A stretch of 64,000 nucleotides of DNA from a virus. Location: positions 1-64,000 of the IMG/VR virus record IMGVR_UViG_3300043446_004488. The stretch is one strand, 5' to 3'. The position numbers and the translations under genes are program-made. This document shows, piece after piece, positions 1 to 64,000 of the stretch (within the stretch, counting starts at the first letter, position 1; each line of letters starts with the position of its first letter). The notes under the pieces are model-generated. The model made no database searches. It was not told the origin of the DNA and was given only the letters and a program-made list of their open reading frames with translations.

Positions 1-695
1 CCTTGAGCACCTTGTGCTCCTTGAGGTCCTTGTGCTCCTTGAGCACCTGCAGTTCCTTGTGCTCCTGTTGGTCCCTGAGGTCCTTGTGCTCCTTGAGCAC
101 CTGCAGTTCCTTGTGCTCCTGTTGGTCCCTGAGGTCCTTGTGCTCCTTGAGAACCCTGTGCTCCTGCAGTTCCTTGAGCACCCTGTGCTCCTGTTGGTCC
201 CTGAGGTCCTTGTGCTCCTTGAGCACCTGCAGTTCCTTGAGCACCTGCAGCACCTTGTGCTCCTGTTGGTCCCTGAGGTCCTTGTGCTCCTTGAGCACCT
301 GCAGTTCCTTGAGCACCTTGTGCTCCCTGTGCTCCTGTTGGTCCCTGAGGTCCTTGTGCTCCTTGAGCACCTGCAGTTCCTTGAGCACCTTGTGCTCCTG
401 TTGGTCCCTGAGGTCCTTGTGCTCCTTGAGCACCTGCAGTTCCTTGAGCACCCTGTGCTCCTGCAGTTCCTTGAGCACCCTGTGCTCCTGTTGGTCCCTG
501 AGGTCCTTGTGCTCCTTGAGCACCTGCAGTTCCTTGAGCACCCTGTGCTCCTTGAGGTCCTTGTGCTCCTTGAGCACCTGCAGTTCCTTGAGCACCTTGT
601 GCTCCCTGTGCTCCTGTTGGTCCCTGAGGTCCTTGTGCTCCTTGAGGTCCTCTTGCTCCCTGTGCCCCTGTTAATCCTTGAGCACCTTGAGGACC
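1..695. repeat. Tandem 9-nt-unit repeat with ~54-63-nt higher-order units encoding collagen triplets
   Basis: Near-identical copies of ccttgtgctcctgttggtccctgaggtccttgtgctccttgagcacctgcagtt. Confidence 0.9.
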
Positions 696-872
696 ATATG
701 GATTTAATGCAATAACTGTGGTCCCTATACCAACACCTAAGGTATCTTGACGAATGAATAACTTTCCATCGTAATGATTAATTGCTACTTCGCCTAGTCC
801 CAGTTGTGCAACTTCTGGAACTTTTCCCTGTACTAGCGAACGCTTAACTCTTACAACAGGATTAGTATTCAT
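1..872 (-). CDS. Collagen-like tail fibre protein (3' end runs off the window)
   Basis: Not in the ORF track. ATG at 872 gives [42 protein letters not shown] (fibre N-terminal attachment-type motif), then uninterrupted G-X-Y triplets ([12 protein letters not shown]) to the window edge. Confidence 0.9.
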
Positions 873-929
873 TCATCCCCATAGGTGGTATATACCTTAA
901 GTCCAATATTTATTGGACATTTGATTTAT

Positions 930-1118
930 TTATGAATAATCCTCTAGTTTTTTTCTTGTTGTCTTTTGATTTTCTAACTTTTCTATTTTGGAAATCAACT
1001 CACTATTTGTTGATGATAAAGAATTAATTTTGGCTTCATAAACAATCACTTGATTAATCAACTCAGAAACTTTTTTTTGATATGAAGATAATAAAGCTTG
1101 ATAATCAATATCATTCAT
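930..1118 (-). CDS. Small coiled-coil hypothetical protein
   Basis: 62-aa ORF abutting the upstream fibre gene; heptad-like sequence. Confidence 0.7.
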   Translation of the reverse strand: MNDIDYQALLSSYQKKVSELINQVIVYEAKINSLSSTNSELISKIEKLENQKTTRKKLEDYS

Positions 1119-3718
1119 CAGAATGTTCCAGCATCTACAGTTATATTATTTAAGAATCTTTCTCCTGAAGTACAAGAAATAACTTCAGATTGTCCTGCAC
1201 AATCATTAACCCAAAGAGAACCAATTTCAATTGCTGCCCAGTTATTTACACTCAATACTCCTGTTGATTCAGTTACATCAGAAGCAATTCCAACTCTTTG
1301 AGCACTATCATCCCAGAATACTGATGCTTTTTTAGAAGAACCAGAATACCAATTAAGTAATATACCAATATCAAGATTTAAATCTGAAGATGGTGGGACA
1401 AGAACACCACCACTATTAACTAAACCTAAATCAACTAAAGTATCTTCTACTTTCAGAGTTGATGTATTAACTTCAGTAGTTGTTCCAAGAACATATAAAT
1501 CACCACTGATAGTTACACTATTAGCAAATCCAACTGCACCTGTTCCATCAGTAATTGTAATTGATGTTGTACCATCTTTTGCTTTCAGATTAGTAACTTC
1601 AACAGTAGGAACATCAAGTAATGTCGTGATGTTTACTGTAGAAGGAAGTCCAATTGTAACTGTTTGTCCAGAAACAGATGTTTCTACTTCATTTGCAGTC
1701 CCAGAAATAGTGAGAGTTTGTGAAGTATTAACAGTGCTTGGACCACCACCGTCAGCATTTAATCCAAGAGTTAAGTCAACAGCATCTACATATGCCTTAA
1801 CTGCTTTTTGTGTTGGTAAATAAGAATCACTGTTTTCTGCAAGAGTTGTGCTTGTAGAAATACCAGTAATACCAATACCAGAAGTTCCATTTAATTTAAA
1901 AGTTCCAGTAGTTGTAATTCCAGTAACTTTTATGTCTCTTGCAAAAGTTGCATCAAGATCTGATAAAGTAATTAATGTAGTTGCGTTAGAAGAACTTCTA
2001 ATTTCATTTACAATTGCCTTTGCCTGGAATGACACATCACCATTAGCATACATATAAAGTGCATTAGATCCACCACCTGCTTTAATGTAAGAAGTTAATG
2101 CTCCAGGATTACCTACACTTAAAATTCCACGAGTTTTTACAGAACCATCTGAAGGATTGACTGATAACCCTGCACCAACTCTTAATGTTTCTGATGTTTG
2201 TCCTGCAAGAGTGTCTACAAATGTTACATAATAGTCTGCATTTGTAGATGTTCCTGTAGTATCAACTAATGTTGCTCTAGTAGAAGTTGTAGCAGTCCCT
2301 GTTAATGTTCCTTGAACCTCTACATTTCCTGTAAAAAGCGCGTGTTGAGTAGTAAAGGTATTTGTGCCAGGATTGTAGTAAATACCATCATCAGTATAAA
2401 CAGTTTCTGCAGTTGCAGAACCATTATGACTATCAACAAAAGTTACATAATAAGTTCCTGCAGAATCGCTTGCAGTAACTGTTTTAACTTGTGTTGAAAT
2501 TCCTGCATTATCTGCATAAGTTGCTGTTGCAACATTACCACTTACAGTACCATTAAAAGTACCATTAAAAGTTCCATACATATTGGTTGCACTGATTGCA
2601 TTATCAGTCATGGTGATACCAGAACCAACAGCAAGGCGAATTCCACTCGCCATTGTAGTGGTTCCAATTGCCAATCCATAATTGAATGCAAAAGCATCAG
2701 TTGAGAATCCAAGAGTTCCACTCTTGAACCACATCAGTTGTTTATAAGTGTCTGGAAGTGTATTAATTCCAGAAGCAGCAAATGAAGTTAATGGACTTCC
2801 TACTGTTGATGCGATTGCAACACCTGCATGATTTGCAGTATCATCATTTGGAGTGATTGAGGTAGTATATCCAAGAATAATATCTTTGTTCTCAATGTAA
2901 ACATCTTGACCTTTCAGCGAAACAAATGTTCCACCAATAGTCACATTTCCAATTACATTTAAATTTCCTCCAACATTTACATTTTTCTGAACTCCAAGTC
3001 CACCATCAAGAACAACTGCACCATTATCATAAGTAGTGGATTGAGTAGAATTGGTAAAAGATGCAATTCCAGAAAATACTGATTCAGAATCAGCACGAAA
3101 ATAACCATCTACATCAAGAGTTTGACTAACACCCAAATTATTGGTAATTTGTAAATTATAAACAGTAGAATATCCAGAAACATTCATTCCATTATTATCA
3201 ACTACTAATCCATTAAATGTAGAAAGTCCTGCTACATAGATATTTCCACCAATATTAACTGATTTCTCAATACCTACACCACCTTCAATGACTACAGCAC
3301 CATTATCTTTAGTAGTTGAATCTGTAGTATCAGAGAATGTTGTGATGCCACTAAAAGTAGCATTATTTGATCCACTTCCCCAAGAAAGATTTCCACTTCC
3401 ATCATTAGTCAGAACAGTTCCATTAATCCCTTGAGTTGCTGGAAAGTAATAGGTAACTGCTGCACCTACTGATGCTGGTGCTGCAAGTGTAATAAAATCT
3501 GAACCACTTGTCGATTCTACAAGATTAACTCCACTTCCTCTAGAAGCTGTTTCTTTTCTCCAATATCTATGAGAACCAACAAACTTATTGTTATTTGTTG
3601 TACTATCAATACCTACATAAAAATCAAATGAATCTGTGGTAAAGGCTGGTTCACCTGCTCTTAATCCTGGCAGATTTGATAAAGCACCTCTTTTAACCTG
3701 TACTACTGGTGCTGGCAT
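1118..3718 (-). CDS. Tail fibre/virion structural protein
   Basis: N-terminus VQVKRG..LRAGEPAFTTD (Mtd_N-like fibre motif); repeated GAVVI.GG.G..K.VN.GG units; T/S/G-rich. Confidence 0.8.
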   Translation of the reverse strand: MPAPVVQVKRGALSNLPGLRAGEPAFTTDSFDFYVGIDSTTNNNKFVGSHRYWRKETASRGSGVNLVESTSGSDFITLAAPASVGAAVTYYFPATQGINGTVLTNDGSGNLSWGSGSNNATFSGITTFSDTTDSTTKDNGAVVIEGGVGIEKSVNIGGNIYVAGLSTFNGLVVDNNGMNVSGYSTVYNLQITNNLGVSQTLDVDGYFRADSESVFSGIASFTNSTQSTTYDNGAVVLDGGLGVQKNVNVGGNLNVIGNVTIGGTFVSLKGQDVYIENKDIILGYTTSITPNDDTANHAGVAIASTVGSPLTSFAASGINTLPDTYKQLMWFKSGTLGFSTDAFAFNYGLAIGTTTMASGIRLAVGSGITMTDNAISATNMYGTFNGTFNGTVSGNVATATYADNAGISTQVKTVTASDSAGTYYVTFVDSHNGSATAETVYTDDGIYYNPGTNTFTTQHALFTGNVEVQGTLTGTATTSTRATLVDTTGTSTNADYYVTFVDTLAGQTSETLRVGAGLSVNPSDGSVKTRGILSVGNPGALTSYIKAGGGSNALYMYANGDVSFQAKAIVNEIRSSSNATTLITLSDLDATFARDIKVTGITTTGTFKLNGTSGIGITGISTSTTLAENSDSYLPTQKAVKAYVDAVDLTLGLNADGGGPSTVNTSQTLTISGTANEVETSVSGQTVTIGLPSTVNITTLLDVPTVEVTNLKAKDGTTSITITDGTGAVGFANSVTISGDLYVLGTTTEVNTSTLKVEDTLVDLGLVNSGGVLVPPSSDLNLDIGILLNWYSGSSKKASVFWDDSAQRVGIASDVTESTGVLSVNNWAAIEIGSLWVNDCAGQSEVISCTSGERFLNNITVDAGTF

Positions 3719-3754
3719 CTTCTATTCTACGTAGTTTTTACTATTTATGAATCC

Positions 3755-4069
3755 TCAAAAAGTACCTGCATCCAAATCTATTCTATTATCTAAATCTACA
3801 TCCAATACATTTTCAAAATCAGCAGGAAGTCCAGGTTGAATAGTTTCTGTAGAAGATGCTGATGAAAGAACCTTATCTGGATTTACAAGTTTGTAAGTTT
3901 GTGTTGTTGCATCATACATAATCACATATTGATCGTTCTTATCTGCATCATTAAAATCCAATAAATCTCCAAAGTTAATTGCAGTCACGTTTGGTACTAC
4001 CTCTATTGTTTGTGGAGAATCTAAATTAATACTTGAAATTGAAGATATTACTTCTACTTCTATTTCCAT
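3755..4069 (-). CDS. Acidic virion structural/adaptor protein
   Basis: 104 aa within the fibre operon; ends in DAGTF like the 866-aa neighbour. Confidence 0.65.
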   Translation of the reverse strand: MEIEVEVISSISSINLDSPQTIEVVPNVTAINFGDLLDFNDADKNDQYVIMYDATTQTYKLVNPDKVLSSASSTETIQPGLPADFENVLDVDLDNRIDLDAGTF

Positions 4070-4407
4070 TAGGATGCAGTTCCTCTTACTAAAACTGTCC
4101 CTTCTATAACTTTTGTAGTCACTGTAGAAACCCCACTTGAAGTAATTAAAACATCATAATAGTATCTTCCAGGAGGAATGGTTCCTGTAATTGTATTGCC
4201 CATCCCCACTGAAATGATTCCAGAAGAAAGGGGTGCCACAGCCTCAACATCAAATTCATAAGAAGTTGTTGCTGCATAATGCTTTCGCATTTTTGCAGTA
4301 AATGTATATCCAGTCAAATTGATAGGAGCACCATCAGACTTCAGTTTAAATTTTGTAGAAAAATCAGTTTCTTTTTCTATAACAATGTTGACTGCTGGAA
4401 CTGCCAT
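4069..4407 (-). CDS. Virion structural protein, BppU-like Ig-fold adaptor
   Basis: INLTGYTFTAKMRKHY...GRYYYDVLIT...KVIEGTVLV pattern typical of small cyanophage fibre-associated proteins. Confidence 0.6.
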   Translation of the reverse strand: MAVPAVNIVIEKETDFSTKFKLKSDGAPINLTGYTFTAKMRKHYAATTSYEFDVEAVAPLSSGIISVGMGNTITGTIPPGRYYYDVLITSSGVSTVTTKVIEGTVLVRGTAS

Positions 4408-4415
4408 TTTTATTT

Positions 4416-7400
4416 TTATTTATTTTTTAAATCATCAATCTCTTTTTGAAGAGTTTTTACAGCATCAATCAAAATAGAAATGATAGGAATATAACTTACA
4501 GTTTTTGTATTATCTATTTCATTAGTATTGACCAATTCTGGTAAAACTTTTTCTAATTGTTGTGCAATTACACCATAACTCTTTCGTCCATCTTTTTTCC
4601 AATTAAAGGAAACTGGATTGATTTTATTTAATATTTCAATACCATTAAAGATATCTTGAATATTGTCTTTGAAGACTAAATCAGATGTTGAATTTAAGTC
4701 CTGGCAAGTTACTGTTCCACTTACAGTTAAGTTTCCATTATTTGGATTAATTTTAAAGTTTGCAGTTGCTCTGGCTGTTTGATTTGTTCCTGCTCCTGCA
4801 ACAAACACTGGGAACTGATCAGCATCTGTAGTATCACTTGTAGCATTAATAGTTCCTGATGGTCCTGCAGTTCCTTGAGGGCCTTGGAATCCTTGAGCAC
4901 CCTGTGCTCCTGCAGTTCCTTGAGCACCCTGTGCTCCTGCAGTTCCTTGAGAACCTTGAGAACCTTGAGAACCTTGAGAACCTTGATTTCCTTGATTTCC
5001 TTGAGATCCTTGATTTCCTTGAGATCCTTGAGCACCATCTGAACCTGGACTCCCAACAGAACCTTGAGCACCTTGAGGTCCAGTTCCTTGAGGTCCTTGA
5101 ATACCTTGAGGTCCTCTTGGACCTTGAGGTCCTATTAGTCCCTGAGAACCTTGAGGTCCCTGAGAACCTTGAGTTCCTTGAGGTCCTTGGAATCCTTGAG
5201 GTCCAGTTCCCTGAGGTCCTTGAGAACCTTGAGGTCCTTGAGAACCTTGAGGTCCTTGAGGACCTATTAAACCTTGTGAACCTTGAGGTCCTACAACTCC
5301 TTGAGGCCCAACTCCTTGTGGACCTTGGAAACCTTGAGGTCCTCTTGCTCCTTGTGCCCCCTGAGGTCCTTGGAATCCTTGTGCTCCCTGAGGTCCTTGG
5401 AATCCTTGGAAACCTTGAGGTCCTTGAACACCTTGAGGTCCCTGTGCTCCTGTAGGTCCTTTAATTTGACCAACATTAGTCCAAATAGATCCATCAAATA
5501 CCCACAGATTTCCAGTATCTTGAGCAATTACACCATCTCCAGTCCCTGGAGGATACCATGGATAAGTATCATCAACGAATGGACTAGTTAATGCTGTAGA
5601 CCCTATTCCAGATGTTTTTGCTGGAATTGAACCTACGATTGTAACTGATGTTCCAGTAGCACCTTGAGAACCTTGTGGCCCTCTAGGTCCTTGAGGTCCT
5701 TGGAATCCCTGAGCACCTTGAGGTCCTTGGAATCCTTGAGCACCTTGATTTCCTTGTGCTCCTGTTGGACCTTGAGGTCCTTGGAATCCTTGAGGACCCT
5801 GGACTCCTTGAGGACCAGTGCTTCCAACACCACCTTGAGGTCCTTGGAAACCAGTATTTCCTTGATTTCCTTGTGCTCCTGTTGAACCTTGAGGTCCTAC
5901 TAATCCTTGAGAACCTTGAGGTCCTCTTGGTCCTTGTGGTCCTTGTGGACCAGGAGTTCCTACACTACCAGAAGCTCCTTGAGGACCAACACTTCCTTGT
6001 GGTCCTTGAACACCTTGTGGACCTGATAAACCTTGAGAACCTTGTGGTCCAATAAGTCCCTGATCACCTTGAGCCCCTTGAGGACCAGTAGAACCTTGAG
6101 GTCCAATTCTTCCTTGAGGTCCTTGGAATCCCTGTGCTCCTTGTGGACCTTGAGGACCTGTTCCTTGAGGACCTTGAACACCTTGAGGTCCTTGGAATCC
6201 TTGATATCCCTGTGCCCCTTGAGGACCTGTTCCCTGAGGACCTTGAACACCTTGTGGACCTTGAACACCTTGTGGACCTTGGAATCCTTGGAATCCTTGT
6301 GGACCTTGAAATCCTTGAAATCCTTGAGGACCTATTTGACCTTGTGGTCCTTGATTTCCTTGATTTCCTTGATATCCTTGTGCTCCTGTTGGACCTGGAG
6401 ATCCTTGAGGACCTATTCCTTGAGGACCTTGATATCCTTGTGCTCCTTGAGAACCTGCAGTACCCTGAGCACCTGCAGAACCCTGAGAACCTTGTGCTCC
6501 TGTAGGTCCTTGAGGACCTTGAGCACCCTGTGCTCCTGTTGCTCCTTGAGCACCTTGAGGTCCTACTGAACCTTGTGCTCCTGCTGAACCTTGAGCACCT
6601 GCAGTTCCTTGAGAACCAGTCCCACCTGCAGCACCTTGTGCTCCTGAAGCACCTTGAGCACCTGCAGAACCTTGTGCTCCTGTTGGTCCTTGAGGTCCTT
6701 GAGCACCCTGTGCTCCAGTTGAACCTTGAGGACCTATTGCACCTTGAGGTCCTATTGCACCCTGTGCTCCAGCATCTCCTTTAATTTGACCAACATTATT
6801 CCAAACAGTTCCAGAGTAAACCCAAAGGTTTCCTGTTGCCTGATCGATTACACCATTCCCTGCAACTGCTGAAGGAAAATAATATTTTAAAAGTCCATCT
6901 GGATTATTTGGTCCTCCTGTTGGATATACTGCATTTACATTAGCAACAGAACCAACAATCGTTACTGATGTTCCCGCAGTACCCTGAGCACCTTGTGCTC
7001 CTGTTACACCTTGAGGACCTTGAGCACCTGCAGCACCTTGAGAACCAGTAGCTCCTTGAGAACCTGCAGTTCCCTGTGATCCTGAAGCACCTTGAGAACC
7101 TGCAGCACCTTGAGCACCTGTAGCACCTTGAGCACCTGTTATTCCTTGAGGACCTTGAGCACCTGCAGCACCTTGAGCACCTGCAGCACCTTGAGCACCT
7201 GTTGGTCCTTGAGGACCTTGAGCACCCTGTGCTCCTGTTGCTCCTTGAGCACCTTGAGGTCCCTGAGCACCCTGTACCCCTTGAGGTCCTTGAGCACCCT
7301 GTGCTCCTTGAGGACCTGATAAACCTTGTGCTCCTTGAAATCCCTGTGGACCTAAAGGACCAGAAGCATATGCCCAAGTAAATCCTAAACCAGGACCAAG

Positions 7401-8006
7401 AGAAGTTAATACTTTATCAGCATCACCACTTATTCCATCTTTGTTTAAAATATCAGCATTAATTCTGACAGCATTTAAACTAATATCTAATCTATATACT
7501 GGTTGTGTAATACCAATACCAAGATTTTGAGAACTTGGATAGTAAACTAGAGTAGTTGGGTCAATATCAAAATAATCTAATACTCCATTTTCCCTAATAC
7601 TTGTGAATCCAATAAATCTTGGTTCAGAATCATCAGGTTCTCTAACTATAGGATTTGATATAGTTATAGTAGCAATGCCAATTCCAGACGTGACAGTACC
7701 TGCTACTGATACTCCTGGACCTACAAAGTTTAATTGTGTAATTGAGTTTGCAACACCAACAACATTGCCCTCATCTCTAACTGTAATTCCTTGAGAAAAA
7801 ATAGCTGGAGGTACAGGAATCCAATATCTTTGAGAATATCCAGCAATTGCAATTGGAACATATTGTTCTCCAACAGGAATATTTCCATCTCCTGGTGGTT
7901 GACCCAAGTTTGGCTCAGCATCAGCTAACTTAAGATACTGATATCTAAAATCAGGTAATCTTGATTGTGGAGTTACTGGTACTCTTCTACTTAGATACTT
8001 AGCCAT
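4416..8006 (-). CDS. Collagen-like tail fibre with C-terminal intramolecular chaperone (peptidase S74-like)
   Basis: Long G-X-Q tracts; C-terminus TSD...K.NI...[11 protein letters not shown]...[15 protein letters not shown]...VSY followed by coiled coil. Confidence 0.9.
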
Positions 8007-8044
8007 ACTTGGGTTCCACTATCCCCCTGTTATAAGGTTATTTA

Positions 8045-8425
8045 TTACTGATTTAGAGTCTCTAAAATACTAACAGTATATTTCAAAGTATTTGGAGTTT
8101 CTGAAGAAACTCCTACCATTCTAATACTATCAGTTTTAAGAGCAGTTCTTTCTAAAACCAATCTTCCATCAAGTAAAATTAATGCATCATTATCTGGAAC
8201 AAGAGCATTTTTAATAATTTCAGTGGTTTCTGTAGTAATCCCTGACTGACTTCTAGTTTCTCTTCTATGGTAAAAAGTTACAGTTCCAACTCCAACTCCA
8301 GTATTAGCAACTTGTGCATAAAGAACAATACTGGTATATCCAGTTTTAGTCTTATAAACTTCTGTTTCAGTTGTACTGACTACTCCTACAACTGTTTTAT
8401 ATGTATTAAGTGGTTGTTGAGCCAT
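8045..8425 (-). CDS. Conserved virion structural protein
   Basis: 126 aa between fibre genes; GRLVLE...SILET pattern. Confidence 0.6.
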   Translation of the reverse strand: MAQQPLNTYKTVVGVVSTTETEVYKTKTGYTSIVLYAQVANTGVGVGTVTFYHRRETRSQSGITTETTEIIKNALVPDNDALILLDGRLVLERTALKTDSIRMVGVSSETPNTLKYTVSILETLNQ

Positions 8426-8431
8426 GATTGG

Positions 8432-11290
8432 TTATTGTTGAAGTGCAATAATTAAAGGTGTAACTTCTGCCTGTAAACTTTTACTAAATGCTTGTCCAGT
8501 GATGGTTCCAGTATTTTGATTAATTGTAATTCCTTCACTAATTCTAAAGTTTCCTCCTTGGTCAGTGCTTGTAAATGGAACTTTACCTCCATTTGTAGCA
8601 ACTATCTGATTTTCTGTAATTGGAATAGCACCTTTAGAAGGAACAGCATTTGTAATAGTAGTTCCTGTACCTATATATTCAAATGTGATACTACTTGCAA
8701 TAATCTTACTGGATTGGAAGAAATAAACAGTTGTTCCAGCACTCACAGGATAAGTAATAAATTCATCAAAAGTTACAGTTGTAGTCCCTCCAACAGATAC
8801 TTGTGTTGCTGAAACTGGATTAAAGAAATATTTTTCCATTACTGCATGAGCAGTTGCTTGTGTATAAGGAGCAGGAGGAGGAGCAATAGTTACAGTTGGA
8901 GGAGTTGATGTATATCCTGTTCCAGAGACAAGAATAGTCACATTTCCAATTGAACCATCATCATTAATATCAGTTTCAAAAACAGCTGCCTCTGCAGGAA
9001 TAAAATAATCAGGGTCATCTGGAAGGTCAATTGTAACTTCAACTGGAATATTTGGGTCATATCCAGACCCTGGTTGGTCAATTACAATTTCTTTAATGAA
9101 ATAATACTGTTCTCCAACATAAGCCACTTGACCATCATAAGGTCTTTGTCCTTTTGGAAGTTCTAATGCTGGAGCAGAATTTGTTCCAACTCCAACAATA
9201 CTTGTGATAATTCCTGCTCTATTTGATATGAAGGATTGAACATTTGTAGAGTATGTCTTGGAGAGATCTTTTGTTTGTGATACAGAACCAATTCCAGATT
9301 GATAACTTACTGGGAGATTTAAATTTTGTGCCACATAAGTTGCAATTCCAGCAATATAATTAACTATTGCAACCTCACCATTCTTGACATATCCAGCAGT
9401 AAATCCTGAAGGGACTGGTGAAGAATCATTCAGATAAGTGAGTGTTCCACCTACAGAATCTCTATAGGCAAGTCCTGCATTAATAGAGTTTGCATTTCCA
9501 AGAGTCAAAATATCAGAACAAATAGATTCTACAATAATTTGTCCATCACGAATGCACTTAGACCTTCCAACAATAGATCCACCATAATCAAAGTTAGGAC
9601 CATTTGCACCATAAGGTCCTGAAGTGCTGGTCAAAAATCCTACTGCCTCTGAAGCAATAAATTCTTTATTTTCTCTTAAAAGTGCAACAGTATCAATAAA
9701 TTCTTGGGATGCTCCTACCCCAACATTAATCACCAAACTGTCTACATTATCTTCAGTTGGTGCTTCAACTACAGTTCCTGTAAATTGAAGAGGAGTTGCT
9801 CCATTAGACACTAATCCATAATTACCAAAAGATGAGTTGGAGTTATTGAGGTCACAAACTCCACCAGTATCACAGAATACTGCAGTATCACAGCAAATTG
9901 TGAAAAGGGAAACTAACTGTGCATATCCAAAGTTTGTAATGGAAACTCCAATTCCACCTTGATTATATTGAGTAAATGCATCCAGAACCATAGATTTAAA
10001 TCCACCAGCTCTGTTTCCATCAACTCTCATTCCAATACTGTCTGGAACAAAATTGGTACAGTTCTGAACATAAGGTGACTGCCAATTTTCTTCTGTTCCA
10101 TCAGCAAATCCATTCCCTTGAGTTGGGAATGAAACCATAGCCTTTCCAGGATTACTTGGTCCTACAAATGATTGATGTGAAATATAACAACCTCTTCTGA
10201 CATGATACAAATCAGTTGAACCAGATGTAGTTACAAGAGTTCTTCTTAAATCTTCCCCAACAATAGCAACTCTTTCTGGAACTTGAATAGGACCATCTTC
10301 TGTATAAAGTCCAGCAAATACTCTGATAGTATCTCCAGGTTCTGCCACTGAACAAGCTTTTTTAATAGTTAAAAATGCATCTCCAGGACTTCTACCAAAA
10401 TTATCATCACTTCCAAGTTTGTTTACAAAATATTCATTTCCAATTCTTGCACCAGGAGGATTCCATAATAATCTACCATCACCAGAGGAAGCTAAAACAG
10501 AATATGCATATCCTACATTATTTTGCGCATCTACAACTTCTCCACGAACTCTAATATCCCCTGCAACATCTAATGTTCTTGTTGGAGTAATAGTATTAAT
10601 TCCAACCAGAGGAGTAATAGTTTTACTATCACTATCATATCTCCCAGAAACAACAAGAGTTTCTGTGGTTGTTGCAAAGTTATCTGCAGTTAAAATTGTT
10701 CCACCAATTCCTACATCAAGAACTGCTGTAGTAGTGATTCCTGTAACCTCAAGAAACTCTATAGTAGAAATTCCAACAATTTCTTGAGAAATTATGGCAG
10801 TGGTAATTGTGGATAATCCTACCCTTTCTAATCCAATTGAACCAATTCCAATTGTTGCAATTCCAGTGTAAGATTGTGAAGATGTTACAAGTCCAGAAAT
10901 TCTTGTATCACCAACAATATCAACTCTATATCCTCTTGGAGTAGTTGTTCCAACACCAACAGAACCAATTCCTGTAATGACTACAGATTGTGTTGCTGCT
11001 GCACCAACTTGAACTGCTTGTGTTGGTCTTGTAGTTCCAATACCAATAGAACTTGAAATGTATGCAGAACCTATAACATCAAGTTGTTGATAATTTGATG
11101 TAGTTCCAATACCAATATTATCTTCTGCATAAACTGCATCTTCTGCATAGATGTCTCCTATGACATCTAAAGAGTAGTTTGCAGTTGTTTTACCAATAGC
11201 AACTCTTTTTGAGGCACCATCAGCATATAGTGCTTGAGTGCCTACACCAATACCTTTTCTAACTACAAAATAGTTATCTTGTGAAGCCAT
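8432..11290 (-). CDS. Large tail fibre/structural protein with pectin-lyase-like beta-helix segment
   Basis: IGIGT repeats; YFVNKLGSDDN.G.SP..AFLTIKKA...GDTIRVFAGLY (DUF1565-like). Confidence 0.75.
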   Translation of the reverse strand: MASQDNYFVVRKGIGVGTQALYADGASKRVAIGKTTANYSLDVIGDIYAEDAVYAEDNIGIGTTSNYQQLDVIGSAYISSSIGIGTTRPTQAVQVGAAATQSVVITGIGSVGVGTTTPRGYRVDIVGDTRISGLVTSSQSYTGIATIGIGSIGLERVGLSTITTAIISQEIVGISTIEFLEVTGITTTAVLDVGIGGTILTADNFATTTETLVVSGRYDSDSKTITPLVGINTITPTRTLDVAGDIRVRGEVVDAQNNVGYAYSVLASSGDGRLLWNPPGARIGNEYFVNKLGSDDNFGRSPGDAFLTIKKACSVAEPGDTIRVFAGLYTEDGPIQVPERVAIVGEDLRRTLVTTSGSTDLYHVRRGCYISHQSFVGPSNPGKAMVSFPTQGNGFADGTEENWQSPYVQNCTNFVPDSIGMRVDGNRAGGFKSMVLDAFTQYNQGGIGVSITNFGYAQLVSLFTICCDTAVFCDTGGVCDLNNSNSSFGNYGLVSNGATPLQFTGTVVEAPTEDNVDSLVINVGVGASQEFIDTVALLRENKEFIASEAVGFLTSTSGPYGANGPNFDYGGSIVGRSKCIRDGQIIVESICSDILTLGNANSINAGLAYRDSVGGTLTYLNDSSPVPSGFTAGYVKNGEVAIVNYIAGIATYVAQNLNLPVSYQSGIGSVSQTKDLSKTYSTNVQSFISNRAGIITSIVGVGTNSAPALELPKGQRPYDGQVAYVGEQYYFIKEIVIDQPGSGYDPNIPVEVTIDLPDDPDYFIPAEAAVFETDINDDGSIGNVTILVSGTGYTSTPPTVTIAPPPAPYTQATAHAVMEKYFFNPVSATQVSVGGTTTVTFDEFITYPVSAGTTVYFFQSSKIIASSITFEYIGTGTTITNAVPSKGAIPITENQIVATNGGKVPFTSTDQGGNFRISEGITINQNTGTITGQAFSKSLQAEVTPLIIALQQ

Positions 11291-11321
11291 TGGGTTCCCT
11301 ATCCCCCTTTTATATTGTTAT

Positions 11322-14300
11322 TTAGGCAATCCTCATAATAAAGGCAAGTGCATAGTATGGAGGCAGATTTGCATTTGTTCCAGAAGAACCTGTGGAATTA
11401 GTTGTAAATGTATGAGTGTGTCTGCCATTAACATCAGTGTCTCCAAGATGTGCTTCTCCAATTTGTTGTCCTATTGTCTCATTAGCAACTCCAAGTGTTC
11501 CATTTCCAGTAATTGAACCAGTATCAGTAAGAAATCCTCCAGTTCCACCATCTACACTAGGATCTCCACTATCAGTTGATATTTGAATCGTGTGTGTATG
11601 TCTTCCAGAAGCAACTGTAGTTCCTGTATGAGTGTGAGCAACTACAATAGCATCTGTGCTACCCCCAGTTCCTGCAACTGAATAGTTACTTCCAGCACCA
11701 ACAACAAATCTATCTCTCAGGTTTGGTGTTCCATTAGTTCCATCACAAAGATTCCATCCTGTTGGAATAGATGCAATTGTTCCAGACCACATGATGATAC
11801 CTCCAACTGGAATTGTTCCATTTCCAATAAATGAAGACCCAGCACCCACTGTTAAATCTCCACTTACATCTACATCAGAATTAAATGTAGAAATTCCAGA
11901 AACATTTAAACTTTTTACTGATCCTGGTGCAGTTGATGAATCAAGTTCAGAATTTACAATCAAATTATTAACAATTAATGTATCAAAACTAGCTTCTTGA
12001 GATCCTGCTCCTCCACCAGTAGATATAGTTCCATCATCACCAACTTCAAGACCTGTTGCAGCATCCCATCTCTTTCTTCCAATAAAGAATTCACCATTAC
12101 TATTCATTCCACTATAAACTATTAATCCACCTTTATTTGAAAGTGCTTGAGAAATTCTAGTTTCATCTTGAGTCAGAACTTTTGTCTGATTGCTGGGCAT
12201 TGCAGTGGAATAATTTCCAGGACCAAATCCAACATATTCGAATGTATGTCCAGATGCTCTTAGAATTGAAGGTCTTCTCAATTCTACTGGAATAATTTGA
12301 ATTGTTTTAACTGAAGTATTTGCAGAATGTTCTACTGCTTGTGTCCCAAATAAACCTCTTCTTACATAAACTGTACCTCCAGTAATTCTGGTCACTAACA
12401 TAATCTCATTTGAAACCTGAATAAAGTCACCTTTTTTCAGTCCTTGAAGATTATTTACAGCAATTGAAGAGGAAGAAACAGTAACTAATGTAGAGACCTC
12501 ACTCTTAAATAAAGAATATGGAACAAAAGCTCTTGTGTTTAAATTTTCATTTTGAGAATTTGTATCCTTAAGAGTTGGAATGAATCCAACAGAATACACT
12601 CTAGTAGCTGAACTGACATTTCCCTCTACAGTAAATGTAGTAACTCCAGTTACACTGGTAACTGTACAAATTCCAAGAGCACTGTTATCAAATATAACTT
12701 TATTTCCTACAGCAAATGAATGAGGAGTTGGTGGAACAGAAGGAGTAGTGATTGTGGTAATTCCTGTGGTGGAATTATAAACTGCAGATGCAATTGGATA
12801 TCCAACACCAGACATTACAAAGACTGCATTTGTTGTTGCCTCTGTAGCACCAGAAGAATTTTCAAATGTAATTGTATTTGGTGTTACTGAAGAAATTACA
12901 AATACTCCATTATTTCCAGAGTTTGTTGCTCCAAAAATTTGAATTGTATCTGGGTCACTTGCATCAAAGTTTAATCCTTGAGATGCTTGAATTTGTACAG
13001 TAGTTGTTGAAGTTGACCCAGGTATTCCTTTGATGGTCAATGACTCTCCTGAAGCATATCCAGAACCTGGATTTGAAATTTCAAAACTACCTGGAATACC
13101 TCCACTTACAGTCAGATTTACAGTAGCACCTTCTCCACTTCCACCACAAAGAGGGATATCATAGTATGTGCCATTTGAATATCCAGAACCAGCAGAAAGA
13201 ATATTAACTTTTCTAATTCCTCCTAATCCATGATTTTGTGTAGTTGTAATCGTGACATTATTACCAGATTTTGAGAATCCAGAAATTGTTTTTCCTAAAT
13301 CAAAATCTTTTAAAAATTGAACAATCCCTTCTTTTGTAGAACTTAAATATGGGTCATTAATATTAACTAATCCAATTGTGCTTCTTGAAGCTGCAGTTGT
13401 AGAGGGATCTGGATCTACATTTAGATTATCAGGGTCTTTTTGAGGATAAACATTATCTAAACTCTGTCCAAACTTATAATCATCAGAAGAAGAGAATGGA
13501 GAAGAAGAAGGAGTATTTTTAAATACATCTAATGTAATGTGATAAATTCCATCTGTAGAACCTTCAACATATTTTTGTATTTGTTTAATGTTATATGCTT
13601 GATAGTGATTTTCAATTTGATCGCAAGTAAAGAAAGGAAGATCACCTCTATTAGAATCATAAATTGTATATGGTGCAACCTCAAAACTAGAAGATTGTGA
13701 ACAATCTCTTGGAAGACTTAACCAATTTGCAGTTGTAGAAACTCCTGCAGTAATTGTTCCAGGATCTACTGAAATTGTATATGTAAATGTTAACTCATCA
13801 ACTACAGAAGCAACTTCAAACTCTCCATTAAATCCTGTTCCAGTTCCAAGTCCAACTGGTGTTGGTTCATTAGAACTTTTTAAATTATAAATGCTTACTT
13901 TGTTTCCAACCTTAAGATTGTGAGGGTTCTTTGTTGCAATAGTAACATCCCCACCTGTAGAAACTCCAACAAAAGAAGCATCAATAATTACATTTTTATT
14001 CCTTACCTGAGAAATTCCTTGAGTTAATTCAGTATTTGTTGATTGAGGATAAACATCATTTAACAGACTTCCAGATTTTTGGAAGATAAATCCTGATGCT
14101 GGAACTGAAGCATTTGTAGCATCTTTTGGAACTACATATCTAATTCTATATGCTCTGTCATCATTTGATCTAGAATCAAAAATTCTTTTTAAGTAAACTA
14201 CAGAATCTGCTACTCCAGAAACAAATCCTGCAGAAGGAGATGTAATTGAAATATACCAATTCTTATTGGTATCATCCCACTGTACTGGGCTTCCAACACT

Positions 14301-16376
14301 TCCAGAGGATCTATCAGATACTCTACTTACAAGATATAAATTATTTGCAGTAACTCCTACTGAACTTGTAATATCTACAGGACCAGATCCTGCATTACAA
14401 CTTGTAAGATTTTCATAAATTTCTACATTATTTCCAGAAATTGGTCTTACAAAATATGTTTGATTATGAACAATACCATCAGGAAGTAATGAATTCTTTG
14501 CTATAATTTTTACTGCTAATCCAGTGCTAATTCCAGAAACACTAGACAAAGTTAATCTATCAGTAGAGGTATTAATAGATGTAATATTTGTTTCTATTTT
14601 ACCATTTGGACTAATGGTTGCACTATACTCAACATCCCCAATATTATAGTAAATTTTATCATCTGTTCTACCACCAATTGCATATCCTCTAATTTTATTT
14701 TTTGGTGGACTTAAAATATCATTATATCCATCCAAATAAATCTTGGAACTTGTATTTGTTATGGAAGAGGTAATTGTATAAACATTAATGTTTTGTTCAT
14801 TAAGTGCAACATCCTTTGGAGGAATTAAATGCGTTATAAATCCATGATCATCTTTGGGGAATGCATTTGCTTTAAATCCTTTAGAGAATAATGCATTTTG
14901 ACCAAAGTTGGAGTTAGAGTTTGTAATACTTTGGTCTCCACCAGTGTCAGAAACAAATTGATTTGCATATCCAATTGCAAAAATTGAGACGCACTGAATA
15001 AATGCATCATTAGATGCTTTAATGTGGAAACTTGACCACTCTGGCCTATAAACAGAATCAGATTCTTGATGTAAAAATTCAGTAAAACCACTTTGATATA
15101 AGTAATTTCCAGTTGTTTCATCATATTTTACAAATGCTCTGTCATCTTTCTGAAGAGAAATACCTGTAAATTGAGCAGTCACCATGGATCTGAATCCAGT
15201 TGCCTTAGACCCATCTGCATGAAGTCCATTCATACCATAAACAGACTTCAGGCTACAGTTGAAAATGTATGGTGAAGATGAAGTTGTAGTATCCGAAATA
15301 ACTTTAACTGATGCTCCACTTACACTTGGGTTTAAAGTTGATACAGGAGCTGTAACTGTTAAATATGTAAATCTTGTTGATGAAAGAACTTGAGATACTA
15401 TAAAGTTTCCATTATATTCTGCTGGATCTGCATCAAGACCCACTCCAGAAATTAAAATTGGAGTAAGTGGTGATAATTCATGTTCTGTTTCTGTATCTAC
15501 TGTAATTACATTAGAACCAACAGTCCCAGTTACATCAGAAATATTAATTGCTCCTGCACCAAGTTCTCCAACAATTCTATATTCATCTGTATTTGGTTGG
15601 AAATTTAAATATCCATCAATTACACTTCTTCCTGATTGCTGACCATATCCAAGAGCCAACTTGTAATAATACATCTCAAGGTCAGTATGACCAGTATCAA
15701 CAGAATTTTTAATTACATGATTCACACCATCTGCATATTCAAATGCAGTCAGTTTGTGGTGAGAATATGATGGAGTAACTTTATTTGTACCATAAGTATT
15801 AAAAACTTTACCCAGAGGATCACCATCATAAATGGTAAATCCAAAAAAGTAGCAAGAACCAGTTAATCTAAAAATTGCAGTTTTTTCATAATCATCATTT
15901 TCAGGATCTGGAACATATAATGGACGAATTTTTGTTTTTCTTAAATCCGTTGCAACAAGTGAAGTTCCTTTGGGAAGAATGACTCCACCATTTATACTAT
16001 TATAAACATAAAGTTCATTATCAACATCTGTAATATCAAAATTACTTAGAATGTTAAATTCAGAAATTGTTTTTGTTGAACCATTAATATCTTTAACAAC
16101 ATTACTTGAATCAACATAGTATCCAGGTCTATTATCAATGTAATGTGTTCCTGGAGAAATCATAATTGTAGTCTGGTCAAACAGGTCGTTGTTTGATCCA
16201 GCAACATATGAAAATCTAGCTGCCTCTAAAAGTGCTCTTTGGATTGTCTTGAATGGACGTAATCTTGAATTTCCTCTATTTTCAATTGAATCAGTTGCAT
16301 CTAACTCATTTGGATCTACATATAAGGTATTACCACTCAGATTTTTAAGAAAATTCTCTAATCGTGCTAAAGGCAT
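11322..16376 (-). CDS. Long tail fibre/baseplate-associated protein with C-terminal tail-collar domain
   Basis: 1684 aa; C-terminus IPVGGIIMWSG..PTGWNLCDG..PNLRDRF, HTH triplets and LPPYYALAFIMR. Confidence 0.8.
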   Translation of the reverse strand: MPLARLENFLKNLSGNTLYVDPNELDATDSIENRGNSRLRPFKTIQRALLEAARFSYVAGSNNDLFDQTTIMISPGTHYIDNRPGYYVDSSNVVKDINGSTKTISEFNILSNFDITDVDNELYVYNSINGGVILPKGTSLVATDLRKTKIRPLYVPDPENDDYEKTAIFRLTGSCYFFGFTIYDGDPLGKVFNTYGTNKVTPSYSHHKLTAFEYADGVNHVIKNSVDTGHTDLEMYYYKLALGYGQQSGRSVIDGYLNFQPNTDEYRIVGELGAGAINISDVTGTVGSNVITVDTETEHELSPLTPILISGVGLDADPAEYNGNFIVSQVLSSTRFTYLTVTAPVSTLNPSVSGASVKVISDTTTSSSPYIFNCSLKSVYGMNGLHADGSKATGFRSMVTAQFTGISLQKDDRAFVKYDETTGNYLYQSGFTEFLHQESDSVYRPEWSSFHIKASNDAFIQCVSIFAIGYANQFVSDTGGDQSITNSNSNFGQNALFSKGFKANAFPKDDHGFITHLIPPKDVALNEQNINVYTITSSITNTSSKIYLDGYNDILSPPKNKIRGYAIGGRTDDKIYYNIGDVEYSATISPNGKIETNITSINTSTDRLTLSSVSGISTGLAVKIIAKNSLLPDGIVHNQTYFVRPISGNNVEIYENLTSCNAGSGPVDITSSVGVTANNLYLVSRVSDRSSGSVGSPVQWDDTNKNWYISITSPSAGFVSGVADSVVYLKRIFDSRSNDDRAYRIRYVVPKDATNASVPASGFIFQKSGSLLNDVYPQSTNTELTQGISQVRNKNVIIDASFVGVSTGGDVTIATKNPHNLKVGNKVSIYNLKSSNEPTPVGLGTGTGFNGEFEVASVVDELTFTYTISVDPGTITAGVSTTANWLSLPRDCSQSSSFEVAPYTIYDSNRGDLPFFTCDQIENHYQAYNIKQIQKYVEGSTDGIYHITLDVFKNTPSSSPFSSSDDYKFGQSLDNVYPQKDPDNLNVDPDPSTTAASRSTIGLVNINDPYLSSTKEGIVQFLKDFDLGKTISGFSKSGNNVTITTTQNHGLGGIRKVNILSAGSGYSNGTYYDIPLCGGSGEGATVNLTVSGGIPGSFEISNPGSGYASGESLTIKGIPGSTSTTTVQIQASQGLNFDASDPDTIQIFGATNSGNNGVFVISSVTPNTITFENSSGATEATTNAVFVMSGVGYPIASAVYNSTTGITTITTPSVPPTPHSFAVGNKVIFDNSALGICTVTSVTGVTTFTVEGNVSSATRVYSVGFIPTLKDTNSQNENLNTRAFVPYSLFKSEVSTLVTVSSSSIAVNNLQGLKKGDFIQVSNEIMLVTRITGGTVYVRRGLFGTQAVEHSANTSVKTIQIIPVELRRPSILRASGHTFEYVGFGPGNYSTAMPSNQTKVLTQDETRISQALSNKGGLIVYSGMNSNGEFFIGRKRWDAATGLEVGDDGTISTGGGAGSQEASFDTLIVNNLIVNSELDSSTAPGSVKSLNVSGISTFNSDVDVSGDLTVGAGSSFIGNGTIPVGGIIMWSGTIASIPTGWNLCDGTNGTPNLRDRFVVGAGSNYSVAGTGGSTDAIVVAHTHTGTTVASGRHTHTIQISTDSGDPSVDGGTGGFLTDTGSITGNGTLGVANETIGQQIGEAHLGDTDVNGRHTHTFTTNSTGSSGTNANLPPYYALAFIMRIA

Positions 16377-16410
16377 TTCAGATTATCCTTTAATTATACT
16401 TCTTCTGTCT

Positions 16411-16426
16411 TATTTATCAATAAATA
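16411..16426. promoter_or_regulatory. Back-to-back T4-type late promoters (ATAAATA on both strands)
   Basis: TATTTAT-CA-ATAAATA between divergent genes 16376(-) and 16446(+). Confidence 0.65.
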
Positions 16427-16445
16427 GGATTACCAATATTTTTGA

Positions 16446-17171
16446 ATGATGGCAATCAGCACGCAAACTGAAGCACTTATTGAGTTATATAATCAAAAAA
16501 TTACCTTAGATACTCAACAGATAAATCAAGTCAATTATGTTCAGGCAGGATATGTAATTCAAACTGGTGTAGGAGATACTGAAAGATTTAAAGTTTGGGG
16601 AACTAATGAGATTATAGAAAATTATAATTATTCTATTTCAAAATTAGACAATCAAATTATTGCTTTAAATACTGAAATTCAAGACTTGCAGAATGATATT
16701 TTAAATGTAAAACAAACTGCAAATAGTAATGGATGTCCTGGTGCTATTTGGCAAATTGGTTTTACAACAACCACTGAGTATGAAGATACTTTAAATTATG
16801 TTGGATATGGATTTACTGCACCAAATCCATTTTCTTCAATTTCTGGAATACTCACCACATCAAATGCTGGAATTGGAACATACAACTACACATCACAATC
16901 TTCCATTGGACAATATTTTGAACCAATAACTGGTGGAGGATGTACAAGTTATGTAAGTCAAATTAATGACCTTGAAACTCAAGTATCTTCTTTACAAGGA
17001 GAAAGAGATAACTTAATTATTAAAGTTAATACTCTTAAGGCAAGTAGAGTTTCAGCTGAATTACAAAATTATGCATACAATCAGTCAAAAAACCAACTTA
17101 ATGAATCAATTGCAACTAATACTGCAATTCTAACTTTCCTTCAAGATCCTGCAAATGCAGGATTTTTATGA
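16446..17171 (+). CDS. Hypothetical coiled-coil protein, probably structural
   Basis: 241-aa ORF behind a late-promoter motif; two coiled-coil stretches. Confidence 0.7.
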   Translation: MMAISTQTEALIELYNQKITLDTQQINQVNYVQAGYVIQTGVGDTERFKVWGTNEIIENYNYSISKLDNQIIALNTEIQDLQNDILNVKQTANSNGCPGAIWQIGFTTTTEYEDTLNYVGYGFTAPNPFSSISGILTTSNAGIGTYNYTSQSSIGQYFEPITGGGCTSYVSQINDLETQVSSLQGERDNLIIKVNTLKASRVSAELQNYAYNQSKNQLNESIATNTAILTFLQDPANAGFL

Positions 17172-17219
17172 AAAACCCTACAGGTCATTTTTTACCTGGA
17201 AATTTTCGAGGGGGTTTTT
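17171..17219. terminator. Probable bidirectional terminator hairpin
   Basis: AAAAACCC...CAGGT...ACCTG...GGGTTTTT between convergent transcripts. Confidence 0.5.
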
Positions 17220-17242
17220 GGAATTAAAAGTCAATTTTGATA

Positions 17243-17327
17243 TAGGAGTAGGGAGGGTCGAACTCCCACGGGATTAACTCCCAACGGATTTTAAGTCCGG
17301 TGCGTCTACCTATTCCGCCATACTCCC
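17243..17327 (-). tRNA. trnL: tRNA-Leu(UAA)
   Basis: GGGAGTA/TACTCCT acceptor stem, D-arm GGCGGAATAGGTAGACGC, anticodon loop CT-TAA-AA, long variable arm, GTTCGA T-loop; CCA not encoded. Confidence 0.95.
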
Positions 17328-17330
17328 AGA

Positions 17331-17395
17331 TGAGGACTTACCCAGCCTCAGGTTTCCCTTCATAGGCACGGTGCCTCAGCACTTCCTTCACACCC
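17331..17395 (-). ncRNA. Putative structured leader RNA with a k-turn, upstream of the tRNA
   Basis: UGAGG/CCUCA outer stem enclosing GCC-UAU-GA-AGG-GAAA-CCU-GA-GGC. Confidence 0.45.
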
Positions 17396-17399
17396 AATT

Positions 17400-17428
17400 A
17401 TTTTAGAAGAAGAAGCAACCTTTGTCAA
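17400..17428 (-). promoter_or_regulatory. Sigma70-type promoter for leader RNA and tRNA-Leu
   Basis: TTGACA-17nt-TAAAAT. Confidence 0.75.
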
Positions 17429-17595
17429 CCATCATAGACCAGTTGACCACGAAGTTCTGCAAGTTTTGCCTGTGCAAAGCACTCCACACAAGTCCAATAG
17501 ACCTCACCACTGACCATATTGGAATCAGCAAAATGTGCAGCAATATCTTCCTGAAGTCCTTTCAGTTCTTCCAGTTGGTCACGATCAATGTGCAT
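17425..17595 (-). CDS. Small hypothetical protein (56 aa)
   Basis: Not in track: MHIDRDQLEELKGLQEDIAAHFADSNMVSGEVYWTCVECFAQAKLAELRGQLVYDG; has its own sigma70-like promoter. Confidence 0.7.
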   Translation of the reverse strand: MHIDRDQLEELKGLQEDIAAHFADSNMVSGEVYWTCVECFAQAKLAELRGQLVYDG

Positions 17596-17622
17596 AGTTG
17601 ATAGGGGGTTGCTTACCTATCC

Positions 17623-17678
17623 ATCATAGCACTAGGAGCAGCATTCTGCAAGCTTGGTGGACAGTTCTTGAATCGTCT
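17623..17678 (-). promoter_or_regulatory. Sigma70-type promoter with upstream GAC(A/G)-N10-TGTC dyad
   Basis: TTGCAG-17nt-TATGAT preceded by GACGATTCAAGAACTGTCC. Confidence 0.55.
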
Positions 17679-18330
17679 CCTTGAGTGAATTAATTTGTTC
17701 TTGTTGTTCTTTCATTCCTTCAATTAAAAGTGCAACAAGATTTTCATATTTAATACTTTTTAATGTTTGACTTTCTATAGTTTCATTTCTAACAACTTCT
17801 GGAATAATTTCTTCTACTTCTTGTGCTATTAATCCTATCTGTCTATCTTCTTCTTTTGCTCTTTGTGGAACAACAGTTTCATCCCAATCAAAACTAACTC
17901 CTCTCAAATTTAAAACTTTTTCTAAGGAATTTATAAGTGGTTCTACATTCTTTTTTGCTGTTTGATCTGAACATGGAGCAACACAAATGGATGATCCATT
18001 CTTTTTCCAAGGTCCCCAAAGATTTCCATTTGGGGAAGAACTATTTGAGGTTGGAGTAACATTATCTTGAGTTGGTTCTACATTTAATTGACCACCAACA
18101 CCAGTTTTAAATCCAAGTAGATTACTGAGTCCAGTAATAGATTGTAATCCAAGTCCACCAAAAAGTCCTTGGGCAAGCAAAGCACCATTTATATTGGTAA
18201 TTCCAGTTGACTGTAAACTAAAAGGAACTGTTGGGTCTAAAGATGGCCAAGCGTCTATTGTGGCAATAGGAGGTGCTAATGCTGTTCCAGTTTGAATTGA
18301 TTCTGATTCAATAGTATTAATAGTTGCCAT
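17632..18330 (-). CDS. Tail spike-associated protein with peptidase S74-like chaperone domain
   Basis: CSDQTAKKNV...LRGVSFDW...IGLIAQEVEEIIPEVV...IKYENLVALLIEGMKE. Confidence 0.8.
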   Translation of the reverse strand: MATINTIESESIQTGTALAPPIATIDAWPSLDPTVPFSLQSTGITNINGALLAQGLFGGLGLQSITGLSNLLGFKTGVGGQLNVEPTQDNVTPTSNSSSPNGNLWGPWKKNGSSICVAPCSDQTAKKNVEPLINSLEKVLNLRGVSFDWDETVVPQRAKEEDRQIGLIAQEVEEIIPEVVRNETIESQTLKSIKYENLVALLIEGMKEQQEQINSLKETIQELSTKLAECCS

Positions 18331-18333
18331 AAG

Positions 18334-18900
18334 TTAATATCCAAATAAATTTGTAGCTAAGGTTTGAACAATGCTTAAAAGATTAGATGGACACAAAGAT
18401 ACTTTTGGTTCTACAATTGAAACACCAGCATTTGAATTTATATAGATTGGTCCAGGAGAACGAAGAAGCATTCTTGTTCTTGCACCAATTGCTACCACAG
18501 ATCCATCAAGTTTAATGGTATCATTTGCTTCTAATTGAAGATTTCCTTTAGATCTTATGACAAGATTTTGATCACTTCCAGAGGATTCAAATCTTATAGT
18601 TCTTGCAGATAGTGTAATTTCACCATTTCCAGCATCAAATCTTATATTATTTGCTTTTACTACTAATCCATCCTTAGATTGACTTAAGATATTATCAGCC
18701 TTGGTTGCACTTGATTGACTTTGTATTTCAAATCCACCATCCTTAAAAAGTTTTAGACAAGCATTTGATGCTGCATGTAATTCTATTTGGCGTTGTCTTT
18801 TGTCAGGAGTATCTTCTCCAATAAAAATAGTTCCATAATTTGCATCATTAATTACATAACCATCCTTTGGTGGTTGATAATCAGACATGATCTTCTGCAC
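18334..18900 (-). CDS. gp5 C-terminal-like beta-helix spike protein
   Basis: Follows gp5; EDTPD..RQIELH plus short beta repeats. Confidence 0.55.
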   Translation of the reverse strand: MQKIMSDYQPPKDGYVINDANYGTIFIGEDTPDKRQRQIELHAASNACLKLFKDGGFEIQSQSSATKADNILSQSKDGLVVKANNIRFDAGNGEITLSARTIRFESSGSDQNLVIRSKGNLQLEANDTIKLDGSVVAIGARTRMLLRSPGPIYINSNAGVSIVEPKVSLCPSNLLSIVQTLATNLFGY

Positions 18901-20929
18901 AAAGTACTACTTGTTTTATCTTATTTGCATCAGTTTCTCCAGTAACTGGTTCAACTGGTTTAAACTCTAAGATAGGTTGAAGAATTGCTCCTTCTCCACT
19001 TTGGGTATTTATGATGAGTTCAGGAAGTGTTCTAACTGAACTTCCAGGATTTACAATAGTTACATCAATAATTCTTCCATCCAAATCAACCTTTGGATAA
19101 ATTTCAATATCACTATTTGAACATACACTATCTGTAATTAAATCAGTAGTTTGATATCCAATACCAGTTGTAAGAACTTTAACTCCAACAATAGTTCCAA
19201 TAACTTCTGATCCTGTTTGATCAATTGGATTTGTTGAACAAGGATCTCCTCCAGGGGTTAAGTATCCAGATCCAGGAGTATCCACAATTACAGAAACAAC
19301 TTTACCATCTTTAATAACTGCTGTTGCACTAGCTCCATTTCCATTTCCACAAGAATCTTCAACTGAAATATATGGAGGACTTGAATAACCAGTTCCAGAA
19401 TTTTGAACTGTAATTCCTATTAATTGTCCAAGAGCATCCACTACAGCAAGTCCTGTAGCTCCTGATCCCCCACCACCAAAAAATTGAATTGTTGGAAGAC
19501 CACAATCTAAATTTACTGCATCACAATATCCATAAGAAGATGACAAGTATGAAGATGTCTGATCAGATCCTGCACCAACAATTCCCAACCAAGTTTCAGC
19601 TGCTTGTTTACCATCTTGAATTGTCTGAGTTGGATAATTTAAAATCTTTTGAACATTTTCAATTGTTTCTTGAGGAATATATCCTTTATTCATTTGGTAA
19701 TTATAAACTGTTTTACATTCTGCTGATTCACAATCTAAGAAACTTAATGCTTGATTTGCATAATTTAATGCCTGAAAAACATAGTTATTAATTTCTCCAA
19801 TTGTTCCAGATAATGATGAAGTAAATTCACTCAATGCTGGTCCAATTGCATCACTAATTTCATTTGTGACTGTTGAAATAATACTTCCAACAAATGCCTC
19901 TGCTGCACAAATTGGAATATTAGTAATTGCACCAGCCAATTGCATCAAAAAATTAAAAACAAATTCTCCAATTCCTTTTAAAACTTTGGAAAATGCACAC
20001 CAAATACTATCAGCAACTTTATCTACAGCAAGTTGTTTTAATATTTTAATATCTTTAGGAAGAATTGAATTAATTGCTCCCTCCAACCAACTATAGAGAG
20101 ATTTCATAACTAAATCTCTCATATACTTAATATAATCACTAAACAAATCTGATAATGCAATTGCTGCTTCTTGTGCTAAACCAGGAAGGTCAGTAATCTT
20201 ATTAAAAATTGGATCAATAAATCCACTTTGAACTTGAAGATATGTATTTAAAACTCTAATAAATTTTCTTAGGGTTTGTACAATTTTAGAGTATGTAGAA
20301 TTTGAATTTTTACAAACTGGAGGTACTGATAATATTTGTTCCTGCCCAGGTCTATTTAAATCTACAGATTCTGCACCTTGAGTAGTTTGAAAAACTGCTG
20401 TACTTCCTATTCCTGAGTTTACTTTATTATCAACCAATGGAGATTTAGTAGATCCATTAGAATTAAAAGATCTACCAGTCAAATCTTTATTGTTTGGATT
20501 AAATGATGTAGTTCTTTTCTTAAATGGTTTAAATCCATTTGTACCTTCATTCCATCCATTAGAATGTTCTATTGTATACCCAGACCCTAAAGCACCTATG
20601 ATGACTGGTTGTTGTCCATTGTCACCATCAATAAAAAATCCTATAACTGTTTCTCCTCCTTTAGGAACATTATAGAAAACATTTCCTCCAGTTCCAGTTC
20701 CCATATTTAAAGGAACTAAAACATGTGCCCAAGGAAGTTCATCATCAGGAATTACTTTATTTGAATCTGGATGATATCCTATAATTCTAACTTTTGCTTT
20801 AAATCCCGAACCAACTTTATCTTGAGAAGAATCCAAGACAGAAACATATTGAGTTACTAATCCTATAAACCACCTAAAAGATTCTTTTCCTAAAAAGTTG
20901 GGACTAATTAGGGATTGTTCAAGCATCAT
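18881..20929 (-). CDS. gp5: Baseplate hub subunit gp5 (OB-fold N-terminus)
   Basis: FRWFIGLV...KVRIIGYH...LPWA...GETVIGFFIDGDNGQQPVIIG. Confidence 0.85.
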   Translation of the reverse strand: MMLEQSLISPNFLGKESFRWFIGLVTQYVSVLDSSQDKVGSGFKAKVRIIGYHPDSNKVIPDDELPWAHVLVPLNMGTGTGGNVFYNVPKGGETVIGFFIDGDNGQQPVIIGALGSGYTIEHSNGWNEGTNGFKPFKKRTTSFNPNNKDLTGRSFNSNGSTKSPLVDNKVNSGIGSTAVFQTTQGAESVDLNRPGQEQILSVPPVCKNSNSTYSKIVQTLRKFIRVLNTYLQVQSGFIDPIFNKITDLPGLAQEAAIALSDLFSDYIKYMRDLVMKSLYSWLEGAINSILPKDIKILKQLAVDKVADSIWCAFSKVLKGIGEFVFNFLMQLAGAITNIPICAAEAFVGSIISTVTNEISDAIGPALSEFTSSLSGTIGEINNYVFQALNYANQALSFLDCESAECKTVYNYQMNKGYIPQETIENVQKILNYPTQTIQDGKQAAETWLGIVGAGSDQTSSYLSSSYGYCDAVNLDCGLPTIQFFGGGGSGATGLAVVDALGQLIGITVQNSGTGYSSPPYISVEDSCGNGNGASATAVIKDGKVVSVIVDTPGSGYLTPGGDPCSTNPIDQTGSEVIGTIVGVKVLTTGIGYQTTDLITDSVCSNSDIEIYPKVDLDGRIIDVTIVNPGSSVRTLPELIINTQSGEGAILQPILEFKPVEPVTGETDANKIKQVVLCAEDHV

Positions 20930-31329: not shown

Positions 31330-31377
31330 TGGATTACCTCGGATTGATTGGATTAATTGGATTGTTTATCCACAGAT

Positions 31378-31406
31378 ATCATAACAAAGCGAAGGTTATC
31401 TGTCAA
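31378..31406 (-). promoter_or_regulatory. Sigma70-type promoter of gp32
   Basis: TTGACA-17nt-TATGAT. Confidence 0.75.
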
Positions 31407-31731
31407 CCTCCGCTTCCCTTTTAATTTTCTTAATGACATTCTGCATATTATCAAACAACTTATTCATGTCTGATGGATCTCCATATCCCAAAAGTCTTGA
31501 TGACTCTATAATTCTTTCCTTCATTTCAATTGCCTTAGGATCATCAGAAAGAGTCAATCTTGTATACAATATCTTTTGCTTCTCTAACAAATCAGACAGA
31601 AGATTTACATGTTCCATCTTCTCATCCTTAGACATAATAGGGAATCTCAATACGCTTCTTGTCAATTCCCTTTGAAGTCTTTCAATAGTCTTCATTTCAT
31701 TCTGAACAATCTCTGAATCAAAGAAATCCAT
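31396..31731 (-). CDS. Conserved cyanophage protein (DUF1825-like)
   Basis: FFDSEIVQ...LLEKQKILYTRL.LSDDP.A. Confidence 0.7.
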   Translation of the reverse strand: MDFFDSEIVQNEMKTIERLQRELTRSVLRFPIMSKDEKMEHVNLLSDLLEKQKILYTRLTLSDDPKAIEMKERIIESSRLLGYGDPSDMNKLFDNMQNVIKKIKREAEVDR

Positions 31732-31732
31732 A

Positions 31733-32323
31733 TTACCTCTCTACAATACTCTTTAGAACTTTTTTATAGCTCTTTACATCAGTATTTAGAAATGGTGAAT
31801 ACTTTTGTATCTTTAAAGACACTATCTCCCATACTGGATCTAAAAGTTGTTGGTCAAATTTATTCCTGAAGAGGAAAATTTTATTCCAAATAGTAAATGT
31901 TTCTATACAAATATTTCCACTCAGGAATTTTTTAAGAATGATTGGATGTTGCCTTGAGGCATCAAGAATTTCCTCCAGGTTGCCTTCAGACAACAAACTT
32001 TCAGATTCCTGTTTGAAGATATACATCAAACTCTGTTGTCTTTTCATCCATTCTTTATAACAACTCTCACCTTCTCTAATCAGTTGACCAATCCAAACTG
32101 CTTGTGGATTATCTAAAGCAACAAAGTTTGAGAGAAAAAAATCTTTTACCTCATCATCATTCTTCTGTCTACTGATTCTTTCAAACCAATACTTATCTTT
32201 GCGTTTATTGAATGATTCTACTGATGCTCTTGACTTACCTGCATATTTGAAGTAATCATACTTTGGTTTACTGAAATGATTTTTGAGTGCCAGATAAATT
32301 TTATAGGCATCAAAAGGTGTCAT
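31733..32323 (-). CDS. gp59: Helicase loader gp59
   Basis: AYKIYLALKNHF...YDYFKY.GK...F.KRKDKY.F. Confidence 0.9.
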   Translation of the reverse strand: MTPFDAYKIYLALKNHFSKPKYDYFKYAGKSRASVESFNKRKDKYWFERISRQKNDDEVKDFFLSNFVALDNPQAVWIGQLIREGESCYKEWMKRQQSLMYIFKQESESLLSEGNLEEILDASRQHPIILKKFLSGNICIETFTIWNKIFLFRNKFDQQLLDPVWEIVSLKIQKYSPFLNTDVKSYKKVLKSIVER

Positions 32324-32577
32324 ATTAAAAGTTTAGCTCTAGATGTTCTTTTTAAAAAATTTAAATTAATGGCATCACACTTAAGCTTTTCTTTCAGTGG
32401 TTTGCTAATCAGCTTACTTACAGAATCAACCTCTAAGTTATTTTGTTCGCAGTAAAAAACTATTGCATCTATGTAATTCATATCATCATTAGTTTTCACA
32501 ATCTCTTCAATAATTTGTGCAAACTTTGATGGGCATAAGAACTTTAATTCTAATGCATCTTTTAATTTATCTTCCAT
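32320..32577 (-). CDS. gp33: Late transcription co-activator gp33
   Basis: YIDAIV.YCE.N.LE...V.KLISKPLKEKL..DA..LNFL. Confidence 0.9.
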   Translation of the reverse strand: MEDKLKDALELKFLCPSKFAQIIEEIVKTNDDMNYIDAIVFYCEQNNLEVDSVSKLISKPLKEKLKCDAINLNFLKRTSRAKLLI

Positions 32578-33247
32578 ATTCTTTTAATTTTGATTGAATA
32601 AACTCTTTAATGTATCCATTAAGTAACTTAATATACTTCATTTTATCATACTCTTCATACACAACGCAATCCCCATCTTCACATGCCATTAAGATAACTA
32701 ACTTTTTGACTGGAATATCTGTTATCTCATAGAACATACAAGCATAAGCAGCACACTGAACAAAGTAATGTTCAATCCACTCTTTTGGTTTTGGTTTCTT
32801 TGATGTCTTAAAGTCTATGACTGCAAGTTCACCATTATATTCTGCAATACAATCTACAGTTCCTGCAATACCTAACTGTTTGCTATAAAGAGAACTTTCA
32901 AGAGCATAGATATTATTTATATTTTTTAACTCTTTTTTGAGATTTTTAAATAAGAAATATGAAAGGGGTTGAGTTTGTGGAAGAGTTTCAGCATTATTTA
33001 AATGTCCCTCAACCAAAGTGTGCAAATCAGTTCCACGACTTGTTGCCTGTCTGTTAACTCTATTTGCTTCTTCTTCACCTACCTTTTTTCTCCATTCTTC
33101 AAAGATATGTCTATTGTGAAAACTGGTGACTGATGTAATAGAAACTAACCTGGAGAGTTTGTCTTCCCCAGGCAGTCTGTAATATCTTACTCCATCAATT
33201 TCTTCCCTTTCAAGTTTGGGAAGATTCATATCAATATGATTGAACAT
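32567..33247 (-). CDS. PD-(D/E)XK exonuclease
   Basis: SITSV...RGT.LH...AGTVDCIAEY.G.LAVIDFKTS...Q..AYA. Confidence 0.85.
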   Translation of the reverse strand: MFNHIDMNLPKLEREEIDGVRYYRLPGEDKLSRLVSITSVTSFHNRHIFEEWRKKVGEEEANRVNRQATSRGTDLHTLVEGHLNNAETLPQTQPLSYFLFKNLKKELKNINNIYALESSLYSKQLGIAGTVDCIAEYNGELAVIDFKTSKKPKPKEWIEHYFVQCAAYACMFYEITDIPVKKLVILMACEDGDCVVYEEYDKMKYIKLLNGYIKEFIQSKLKEYGR

Positions 33248-34008
33248 TAAAATCCTGCTGCCATTTTATTTACAATATAAGATTTGACAAGTCCTGAACG
33301 AACAATATCTTCAACACCAAATTCAACACACTCAAACTCTGGCATTCTCTGAATGATTTTCATAAAATCAAGAATACCATTTCTTTCATTAGACTTAGTA
33401 AGGTCTGTTTGAGTAGCATCACCACAGAACATAATCTTAGAGTTGTCACCAACTCTTGTAATTATACTATCAAGTTCATGGAAATTCAAGTTCTGGCATT
33501 CATCCACAATAATAATAGAGTTGTCTAAAGTTGTACCTCTGATAAAAGATGTACTCCAAAACTTAATTGTTTCTTGTGTCTTCAGATTTCCATAGAGCAT
33601 TTCAAAATCTGAATCACTAGGAAGTTCAAACATATACTTTACCATATTCTTATATGGAATCTGATAAAGTGATGACTTGTCTTCATGGTCTCCAGGAAGA
33701 AATCCAATCTCTCTTGTGGCAACAAGTGACCTGACAATTACAATCTTATCATAAGGAGTTAGTTCATCAAGAACATCCTTGAGTGCCAGATACAAAGCAC
33801 AGAATGTTTTTCCTGTACCAGCACAACCATAAACAAAAAGGTGCTTATTCAAATCATAAGCATCAAAAAGAACTGTTTGATTTTTAGTTAATGGTTGAAT
33901 ATCAACTAAACTTTCTGAACTAATTGGTTTCCTTTTTTTTCTATTTCTTGCTGTAGTACCAATTCCAATAGGAGAATCTCCTGAGTTTCTTCTTCTGTTT
34001 CTTGCCAT
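33247..34008 (-). CDS. phoH: PhoH-like ATPase
   Basis: GCAGTGKT Walker A, GFLPG, RGTTLD, IVDECQN, GD..Q.DL. Confidence 0.95.
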   Translation of the reverse strand: MARNRRRNSGDSPIGIGTTARNRKKRKPISSESLVDIQPLTKNQTVLFDAYDLNKHLFVYGCAGTGKTFCALYLALKDVLDELTPYDKIVIVRSLVATREIGFLPGDHEDKSSLYQIPYKNMVKYMFELPSDSDFEMLYGNLKTQETIKFWSTSFIRGTTLDNSIIIVDECQNLNFHELDSIITRVGDNSKIMFCGDATQTDLTKSNERNGILDFMKIIQRMPEFECVEFGVEDIVRSGLVKSYIVNKMAAGF

Positions 34009-34250
34009 TAGATTTTCTTTACTCGTGAACCAGGGGCTTTACTTGCTTTTTCAAGAACATCATTCCATCCAGGTTTTTTGCTGATTAGTTTATCACGCCA
34101 ATCACCAACTTCCCCTGGAGTTGCACATCCTTCAGACCAATCCCTTTTCCATTCAGGATTGTCTTTATACCACTGAGTGATATCATGAACACTCATTTCA
34201 ATCACTTTCTTTTCGCCAGTTTCTACATGAACAATAGGATAAATTGCCAT
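34008..34250 (-). CDS. Conserved cyanophage hypothetical protein
   Basis: 80 aa, translationally coupled to phoH. Confidence 0.75.
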   Translation of the reverse strand: MAIYPIVHVETGEKKVIEMSVHDITQWYKDNPEWKRDWSEGCATPGEVGDWRDKLISKKPGWNDVLEKASKAPGSRVKKI

Positions 34251-34274
34251 AAGTTAAAAATCAATATGTATTAT

Positions 34275-34910
34275 TTAGACCCATTCAAGAGCTTCTGAGA
34301 CTGAAGGGAACTGCTCTACAAACACTTTCTTACATTCCAAAGCAATGTCCATATGCTCTTTTTGAGTTCCATTAGCAGACCTAAGATTAATATAATGAAT
34401 CCAACTTCTACAAGAACCTGTCATATAAATTCTTGTTGGAGTTGCTAAAGGAAGAACAAATCTTGCACACTCTTTTGCTACACCTGCTTCCAACATTCTT
34501 TTATAAAGATTATTTGCTTGTGTAAAATGTTCTGCAATTTCTGTTTGAAACTTAAGTTTTACATAATCTCCCAAATCATCTGTAGAATTTTGACGATTTT
34601 TTGTATCTTGTTTACGTAAGTCTGGGATAGGAATTTTCTCAGTCAGCAAGCTAGTATCAGCATATCTTTGAGAAAACTCTTGAAATGTAAAAGATCTGTG
34701 CCTGAGAATCTGAGCAGCAATTCCTCTTGTAGTTTCAATTTCAAGACTCATAGAAGACTGTTCAAACACAGACCAATGGTTGTGCTTAATGCAATAACGA
34801 AGAAGTCCTGCATAGTTTTCATTATCCTGGTTAGAAGGATTAGAAACCCTGGCAATATATGCCATAGTCCTTTCTGCATCTGGAGTAACGCTAATAAGTC
34901 TGACAGTCAT
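34275..34910 (-). CDS. thyX: FAD-dependent thymidylate synthase
   Basis: HWSVFE, QILRHRSFTFQEFSQRY, ARFVLP. Confidence 0.95.
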   Translation of the reverse strand: MTVRLISVTPDAERTMAYIARVSNPSNQDNENYAGLLRYCIKHNHWSVFEQSSMSLEIETTRGIAAQILRHRSFTFQEFSQRYADTSLLTEKIPIPDLRKQDTKNRQNSTDDLGDYVKLKFQTEIAEHFTQANNLYKRMLEAGVAKECARFVLPLATPTRIYMTGSCRSWIHYINLRSANGTQKEHMDIALECKKVFVEQFPSVSEALEWV

Positions 34911-35071
34911 TTTTTACCAAATCCTTTGTAATCTCTATGTTCTAATCTTTTAAGTTCACTTTCAATCACATCAAGTTGATGCTTCATATAATTTAATTCT
35001 TTTTCAGTATAAATTGAAGATTGTTCTTCTGTAATCCTTTTCAGATACTTTACCATTTTTTTAAGTTTCAT
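34907..35071 (-). CDS. Small hypothetical protein (54 aa)
   Basis: Not in track: MKLKKMVKYLKRITEEQSSIYTEKELNYMKHQL...KGFGKK; ATGA overlap with thyX. Confidence 0.7.
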   Translation of the reverse strand: MKLKKMVKYLKRITEEQSSIYTEKELNYMKHQLDVIESELKRLEHRDYKGFGKK

Positions 35072-35226
35072 CAACTAAAAACCTCATCATAATCTTCAGT
35101 AAAAGGAGTCACCATAGAATCTTCATCCATTGAAATTTGCATAGGAGGTTCTTCTATTTCGTGCTTTAAAGATTGGACTAGAAGTTCCATGTTTCTAACA
35201 ATCATTCTAACTTTTTCTTTATCCAT
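35071..35226 (-). CDS. Small acidic hypothetical protein (51 aa)
   Basis: Not in track: MDKEKVRMIVRNMELLVQSLKHEI...DYDEVFS; GGAGG upstream. Confidence 0.7.
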   Translation of the reverse strand: MDKEKVRMIVRNMELLVQSLKHEIEEPPMQISMDEDSMVTPFTEDYDEVFS

Positions 35227-35248
35227 TTAATTTATTATTATCCTCCAA

Positions 35249-35288
35249 ATTTTACACAAAAAAAGAGGGGAAGTCAATTCCCCTCCTT
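35249..35288 (-). terminator. Intrinsic terminator overlapping a sigma70 promoter
   Basis: GAGGGGAA-TTGAC-TTCCCCTC plus U-tract; TTGACT-17nt-TAAAAT. Confidence 0.7.
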
Positions 35289-35290
35289 AA

Positions 35291-35395
35291 TTATACAACT
35301 TGATATTTGGCTTTTGCCATATTCACTTGGGCATTGTGAAGTTTAGATTCTTTCTTTGCTTTATTTTTTAAATATTGAATAAAAGTAATTTTCAT
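35291..35395 (-). CDS. 34-aa basic peptide downstream of the glutamine riboswitch
   Basis: Not in track: MKITFIQYLKNKAKKESKLHNAQVNMAKAKYQVV with AAGGAG Shine-Dalgarno. Confidence 0.7.
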   Translation of the reverse strand: MKITFIQYLKNKAKKESKLHNAQVNMAKAKYQVV

Positions 35396-35423
35396 AGGTC
35401 TGCTCCTTTACTTAAGTGTAATG

Positions 35424-35480
35424 GTGCGTTCCTTCGGATTTCCTACTTCCGTTTGCTATTTGCAGATAGCAAATGAACGT
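35424..35480 (-). ncRNA. Glutamine riboswitch (glnA motif)
   Basis: CGUUCA-UUUGCUAU(loop)AUAGCAAA-CGGAAGUAGG...CCGAAGGAACGC matches the glnA three-way-junction/E-loop pattern. Confidence 0.85.
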
Positions 35481-35503
35481 GTTTTATGTATACAAGTAAT
35501 TTT

Positions 35504-35517
35504 GTATCTTTTGATAC
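35504..35517. promoter_or_regulatory. NtcA-binding site
   Basis: GTA-TCTTTTGA-TAC (GTA-N8-TAC) within the larger dyad TTGTATC..GATACAA. Confidence 0.7.
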
Positions 35518-35521
35518 AATT

Positions 35522-35719
35522 TTATTCAATCTCCCAACACCTTTCAAATTTTCCCCTCAACTCATTGAGCTTCATTTCTTCAGAGTATGTTAAAAGGTGT
35601 TGGTTTATTTCTTGCTCTTGCTCAGTAAATTCCAATCTATACTTATGTTTAATAATAAAGAGTTTTTCCATATCATCCAAGAATGTTGTTGGTTGATCCA
35701 AAAACTCTTCGTAGGTCAT
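35522..35719 (-). CDS. Hypothetical protein
   Basis: 65-aa ORF coupled to the upstream gene. Confidence 0.65.
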   Translation of the reverse strand: MTYEEFLDQPTTFLDDMEKLFIIKHKYRLEFTEQEQEINQHLLTYSEEMKLNELRGKFERCWEIE

Positions 35720-36039
35720 TAATCTCTTTGCCTCCAGTCATCTGGTTTATCTTCACAAAACCATTCTACTATATCATCTGGACCATCAAATCTTCCTCTA
35801 CCAAATCTTTCATGTCCCAGTCCACCAATATCAAGTTGATTCAAAAAATCATCTAAATCTCCTTCCTGCATATCAGGGTTCTCTGCACGTCTTCTTGCCT
35901 GCCTCAAGATTGTAGCAGCAGAACGATTTGCCTTTGCTAACTTCTCTGCCCAAATCATATCTTCTAGACTCACCTCTTGATGTTGTGCAATCTTCTCACA
36001 GATTGCTTCAAGACGAAGACGATATTGGGTTGATAGCAT
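35719..36039 (-). CDS. Conserved cyanophage hypothetical protein
   Basis: MLSTQYRLRLEAIC...DMIWAEKLAKAN...DWRQRD; CTAAATA upstream. Confidence 0.75.
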   Translation of the reverse strand: MLSTQYRLRLEAICEKIAQHQEVSLEDMIWAEKLAKANRSAATILRQARRRAENPDMQEGDLDDFLNQLDIGGLGHERFGRGRFDGPDDIVEWFCEDKPDDWRQRD

Positions 36040-36069
36040 AAGAATCTCCTTTTATTTACATATTTAGTG

Positions 36070-36399
36070 TTATCTTTCTATGTAACTCAGAGTATGACTG
36101 GTTGCATAAAGTTGTTGTATGATTATATCACATCCAATTTTTGGATTACAATCTCCACAAGTATAAACATCTACTGCTGCCTTTCCTTCCTCTGGCCAAG
36201 TATGAATTGAAATGTGACTTTCTGACAGTAAGCAAAGCACTGTGACCCCTTGAGGTTCAAACTTTTTTGAGATGGTCTGAACCACAGTTGCACCACTTGC
36301 TGCTGCTGCATTTTCTAACAAATCTATAAGGCAAAGTTCATCATCAAGAATGACAAATGAACATCCATATAGATTTAACAAATAATGCTTTCCCATCAC
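36070..36399 (-). CDS. speD: S-adenosylmethionine decarboxylase proenzyme (pyruvoyl family)
   Basis: F.PQGVT...L.ESHISIHTWPE...DVYTCG. Confidence 0.9.
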   Translation of the reverse strand: MMGKHYLLNLYGCSFVILDDELCLIDLLENAAAASGATVVQTISKKFEPQGVTVLCLLSESHISIHTWPEEGKAAVDVYTCGDCNPKIGCDIIIQQLYATSHTLSYIER

Positions 36400-36650
36400 T
36401 TACCCTTTTTCTTTGGTGTAGATCCATAAATTTTTGGATTGACTCTACCATCAGTCCAATTTATTGCAAGGACCTTTCCATATTCATCATAATAATGGTC
36501 AAAAATATTGACACGAGTTCCTTGGACAATATCATACATAATTTTATCCACAGAACAATACTTCACCAAATAGGAATTAATTGGGAGGGATTTATCTTTC
36601 GATAAAGATGAATCACAGTTTTTATGTATAATTTTAATACTCCCCTCCAT
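36396..36650 (-). CDS. Conserved cyanophage hypothetical protein
   Basis: 84 aa; IFDHYYD.YG...GRVNPK. Confidence 0.7.
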   Translation of the reverse strand: MEGSIKIIHKNCDSSLSKDKSLPINSYLVKYCSVDKIMYDIVQGTRVNIFDHYYDEYGKVLAINWTDGRVNPKIYGSTPKKKGK

Positions 36651-36653
36651 TTA

Positions 36654-37088
36654 TCATCCCCAAATAATATCAGGAAAAGCTTCTTGAACAACTACTTTAG
36701 TGAGTTTATATCTTTTATGCAGCTGCTTATCCTTCAAAAGACACATAAGTTCTGCTTCAGACTCATGGAGTGCCTCCAACATCTGAATGAACATGGTTTC
36801 TCTTTTAGTTTGTTTAATATCGCTTACTCCTTTTACGAAGTAATTAAACTTTCTCCACTCATGAATCAGTTTTGTATGTTCTGTTCCAATAGGGGCATCA
36901 TTTTTATTGTAAGGAACTTCTCCTTCTGGAAGTGCTGATTCAACTCTTGAATCAAAATTCCAAATTAAAACAGACCTTAGAGCAGGACTGTCATAATGTC
37001 TTAAAATATGTATCTTTTCGTCTCTAGTTTTTGCATTAGAAACTCTTTGAATGATTTCAGACACCAATAAATCTGGTGGTAATTTCAT
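36654..37088 (-). CDS. Conserved T4-like phage hypothetical protein
   Basis: LIWNFD....LPEGEVPY...RETMFIQMLE.LH..EA. Confidence 0.75.
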   Translation of the reverse strand: MKLPPDLLVSEIIQRVSNAKTRDEKIHILRHYDSPALRSVLIWNFDSRVESALPEGEVPYNKNDAPIGTEHTKLIHEWRKFNYFVKGVSDIKQTKRETMFIQMLEALHESEAELMCLLKDKQLHKRYKLTKVVVQEAFPDIIWG

Positions 37089-37104
37089 AAGTCAACTCCA
37101 TTAA

Positions 37105-37329
37105 TTAATCTTCAGAATCTTCATCCTCCTCTAACATATCAGTATTTTCAAATCTAAATGCTATGAGTTCATCTGGAAGAACATTTCCATTTTCATCAAA
37201 CATTTCTGGATGATATGTGTATGGTTCTCTTTGGGAAAGATGCTGTTTAGTAGCCCATCCAAATAAGAATCCAATCATCACACCAAAAATAACAAATAAT
37301 ACTGAAAAAACAAGGGTTAATGCTAACAT
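37105..37329 (-). CDS. Small membrane protein
   Basis: N-terminal TM helix; HPEMFDENGN.LPDE. Confidence 0.7.
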   Translation of the reverse strand: MLALTLVFSVLFVIFGVMIGFLFGWATKQHLSQREPYTYHPEMFDENGNVLPDELIAFRFENTDMLEEDEDSED

Positions 37330-37344
37330 AGTACTTCTCCTAAA

Positions 37345-37527
37345 CTACTTTTGTTTTCCTATATTCAAGGAAAAATTAAAGTAGATGGTTATTTCTTTTT
37401 TAAAGAAAGGAACCACCCTCTCAAAACATATTGAAAATGTTTTTTTGTTTGGGGTCCTCCTTTTTAATACTAATTCAACACCCCTGTTAATGGGAGGAGT
37501 ATTACGACTATTTATCAAGGTCTTCAA
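37345..37527 (-). CDS. Hypothetical protein
   Basis: 60-aa ORF overlapping the glutaredoxin stop. Confidence 0.5.
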   Translation of the reverse strand: MKTLINSRNTPPINRGVELVLKRRTPNKKTFSICFERVVPFFKKEITIYFNFSLNIGKQK

Positions 37528-37772
37528 ACTAAATTATTTTCTTTGAGATACTTAACTGTATCAGAGCATCCACCAAGATGCTTATCATCTGCAATCACTT
37601 GAGGAAATGTAGACCCCTCTCCAAACTCTGCATAAAAATCTTCTTTAGTAAAATGAGTTCCTAAAACATATTCTCTAATTGAATATCCTTTTGACACACT
37701 TAAGGAAGACAAAACTTGAAGTACTTTTGTACAATAGGGGCAACCATGTTTAGTGTAAACTGTAAAATTCAT
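37524..37772 (-). CDS. nrdC: Glutaredoxin
   Basis: CPYC active site, TFPQV, GG..D. Confidence 0.9.
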   Translation of the reverse strand: MNFTVYTKHGCPYCTKVLQVLSSLSVSKGYSIREYVLGTHFTKEDFYAEFGEGSTFPQVIADDKHLGGCSDTVKYLKENNLV

Positions 37773-37777
37773 AATTC

Positions 37778-39040
37778 TTAAATTCTTACTGGATGTGGAC
37801 GTCTTTTGTTTGATTTAATAGCACATAACCAAGCGTTGGTGACTGCAATATTGTCTTCCCACCAAGTTGTATCCAATCTAAATTCTTGAAATTTGATTGA
37901 AGTATTTCTAATAAATTGTGCCTTTTCGCTTCTTGTATAATACCAAAAACTATTTTGATTCCAATAACTTACGTGTGTTGGGTCCTGCCAAGCTCCCCTA
38001 CCATCAGTAGAAGGAACTTCAATAAATGCCCAACCACCATCACAAAGAACTCTATAAATTTCACTCATAGTTTTGATTGGGTCTTTTAGATGTTCAATTA
38101 CATGACTTGCATTAATCACGCCAACACTGTTATCTGGAAGTGGAATTCCCTCATTTAAATCACAAGTAATTTCTCCACCTTCTTGGTCAATTGTAACATA
38201 TCCTGGTCTTGGAAACAATCCTCCTCCAAGGTCTACTTTCATTAATCCATTCAAATCAGCATCACGTTCAGCAAGTTGCTGTGCATATTGATGAAACAAT
38301 TCAAAAGTTTTAATTTGAATTGCCTCATTTCTCTGAAGTTGAGTATTATCTCCTCCAGGAAGCCATCTATAATAATAGAGAACTTTTGGAATAAAACAAA
38401 ACTTTGTTTTCAAATATGTTCTAATTACTAACTCATGGTCATCACAAATATTTAATTCAGGATTATGACCTCCAAGTTCCTGATATACAGACTTTCTCCA
38501 AGCTCTTACATGATCTGGAGCATACCAAATAATACCAATACTATGACTTGTTGGAGGAAAGGCATCAATTTTAATAAAATCTTCCCCTCTAAAATTCATC
38601 CACTTATAAGTCCACCCATTATCAGAATTCCAAGGAATCTTATGTTCATCACCTCTCATATCATAAAGAAGGTCTTCACTATAGGCAAATCCAACTTCTT
38701 CATCTTGAAAAGCATTATTTAGTTCCTCTAAACAATCTTCAGATAACAAATCATCATGGTCTACTTCTACAAGAATATCTCCCCTTCCAAGTTGAAAAGC
38801 TTTATTTTTAATAAATCCTATATTAGGGTGAGTAATACCATTATGAATTTTAACTCTATCATCATCTCTCAATTCTTGAGGAAGATTTGAAACCTTACAA
38901 TTACCATTTAGATAAAGAATCCACTCCCAATTTGTATATGTTTGTGCTTTGATAGTTTCATAAAGTTCTATCAAAAATGGAATATTTTCTTTTTTATGTT
39001 CTGGAGTAATAATACTAAACTTATAATTCATATCAATCAA
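37778..39040 (-). CDS. GT2 glycosyltransferase fused to a SAM-dependent methyltransferase-like domain
   Basis: FSIITP...QTY.NWEW...EVDHDD; C-terminal VDLGGG...SHVIEH...PTH. Confidence 0.8.
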   Translation of the reverse strand: MIDMNYKFSIITPEHKKENIPFLIELYETIKAQTYTNWEWILYLNGNCKVSNLPQELRDDDRVKIHNGITHPNIGFIKNKAFQLGRGDILVEVDHDDLLSEDCLEELNNAFQDEEVGFAYSEDLLYDMRGDEHKIPWNSDNGWTYKWMNFRGEDFIKIDAFPPTSHSIGIIWYAPDHVRAWRKSVYQELGGHNPELNICDDHELVIRTYLKTKFCFIPKVLYYYRWLPGGDNTQLQRNEAIQIKTFELFHQYAQQLAERDADLNGLMKVDLGGGLFPRPGYVTIDQEGGEITCDLNEGIPLPDNSVGVINASHVIEHLKDPIKTMSEIYRVLCDGGWAFIEVPSTDGRGAWQDPTHVSYWNQNSFWYYTRSEKAQFIRNTSIKFQEFRLDTTWWEDNIAVTNAWLCAIKSNKRRPHPVRI

Positions 39041-39617
39041 AGAAAAACATATGGAATAATCTTGAGTCTTCTACATCTTTACCAAAGTATTGAGATGCAG
39101 CATGAATACACTTACCATTAAAGATAACTAATCTATTAAAAACATTTCCTACAGTATCTACTAATTCAAATTTAGTTCCATCATAAAATCCTCCATCAAA
39201 AGCAATGTCAATCCCAGGGTCAGTGCAATGTCTTGCTTTAGTTTCTTTATGTGCATACATAGATGTCCCAGATTGAAATGGTGCATCAGGAGTTAGATAA
39301 ACCATACCTGCCCACTGTTGTAGGTCAGTATGATATACAAGAGGATCTTCTGCATTACAGGTTTGAAAGACGCCATTCATATTATAGTCTTCCCAAATAG
39401 AAATTGATTGTCCAATAATACTTTCAAAAACTTTTTTTGTTCCAGGAACAAAAAATTTTTCTTGGGTTCTTTTACCTTTATAATACCTCAAATCTGCAAT
39501 AAACTCTTGCTGTAAAGCAAACTCTCTAACTGCATAGGGATCAGTATAAAAGTTATCTACTACAAAGATTCTTTTATCAAAATTGTAATTGATTGTACTG
39601 TTACTTAAAAACATCAT
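39033..39617 (-). CDS. 2OG-Fe(II) oxygenase-like protein (DUF6445-like)
   Basis: VVDNFY.DP; HTD...YLTPDAP..SGT...N.FNRLVIF....H...R. Confidence 0.75.
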   Translation of the reverse strand: MMFLSNSTINYNFDKRIFVVDNFYTDPYAVREFALQQEFIADLRYYKGKRTQEKFFVPGTKKVFESIIGQSISIWEDYNMNGVFQTCNAEDPLVYHTDLQQWAGMVYLTPDAPFQSGTSMYAHKETKARHCTDPGIDIAFDGGFYDGTKFELVDTVGNVFNRLVIFNGKCIHAASQYFGKDVEDSRLFHMFFFD

Positions 39618-40690
39618 TGTAAGTTTTCTGTTGCTAATTTATGAAGGTGTTGAACATATTCTCCAGTATCATGGTAAGCAGAATTATGAATTAAAAATAC
39701 TAATTTTGGAAAAGGATTTTTTCTAGAAGGATTCATAAGAATATTAGTATAATACAACATATTTTCAAAATCTTCAAGTTCCCAATATGTTTCTGCAAGT
39801 CCGCAGAAATGTTCATTTCTTTCAATGCAGTAATTAGAACACTTTTGATATGCTTTGATTGCATTATCATAATCCTTACAGAATTTATAAGCATTTCCAA
39901 CTAAGTATTGTGCATAATAAACTACTTCATCCTTTGAATTTACATAATCTACAAATTGCTGGCAATAAAATATACACCTTCTTGCATACTCTTTCTGATG
40001 CTCATGTCCCAGTGGGAAATCACTGCTATAACAATCACTATAACTTTTACCCACATAGAAAAAATGATATAAGTCTTGCAGTAAAGTTCCTTTAGAGAGG
40101 TGTTGTGCTTCTAATTCTAAAGCATCTACCAAAAATTTAGTTGGGTCTACATATGAATTTCCTTCACTTGTAATAAACTGCCTAAATTTTGTATCTAAAC
40201 TTGGACGTTCAAAATCTTCTCCACAGTCAGGAAGAATAATACACTCATGACGTTTATCGTGTTTAAATCTCCAAGGAAGTTTTGCATTCCACAATCTTGC
40301 CCTAAACCAAGAAGCATTTCCAGTTGTAGCTACAACATTCCAAGCTTTAACATTAGTGTCTTCTAATACAGACCAATCAAAATCATCATCTACTTGCAAT
40401 TGTTCATCAGCATCAATTCTAAATAACCAATCACACTGATGATTTGCTTTATAACATTCTTGAACTAAATGGTCACTATTCCATCCAGGATATTGCCATT
40501 CTACATTATAACAGTATCCTGGAATGTTTTTATCTTCAAAAAATTTTTCTACAATCTCTTGGGTATTATCAGAACCATTGCATTGAATAATCCAATAATC
40601 AATATGTTTATAACAAGAATTTAAAACCCTTTCAATAATGTGAGATTCATTCCCCACCATCATATTCAAGCATAGTTTAGTTTTTTTCAT
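39614..40690 (-). CDS. GT2-like glycosyltransferase with TPR-like C-terminus
   Basis: LCLNMMV.NESH.IER.L.S; IDADE DxD motif; helical C-terminus. Confidence 0.75.
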   Translation of the reverse strand: MKKTKLCLNMMVGNESHIIERVLNSCYKHIDYWIIQCNGSDNTQEIVEKFFEDKNIPGYCYNVEWQYPGWNSDHLVQECYKANHQCDWLFRIDADEQLQVDDDFDWSVLEDTNVKAWNVVATTGNASWFRARLWNAKLPWRFKHDKRHECIILPDCGEDFERPSLDTKFRQFITSEGNSYVDPTKFLVDALELEAQHLSKGTLLQDLYHFFYVGKSYSDCYSSDFPLGHEHQKEYARRCIFYCQQFVDYVNSKDEVVYYAQYLVGNAYKFCKDYDNAIKAYQKCSNYCIERNEHFCGLAETYWELEDFENMLYYTNILMNPSRKNPFPKLVFLIHNSAYHDTGEYVQHLHKLATENLQ

Positions 40691-41733
40691 TCTTCAATCT
40701 CTGTGTTTGGTGTTAGAATGTGATCCACAAATCCCATTCTCTTTAGTTTGTTTGCAGTTCTTGCAATAGTCTGATCAATAGTCAAATACTTATAAGTTGC
40801 AGTTCTTCCAACAAAAACTGTACTTTTTTCTGCTTGCATTAAAGGTTTATATTGTTCAAACTGTTCCAAATATTTTCCAAAGATCATTGGATAGTAAGGA
40901 TTATTCACACCCTCAACATGTTCTATAGGGTATTCTCTGGTGACTATTGTAGTCTCAACATCTTGATTGTACCAATAGGAATGATCAATTGCTCTGTTCC
41001 ACATATTATCCTTATTACACTCATTTAATTGAATGTATAGTGTTTTAGGACAATAGATGTGTTCAAAGTTTAATGATCTATAGGAAAGTGCTCCATACTC
41101 ATAATTGAAATAGTTGTCTACCTTTCCAGTAAAGACTAAAAGATCACATTTATCTTTGAGTTTTTTCCATTCATCTTTTGGGACATTCAAATGAACTGGA
41201 ATATCATCAAAGATATTTTTGAACATATCTACAAATCCATTCTTTGGAAGACCTTGATACTTTTGAGTTGTAAAAGAACCATCAGTTCCAGGCTTTCTTA
41301 CAGGAAGTCTATTCAAAATTCCCATAGGAAGTTCTTCCATTTTGACTCCCCACATTTTTTCAGAATAATCCCTGAAAACTAATTCTTTGATTTCAGTATC
41401 ATCCAATCTTCTTCCAATAATTTTATCTGAATTATCATTATATGGAATTGGGATTCTACCCATTTTTGTATTTGCCCAGACTTGAACTGAGAAGTTATTG
41501 AATGAGGCAAACTGATTCAACCATTTCCAAACACGCTCACTGTCAGTATGAATAGCATGTGGACCATGTGCATGAACTACACATCCAGTTTTTTCATCCA
41601 CATAATCATAACAATTTCCAGAAAGATATTTCCTAGTTTCAAATACTTCTACATTCCAACCATTATCTTTTAGAATTCTAGCAGAAGTTGCTCCTGCAGT
41701 TCCTGACCCAATTACATATGCTAACATTGTCAA
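40687..41733 (-). CDS. glf: UDP-galactopyranose mutase
   Basis: IGSGTAG FAD motif, GNCYD, H.HGPH..HT, YQGLP..G, PYYP, GR.ATYKY. Confidence 0.9.
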   Translation of the reverse strand: MTMLAYVIGSGTAGATSARILKDNGWNVEVFETRKYLSGNCYDYVDEKTGCVVHAHGPHAIHTDSERVWKWLNQFASFNNFSVQVWANTKMGRIPIPYNDNSDKIIGRRLDDTEIKELVFRDYSEKMWGVKMEELPMGILNRLPVRKPGTDGSFTTQKYQGLPKNGFVDMFKNIFDDIPVHLNVPKDEWKKLKDKCDLLVFTGKVDNYFNYEYGALSYRSLNFEHIYCPKTLYIQLNECNKDNMWNRAIDHSYWYNQDVETTIVTREYPIEHVEGVNNPYYPMIFGKYLEQFEQYKPLMQAEKSTVFVGRTATYKYLTIDQTIARTANKLKRMGFVDHILTPNTEIEE

Positions 41734-42296
41734 TATCTTGTATTAAAAAAGAATGTTTGAAATAATCTACCATTATACATGTTATCACCAAAATAATCTA
41801 TAGATGCATGAAATAACTTTCCTGGATATAGAATCAATCTATTATAAATGTTCCCTATTTTATCAACAACTTCCCACTTTGTATAATCATATCCATCTTC
41901 ACCATGGTCAACATTGTCAACAGACTTTCTTTCTCCAGTTCTTTTATGTCTGTATAAAGCAGTTCCACCACTCAAAGGAGCATCTGGAGTTAAATAACAC
42001 ACACCAGCCCACATATTATTGTAATCAGAGTGAATCCAAGTCCTATCCATAGCAGTACAGATTTGAAATGCTCCAGTATATCCATCACCATTTTCATCTA
42101 ATAACCAATCAGTTACTCCACCAGCAGCATGTGAAAGAAGATCATTAATCACTTCTTTATTACTTTCATTTAAAAATGACTTAGTTCTCATTCCTGGATA
42201 ATTTCCACGAACTGAAAATTCTTGTGATAAAGCAAAACTTCTCACATCATCAGGATTATTATAAAAATTATCAGCTATAATTAAATTTACATTCAT
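41730..42296 (-). CDS. Second 2OG-Fe(II) oxygenase-like protein (DUF6445-like)
   Basis: Paralogue of 39033-39617 (HSD...YLTPDAP...YNRLILY...H); start set at the ATGA overlap at 42296. Confidence 0.75.
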   Translation of the reverse strand: MNVNLIIADNFYNNPDDVRSFALSQEFSVRGNYPGMRTKSFLNESNKEVINDLLSHAAGGVTDWLLDENGDGYTGAFQICTAMDRTWIHSDYNNMWAGVCYLTPDAPLSGGTALYRHKRTGERKSVDNVDHGEDGYDYTKWEVVDKIGNIYNRLILYPGKLFHASIDYFGDNMYNGRLFQTFFFNTRY

Positions 42297-43045
42297 CCAA
42301 CTATAGCTCCTGTTTTTGAACAATATTTTATATTGGGGTCAATATATTTAAATCCCTCCCACCCTGGTTCATTTTCTGCAACTCTTTTCCCATGAAAATA
42401 CTCTCCAATATGATTCACCATGATTTCTCCTTCTGAGGTTTTTAAAAGACCTGCACCAAGATTATACTTGTTTAAAAGATAATTTGCAATTACAGATTCT
42501 GATGGATTAAATCCTGTTTCTTCAAAAATAGGTTCTCTGGCAATCCATGCAGGGTATAAAGACATTAACATCCAAAAGTATGGAGTTGCCTTTTCATATC
42601 TATAGTCCTTAAAAATTACATCATCATCTTTAGGACCAATCTTTTCTGTTTCAAAGTCATACCAATTATTTCTTTTTAATTGTATTTGAGATAATGTACT
42701 GTCTTGTTGCAAAAGTTCAATCAAATCAATAACTTTTAATGGATTCATTAATTCTACATCATCTTCATGATGAAAAATATAATCATAATCTCTTTGTTTT
42801 ACTAGGTCAAAAAGTTGTTTCCAGGTTTTAGTTATACCTAAATTTTCTTCGTGAAAAATTAATTCATTATATCCATGAGAAATAACAAACTCTGCTAAAG
42901 AATCATTATCTCTCCCCATGGGATAATCATCAATAAACAAATGATGAACATCTAATCCACTGAAATCTAATTTTTTATTTGCCTCAAATGTTTTTTGAAG
43001 AAACTCTACTCTATTAGTGGAAAAAACTACATGAAGTAATTTCAT
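42293..43045 (-). CDS. GT-A fold glycosyltransferase
   Basis: FIDD, YIFHHEDD, HIG motifs. Confidence 0.7.
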   Translation of the reverse strand: MKLLHVVFSTNRVEFLQKTFEANKKLDFSGLDVHHLFIDDYPMGRDNDSLAEFVISHGYNELIFHEENLGITKTWKQLFDLVKQRDYDYIFHHEDDVELMNPLKVIDLIELLQQDSTLSQIQLKRNNWYDFETEKIGPKDDDVIFKDYRYEKATPYFWMLMSLYPAWIAREPIFEETGFNPSESVIANYLLNKYNLGAGLLKTSEGEIMVNHIGEYFHGKRVAENEPGWEGFKYIDPNIKYCSKTGAIVG

Positions 43046-44168
43046 ATCTTTGTATAAGATCTAAAGTTTTATTAAAAGAACTGTCCATTTTAAAATAATT
43101 TACCCATATATTTCTGTTACTTAGTTGAATATTTAATAGTTCTTTTTCAGTATGACTATTATGAAAGTTTTGAATCACTTTATCAATCTCAGTAAAATTA
43201 TTAGAATTTTCTTTGGTCACATAAACTGTATTTGTCTTATATGGTATTTCATTTTCAAAAGGCAAAATACATTCTGTGTCGATTAATACAGGTATTCTAC
43301 CCATCATAAAAGTTTCTTGCAACCTAAAAGAAAAATTACCTGCTCCCCTAACACAGAGGCTATATAAATTATTTTTTAAGTTATCAATATACTCACTTTT
43401 AAATTTATTTGGTGTTGTTTTATCTTTTGATATGTAATCATAACCATTAATACCACCCCAAAATACTCTTTCTATTAAATCAAAATATGAGTAATTTTTT
43501 AATTGATTTACAACATTATATCTAAAAAGTTTAGAATCAGATTTTGGATTTTCCAAATAAAATTTTTCAGCATCTTCTACTGTATTGCATCCAAAACGAT
43601 GAAAGCATTCATTATAATCTTTTACTTGACCACAAAATCCTACTGTTAATTGCTTATCAAGAAAATCATCTTTAAAATAATCTGCATTTGCTGTGGGGCA
43701 TCCAAAAATATTTTTTGATTTTTTGTTTTTATATCCACTTGGAGTAAATAAAATTATATCAGAATCAAAAAAACTTGGAATAGAAAAACTATTATCATCA
43801 GAATTTTGAAACAGTATGATTTTTTTATTTTGAGATTTTGCTTGTAAAATATCAAAAGTAATTGTTTGTTTTTCTATGGTTTCATTGGAAGAAATTATTG
43901 ATGTGTTTATTGTTTCTTTGACTGGAAGAACATCAACTACACAATCACATTCAGATAAATCATACAATGGGATATTTATATTAAATATATCAAAAAATAT
44001 ATTTTTACTTTCTTCATTCAAATAATTAAAAAGTTTAGATTTTAATTCAAAGGGAAGTAAACAAAAATAAAAGTAGTAATGAAATCCATCAAAATAATTT
44101 TGAGGTAGTATATTATAATTTAATAAAAAATTAAACTTATCCAGATTTATAAAAAATTTCATATTCAA
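43014..44168 (-). CDS. Exostosin (GT47)-like glycosyltransferase
   Basis: VGFCG...Y.LCVRGAGNFSFRL.E...GRIPV....LPF. Confidence 0.7.
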   Translation of the reverse strand: MNMKFFINLDKFNFLLNYNILPQNYFDGFHYYFYFCLLPFELKSKLFNYLNEESKNIFFDIFNINIPLYDLSECDCVVDVLPVKETINTSIISSNETIEKQTITFDILQAKSQNKKIILFQNSDDNSFSIPSFFDSDIILFTPSGYKNKKSKNIFGCPTANADYFKDDFLDKQLTVGFCGQVKDYNECFHRFGCNTVEDAEKFYLENPKSDSKLFRYNVVNQLKNYSYFDLIERVFWGGINGYDYISKDKTTPNKFKSEYIDNLKNNLYSLCVRGAGNFSFRLQETFMMGRIPVLIDTECILPFENEIPYKTNTVYVTKENSNNFTEIDKVIQNFHNSHTEKELLNIQLSNRNIWVNYFKMDSSFNKTLDLIQRYEITSCSFFH

Positions 44169-44509
44169 TTAACTATAAAAGCTTTTTCTTTTCCTTGTGG
44201 AAGTTTTTTAACTGGTTGCATCGGTTGCCTTCCTCTTAGATTATAAGGATCAACTCCTTCTGGAATTGGATCATCCCACTTACTATCTGAATTAACAATC
44301 TCATTCGTAGGAAGTGCCTTTGGAGATTCAATATCAACTACAGGTCCCATTAATAATTTATTTGTAGTAATAATTCTATTTTTAGGATCAAAAGAAACCA
44401 TCATTAAAGCATCTTCTTTTTTAGCACAATCTACAATCTTTTTTCCAGTGTTTTTATTAATCACTGAATAATATTCCTCATTATATTTTTTCATCAAAAA
44501 AGGGGGCAT
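44165..44509 (-). CDS. Hypothetical protein
   Basis: 114-aa ORF behind TTGACA-17-TATACT (44521-44549); true start may be the internal MKKYN. Confidence 0.65.
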   Translation of the reverse strand: MPPFLMKKYNEEYYSVINKNTGKKIVDCAKKEDALMMVSFDPKNRIITTNKLLMGPVVDIESPKALPTNEIVNSDSKWDDPIPEGVDPYNLRGRQPMQPVKKLPQGKEKAFIVN

Positions 44510-44549
44510 TAATATCCCCCAGTATAACTTACTTTTATTTAATTGTCAA

Positions 44550-44717
44550 TCATGAAGATAGAATAGACCTACACATTCTCCTACAACTTTGAGTATCCTC
44601 ATCACATTCTGTCAAACATTCAAAATATTCTGCAACTATATCATTTGGACTTTCTCTAATATCACTCTCTGTTTGTTTCCAGTAGGCAAGTTGATTGTAA
44701 GAAATTAAGTTGTGCAT
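44550..44717 (-). CDS. Small four-cysteine protein (C-x3-C-x6-C-x3-C)
   Basis: MHNLISYNQL...EYFECLTECDEDTQSCRRMCRSILSS; GGAGG 5 nt upstream of the ATG at 44717. Confidence 0.7.
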   Translation of the reverse strand: MHNLISYNQLAYWKQTESDIRESPNDIVAEYFECLTECDEDTQSCRRMCRSILSS

Positions 44718-44790
44718 AATGACCTCCATGCACCGTGAATAACATAATAAAGTTTTTTTAGATAGGTGTATTCTCACTCTTAGAACTTTA

Positions 44791-44919
44791 TCATTCATTC
44801 AATTCTTTGTCATCATCTTTTAATATATCTTCATCATTTTGTTTGATAGGTCTATAAAGTCCAGGCCATGTATCTCTAATAATTTCTGCAAGTTTATGTG
44901 GAGTTTCTGAACTAATCAT
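44791..44919 (-). CDS. Small hypothetical protein (42 aa)
   Basis: Not in track: MISSETPHKLAEIIRDTWPGLYRP...; ATGA overlap with the upstream ORF. Confidence 0.6.
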   Translation of the reverse strand: MISSETPHKLAEIIRDTWPGLYRPIKQNDEDILKDDDKELNE

Positions 44920-45050
44920 GGATTATGATTTTTATTTTCTTGAATTTTTTTATATCCCCAGAAAGCAAGGGCACCTATACCTAGACCAGCAACGCAACAA
45001 ATAAACATATGAATAAGGTGAATACAAGTGTTATGATCGTGAGTGTGCAT
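44916..45050 (-). CDS. 44-aa His/Cys-rich single-TM peptide
   Basis: Not in track: MHTHDHNTCIHLIHMFICCVAGLGIGALAFWGYKKIQENKNHNP; starts 1 nt after the petE stop. Confidence 0.6.
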   Translation of the reverse strand: MHTHDHNTCIHLIHMFICCVAGLGIGALAFWGYKKIQENKNHNP

Positions 45051-45051
45051 A

Positions 45052-45375
45052 TTATGAAACGTGAATGTGTCCAATCATTCCTGCTGCTTTATGAGGATCG
45101 CACCAAAAGGTATAGTCGCCAGGAGTATCAAAAGAAATGTCAAAGGATTCTCCAGGCATAACAGCGAGTCCTTTGTGAGATAGTTCGGGATGACCGTCAA
45201 CAACAACATTGTGAGGAGGTAGCACATTGTTGATAAAATGAATGCTATCACCAGCACTGATAGAAATCTCATTTGGTTCAAATACAAGTTGTCCGTTGTT
45301 GCCCATCTGAACATCTACTGCCCAAGCAGGAAGGGTAAAGAAAAATGTAGCTAGAAGTGTGAAAATAAACTTCAT
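45052..45375 (-). CDS. petE: Plastocyanin
   Basis: Signal peptide (AWA); PHNVV; C-D-P-H...GM type-1 copper ligands. Confidence 0.93.
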   Translation of the reverse strand: MKFIFTLLATFFFTLPAWAVDVQMGNNGQLVFEPNEISISAGDSIHFINNVLPPHNVVVDGHPELSHKGLAVMPGESFDISFDTPGDYTFWCDPHKAAGMIGHIHVS

Positions 45376-45393
45376 ATAAGTTTACACAACTCC

Positions 45394-45431
45394 ATTATAT
45401 AGACAAAAAAAGAGGGAGTCAATCCCCCTCT
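45394..45431 (-). terminator. psbA terminator overlapping the petE sigma70 promoter
   Basis: GAGGG..CCCTC plus T7; TTGACT-17nt-TATAAT. Confidence 0.7.
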
Positions 45432-45450
45432 AATTTTATGTTATGATTTA

Positions 45451-46530
45451 TCAACCAATTGCAGGTGCCTTGAGAGCAACAGGAGTTGCTTCAGTGCTTG
45501 CAAGATCCAGAGGGAAGTTGTGTGCATTCCTTTCGTGAATTACCTCAAACCCGAGATTAGCACGATTCAATACATCTGCCCAGGTGTTAATCACATGACC
45601 CTGACTATCTTGAATAGATTGGTTAAAATTGAAACCATTCAAATTGAATGCCATTGTAGAAACACCCAGAGCAGTAAACCAGATGCCTACAACAGGCCAA
45701 GCAGCAAGGAAGAAGTGCAGTGAACGAGAGTTATTAAAGGAAGCATATTGGAAAATAAGGCGACCAAAATAACCATGGGCAGCAACAATGTTATATGTCT
45801 CTTCTTCTTGTCCAAACTTATAACCATAGTTTTGCGACTCATTTTCAGTAGTTTCACGAACCAGTGAAGAGGTTACAAGTGAACCATGCATAGCAGAGAA
45901 CAGAGAACCACCAAATACTCCAGCAACACCAAGCATATGGAATGGGTGCATCAAAATATTATGTTCTGCCTGAAACACAAGCATGTAGTTAAAAGTACCA
46001 CTGATACCCAGAGGCATACCATCAGAAAAAGAACCTTGACCAAAAGGATAGACCAGAAATACAGCAGTAGCAGCAGCAACAGGAGCACTGTAGGCAACCA
46101 TAATCCAAGGACGCATACCAAGACGGTAAGAGAGTTCCCATTCACGACCCATATAGCAGAAGACTCCAATAAGGAAGTGGAAAACTACAAGTTGGTAAGG
46201 ACCACCATTGTAGAGCCACTCATCAAGAGAAGCAGCTTCCCAGATAGGATAGAAGTGAAGACCAATAGCATTGGAAGAAGGAACAACAGCACCAGAGATA
46301 ATATTATTTCCATACATCAGAGAACCAGAAACAGGTTCACGAATACCATCAATGTCCACAGGAGGAGCACCAATGAATGCAATAATAAAGCAAGTTGTAG
46401 CAGCAAGTAGACAAGGAATCATAAGGACTCCGAACCAACCAACATAAAGACGATTATTGGTGGAAGTAACCCACTCGCAGAATTGATTCCAAGTATTTGT
46501 GGAACGTTGTTGTGAAATAGTAGCAGTCAT
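45451..46530 (-). CDS. psbA: Photosystem II D1 protein
   Basis: Full-length D1 ([42 protein letters not shown]); no intron. Confidence 0.99.
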
Positions 46531-46554
46531 TTGTTTGTTTAAAGGGTAAGTAAT

Positions 46555-46655
46555 GTTCTGAGGGACGAACTTTACGGTATTATTTCCACACTACCCTCTA
46601 GTGTGGATATGAGAGACGTGTTTTACCCTCCCATAGGTCTCGGTTAACGGGAGCA
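46555..46655 (-). ncRNA. PhotoRC-II-like RNA motif in the psbA 5' UTR
   Basis: ACCGAGACCUAUGGGAG...CGUCUCUCAUAUCCACACUAG..UAGUGUGGA; CUCCC/GGGAG and GAGAC/GUCUC pairings; boundaries approximate. Confidence 0.65.
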
Positions 46656-46660
46656 CAATT

Positions 46661-46686
46661 GTTAAGAAGTTGTAACAGTTCTTAAC
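46661..46686. promoter_or_regulatory. Palindromic operator GTTAAGAA-N10-TTCTTAAC containing an HLR1-like direct repeat
   Basis: Minus strand reads GTTAAGAA-CT-GTTACAAC-TT-CTTAAC. Confidence 0.6.
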
Positions 46687-46695
46687 TTGTTGATG

Positions 46696-46729
46696 TATTT
46701 ATCATAACAGTGTTAGGAAATCCTGTCAA
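46696..46729 (-). promoter_or_regulatory. psbA promoter: sigma70 type plus overlapping late motif
   Basis: TTGACA-17nt-TATGAT running directly into ATAAATA. Confidence 0.75.
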
Positions 46730-46751
46730 TAGAGACAATTACCTAAGTGTC

Positions 46752-47987
46752 CTAGATGCCGAATCGTCCTCTGGTTGTGTTAAAGTTTTGTTGAACTTCT
46801 GATGCTGTGAGTGCTCTGTTGTATTTTACAAAATTATAAATTTGAACATTTCCATATTCATCTCCTACACCCAATCTTAACACACTAGAACTATCTGTGG
46901 ATGCCATAGTTCCAGCAGATCCATATAAAGAACCATTTACATAACAGTTCACATTTCCAGAACCAGAATAGGTAAAAGTAATATGTTTTATAGTGCCAAT
47001 ATCTACTGTTGTAAATGATGTTTGTACATTATTATGTTTCCAAAGAACAGTGTTATCTGGTACATAATAAAAAATTAATATTCCAGATCCAGCACCAGAT
47101 CCTTTTGTGATAATTCCTGGATATGTATTAACAGACGAAACTATTTTATAAACTAAACTAAAAGACCATGGACTATCATGAGGAAATTGAGTATCAGAAT
47201 TATTAGATAATTGGCAACGATCAGTTGTTCCACTAAACACAATACTTCCACCATTAGAATTACTAAAAGTTGGTCCATTTAAAAGAGTTCCAGTATTACT
47301 TCTACCAGTCAAATCAGTTAATGTAGTTCCTCTGGTTTTTGCGGTAGAAGTTGTTGCGTAGTAATCTGTGGTGGTGTTTCCGATTTCAAGTTGTCTTCCC
47401 CAAACATAATTTGACCCAGAAGTATTACCAAAACGATTAATCATATCAACAAAAGTATTCACATTTGTGGTACTCGTTTTAAAAGTCAATGATAATCTAT
47501 ACCAACTATTCGTCAATTTAGTCGCAGTAGAACCCACAACTACTCCATCATTAGCAGCACCAGTTACACCAGTAGTTACACTTTCATTTGAATATGTAAA
47601 TGAAGCATAATATCTTTTTCCACTAAAACCATTTTCATCTATTGTAATTTGAAAATCTGGTTTAGTTCCTTGTTTAATATGAATACTATAAGTATACGTT
47701 GTATTTGTCGTCAACCCTACAGGAGCACCACTATATACATATCCTTGACTTAGACTTCCATTATTATCTAAGGTAGATGCTTGATTTGTCCCATTTGGGT
47801 CAGTAGTTGCCGTTGTATTTAATCCAATAATACCACCACCACTACCAGCAGCATATGTTGGTGTTAGTCCAATAGAAGAAGTATCTAATACTAAGTTCTC
47901 ATACTTATCATAACTCTTTAAACTTCCAGCATCCAAACATAAGACCAAACCATCTTCTTTTAAATCTGGTCCAGCAAATACTCCCAT
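46752..47987 (-). CDS. LamG/concanavalin-like protein with inserted CBM-like domain
   Basis: GLVLCLDAG..KSY...WYRLS.T...WGRQLE.G...TDLTG..N.GTL.NGP...YNRALTASEVQQNF...RFGI. Confidence 0.75.
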   Translation of the reverse strand: MGVFAGPDLKEDGLVLCLDAGSLKSYDKYENLVLDTSSIGLTPTYAAGSGGGIIGLNTTATTDPNGTNQASTLDNNGSLSQGYVYSGAPVGLTTNTTYTYSIHIKQGTKPDFQITIDENGFSGKRYYASFTYSNESVTTGVTGAANDGVVVGSTATKLTNSWYRLSLTFKTSTTNVNTFVDMINRFGNTSGSNYVWGRQLEIGNTTTDYYATTSTAKTRGTTLTDLTGRSNTGTLLNGPTFSNSNGGSIVFSGTTDRCQLSNNSDTQFPHDSPWSFSLVYKIVSSVNTYPGIITKGSGAGSGILIFYYVPDNTVLWKHNNVQTSFTTVDIGTIKHITFTYSGSGNVNCYVNGSLYGSAGTMASTDSSSVLRLGVGDEYGNVQIYNFVKYNRALTASEVQQNFNTTRGRFGI

Positions 47988-48015
47988 ATTACTCTTTGGT
48001 TTTTAGATATTTAGA

Positions 48016-49239
48016 TTAACTTGACAAAGATTGTATTAAAGAATTTGGAATGCGTGTTGGCCAATAAGTAATTCGAGATATTGTACCACAAAGTATATTA
48101 CTTCCTCCAGTTCCTCTTGGTCCACCTATTCTCATTGCAGTTACATTTTGAGCTATAGTTTTATTTGTAAGTGAATTATAAAGAACACCATTAACAGATA
48201 AACCAACATTATTATCTTGAATTGCAGTTGCCATTTTTATCTCATTAGAATAACTCAAACTATTACTATCAATTGCTCTTGCAGTATAATCGCCCGCGAG
48301 GGGAACTTCAATTCTTGCTTTTCCACCATTAAGATAATTTGGCATAATTGATACTCCATTTGCTGTTCCACTTCCTTCAACGTATGTTTCTAAAGCATTT
48401 CCCGATTGACTACCACTACTAGGAAGAAGTTTTGATTTTACAAGAAAAGTTCCTTGACTTTGATTATACCAACTCGAAAAGTTAGTTCCAGTAATATTTG
48501 GAACTTCAGCACTTCTTGTGACTTGAGAGGTTGTAGTGGGTATATAAGAGGTTGGGAAATCACCTTGTTCCACTTGTGCTCCCCATAGATATATTTGAGA
48601 TGACGCTCCGCTAGTATTTGTTCCTATTTCAAATCTCAATCCAGCAGTTCCACCAGCAGTTGTTCCAGTTGCTGATATTCTTTGCCAAGAATTAGTTAAA
48701 GTAATACTTCCAGAGCTTCCCCTAACTGTATCGGATTGCCAATCTTTAACTACAACAGAACAAGATGTTGCACTACTTCCAGTTTTTAATCTTGCGTACA
48801 CTGAACAAGTATATGTTGTATTTCCAGGACCTGGATTATAATCAAGAAAAAATCTTGCTCCAGATAATTGATCAAAAGTATTATACCCACCAACTGTACC
48901 ACCATTGGGATATAAAATTGAACTATCAGAAGTCCAATTTGAATATGCCATAGTAAAGAGATTATTTGAATTATTTGTATGATAATTAATCCTCTGCTCC
49001 TCCACCAACAACCCAAGACTTTCACCCGTCAATGGGTCGTGGTCAAATCTTGCTTCATTTGCAGAAGCAGTCTTAATCAGACCATCAGAACCAACATAAG
49101 TTCCAACACTATTTCTACTGAAAGTAATCAGATTATTACCAGAAATTCTATCTACTAAAGATTTCTTATTTGCAAAATCTAAAACTAAAGAAGGTTTTCC
49201 ATAAGTGATAAAATCTGCTTTACCGTAATATACTCCCAT
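48016..49239 (-). CDS. CBM/LamG-like virion-associated protein
   Basis: ITFSR.S.GTY...RFDHDP.TGESLGLLVEE.R.N; WGAQVE.G.FPTSYIPT. Confidence 0.7.
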   Translation of the reverse strand: MGVYYGKADFITYGKPSLVLDFANKKSLVDRISGNNLITFSRNSVGTYVGSDGLIKTASANEARFDHDPLTGESLGLLVEEQRINYHTNNSNNLFTMAYSNWTSDSSILYPNGGTVGGYNTFDQLSGARFFLDYNPGPGNTTYTCSVYARLKTGSSATSCSVVVKDWQSDTVRGSSGSITLTNSWQRISATGTTAGGTAGLRFEIGTNTSGASSQIYLWGAQVEQGDFPTSYIPTTTSQVTRSAEVPNITGTNFSSWYNQSQGTFLVKSKLLPSSGSQSGNALETYVEGSGTANGVSIMPNYLNGGKARIEVPLAGDYTARAIDSNSLSYSNEIKMATAIQDNNVGLSVNGVLYNSLTNKTIAQNVTAMRIGGPRGTGGSNILCGTISRITYWPTRIPNSLIQSLSS

Positions 49240-49265
49240 TCTCTCTCAATATCTCTTTGTCTTAT

Positions 49266-49955
49266 TTAGATTCCAAATCTTCCTCTATGTGCGTTGAAGT
49301 TTTGTTGGATTTCTGTTGCTGTGAGGACACGATTGTAGTATGAAACCGTAGAAATATTTCCCCCCATACATTCATTCAGAGCAGAATGATTTGCTCCTAT
49401 GTATGGAGTGGTTGAGGTAAAGTTATAATCAAATGTATAAGTACTACCTGCCTGAACTCCATTTTTGAATAATCTTAGAGTTCTTGAACCATTACTTCCA
49501 CCATTTCCTATAAATGAAACATATATCCAATTACCAAAAAATGATAAATCAGCATCTTGTATTCTAAATCCATTCGCATAATATGCTAAACCATTTCCAA
49601 CTCTTTTATCTAAACTAATTACTCCATAATCACTATTTGAACCAGTACCAGAAAAAAGTATAGAATAATCTTGTTGGGTTCTAGTACTCTTTGCCCAAAA
49701 ATTCCAAGTAAATGCTCCTGTTCCTGGAGCAATTTGAGAACTTGATAGAGTTACATAATCATTAGTCCCATCAAAAACAATAGACCCACCGTTCGCACTA
49801 CTATAAGTCGGTCCATTCGTAAGAGTTCCAGTATTCCCATTACCACTCAAATCAGTCCAAGTCGTTCCAGAACCAACATAAGACTTAGTATTACCCGCAT
49901 CCAAACATAAGACTAAACCATTCATCACTATGGATGGTGAGTGAGAAAGTGCCAT
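49266..49955 (-). CDS. LamG/concanavalin-like protein
   Basis: GLVLCLDAGN.KSY.GSGTTWTDLSG...FDGTNDY...YNR.LT..EIQQNF...RFGI. Confidence 0.8.
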   Translation of the reverse strand: MALSHSPSIVMNGLVLCLDAGNTKSYVGSGTTWTDLSGNGNTGTLTNGPTYSSANGGSIVFDGTNDYVTLSSSQIAPGTGAFTWNFWAKSTRTQQDYSILFSGTGSNSDYGVISLDKRVGNGLAYYANGFRIQDADLSFFGNWIYVSFIGNGGSNGSRTLRLFKNGVQAGSTYTFDYNFTSTTPYIGANHSALNECMGGNISTVSYYNRVLTATEIQQNFNAHRGRFGI

Positions 49956-50017
49956 CGTATCAAATCTTTAAAATATTTAGTGTTTATACCTAAATATAAT
50001 GTTACAGGTATATAAAG

Positions 50018-50131
50018 ATGTCCAAGTCACCAAATAAGGGCAAAAAGGGTTCTGCTGGTGGTAAGCAGTCCAAACAGAATTCAGGTAATGCAACTGCGAA
50101 GAAAGCAAAGAATGGCGGCAAAAAGAAGTGA
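50018..50131 (+). CDS. 37-aa lysine-rich peptide
   Basis: Not in track: MSKSPNKGKKGSAGGKQSKQNSGNATAKKAKNGGKKK; CTAAATA late motif at 49990. Confidence 0.65.
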   Translation: MSKSPNKGKKGSAGGKQSKQNSGNATAKKAKNGGKKK

Positions 50132-50134
50132 CTT

Positions 50135-50329
50135 ATGCCCAGAGAATGGAATACTCCAAAGCGTGAGCCTTGGAATGCTCCCATACACTTTATTCTCAAA
50201 GCAATAGACAATCACACTCACGAGTATTTCAAGAGTGGTGATGTTTGGCATCTATATAAAGCAGATATGTTAAGACAATATCTTAGAGAATTAAAGACTT
50301 GGATACATCAACAGGAGGGTAGATTATGA
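50135..50329 (+). CDS. Conserved hypothetical protein
   Basis: 64 aa, MPREWNTPKREPWN... Confidence 0.7.
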   Translation: MPREWNTPKREPWNAPIHFILKAIDNHTHEYFKSGDVWHLYKADMLRQYLRELKTWIHQQEGRL

Positions 50330-50472
50330 GTGATGTAGTTTGGAGCGTCAATATACTTTTAGGTATTGGATTAATTGCAACTGCTTGGGTAATCTATTAT
50401 ATCCTAATGCTAGATAGAAATGAAGAAAAAAATTCTTCCCATACTGATTCTTCTGAGACTTCTGACTCATGA
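50326..50472 (+). CDS. Small single-TM membrane protein (48 aa)
   Basis: Not in track: MSDVVWSVNILLGIGLIATAWVIYYILMLD...; ATGA overlap, GGAGG upstream. Confidence 0.6.
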   Translation: MSDVVWSVNILLGIGLIATAWVIYYILMLDRNEEKNSSHTDSSETSDS

Positions 50473-50593
50473 TGGGACCTTTTTAGAAAACAGAAGTCCT
50501 AAACCAAGAATTCAACCACCAGAAGTTCGTGCAGCAATTAGAAGAACTTGGAAAAGAGGTAGAAAGTTATTCTTTAAAGAGGTGGAAGTTTGA
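50420..50593 (+). CDS. Small basic hypothetical protein (57 aa)
   Basis: Not in track: MKKKILPILILLRLLTHDGTFLENR... Confidence 0.45.
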   Translation: MKKKILPILILLRLLTHDGTFLENRSPKPRIQPPEVRAAIRRTWKRGRKLFFKEVEV

Positions 50594-51035
50594 ATAAGTT
50601 TGGATAAGCATGGTCAAAGTTTCTCATAATAATTGAAGCTCTTGCACTTGCTTCATTCTCTGTAGGACTTCCTGTTTCTCCAGTTCCATGAACTCCAGTC
50701 ACATGTTGATGATAGTGACAAAGTTCATGTGCAAGAGTTCTAAGTGCATCAATAGGATGTCTATTTTCTACATTCACTACAATTCTATTCTTCTTACTAG
50801 TTTGTCCAAATGTACTTTGAACCTGACTAAACCCAGAATCTTTGACTACTGTGATTCCAGGAATATCTTCCACATGAAGTCCATCTTTTCCATTATGAAA
50901 ATGTAGAGGTGGAATAGATTTTAATTTTAATTCTTTCAAAACAAATGGAATAAATTTACGAACAAGTTCTTGAAATTGTTTCATACTTGTTCTTTTGTCA
51001 GTTGCTTCTGATAAAAACTGATTAAAAGTTTTCAT
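50574..51035 (-). CDS. Putative internal virion protein with zincin HExxH motif
   Basis: Start MKTFNQFLSEA at an ATGA overlap; LRTLAHELCH...ENEA. Confidence 0.7.
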   Translation of the reverse strand: MKTFNQFLSEATDKRTSMKQFQELVRKFIPFVLKELKLKSIPPLHFHNGKDGLHVEDIPGITVVKDSGFSQVQSTFGQTSKKNRIVVNVENRHPIDALRTLAHELCHYHQHVTGVHGTGETGSPTENEASARASIIMRNFDHAYPNLFKLPPL

Positions 51036-51646
51036 CTTTTCCAAAGTTCTCCTTCTGCTTTTCGTCTACGAGCAAGTCCTTTTTCCACATTACTTCCAGG
51101 ATTTCTATAAAGATATAATGCTTCAGGAACTTTGTCCCATTCTTTATTATTTAATACTTTGGTTATGGTATTAAAATTGGGATTCCCAAAGAAATTAGCA
51201 CCAAGATTATAAGCAAAAGATAAAAGTGCTCCTTGTTGATTTTCATTCATTTCATTCCAATGAGGAATTTTTTTAAGTGATGGAAGATAATCTTTACGAA
51301 GTTGATAATAAAGTAAGTCATCTGCTTCTGCCTGACTAATCTTATTACCAATCATAAAACGTGTTCCATCCTTTCTACGAGTAGAACCCCACCCTATAGT
51401 AATTGGAAGTCCTCCTGTATGAGGGTCATAATAGGCAGAGAGCACACATCCCTCAAACTCTTTGATAAGATAGATTCCTGGCTCTGAAAGACCTTCTAGA
51501 GTAGGTTCTATTGATTCATTGCGATACAATCTTGCAAACTCATCCAAAACTTCTTTATGGACAGTTGCCTGAAGAAAATTCCAGGCATCAATTTGATGTG
51601 GAAGATCTTTATGATTTTTTACTGCGTCAATAAATTTGATAGTCAT
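51032..51646 (-). CDS. Lysozyme (GH24) endolysin
   Basis: IKEFEG..L.AY.D......TIGWGST; ALLSFAYNLG; GLARRR.AE. Confidence 0.88.
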   Translation of the reverse strand: MTIKFIDAVKNHKDLPHQIDAWNFLQATVHKEVLDEFARLYRNESIEPTLEGLSEPGIYLIKEFEGCVLSAYYDPHTGGLPITIGWGSTRRKDGTRFMIGNKISQAEADDLLYYQLRKDYLPSLKKIPHWNEMNENQQGALLSFAYNLGANFFGNPNFNTITKVLNNKEWDKVPEALYLYRNPGSNVEKGLARRRKAEGELWKR

Positions 51647-51687
51647 AATCAACCTATAATAGAGTTTTCCAATCTTCAATCATATTT

Positions 51688-52365
51688 TCATGTGCCGCCA
51701 CGTGATTCATCATGACCATACCAATCTGATTTTATTCTTCCTCTAAGCCCAGCACCTCCTCTTTTAGTTGGACCCTTTTGAGTTGTTCTCATAGTCACTT
51801 CACCAGTTTTACGATTTATTCTTTCTAGTGGTTGTCCTTCTCTACCAAGAGCAATTCTTCGTGCTAAAGGAGTTCCTTTGGCAAGTGCTATCTCTTTTCT
51901 TGGACCAGTCAATTCTTCAACAATATCCTTCCTCCACTCTTCACTCATATTCACCATAATTGCTTTTGCTGCTTCTGGTGTTTCAGCATATCCTTCATCA
52001 AGTAAGTGTGAAAGGATGATGTCGTAAATATCTACTTCTTCTTTGTTGAGTTCCGCAGCACGTCTTTTTGCTTTGTTTCCACTACCTCTATCTGCTTCAT
52101 AACCAGGCCAATCAGTTTTTCTTTCTCCTTTATCTTCTTCCCCTCCTCTTTTAGTTGGTGCCTTTGTGGTTGTTCTCATAGTTACATTACCACTACGATT
52201 TCTTCTTTCTACTGGTTGCCCTTCCTTTCCACTAGCAACCCTGTTTGCTAAATATCCTCCCTTTTCTAAGGCTCTTTTCTTTCTTTCACCAGTCAGTTCT
52301 TCATCAAGTTCCTGATAAACTTCCAAATATGCTTCTTGAAGACTACGAAGTTCTTGTGAGTCCAT
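51688..52365 (-). CDS. Repeat-containing putative internal head protein
   Basis: LQEAYLEVY N-terminus; two ~75-aa basic repeats separated by DIYDIILSHLLDEGYA. Confidence 0.65.
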   Translation of the reverse strand: MDSQELRSLQEAYLEVYQELDEELTGERKKRALEKGGYLANRVASGKEGQPVERRNRSGNVTMRTTTKAPTKRGGEEDKGERKTDWPGYEADRGSGNKAKRRAAELNKEEVDIYDIILSHLLDEGYAETPEAAKAIMVNMSEEWRKDIVEELTGPRKEIALAKGTPLARRIALGREGQPLERINRKTGEVTMRTTQKGPTKRGGAGLRGRIKSDWYGHDESRGGT

Positions 52366-52391
52366 TTTATTAATACTTTTTATAATTTTAT

Positions 52392-53087
52392 TTATAATTT
52401 AAAAATACGTCCCCAACCAGTTTTATCTTTACCATTAGACAACCAACGATGTTGAAGATCTGATTTCTTATACACAGCACCTTTACCATTTGTAACTGCG
52501 CCAGTATATCCATCATTCAAAGAACCATAAGGATCATTGACTACATAATCTTCACCTTTCTTACCTATCACTACAACCATGTGACCGCCAGTAGGAGCAG
52601 ATAAAGTGCCCCTATGCAAAATGCCGATAACCACAGGTCTCCCAGAAGAAAGCTCACGATCAAGGTCAGAAAACCCAAGATTATACCTAAACTCAGAGTT
52701 AACTTTATAATCTCTAAGAACACGGGTTTGCACATCATGATTTGTTGTGTCACCGATGGCAAACACCTTTTCAATGTATGCATCATCTCCCTTTGCTCCT
52801 TTTAGAGTACCTGGTCTCAGAAACTCAAGGCACATTGCACAAGAAGATGAATTACAGGTTCGACTTGCATCTCTGTAATTATCTGTCTGTGGAAAATAAG
52901 GAACACCCAAAATTCCAGGAATGACTGGTTCTACTTTAGTCCTAAAAACTCTAACCCAGTTAGCACTATCATCCAGAATATATGCTAACTTAGATCCAAG
53001 TTCTTTTTCAAGTTCTTCTACTGCAGCAACGTGTTTGGGATTTTTTTCATCATAAAATTGAAAAAAGTTATGCAGATCAACTTTCAT
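52392..53087 (-). CDS. C39-like cysteine peptidase
   Basis: VPYFPQ.D......CNSSSCAM...GHMVVVIG.....VNDPYG. Confidence 0.8.
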   Translation of the reverse strand: MKVDLHNFFQFYDEKNPKHVAAVEELEKELGSKLAYILDDSANWVRVFRTKVEPVIPGILGVPYFPQTDNYRDASRTCNSSSCAMCLEFLRPGTLKGAKGDDAYIEKVFAIGDTTNHDVQTRVLRDYKVNSEFRYNLGFSDLDRELSSGRPVVIGILHRGTLSAPTGGHMVVVIGKKGEDYVVNDPYGSLNDGYTGAVTNGKGAVYKKSDLQHRWLSNGKDKTGWGRIFKL

Positions 53088-53108
53088 TTGAATACAAAAT
53101 TCTATATT

Positions 53109-53183
53109 TTATTTAGATAAAGATGCTTGTATTACTAATATTATTAATACAATTACAAAATAAACTAGAAAAATAGATAGCAT
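53109..53183 (-). CDS. Possible 24-aa hydrophobic peptide
   Basis: MLSIFLVYFVIVLIILVIQASLSK fills the intergenic gap; may be spurious. Confidence 0.3.
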   Translation of the reverse strand: MLSIFLVYFVIVLIILVIQASLSK

Positions 53184-53217
53184 GATTGCTTTTAATTTAG
53201 TGCTAATTTTATGATAA

Positions 53218-53841
53218 TTAAAAAATCAAATTCATAAAATATTTAAAAGTTTGATAATCTTTTTTATAAAATTTTTTTATATATTTTTTTATTTTGGGAT
53301 TTAATTCGTATTCATTTTTTATTTCCCATTCAAATTTTTTATAATTTACTTCTTGTAGTTTTAATTTAATTTTAGTTTTATTAAAAACCCATTTTAAAAA
53401 ATTATCTCCAAATCCCCATTCATATTTCCAATAATGGGTTTTTGGAGAAATAAATTTATGTTGAGGAAGAAACCAATTATTATGATAACTATTATTTTTT
53501 ATTTCACAATCTATAAATTTTAAAAATGAATTCTCATCAGTAATGATGTTATTATAATCTATTCTATGAGAAGAATTCATACTTTTAATAGAAGAAACAA
53601 ATTTATCAAAAGGATTTCTAACAACTGTTATGTGAGGTATGGAGTTTACATCAAAATATTGAGTATATAATGGATAGTGTAAATGAGTAACATCAATGTT
53701 ATTAATTCTCAAAGTATGAATTTTATGATATTCACATTCCATATCATCAGAATTTTGAAATAAGGAAGATACATATCTTCCACCAGTTCTAGGAATGTGA
53801 ATAAAATAACAACTATTATTTCCTTGAGTAAATATTGCCAT
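53218..53841 (-). CDS. Sulfotransferase family protein
   Basis: FIHIPRTGG (5'-PSB loop), VRNPFDKFVS (3'-PB), FLPQ, Y..D...F.Y. Confidence 0.75.
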   Translation of the reverse strand: MAIFTQGNNSCYFIHIPRTGGRYVSSLFQNSDDMECEYHKIHTLRINNIDVTHLHYPLYTQYFDVNSIPHITVVRNPFDKFVSSIKSMNSSHRIDYNNIITDENSFLKFIDCEIKNNSYHNNWFLPQHKFISPKTHYWKYEWGFGDNFLKWVFNKTKIKLKLQEVNYKKFEWEIKNEYELNPKIKKYIKKFYKKDYQTFKYFMNLIF

Positions 53842-53856
53842 TATAATATTTAACTA

Positions 53857-54396
53857 TTAAACTTCTGCAAGCTCTCTAGTTTTAGTTTTCAAATAAAACA
53901 TTACTGCTTCTGGTGTAGATGCCTCATAAGGATCATCAGAAGAATTATCACATTTTCCAGTTTCTTCAAAAAGTTTTTCAATTATACCATCATCTACCAC
54001 AGCAGCATATCGCCAAGAACGCTCACCAAAACCAAGATTGGTCTTGGCAACGAGTTGACCCATAGAGCGAGTGAAGTAAGCGTTACCATCGGGAATAAGT
54101 TTTACGTTTTGAATGTTTTGGTCTTGTGCCCAAGCGTTCATCACAAAACCATCATTGACTGAAATGCAGTAGATTTCATCAATACCAAGTGCTTTAAATT
54201 CTTCATACTTTTCTTCAAATCCAGGAAGTTGGTAAGCAGAGCAAGTAGGAGTAAAAGCACCAGGAAGTGAGAAAATCACTACACGCTTGCCTTTAAAAAG
54301 TTCAAAGGAATTGCGAGTTACAAACTCACCAGATTCACGAAATACAAATTGAACTTGAGGAATTTCGTATCCTTCTTTACGCATAGAAATCTCCAT
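53857..54396 (-). CDS. Peroxiredoxin (Prx5/type II)
   Basis: LPGAFTPTCS...CISVNDGFVMNAW...RSWRY. Confidence 0.92.
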   Translation of the reverse strand: MEISMRKEGYEIPQVQFVFRESGEFVTRNSFELFKGKRVVIFSLPGAFTPTCSAYQLPGFEEKYEEFKALGIDEIYCISVNDGFVMNAWAQDQNIQNVKLIPDGNAYFTRSMGQLVAKTNLGFGERSWRYAAVVDDGIIEKLFEETGKCDNSSDDPYEASTPEAVMFYLKTKTRELAEV

Positions 54397-54409
54397 ATCT
54401 ATATACAGT

Positions 54410-54913
54410 TTATTTTAATTTAAGTCCTAAAACTAACACTCTTTTGTTTGAAAAAGTTTTATTAGCACTGTGATAAATTGTTGAGGAAAACATTATACTC
54501 TTTCCTTTTTCAGGGAAACAAGTGTGTGTAATGTTTCTTTTTTGGTTTATATAAAATAATGTTTCACCGTCTTCACAAGTATTTAAATATACAATAATCG
54601 AAAAATCTTCATTATGATCATGTTTATGTAATTGTTGATGTCTATTATTTTTATATTCAATTAAATGTGACCAATGATAATAAAGATTAGTTTCGCATTT
54701 TTTTTCAATTTTATTTTTCAAAATATTCAAATAATGTTCAACATCTTTATCATCAAAATTTAGCATATTACAGGTTTGAATGCCATTAATAGTTGCTGAA
54801 CTATTTTCTGGGATAAAAAAATTTTTATTTGATTTATAAAAATCTAATTTGTCATTAAAAAAATCTATGATATCATTATCAACAAAAAATTCATAATAAT
54901 ATGGAAGATCCAT
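54410..54913 (-). CDS. 2OG-Fe(II) oxygenase superfamily protein
   Basis: H.HDH..DFS.IVYLN...GET.F...H......R.VL. Confidence 0.7.
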   Translation of the reverse strand: MDLPYYYEFFVDNDIIDFFNDKLDFYKSNKNFFIPENSSATINGIQTCNMLNFDDKDVEHYLNILKNKIEKKCETNLYYHWSHLIEYKNNRHQQLHKHDHNEDFSIIVYLNTCEDGETLFYINQKRNITHTCFPEKGKSIMFSSTIYHSANKTFSNKRVLVLGLKLK

Positions 54914-54916
54914 TTA

Positions 54917-55036
54917 TCAAAATACACCAGGAATGATTTGACCAGTGGTAAGATAAGAAGCAGCAGCTGCAACAAATCCAATCATAGCAGCACGACCATT
55001 CAATTTTTCAGCAGCTTCAGAAAAGATTTTTCCCAT
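54917..55036 (-). CDS. hli: High-light-inducible protein
   Basis: Not in track: MGKIFSEAAEKLNGRAAMIGFVAAAASYLTTGQIIPGVF (ExxNGRxAM; TGQIIPG). Confidence 0.93.
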   Translation of the reverse strand: MGKIFSEAAEKLNGRAAMIGFVAAAASYLTTGQIIPGVF

Positions 55037-55037
55037 T

Positions 55038-55310
55038 TTAGTTTTCTCCATTATAGGAATGTTGTTGTTTAAGTTCAGGATTAGGTTGAGAAAAAACCAT
55101 AGGACTTCTGGTTTTATTTTTGATAACTATAAAAGCATCATTTTGATAGGTTATAGTTCCAAATGGTTTTGCCCATTTTGCATTAGCATTTGGATGAGTC
55201 GCAGTTCCTGTAACTGCTACACCACCAATTTCTACAGAGAGTTCATCGTCAGCACTCCATCCAAGTTTTTGAATAGCAAGAGAAAATTGCCCTAGCATTC
55301 CAGCACTCAC
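55038..55310 (-). CDS. Conserved cyanobacterial/cyanophage hypothetical protein
   Basis: 90 aa; VEIGG...KW..PFG...DAFIVIKN. Confidence 0.7.
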
Positions 55311-55600
55311 AGATTCTCCTCCTGTTCAGTCAGGATGACGCAATCGGACTTGGGATATGCCACACAAAGGAGAGAAAATCCATCTGCCATTTGGTCATCA
55401 TCAAGAAAAGATTGTTCTTCATTATCAATTTCACCAGACACAACCTTTCCAGCACAAGAGGAACAAGCACCAGCCTTACATGAGTAAGGGAGGTCTAGTC
55501 CTGCTTCCTCTGCTGCCTCAAGAATGTATTGGTCTTCAGGGCATTCAATCGTAGTTGAGGTTCCGTCAGGAGATTGAAGAGTGACTTGATAAGTTGCCAT
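55307..55600 (-). CDS. petF: Plant-type [2Fe-2S] ferredoxin
   Basis: [13 protein letters not shown]...LLCVAYP.SDC. Confidence 0.95.
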
Positions 55601-55605
55601 AAAAT

Positions 55606-55692
55606 TTAGTAGGTTTCAGCAAGTTGTTCTATAGAATAACACAGAAGCACGAAGAATGCAACTGAGGTAATGGTCCAAATTGCTTCAGTCAT
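55606..55692 (-). CDS. 28-aa single-TM peptide
   Basis: Not in track: [28 protein letters not shown]; TGATG overlap with hli. Confidence 0.6.
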
Positions 55693-55886
55693 CAGAAGAT
55701 ACCGAAGAAGAAGTTGCCAGTGATAGCATAAGAAATGATACCAGCAACAAAGCCGACCATTGCCCAACGTCCATTAGTACGCTCCTTAATTTCATTAGGG
55801 GTTAGAAGTCCATAATTTTCATAATACATCGTGGGCTCTTTTGCGAACATATTCATTTGTCCACGATCATTGGTTGTAACAGTCAT
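55692..55886 (-). CDS. hli: High-light-inducible protein with N-terminal extension
   Basis: ERTNGRWAMVGF motif; N-terminal GQMNMFAKEP. Confidence 0.9.
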   Translation of the reverse strand: MTVTTNDRGQMNMFAKEPTMYYENYGLLTPNEIKERTNGRWAMVGFVAGIISYAITGNFFFGIF

Positions 55887-55892
55887 TTGAAT

Positions 55893-55939
55893 TTTATGAA
55901 GAACTGTAACATTATATAGGAAATCTAAAGAAAAAACAA
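55893..55939 (-). promoter_or_regulatory. hli promoter with HLR1-like site
   Basis: TTGTTT-17nt-TATAAT followed by GTTACAGT-TC-TTCATAAA. Confidence 0.5.
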
Positions 55940-55959
55940 GGGGGGAAACTCCCCCTTGT
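55931..55959 (-). terminator. Intrinsic terminator
   Basis: ACAAGGGGG/CCCCCTTGT stem plus T-tract. Confidence 0.7.
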
Positions 55960-56000
55960 CAGAAAATCCTAACTTTGTTAGGTATAAATTACTACTGAAA

Positions 56001-56483
56001 TCAATCACTCAAATATTTAAGTCCCATCATCACTCGACTTTGTTCAATATTTTGAGATGCTCCCAAGAACTCACCATACACTTTCAGTCTTGGAGTTCCA
56101 TATTCAACCCCAGTAATAATGAATGGATTTTTGATTACAGTTCCATCTTTTTCTTTAGTATCAAAATCTTCGTGGTGAATGGAAGCACCCACATAAGCAG
56201 TAGTTTTTTCATTCATAGGGATAAGATACTTTACTCCAACGTGACTGAATCCCCAATCAGTATCATCAGGAATACTACTGATGTGTTCAGCAAAAACCCT
56301 GACTTTCTTTTTGATATCATATTGAATTCCCATAACACCACCTGGATTTTGGAACTCAATTTTGTTTGGGTCTGAGTATCCCACATTAATTCCAACATAA
56401 CTATTGATTGGTGTGAGATGCCCCACCAATTGAGTTCCAGCAAGAATAGCCCATCCATACCAGGGCATCAAGAAAACAGACAT
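56001..56483 (-). CDS. Putative small outer-membrane beta-barrel protein
   Basis: Alternating amphipathic strands in two internal repeats ending GVKYL/GLKYL; start trimmed to the ATG at 56483. Confidence 0.55.
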   Translation of the reverse strand: MSVFLMPWYGWAILAGTQLVGHLTPINSYVGINVGYSDPNKIEFQNPGGVMGIQYDIKKKVRVFAEHISSIPDDTDWGFSHVGVKYLIPMNEKTTAYVGASIHHEDFDTKEKDGTVIKNPFIITGVEYGTPRLKVYGEFLGASQNIEQSRVMMGLKYLSD

Positions 56484-56516
56484 AATAACGAAGGTATCTG
56501 AAAGGATTATAGATGG

Positions 56517-56543
56517 AAAAGGGGGGTCATGACAACCCCCCAT
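56517..56543 (-). terminator. pstS terminator overlapping a sigma70-like promoter
   Basis: GGGGGG/CCCCCC stem plus TTTT; TTGTCA-18nt-TATAAT. Confidence 0.6.
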
Positions 56544-56547
56544 CATA

Positions 56548-57513
56548 TTATTCTTTGATTTGATTAACCGCTGCTTGTGCCTTTGCCTGAATAGCATCCT
56601 TGAGAGGGACATAACCCAGATCATCAGCAAGTGCCTGTGCCTTATCACTCAACATATAATTGATTACATCTTTGATAGCATCAGTCTTAGCACCATTACC
56701 AGTTCTATAGGCAAGTAGATAGGTCAGAGTAGCAATTGGATACGCACCTTGGGCAGAAGGATTTGGATTTTGTCCTGATAGGTTTTTATCCAAAACAATA
56801 CCACTCAATGCCTTAGCACCAGAAGCATAGTTAGGTAGTACAAATTCACCCGACTTGTTCTGAACTGCTGCTGCTTTGATTTTCCCCTTTACAAAAGATT
56901 GATTGAGATATCCAATAGAACCAGAAGTTGTGGAGAGAACACCAGCAACACCATCATTACCCTTAGCACCCACGCCAGTTTTCCAATTTACAGACTTAGC
57001 AGTTCCAAGTGTCCATTCTTTGGAGAATGCTTTGAGAGACTCTGTAAATGCAGCAGTCGTACCAGAACCATCGGAACGATACACAACATTGATTTTACCT
57101 GCGGGGCAACCAAGTTCTTTCCAATTATCAATGGAACCCATAAAAACTGATACTACTTGCTTTTGGGTGAGTTTCAGTTTGCAAGAAGGATTGTTATAGG
57201 CAACTGCAATTGTTCCACCAACAATAGGAATTTGTACAACACCACGAGAAACCTTAGCACGGTCTTTATCACTAATTGGGTCGTCAGTAGCACCAAGAGC
57301 AACTGTCTGGTCAATAAATGCCTTACGACCACCACCAGAACCAATTGCCTGATAGTTCACCTTAGGACCGCCAGATTTAGCGAGGTTAGAGAACCAACGA
57401 GTGTAGATGGTTTCTGGGAATGTAGCACCAGCAACATTTAGTCTTACAGGTGCGGCAAATGCTGCTGCTGGTGTAAGAGCAAGAGCAACAGCAATAAAAT
57501 TTTTGAGTTTCAT
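56548..57513 (-). CDS. pstS: Phosphate ABC transporter substrate-binding protein
   Basis: AGATFP, NYQAIGSGGG, GATD, RSDGSGTT, YPIAT. Confidence 0.96.
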   Translation of the reverse strand: MKLKNFIAVALALTPAAAFAAPVRLNVAGATFPETIYTRWFSNLAKSGGPKVNYQAIGSGGGRKAFIDQTVALGATDDPISDKDRAKVSRGVVQIPIVGGTIAVAYNNPSCKLKLTQKQVVSVFMGSIDNWKELGCPAGKINVVYRSDGSGTTAAFTESLKAFSKEWTLGTAKSVNWKTGVGAKGNDGVAGVLSTTSGSIGYLNQSFVKGKIKAAAVQNKSGEFVLPNYASGAKALSGIVLDKNLSGQNPNPSAQGAYPIATLTYLLAYRTGNGAKTDAIKDVINYMLSDKAQALADDLGYVPLKDAIQAKAQAAVNQIKE

Positions 57514-57549
57514 AAAAGTTTGTTTAGAAGTAAAATAGACTTCACAGAA

Positions 57550-57605
57550 ATCATAAGAAAATATGAAATAGAAGTCAACTAAGATTTGGTTAAAGAGTCT
57601 TTACC
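57550..57605 (-). promoter_or_regulatory. pstS promoter with pho box
   Basis: 11-bp-phased GGTAAAGA/TTTAACCA/CTTAGTTG (cyanobacterial YTTAAYYW-like) abutting TTGACT-17nt-TATGAT. Confidence 0.65.
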
Positions 57606-57611
57606 TAATCA

Positions 57612-57639
57612 TAAAAAAACCACCCAAAAATTGGGTGGT
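57612..57639 (-). terminator. Intrinsic terminator of the porin gene
   Basis: ACCACCCAA/TTGGGTGGT stem plus T7. Confidence 0.75.
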
Positions 57640-57662
57640 AGTACTCATTTTGGGAGTGATTA

Positions 57663-64000: not shown

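Follow-up and report, generated by a model that had tools for sequence, protein, structure and literature searches.

The locus studied here raises the question of what kind of RNA lies between a promoter and a tRNA gene in a freshwater cyanophage. The window, which is the whole stretch of 64,000 nucleotides that was analysed (positions 1-64,000 of IMG/VR record IMGVR_UViG_3300043446_004488, with all coordinates given as window positions), was found by ARAGORN and Rfam to contain one tRNA gene, tRNA-Leu(UAA), at 17243-17327. Because this gene lies on the minus strand, its leader is the minus strand of 17328-17395. The near-consensus sigma-70 promoter that had been proposed upstream of the leader was borne out, with TTGACA and TAAAAT matching the consensus at 11 of 12 positions; the -35 hexamer overlaps the TGA stop codon of a 56-aa ORF (17425-17595). 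Judging from this promoter, the 5' head of the leader would begin at the expected transcript start. The features of the locus are as follows:

17400-17428, minus strand: sigma-70-type promoter (-35 TTGACA, 17428-17423; 17-nt spacer; -10 TAAAAT, 17405-17400)
17379-17393, minus strand: 5' head GTGTGAAGGAAGTGC, 15 nt, starting 6 nt past the -10 hexamer
17331-17378, minus strand: whole k-turn hairpin module (alignment A3, pair counts, RNAalifold and model R1)
17345-17367, minus strand: k-turn core (read from the sequence and alignment A3)
17328-17330, minus strand: linker TCT, 3 nt, between stem P1 and the 5' end of the tRNA
17243-17327, minus strand: tRNA-Leu(UAA), 85 nt, long variable arm, no encoded CCA (Rfam tRNA, 54.2 bits)
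17171-17242, minus strand: trailer (TCAAAATTGACTTTTAATTCC...), conserved among relatives

The trailer ends in a weak terminator-like hairpin and T-run (17198-17171), and in relatives lacking the tRNA it lies directly 3' of the 56-aa ORF.

The k-turn layout, the nesting of its stems and its position between promoter and tRNA, all of which the first-pass annotation had proposed, were confirmed base by base on the minus strand. The C stem GCC (17367-17365) pairs with GGC (17347-17345) and is followed by the 3-nt k-turn bulge TAT (17364-17362), the tandem G.A/A.G pairs (GA at 17361-17360 opposite GA at 17349-17348) and the NC stem AGG (17359-17357)/CCT (17352-17350), in which the 3b.3n pair is A17359-T17350, followed by GG/CC; the terminal loop is GAAA (17356-17353). 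On the other side of the C stem, a 2x2 internal loop GT/TG (17369-17368 opposite 17344-17343) leads to an ACC/GGT stem (17372-17370 with 17342-17340), to a single pair, C17373-G17337, flanking the unpaired AA at 17339-17338, and, past a bulged T at 17336, to the outer stem P1, TGAGG/CCTCA (17378-17374 with 17335-17331). Two other candidate features of the leader were rejected. A small ORF from the ATG at 17363 is unconserved, since relatives read GTG with a stop after 7 codons or have no start at all. A mimic of a tRNA minihelix, made of P1 followed by ACCA, was also discarded, as the A and C are paired (columns 55-56) and the window reads TCT.

In the single window sequence, the k-turn hairpin is not above chance. 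A loose k-turn-hairpin pattern had 3 distinct matches in the 64-kb window, compared with 3.35 +/- 1.5 in composition-matched random sequence. The minimum-energy fold of the leader was no better than that of shuffled sequences (z -0.14), and folding it together with the tRNA likewise gave no improvement over shuffles. Nearest-neighbour models are blind to k-turns, and the test therefore has to be comparative. Forty distinct copies of the module were aligned (alignment A3), and the proposed structure was scored by pair counting against 500 shuffles. Of the cells assigned to pairs, 89.3% were paired, as against 80.0% in the shuffles; the covariation score was 0.315, compared with 0.154 in the shuffles, none of the 500 reached it, and controls with a slid register scored at most 0.125. 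The covariation among leaders that the first-pass annotation had called for is thus present in the outer stem, where four P1 pairs show changes on both sides, and in the NC stem, where two pairs covary (GC 21/AU 19 and GC 17/AU 8). The single pair that flanks the unpaired AA (pair 9-49) is UA in 34 copies, CG in 6 and unpaired in none. In addition, columns 11 and 44 are perfectly linked, 22 copies having C and G there and 18 having U and U, and this linkage is present in both backgrounds of pair 9-49. The C stem, being invariant, gives no covariation evidence for or against the structure. RNAalifold, applied independently to the same alignment, recovered P1, the C stem and the NC stem. On this comparative evidence, and not on the single sequence, the module is to be regarded as a real conserved RNA structure.

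The k-turn signature itself is strongly conserved, as the first-pass annotation had claimed when it described the hairpin as following the k-turn consensus: the tandem GA/GA pairs are kept in 39 of the 40 distinct copies, and the flanking stems covary; one variant (L257) has AA on the bulged strand. The GCC/GGC C stem is found in all 40, and the bulge always has 3 nt (TGT in 36, TAT in 3 and TGC in 1; TAA in L163). The 3b.3n position is A-T in 33 copies, T.T in 4, A.A in 2 and G.T in 1, with C.U in L163. Moreover, the core is kept in variants with a long NC arm (L102, L242 and L163) and in those with a GUAA loop (L161), a UUCG loop (L265) or a hexaloop (L311). All of the standard sequence features of a k-turn, namely a 3-nt bulge with a C stem, tandem GA pairs and an NC helix, are found in the module, and the k-turn positions vary as in known k-turns.

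A standard k-turn folds into a tight kink with an included angle of about 50 degrees, held by A-minor contacts. McPhee, Huang and Lilley reported that a Watson-Crick 3b.3n pair prevents k-turn folding in metal ions alone, and that the protein-dependent U4 k-turns have 3b.3n pairs of this Watson-Crick type (PMC4382518). The 3b.3n pair of the module is Watson-Crick, so that, by this rule, kinking would need a protein or a tertiary contact, and no kinking in Mg2+ alone is predicted. Searches for the L7Ae family (PF01248) gave no match at E ≤ 1 in the record of the window or in four related phage records, one of them 100% complete, and none at E ≤ 1 in five picocyanobacterial genomes; among the controls, Bacillus, Thermotoga and archaea matched and Synechococcus elongatus did not. 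An internal tertiary contact, made by the GAAA loop with the conserved internal loop, is possible. The internal loop of the window (GGTAAG opposite CACC) loosely resembles a tetraloop receptor. One copy with a UUCG loop and several long-armed copies argue that docking of GAAA is not obligatory.

The relatives of this leader were gathered through a neighbouring 232-aa protein, as IMG/VR contigs with the same gene order, and alignment of the 56-aa ORF yielded 160 viral and metagenomic loci. Among them are 47 distinct downstream regions with a UAA-anticodon tRNA directly after the 56-aa ORF. All 47 share the promoter, with the -35 and -10 hexamers fixed in place and the spacer sequence variable, and all carry the 15-mer head or a close variant six bases past the -10 hexamer. 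The hairpin that follows the head is a different matter. The k-turn hairpin was found in 18 of 48 distinct tRNA-Leu leaders (window included), and about 60% have plain or other hairpins in its place, the plain ones often with a GAAA loop, and some have two hairpins; four leaders (L086, L092, L138 and L170) have the outer stem and the internal loop of the module but a plain inner hairpin. The expectation that homologous leaders would keep the GA pairs consequently holds, almost base for base, where the module is present, and does not extend to all leaders.

The module was also found well outside this locus. It was present as a hairpin of about 48-55 nt in more than 75 IMG/VR phage contigs. These came from a scan with a pattern in which only CGTGCCT and GGCTGNGTAANTCC were fixed, the bulge, both GAs, the NC stem and the loop being left free; 103 stretches were obtained and 80 were read, of which 77 were the module. 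Although the pattern was free of the core, GA/GA was intact in 75 of these 77 real matches. The exact 23-nt core of the window had no match in the IMG/VR records searched, from which near-identical ones may have been withheld. In 61 of 62 distinct copies with enough flanking sequence, a tRNA lies within 6-28 nt downstream, usually 6-10 nt and rarely 15 or 28 when measured from the TCC of P1, and the linker in relatives is short and nearly constant, at about 3-6 nt. The downstream tRNA is Gly(UCC) in 35 distinct copies, Met(CAU) in 16 and Leu(UAA) in 10. Before tRNA-Gly(UCC), the module is preceded by another promoter type and a variant of the head. Before tRNA-Met(CAU), it is a bare spacer that starts 2-3 nt after the 3' end of tRNA-Ile(UAU) and ends 8 nt before tRNA-Met, with neither promoter nor head. 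The link to tRNA-Leu that had been read from the window therefore stands as far as co-transcription from a conserved promoter is concerned, but it is not exclusive. Whole phage records hold one module each, compared with 11-12 tRNAs. Model R1 of the module found none in 141 Synechococcus WH7803-family genomes, with the phage records serving as positive control. A blastn search of the leader against GenBank phages returned two chance matches and, at that sensitivity, no cultured phage bearing the module, and the regions upstream of tRNA-Leu genes in the GenBank cyanophages Syn33, ACG-2014b, S-MbCM25 and ACG-2014e are unrelated and lie in other contexts.

The most conserved part of the leader is its 15-nt head. 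This head, GTGTGAAGGAAGTGC, is the exact reverse complement of about nucleotides 24-38 of picocyanobacterial tRNA-Val(CAC), a span running from the end of the D stem along the 5' strand of the anticodon stem and across the entire anticodon loop. When the reverse complement of the head was scanned in 185,579 species genomes and 80 exact matches were read, 38 of the 80 lay inside tRNA-Val(cac) genes, those of Synechococcus WH7803, Cyanobium and lake Synechococcaceae being among them. An uninterrupted run of complementarity to this tRNA reaches 15 nt or more in 31 of 52 distinct heads and 11 nt or more in 48, whereas the maximum with shuffled tRNA is 8. The variation in the head is also compatible with pairing: GTGTGAA, the complement of the anticodon loop, is its most invariant part, three A-to-G changes preserve pairing as G.U, and variants with insertions hold register through one-base bulges and lengthen the pairing with the tRNA. 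Cofolding of the leader with tRNA-Val(CAC), in which tertiary structure and modifications are ignored, gave a ddG of -16.2 kcal/mol, compared with a mean of -1.2 for shuffled heads. At the level of base complementarity, an exact antisense relation of the head to host tRNA-Val(CAC) has thus been shown.

The exact 20-nt arm of this tRNA is single-copy in 72 of 78 WH7803-family genomes of at least 2.0 Mb and in 7 of 63 smaller ones. The share of GUG among Val codons is 7.9% in the long ORFs of the window and 50.9% in picocyanobacterial loci, so that GUG usage is about six times higher in the GC-rich host than in the AT-rich phage, a contrast that is a consequence of GC content and is to be expected of every codon ending in G. 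The tRNA-Val(UAC) that related phages encode shows a poor match to the head. In the window, no site complementary to the head was found at up to 3 mismatches, and a head-like site at 34123-34137 was dismissed as chance, lying inside a coding region and having the same orientation as the head. If two bulges are allowed, the head might conceivably also pair with a conserved loop in the host small RNA Yfr1.

The head was furthermore found to occur on its own. A scan of IMG/VR for the exact 15-mer gave at least 120 stretches, 80 of which were read. In 56 of the 80 there is no tRNA, and the loci inspected were mostly a head followed by a GC-rich hairpin and a T-run; these units usually follow the major capsid gene's stop codon directly, with a TG-n-TATAAT motif upstream. 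The remaining 24 read as promoter, head, hairpin and tRNA (Gly-UCC, Leu-UAA or Leu-UAG), and 5 of these 24 bear the k-turn hairpin. One stand-alone head unit matches 198 GenBank cyanophage records, with nothing annotated at those sites; in the cultured phage SynMITS9220M01, a terminator has been called at such a unit. The constant unit is, on these comparisons, organised like a seed-type small RNA, with a presumably single-stranded 5' head and a 3' hairpin. Against a small-RNA reading, the head of the gp23-linked version could be no more than a piece of an mRNA 3' UTR.

Taken together, these data suggest that the leader is most likely a small RNA freed by RNase P, of which the k-turn hairpin would form the 3' domain. 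The whole of our preferred explanation, in which the head of the released RNA also disables host tRNA-Val(CAC), is given a probability of roughly 45%. The early phage transcript would carry a 5' leader made of the 15-nt single-stranded head, the module of about 48 nt, the 3-nt linker and then tRNA-Leu(UAA). RNase P, the general role of which is to cut at the 5' ends of tRNAs, would cleave on the 3' side of the linker and release a small RNA of about 66 nt. Such a release, which the first-pass annotation had suggested, is plausible and finds indirect support in the stand-alone units, where a terminator hairpin follows the same head. The head would be its working end: its first 7 nt would pair with the anticodon loop of the single-copy tRNA-Val(CAC) of the host and the pairing would then extend to 15-17 bp, so that this tRNA, the reader of GUG, would be sequestered or disabled, while the phage would supply its own tRNA-Val(UAC). 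The k-turn hairpin would be an interchangeable 3' domain, taking the place of the terminator hairpin of stand-alone units or the plain hairpin of other tRNA-linked ones; it may shield the 3' end while letting transcription run into the tRNA, and, given the 3b.3n pair, it probably binds a protein or makes an internal tertiary contact. Taken by itself, the module would also act as a spacer just upstream of other phage tRNAs. Because it occurs headless between tRNA-Ile and tRNA-Met, some role independent of the head is required, and a mere protective 3' hairpin would not explain the near-invariant sequence of its internal loop. Invasion of the anticodon stem of a mature tRNA counts against the preferred explanation, since mature tRNA is tightly folded, modified and abundant, and no precedent for a small RNA doing so was found in the literature. 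A bolder version is rather unlikely: a cyanophage small RNA, produced both from tRNA leaders and from stand-alone genes, would disable the host's only tRNA-Val(CAC) and, together with U34 tRNAs, tilt translation phage-ward, from GC-rich host messages toward AT-rich phage messages, and the k-turn would recruit a non-L7Ae protein, perhaps a nuclease or a chaperone.

The leader might instead act purely in cis, as a processing or insulation device for RNase P (and RNase Z or E) that keeps the flanks from misfolding an AT-rich phage tRNA, the excised piece being waste. The short and nearly fixed distance of the module from the tRNA, its use as a bare spacer between tRNA-Ile and tRNA-Met and its restriction to one tRNA per genome are in keeping with such a device. 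However, ten or more other tRNAs in the same genomes manage without it, close relatives have a plain hairpin or nothing (the Ile-Met spacer is 4 nt in G002), there is no reason for a processing signal to keep its GA pairs and internal-loop bases invariant, and the head is left unexplained; we consider this reading doubtful. A cis-acting switch had also been suggested in the first-pass annotation, in which a mutually exclusive hairpin, AGGCA-CCG-TGCCT, would compete with the k-turn fold and gate maturation of the tRNA. The alternative hairpin can indeed form in the window and in a small subfamily, amounting to 6 of 40 distinct modules, but it is impossible in the other 34, which read GGTT(T/C)CGTGCC. 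Since there is moreover no conservation resembling a ligand pocket and no expression platform, only the 3-nt linker and the tRNA, the claim of a switch did not survive the comparison and is given very little credence.

Two further explanations dispense with an antisense role for the head. Shine-Dalgarno-like 5' stabilisers are known in Gram-positive bacteria, and the purine-rich AAGGAAGTG of the head, which stands at the predicted 5' end of the transcript and is one mismatch from a long Shine-Dalgarno sequence, might bind 30S subunits or block 5'-end-dependent RNases, with the hairpin adding a structural block and the match to tRNA-Val being a by-product. This is improbable, because that match runs without a mismatch for 15-17 nt, where shuffling gives 8 at most, because invariance within the head is greatest in the complement of the anticodon loop and not in the Shine-Dalgarno-like stretch, and because a tRNA precursor or a 45-nt terminator-ended RNA offers little to stabilise. 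The elements might also be features of the DNA, the head being a relic of a tRNA-Val gene and the module and trailer the recombination borders of a mobile tRNA cassette, so that conservation would reflect recent spread and not RNA function. In agreement with such mobility, near-identical flanks enclose different tRNA bodies (in L153 the leader of the window is joined to another tRNA), one locus holds now a class I and now a class II tRNA, homing-nuclease-like insertions occur at the tRNA-Leu locus (L124), and the sequence of the module is almost invariant where present. Selection on RNA is nevertheless indicated by covariation in the stems, the invariant GA pairs and the G.U-compatible changes in the head; with two unrelated types of promoter the head begins exactly at the predicted +1, it also precedes terminators, and the phages are lytic T4-like viruses in which no integrase was seen. 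An origin purely at the DNA level is accordingly regarded as quite improbable, and a small RNA with the k-turn hairpin as its 3' domain is preferred.

K-turns are textbook protein-binding and architectural elements, and none is known in phage pre-tRNA leaders. The occurrence of this one in viruses of a host lineage in which no L7Ae-type binder was detected points to a new partner or to a new self-contained fold. The leader belongs to a widespread cyanophage RNA family, spread over about 200 GenBank records and hundreds of metagenomic contigs, and the head RNA in its stand-alone form can be tested directly, since cultured Synechococcus phages such as S-RIM8 and SynMITS9220M01 carry it. If the pairing of the head is functional, it would be a new viral way to reshape the decoding capacity of the host and would help to account for the conserved non-tRNA sequences that accompany phage tRNA genes. 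If the bolder version held as well, the leader would represent both a new class of bacterial k-turn RNP and the first case of an antisense RNA directed against a mature tRNA.

The family of the leader had not been recognised in the first-pass annotation, and the searches agree. Rfam 15, at gathering and at permissive thresholds, gave only tRNAs and chance matches in the window and left the module and head unmatched; no module or head match was obtained at 8 other module loci and 5 stand-alone head loci, and no described family fits. A recent paper that lists the ncRNAs known in T4-like cyanophages gives CfrI, PhotoRC-II, wcaG, manA, glnA and abiF only (PMC9964418). A full-text literature search found no relevant report of k-turns in cyanophages or of phage antisense RNAs directed at tRNAs. 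On these grounds the module is taken to be an undescribed RNA family, that is, a standard k-turn in a new setting.

Among known k-turns, the protein-dependent ones are close in form. The module shares the layout of C stem, bulge, GA pairs and NC stem with the U4 snRNA 5' stem-loop and with box C/D RNAs, which are bound by 15.5K/Snu13 or L7Ae, and it has the same short hairpin form, with a GC-rich 3-bp C stem closed by C-G and a small loop. Its non-bulged strand, CTGA, is like a D box, its bulged strand differs from RUGAUGA mainly at 3b, and its 3b.3n pair is of the same non-self-folding kind, Watson-Crick or U.U. In contrast to these RNAs, the module lacks a guide region, C'/D' boxes and an snRNA context; its place is in the leader of a pre-tRNA or in a spacer, in a bacteriophage the hosts of which are those where no L7Ae-family protein was found. 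Only 10-12 nt separate its two strands within a closed hairpin, too few to accommodate a guide, and the Rfam snoRNA matches in the window are weak chance ones (14-19 bits against thresholds of 42-50). An archaeal parallel exists in the autoregulation of L7Ae, in which a k-turn in the mRNA 5' leader is bound by L7Ae and the output is translation (PMC6298567). Both it and the module are k-turn hairpins of a 5' leader for which no folding is predicted without protein; here, however, no such protein was found and the downstream gene is a tRNA.

The same core motif is also present in Kt-7 of rRNA, in the SAM-I riboswitch and at the base of T-box Stem I. As in riboswitch k-turns, a kink in the module could bring GAAA back onto the conserved internal loop, and, like T-box leaders, this leader contains, beside its k-turn, a segment with complementarity to the anticodon of a tRNA. 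Unlike in self-folding k-turns, 3n is never G in the module and 3b is C in one variant only. The complementarity to tRNA is 15-17 nt and not 3 as in T-boxes, there is no specifier loop or antiterminator, and downstream of the hairpin there are only the 3-nt linker and the tRNA. No Rfam T-box match was obtained even at E ≤ 10, and no riboswitch family matched the leader in Rfam.

The proposed origin of the small RNA has counterparts as well. The stable RNAs species 1 and 2 of phage T4 (rnaC and rnaD) are non-tRNA RNAs within a tRNA cluster, and 3'ETS-leuZ is a small RNA derived from a tRNA spacer with a trans-acting base-pairing role; both kinds are co-transcribed with tRNAs and freed by tRNA-processing enzymes. 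They show no sequence or structural likeness to the leader and neither has a k-turn, and we know of no antisense relation to a tRNA for any of them. In its layout, the head unit resembles the enterobacterial small RNAs with a 5' seed, which have a conserved single-stranded 5' seed and a variable 3' hairpin, and the stand-alone cyanophage units likewise end in an intrinsic terminator. The differences from that class would lie in the target, proposed to be the anticodon arm of a tRNA and not an mRNA, and in the 3' end, which in the window would come from RNase P and not from termination.

Two structured RNAs in the window mark its record as that of a T4-like cyanophage:

46572-46664, minus strand, PhotoRC-II RNA, 77.1 bits
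35423-35481, minus strand, glutamine riboswitch, 52.6 bits

In marine relatives lacking the tRNA (L114, L119, L122 and others), the trailer TCAAAATTGACTTTTAATTCCAAAAA... (window 17171-17242, minus strand) directly follows the 56-aa ORF. Because of this junction, the promoter-leader-tRNA unit of the window appears to have been inserted between two sequences that contain TTGAC. In a related locus, L124:1401-1960, the same promoter, the head (the 15-nt 5' end of the leader) and a hairpin lead into a protein-coding ORF of approximately 140 codons, and the tRNA appears only approximately 450 nt later, past this ORF, which looks like an insertion separating leader from tRNA.

The k-turn module was compared in A3, an alignment of 40 distinct copies. 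Column 11 (window 17371) and column 44 (window 17342) were perfectly linked: 22 copies have C in one and G in the other, 18 have T in both, and this linkage was independent of the adjacent covarying pair. Such a pattern is at odds with plain Watson-Crick pairing in the register as drawn. The bulged strand of the k-turn (window 17357-17366, minus strand), which reads CTGTGAAG in most copies, is very similar to the head sequence CGTGTGAAG (17385-17393, minus strand); this likeness could reflect a shared origin or coincidence.

The head also occurs within an unannotated stand-alone unit just 3' of the major capsid gene in Synechococcus phage SynMITS9220M01 (L581:425-487) and in 197 further GenBank cyanophage records. 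This unit consists of a TG-n-TATAAT motif, which shares bases with the stop codon of the major capsid gene, followed by the 15-nt anti-tRNA-Val head and an intrinsic terminator. At several tRNA-Gly loci (L236, L243, L259 and others), the promoter preceding the head/k-turn/tRNA-Gly unit contains, between its -35 and -10 hexamers, a 20-bp palindrome, GACATAATACTCATTATGTC, that appears operator-like. Other structured RNAs were detected in or near cyanophage tRNA arrays. An abiF RNA motif (RF03085), scoring 44.8 bits where the threshold is 37, lies inside one array (L289:2203-2239, minus strand), and a wcaG RNA is close to a different one (L240:242-336, minus strand).

In many relatives, the class II tRNA-Leu (85-88 nt) at the locus of the window is replaced by a 73-77-nt tRNA with the anticodon UAA that is devoid of the long variable arm and lies approximately 90-170 nt past the 56-aa ORF (L074-L076, L081, L086, L108, L110 and others). 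In addition, L153 (Ga0129333_10119244) has an ORF and leader identical to those of the window, and its tRNA-Leu body differs at many positions (compared over window 17243-17395). Here the flanks are conserved and tRNA bodies are exchanged between them. At the same locus in metagenome contig JACCDY010764073.1 (L171:1482-1670), the anticodon loop of the phage tRNA-Leu(UAA) is split by an intron that matches the group I family of Rfam (RF00028) at 64.7 bits. A group I intron in the anticodon loop is a known arrangement of trnL(UAA) in cyanobacteria and plastids, and the same arrangement is found here in a phage gene.
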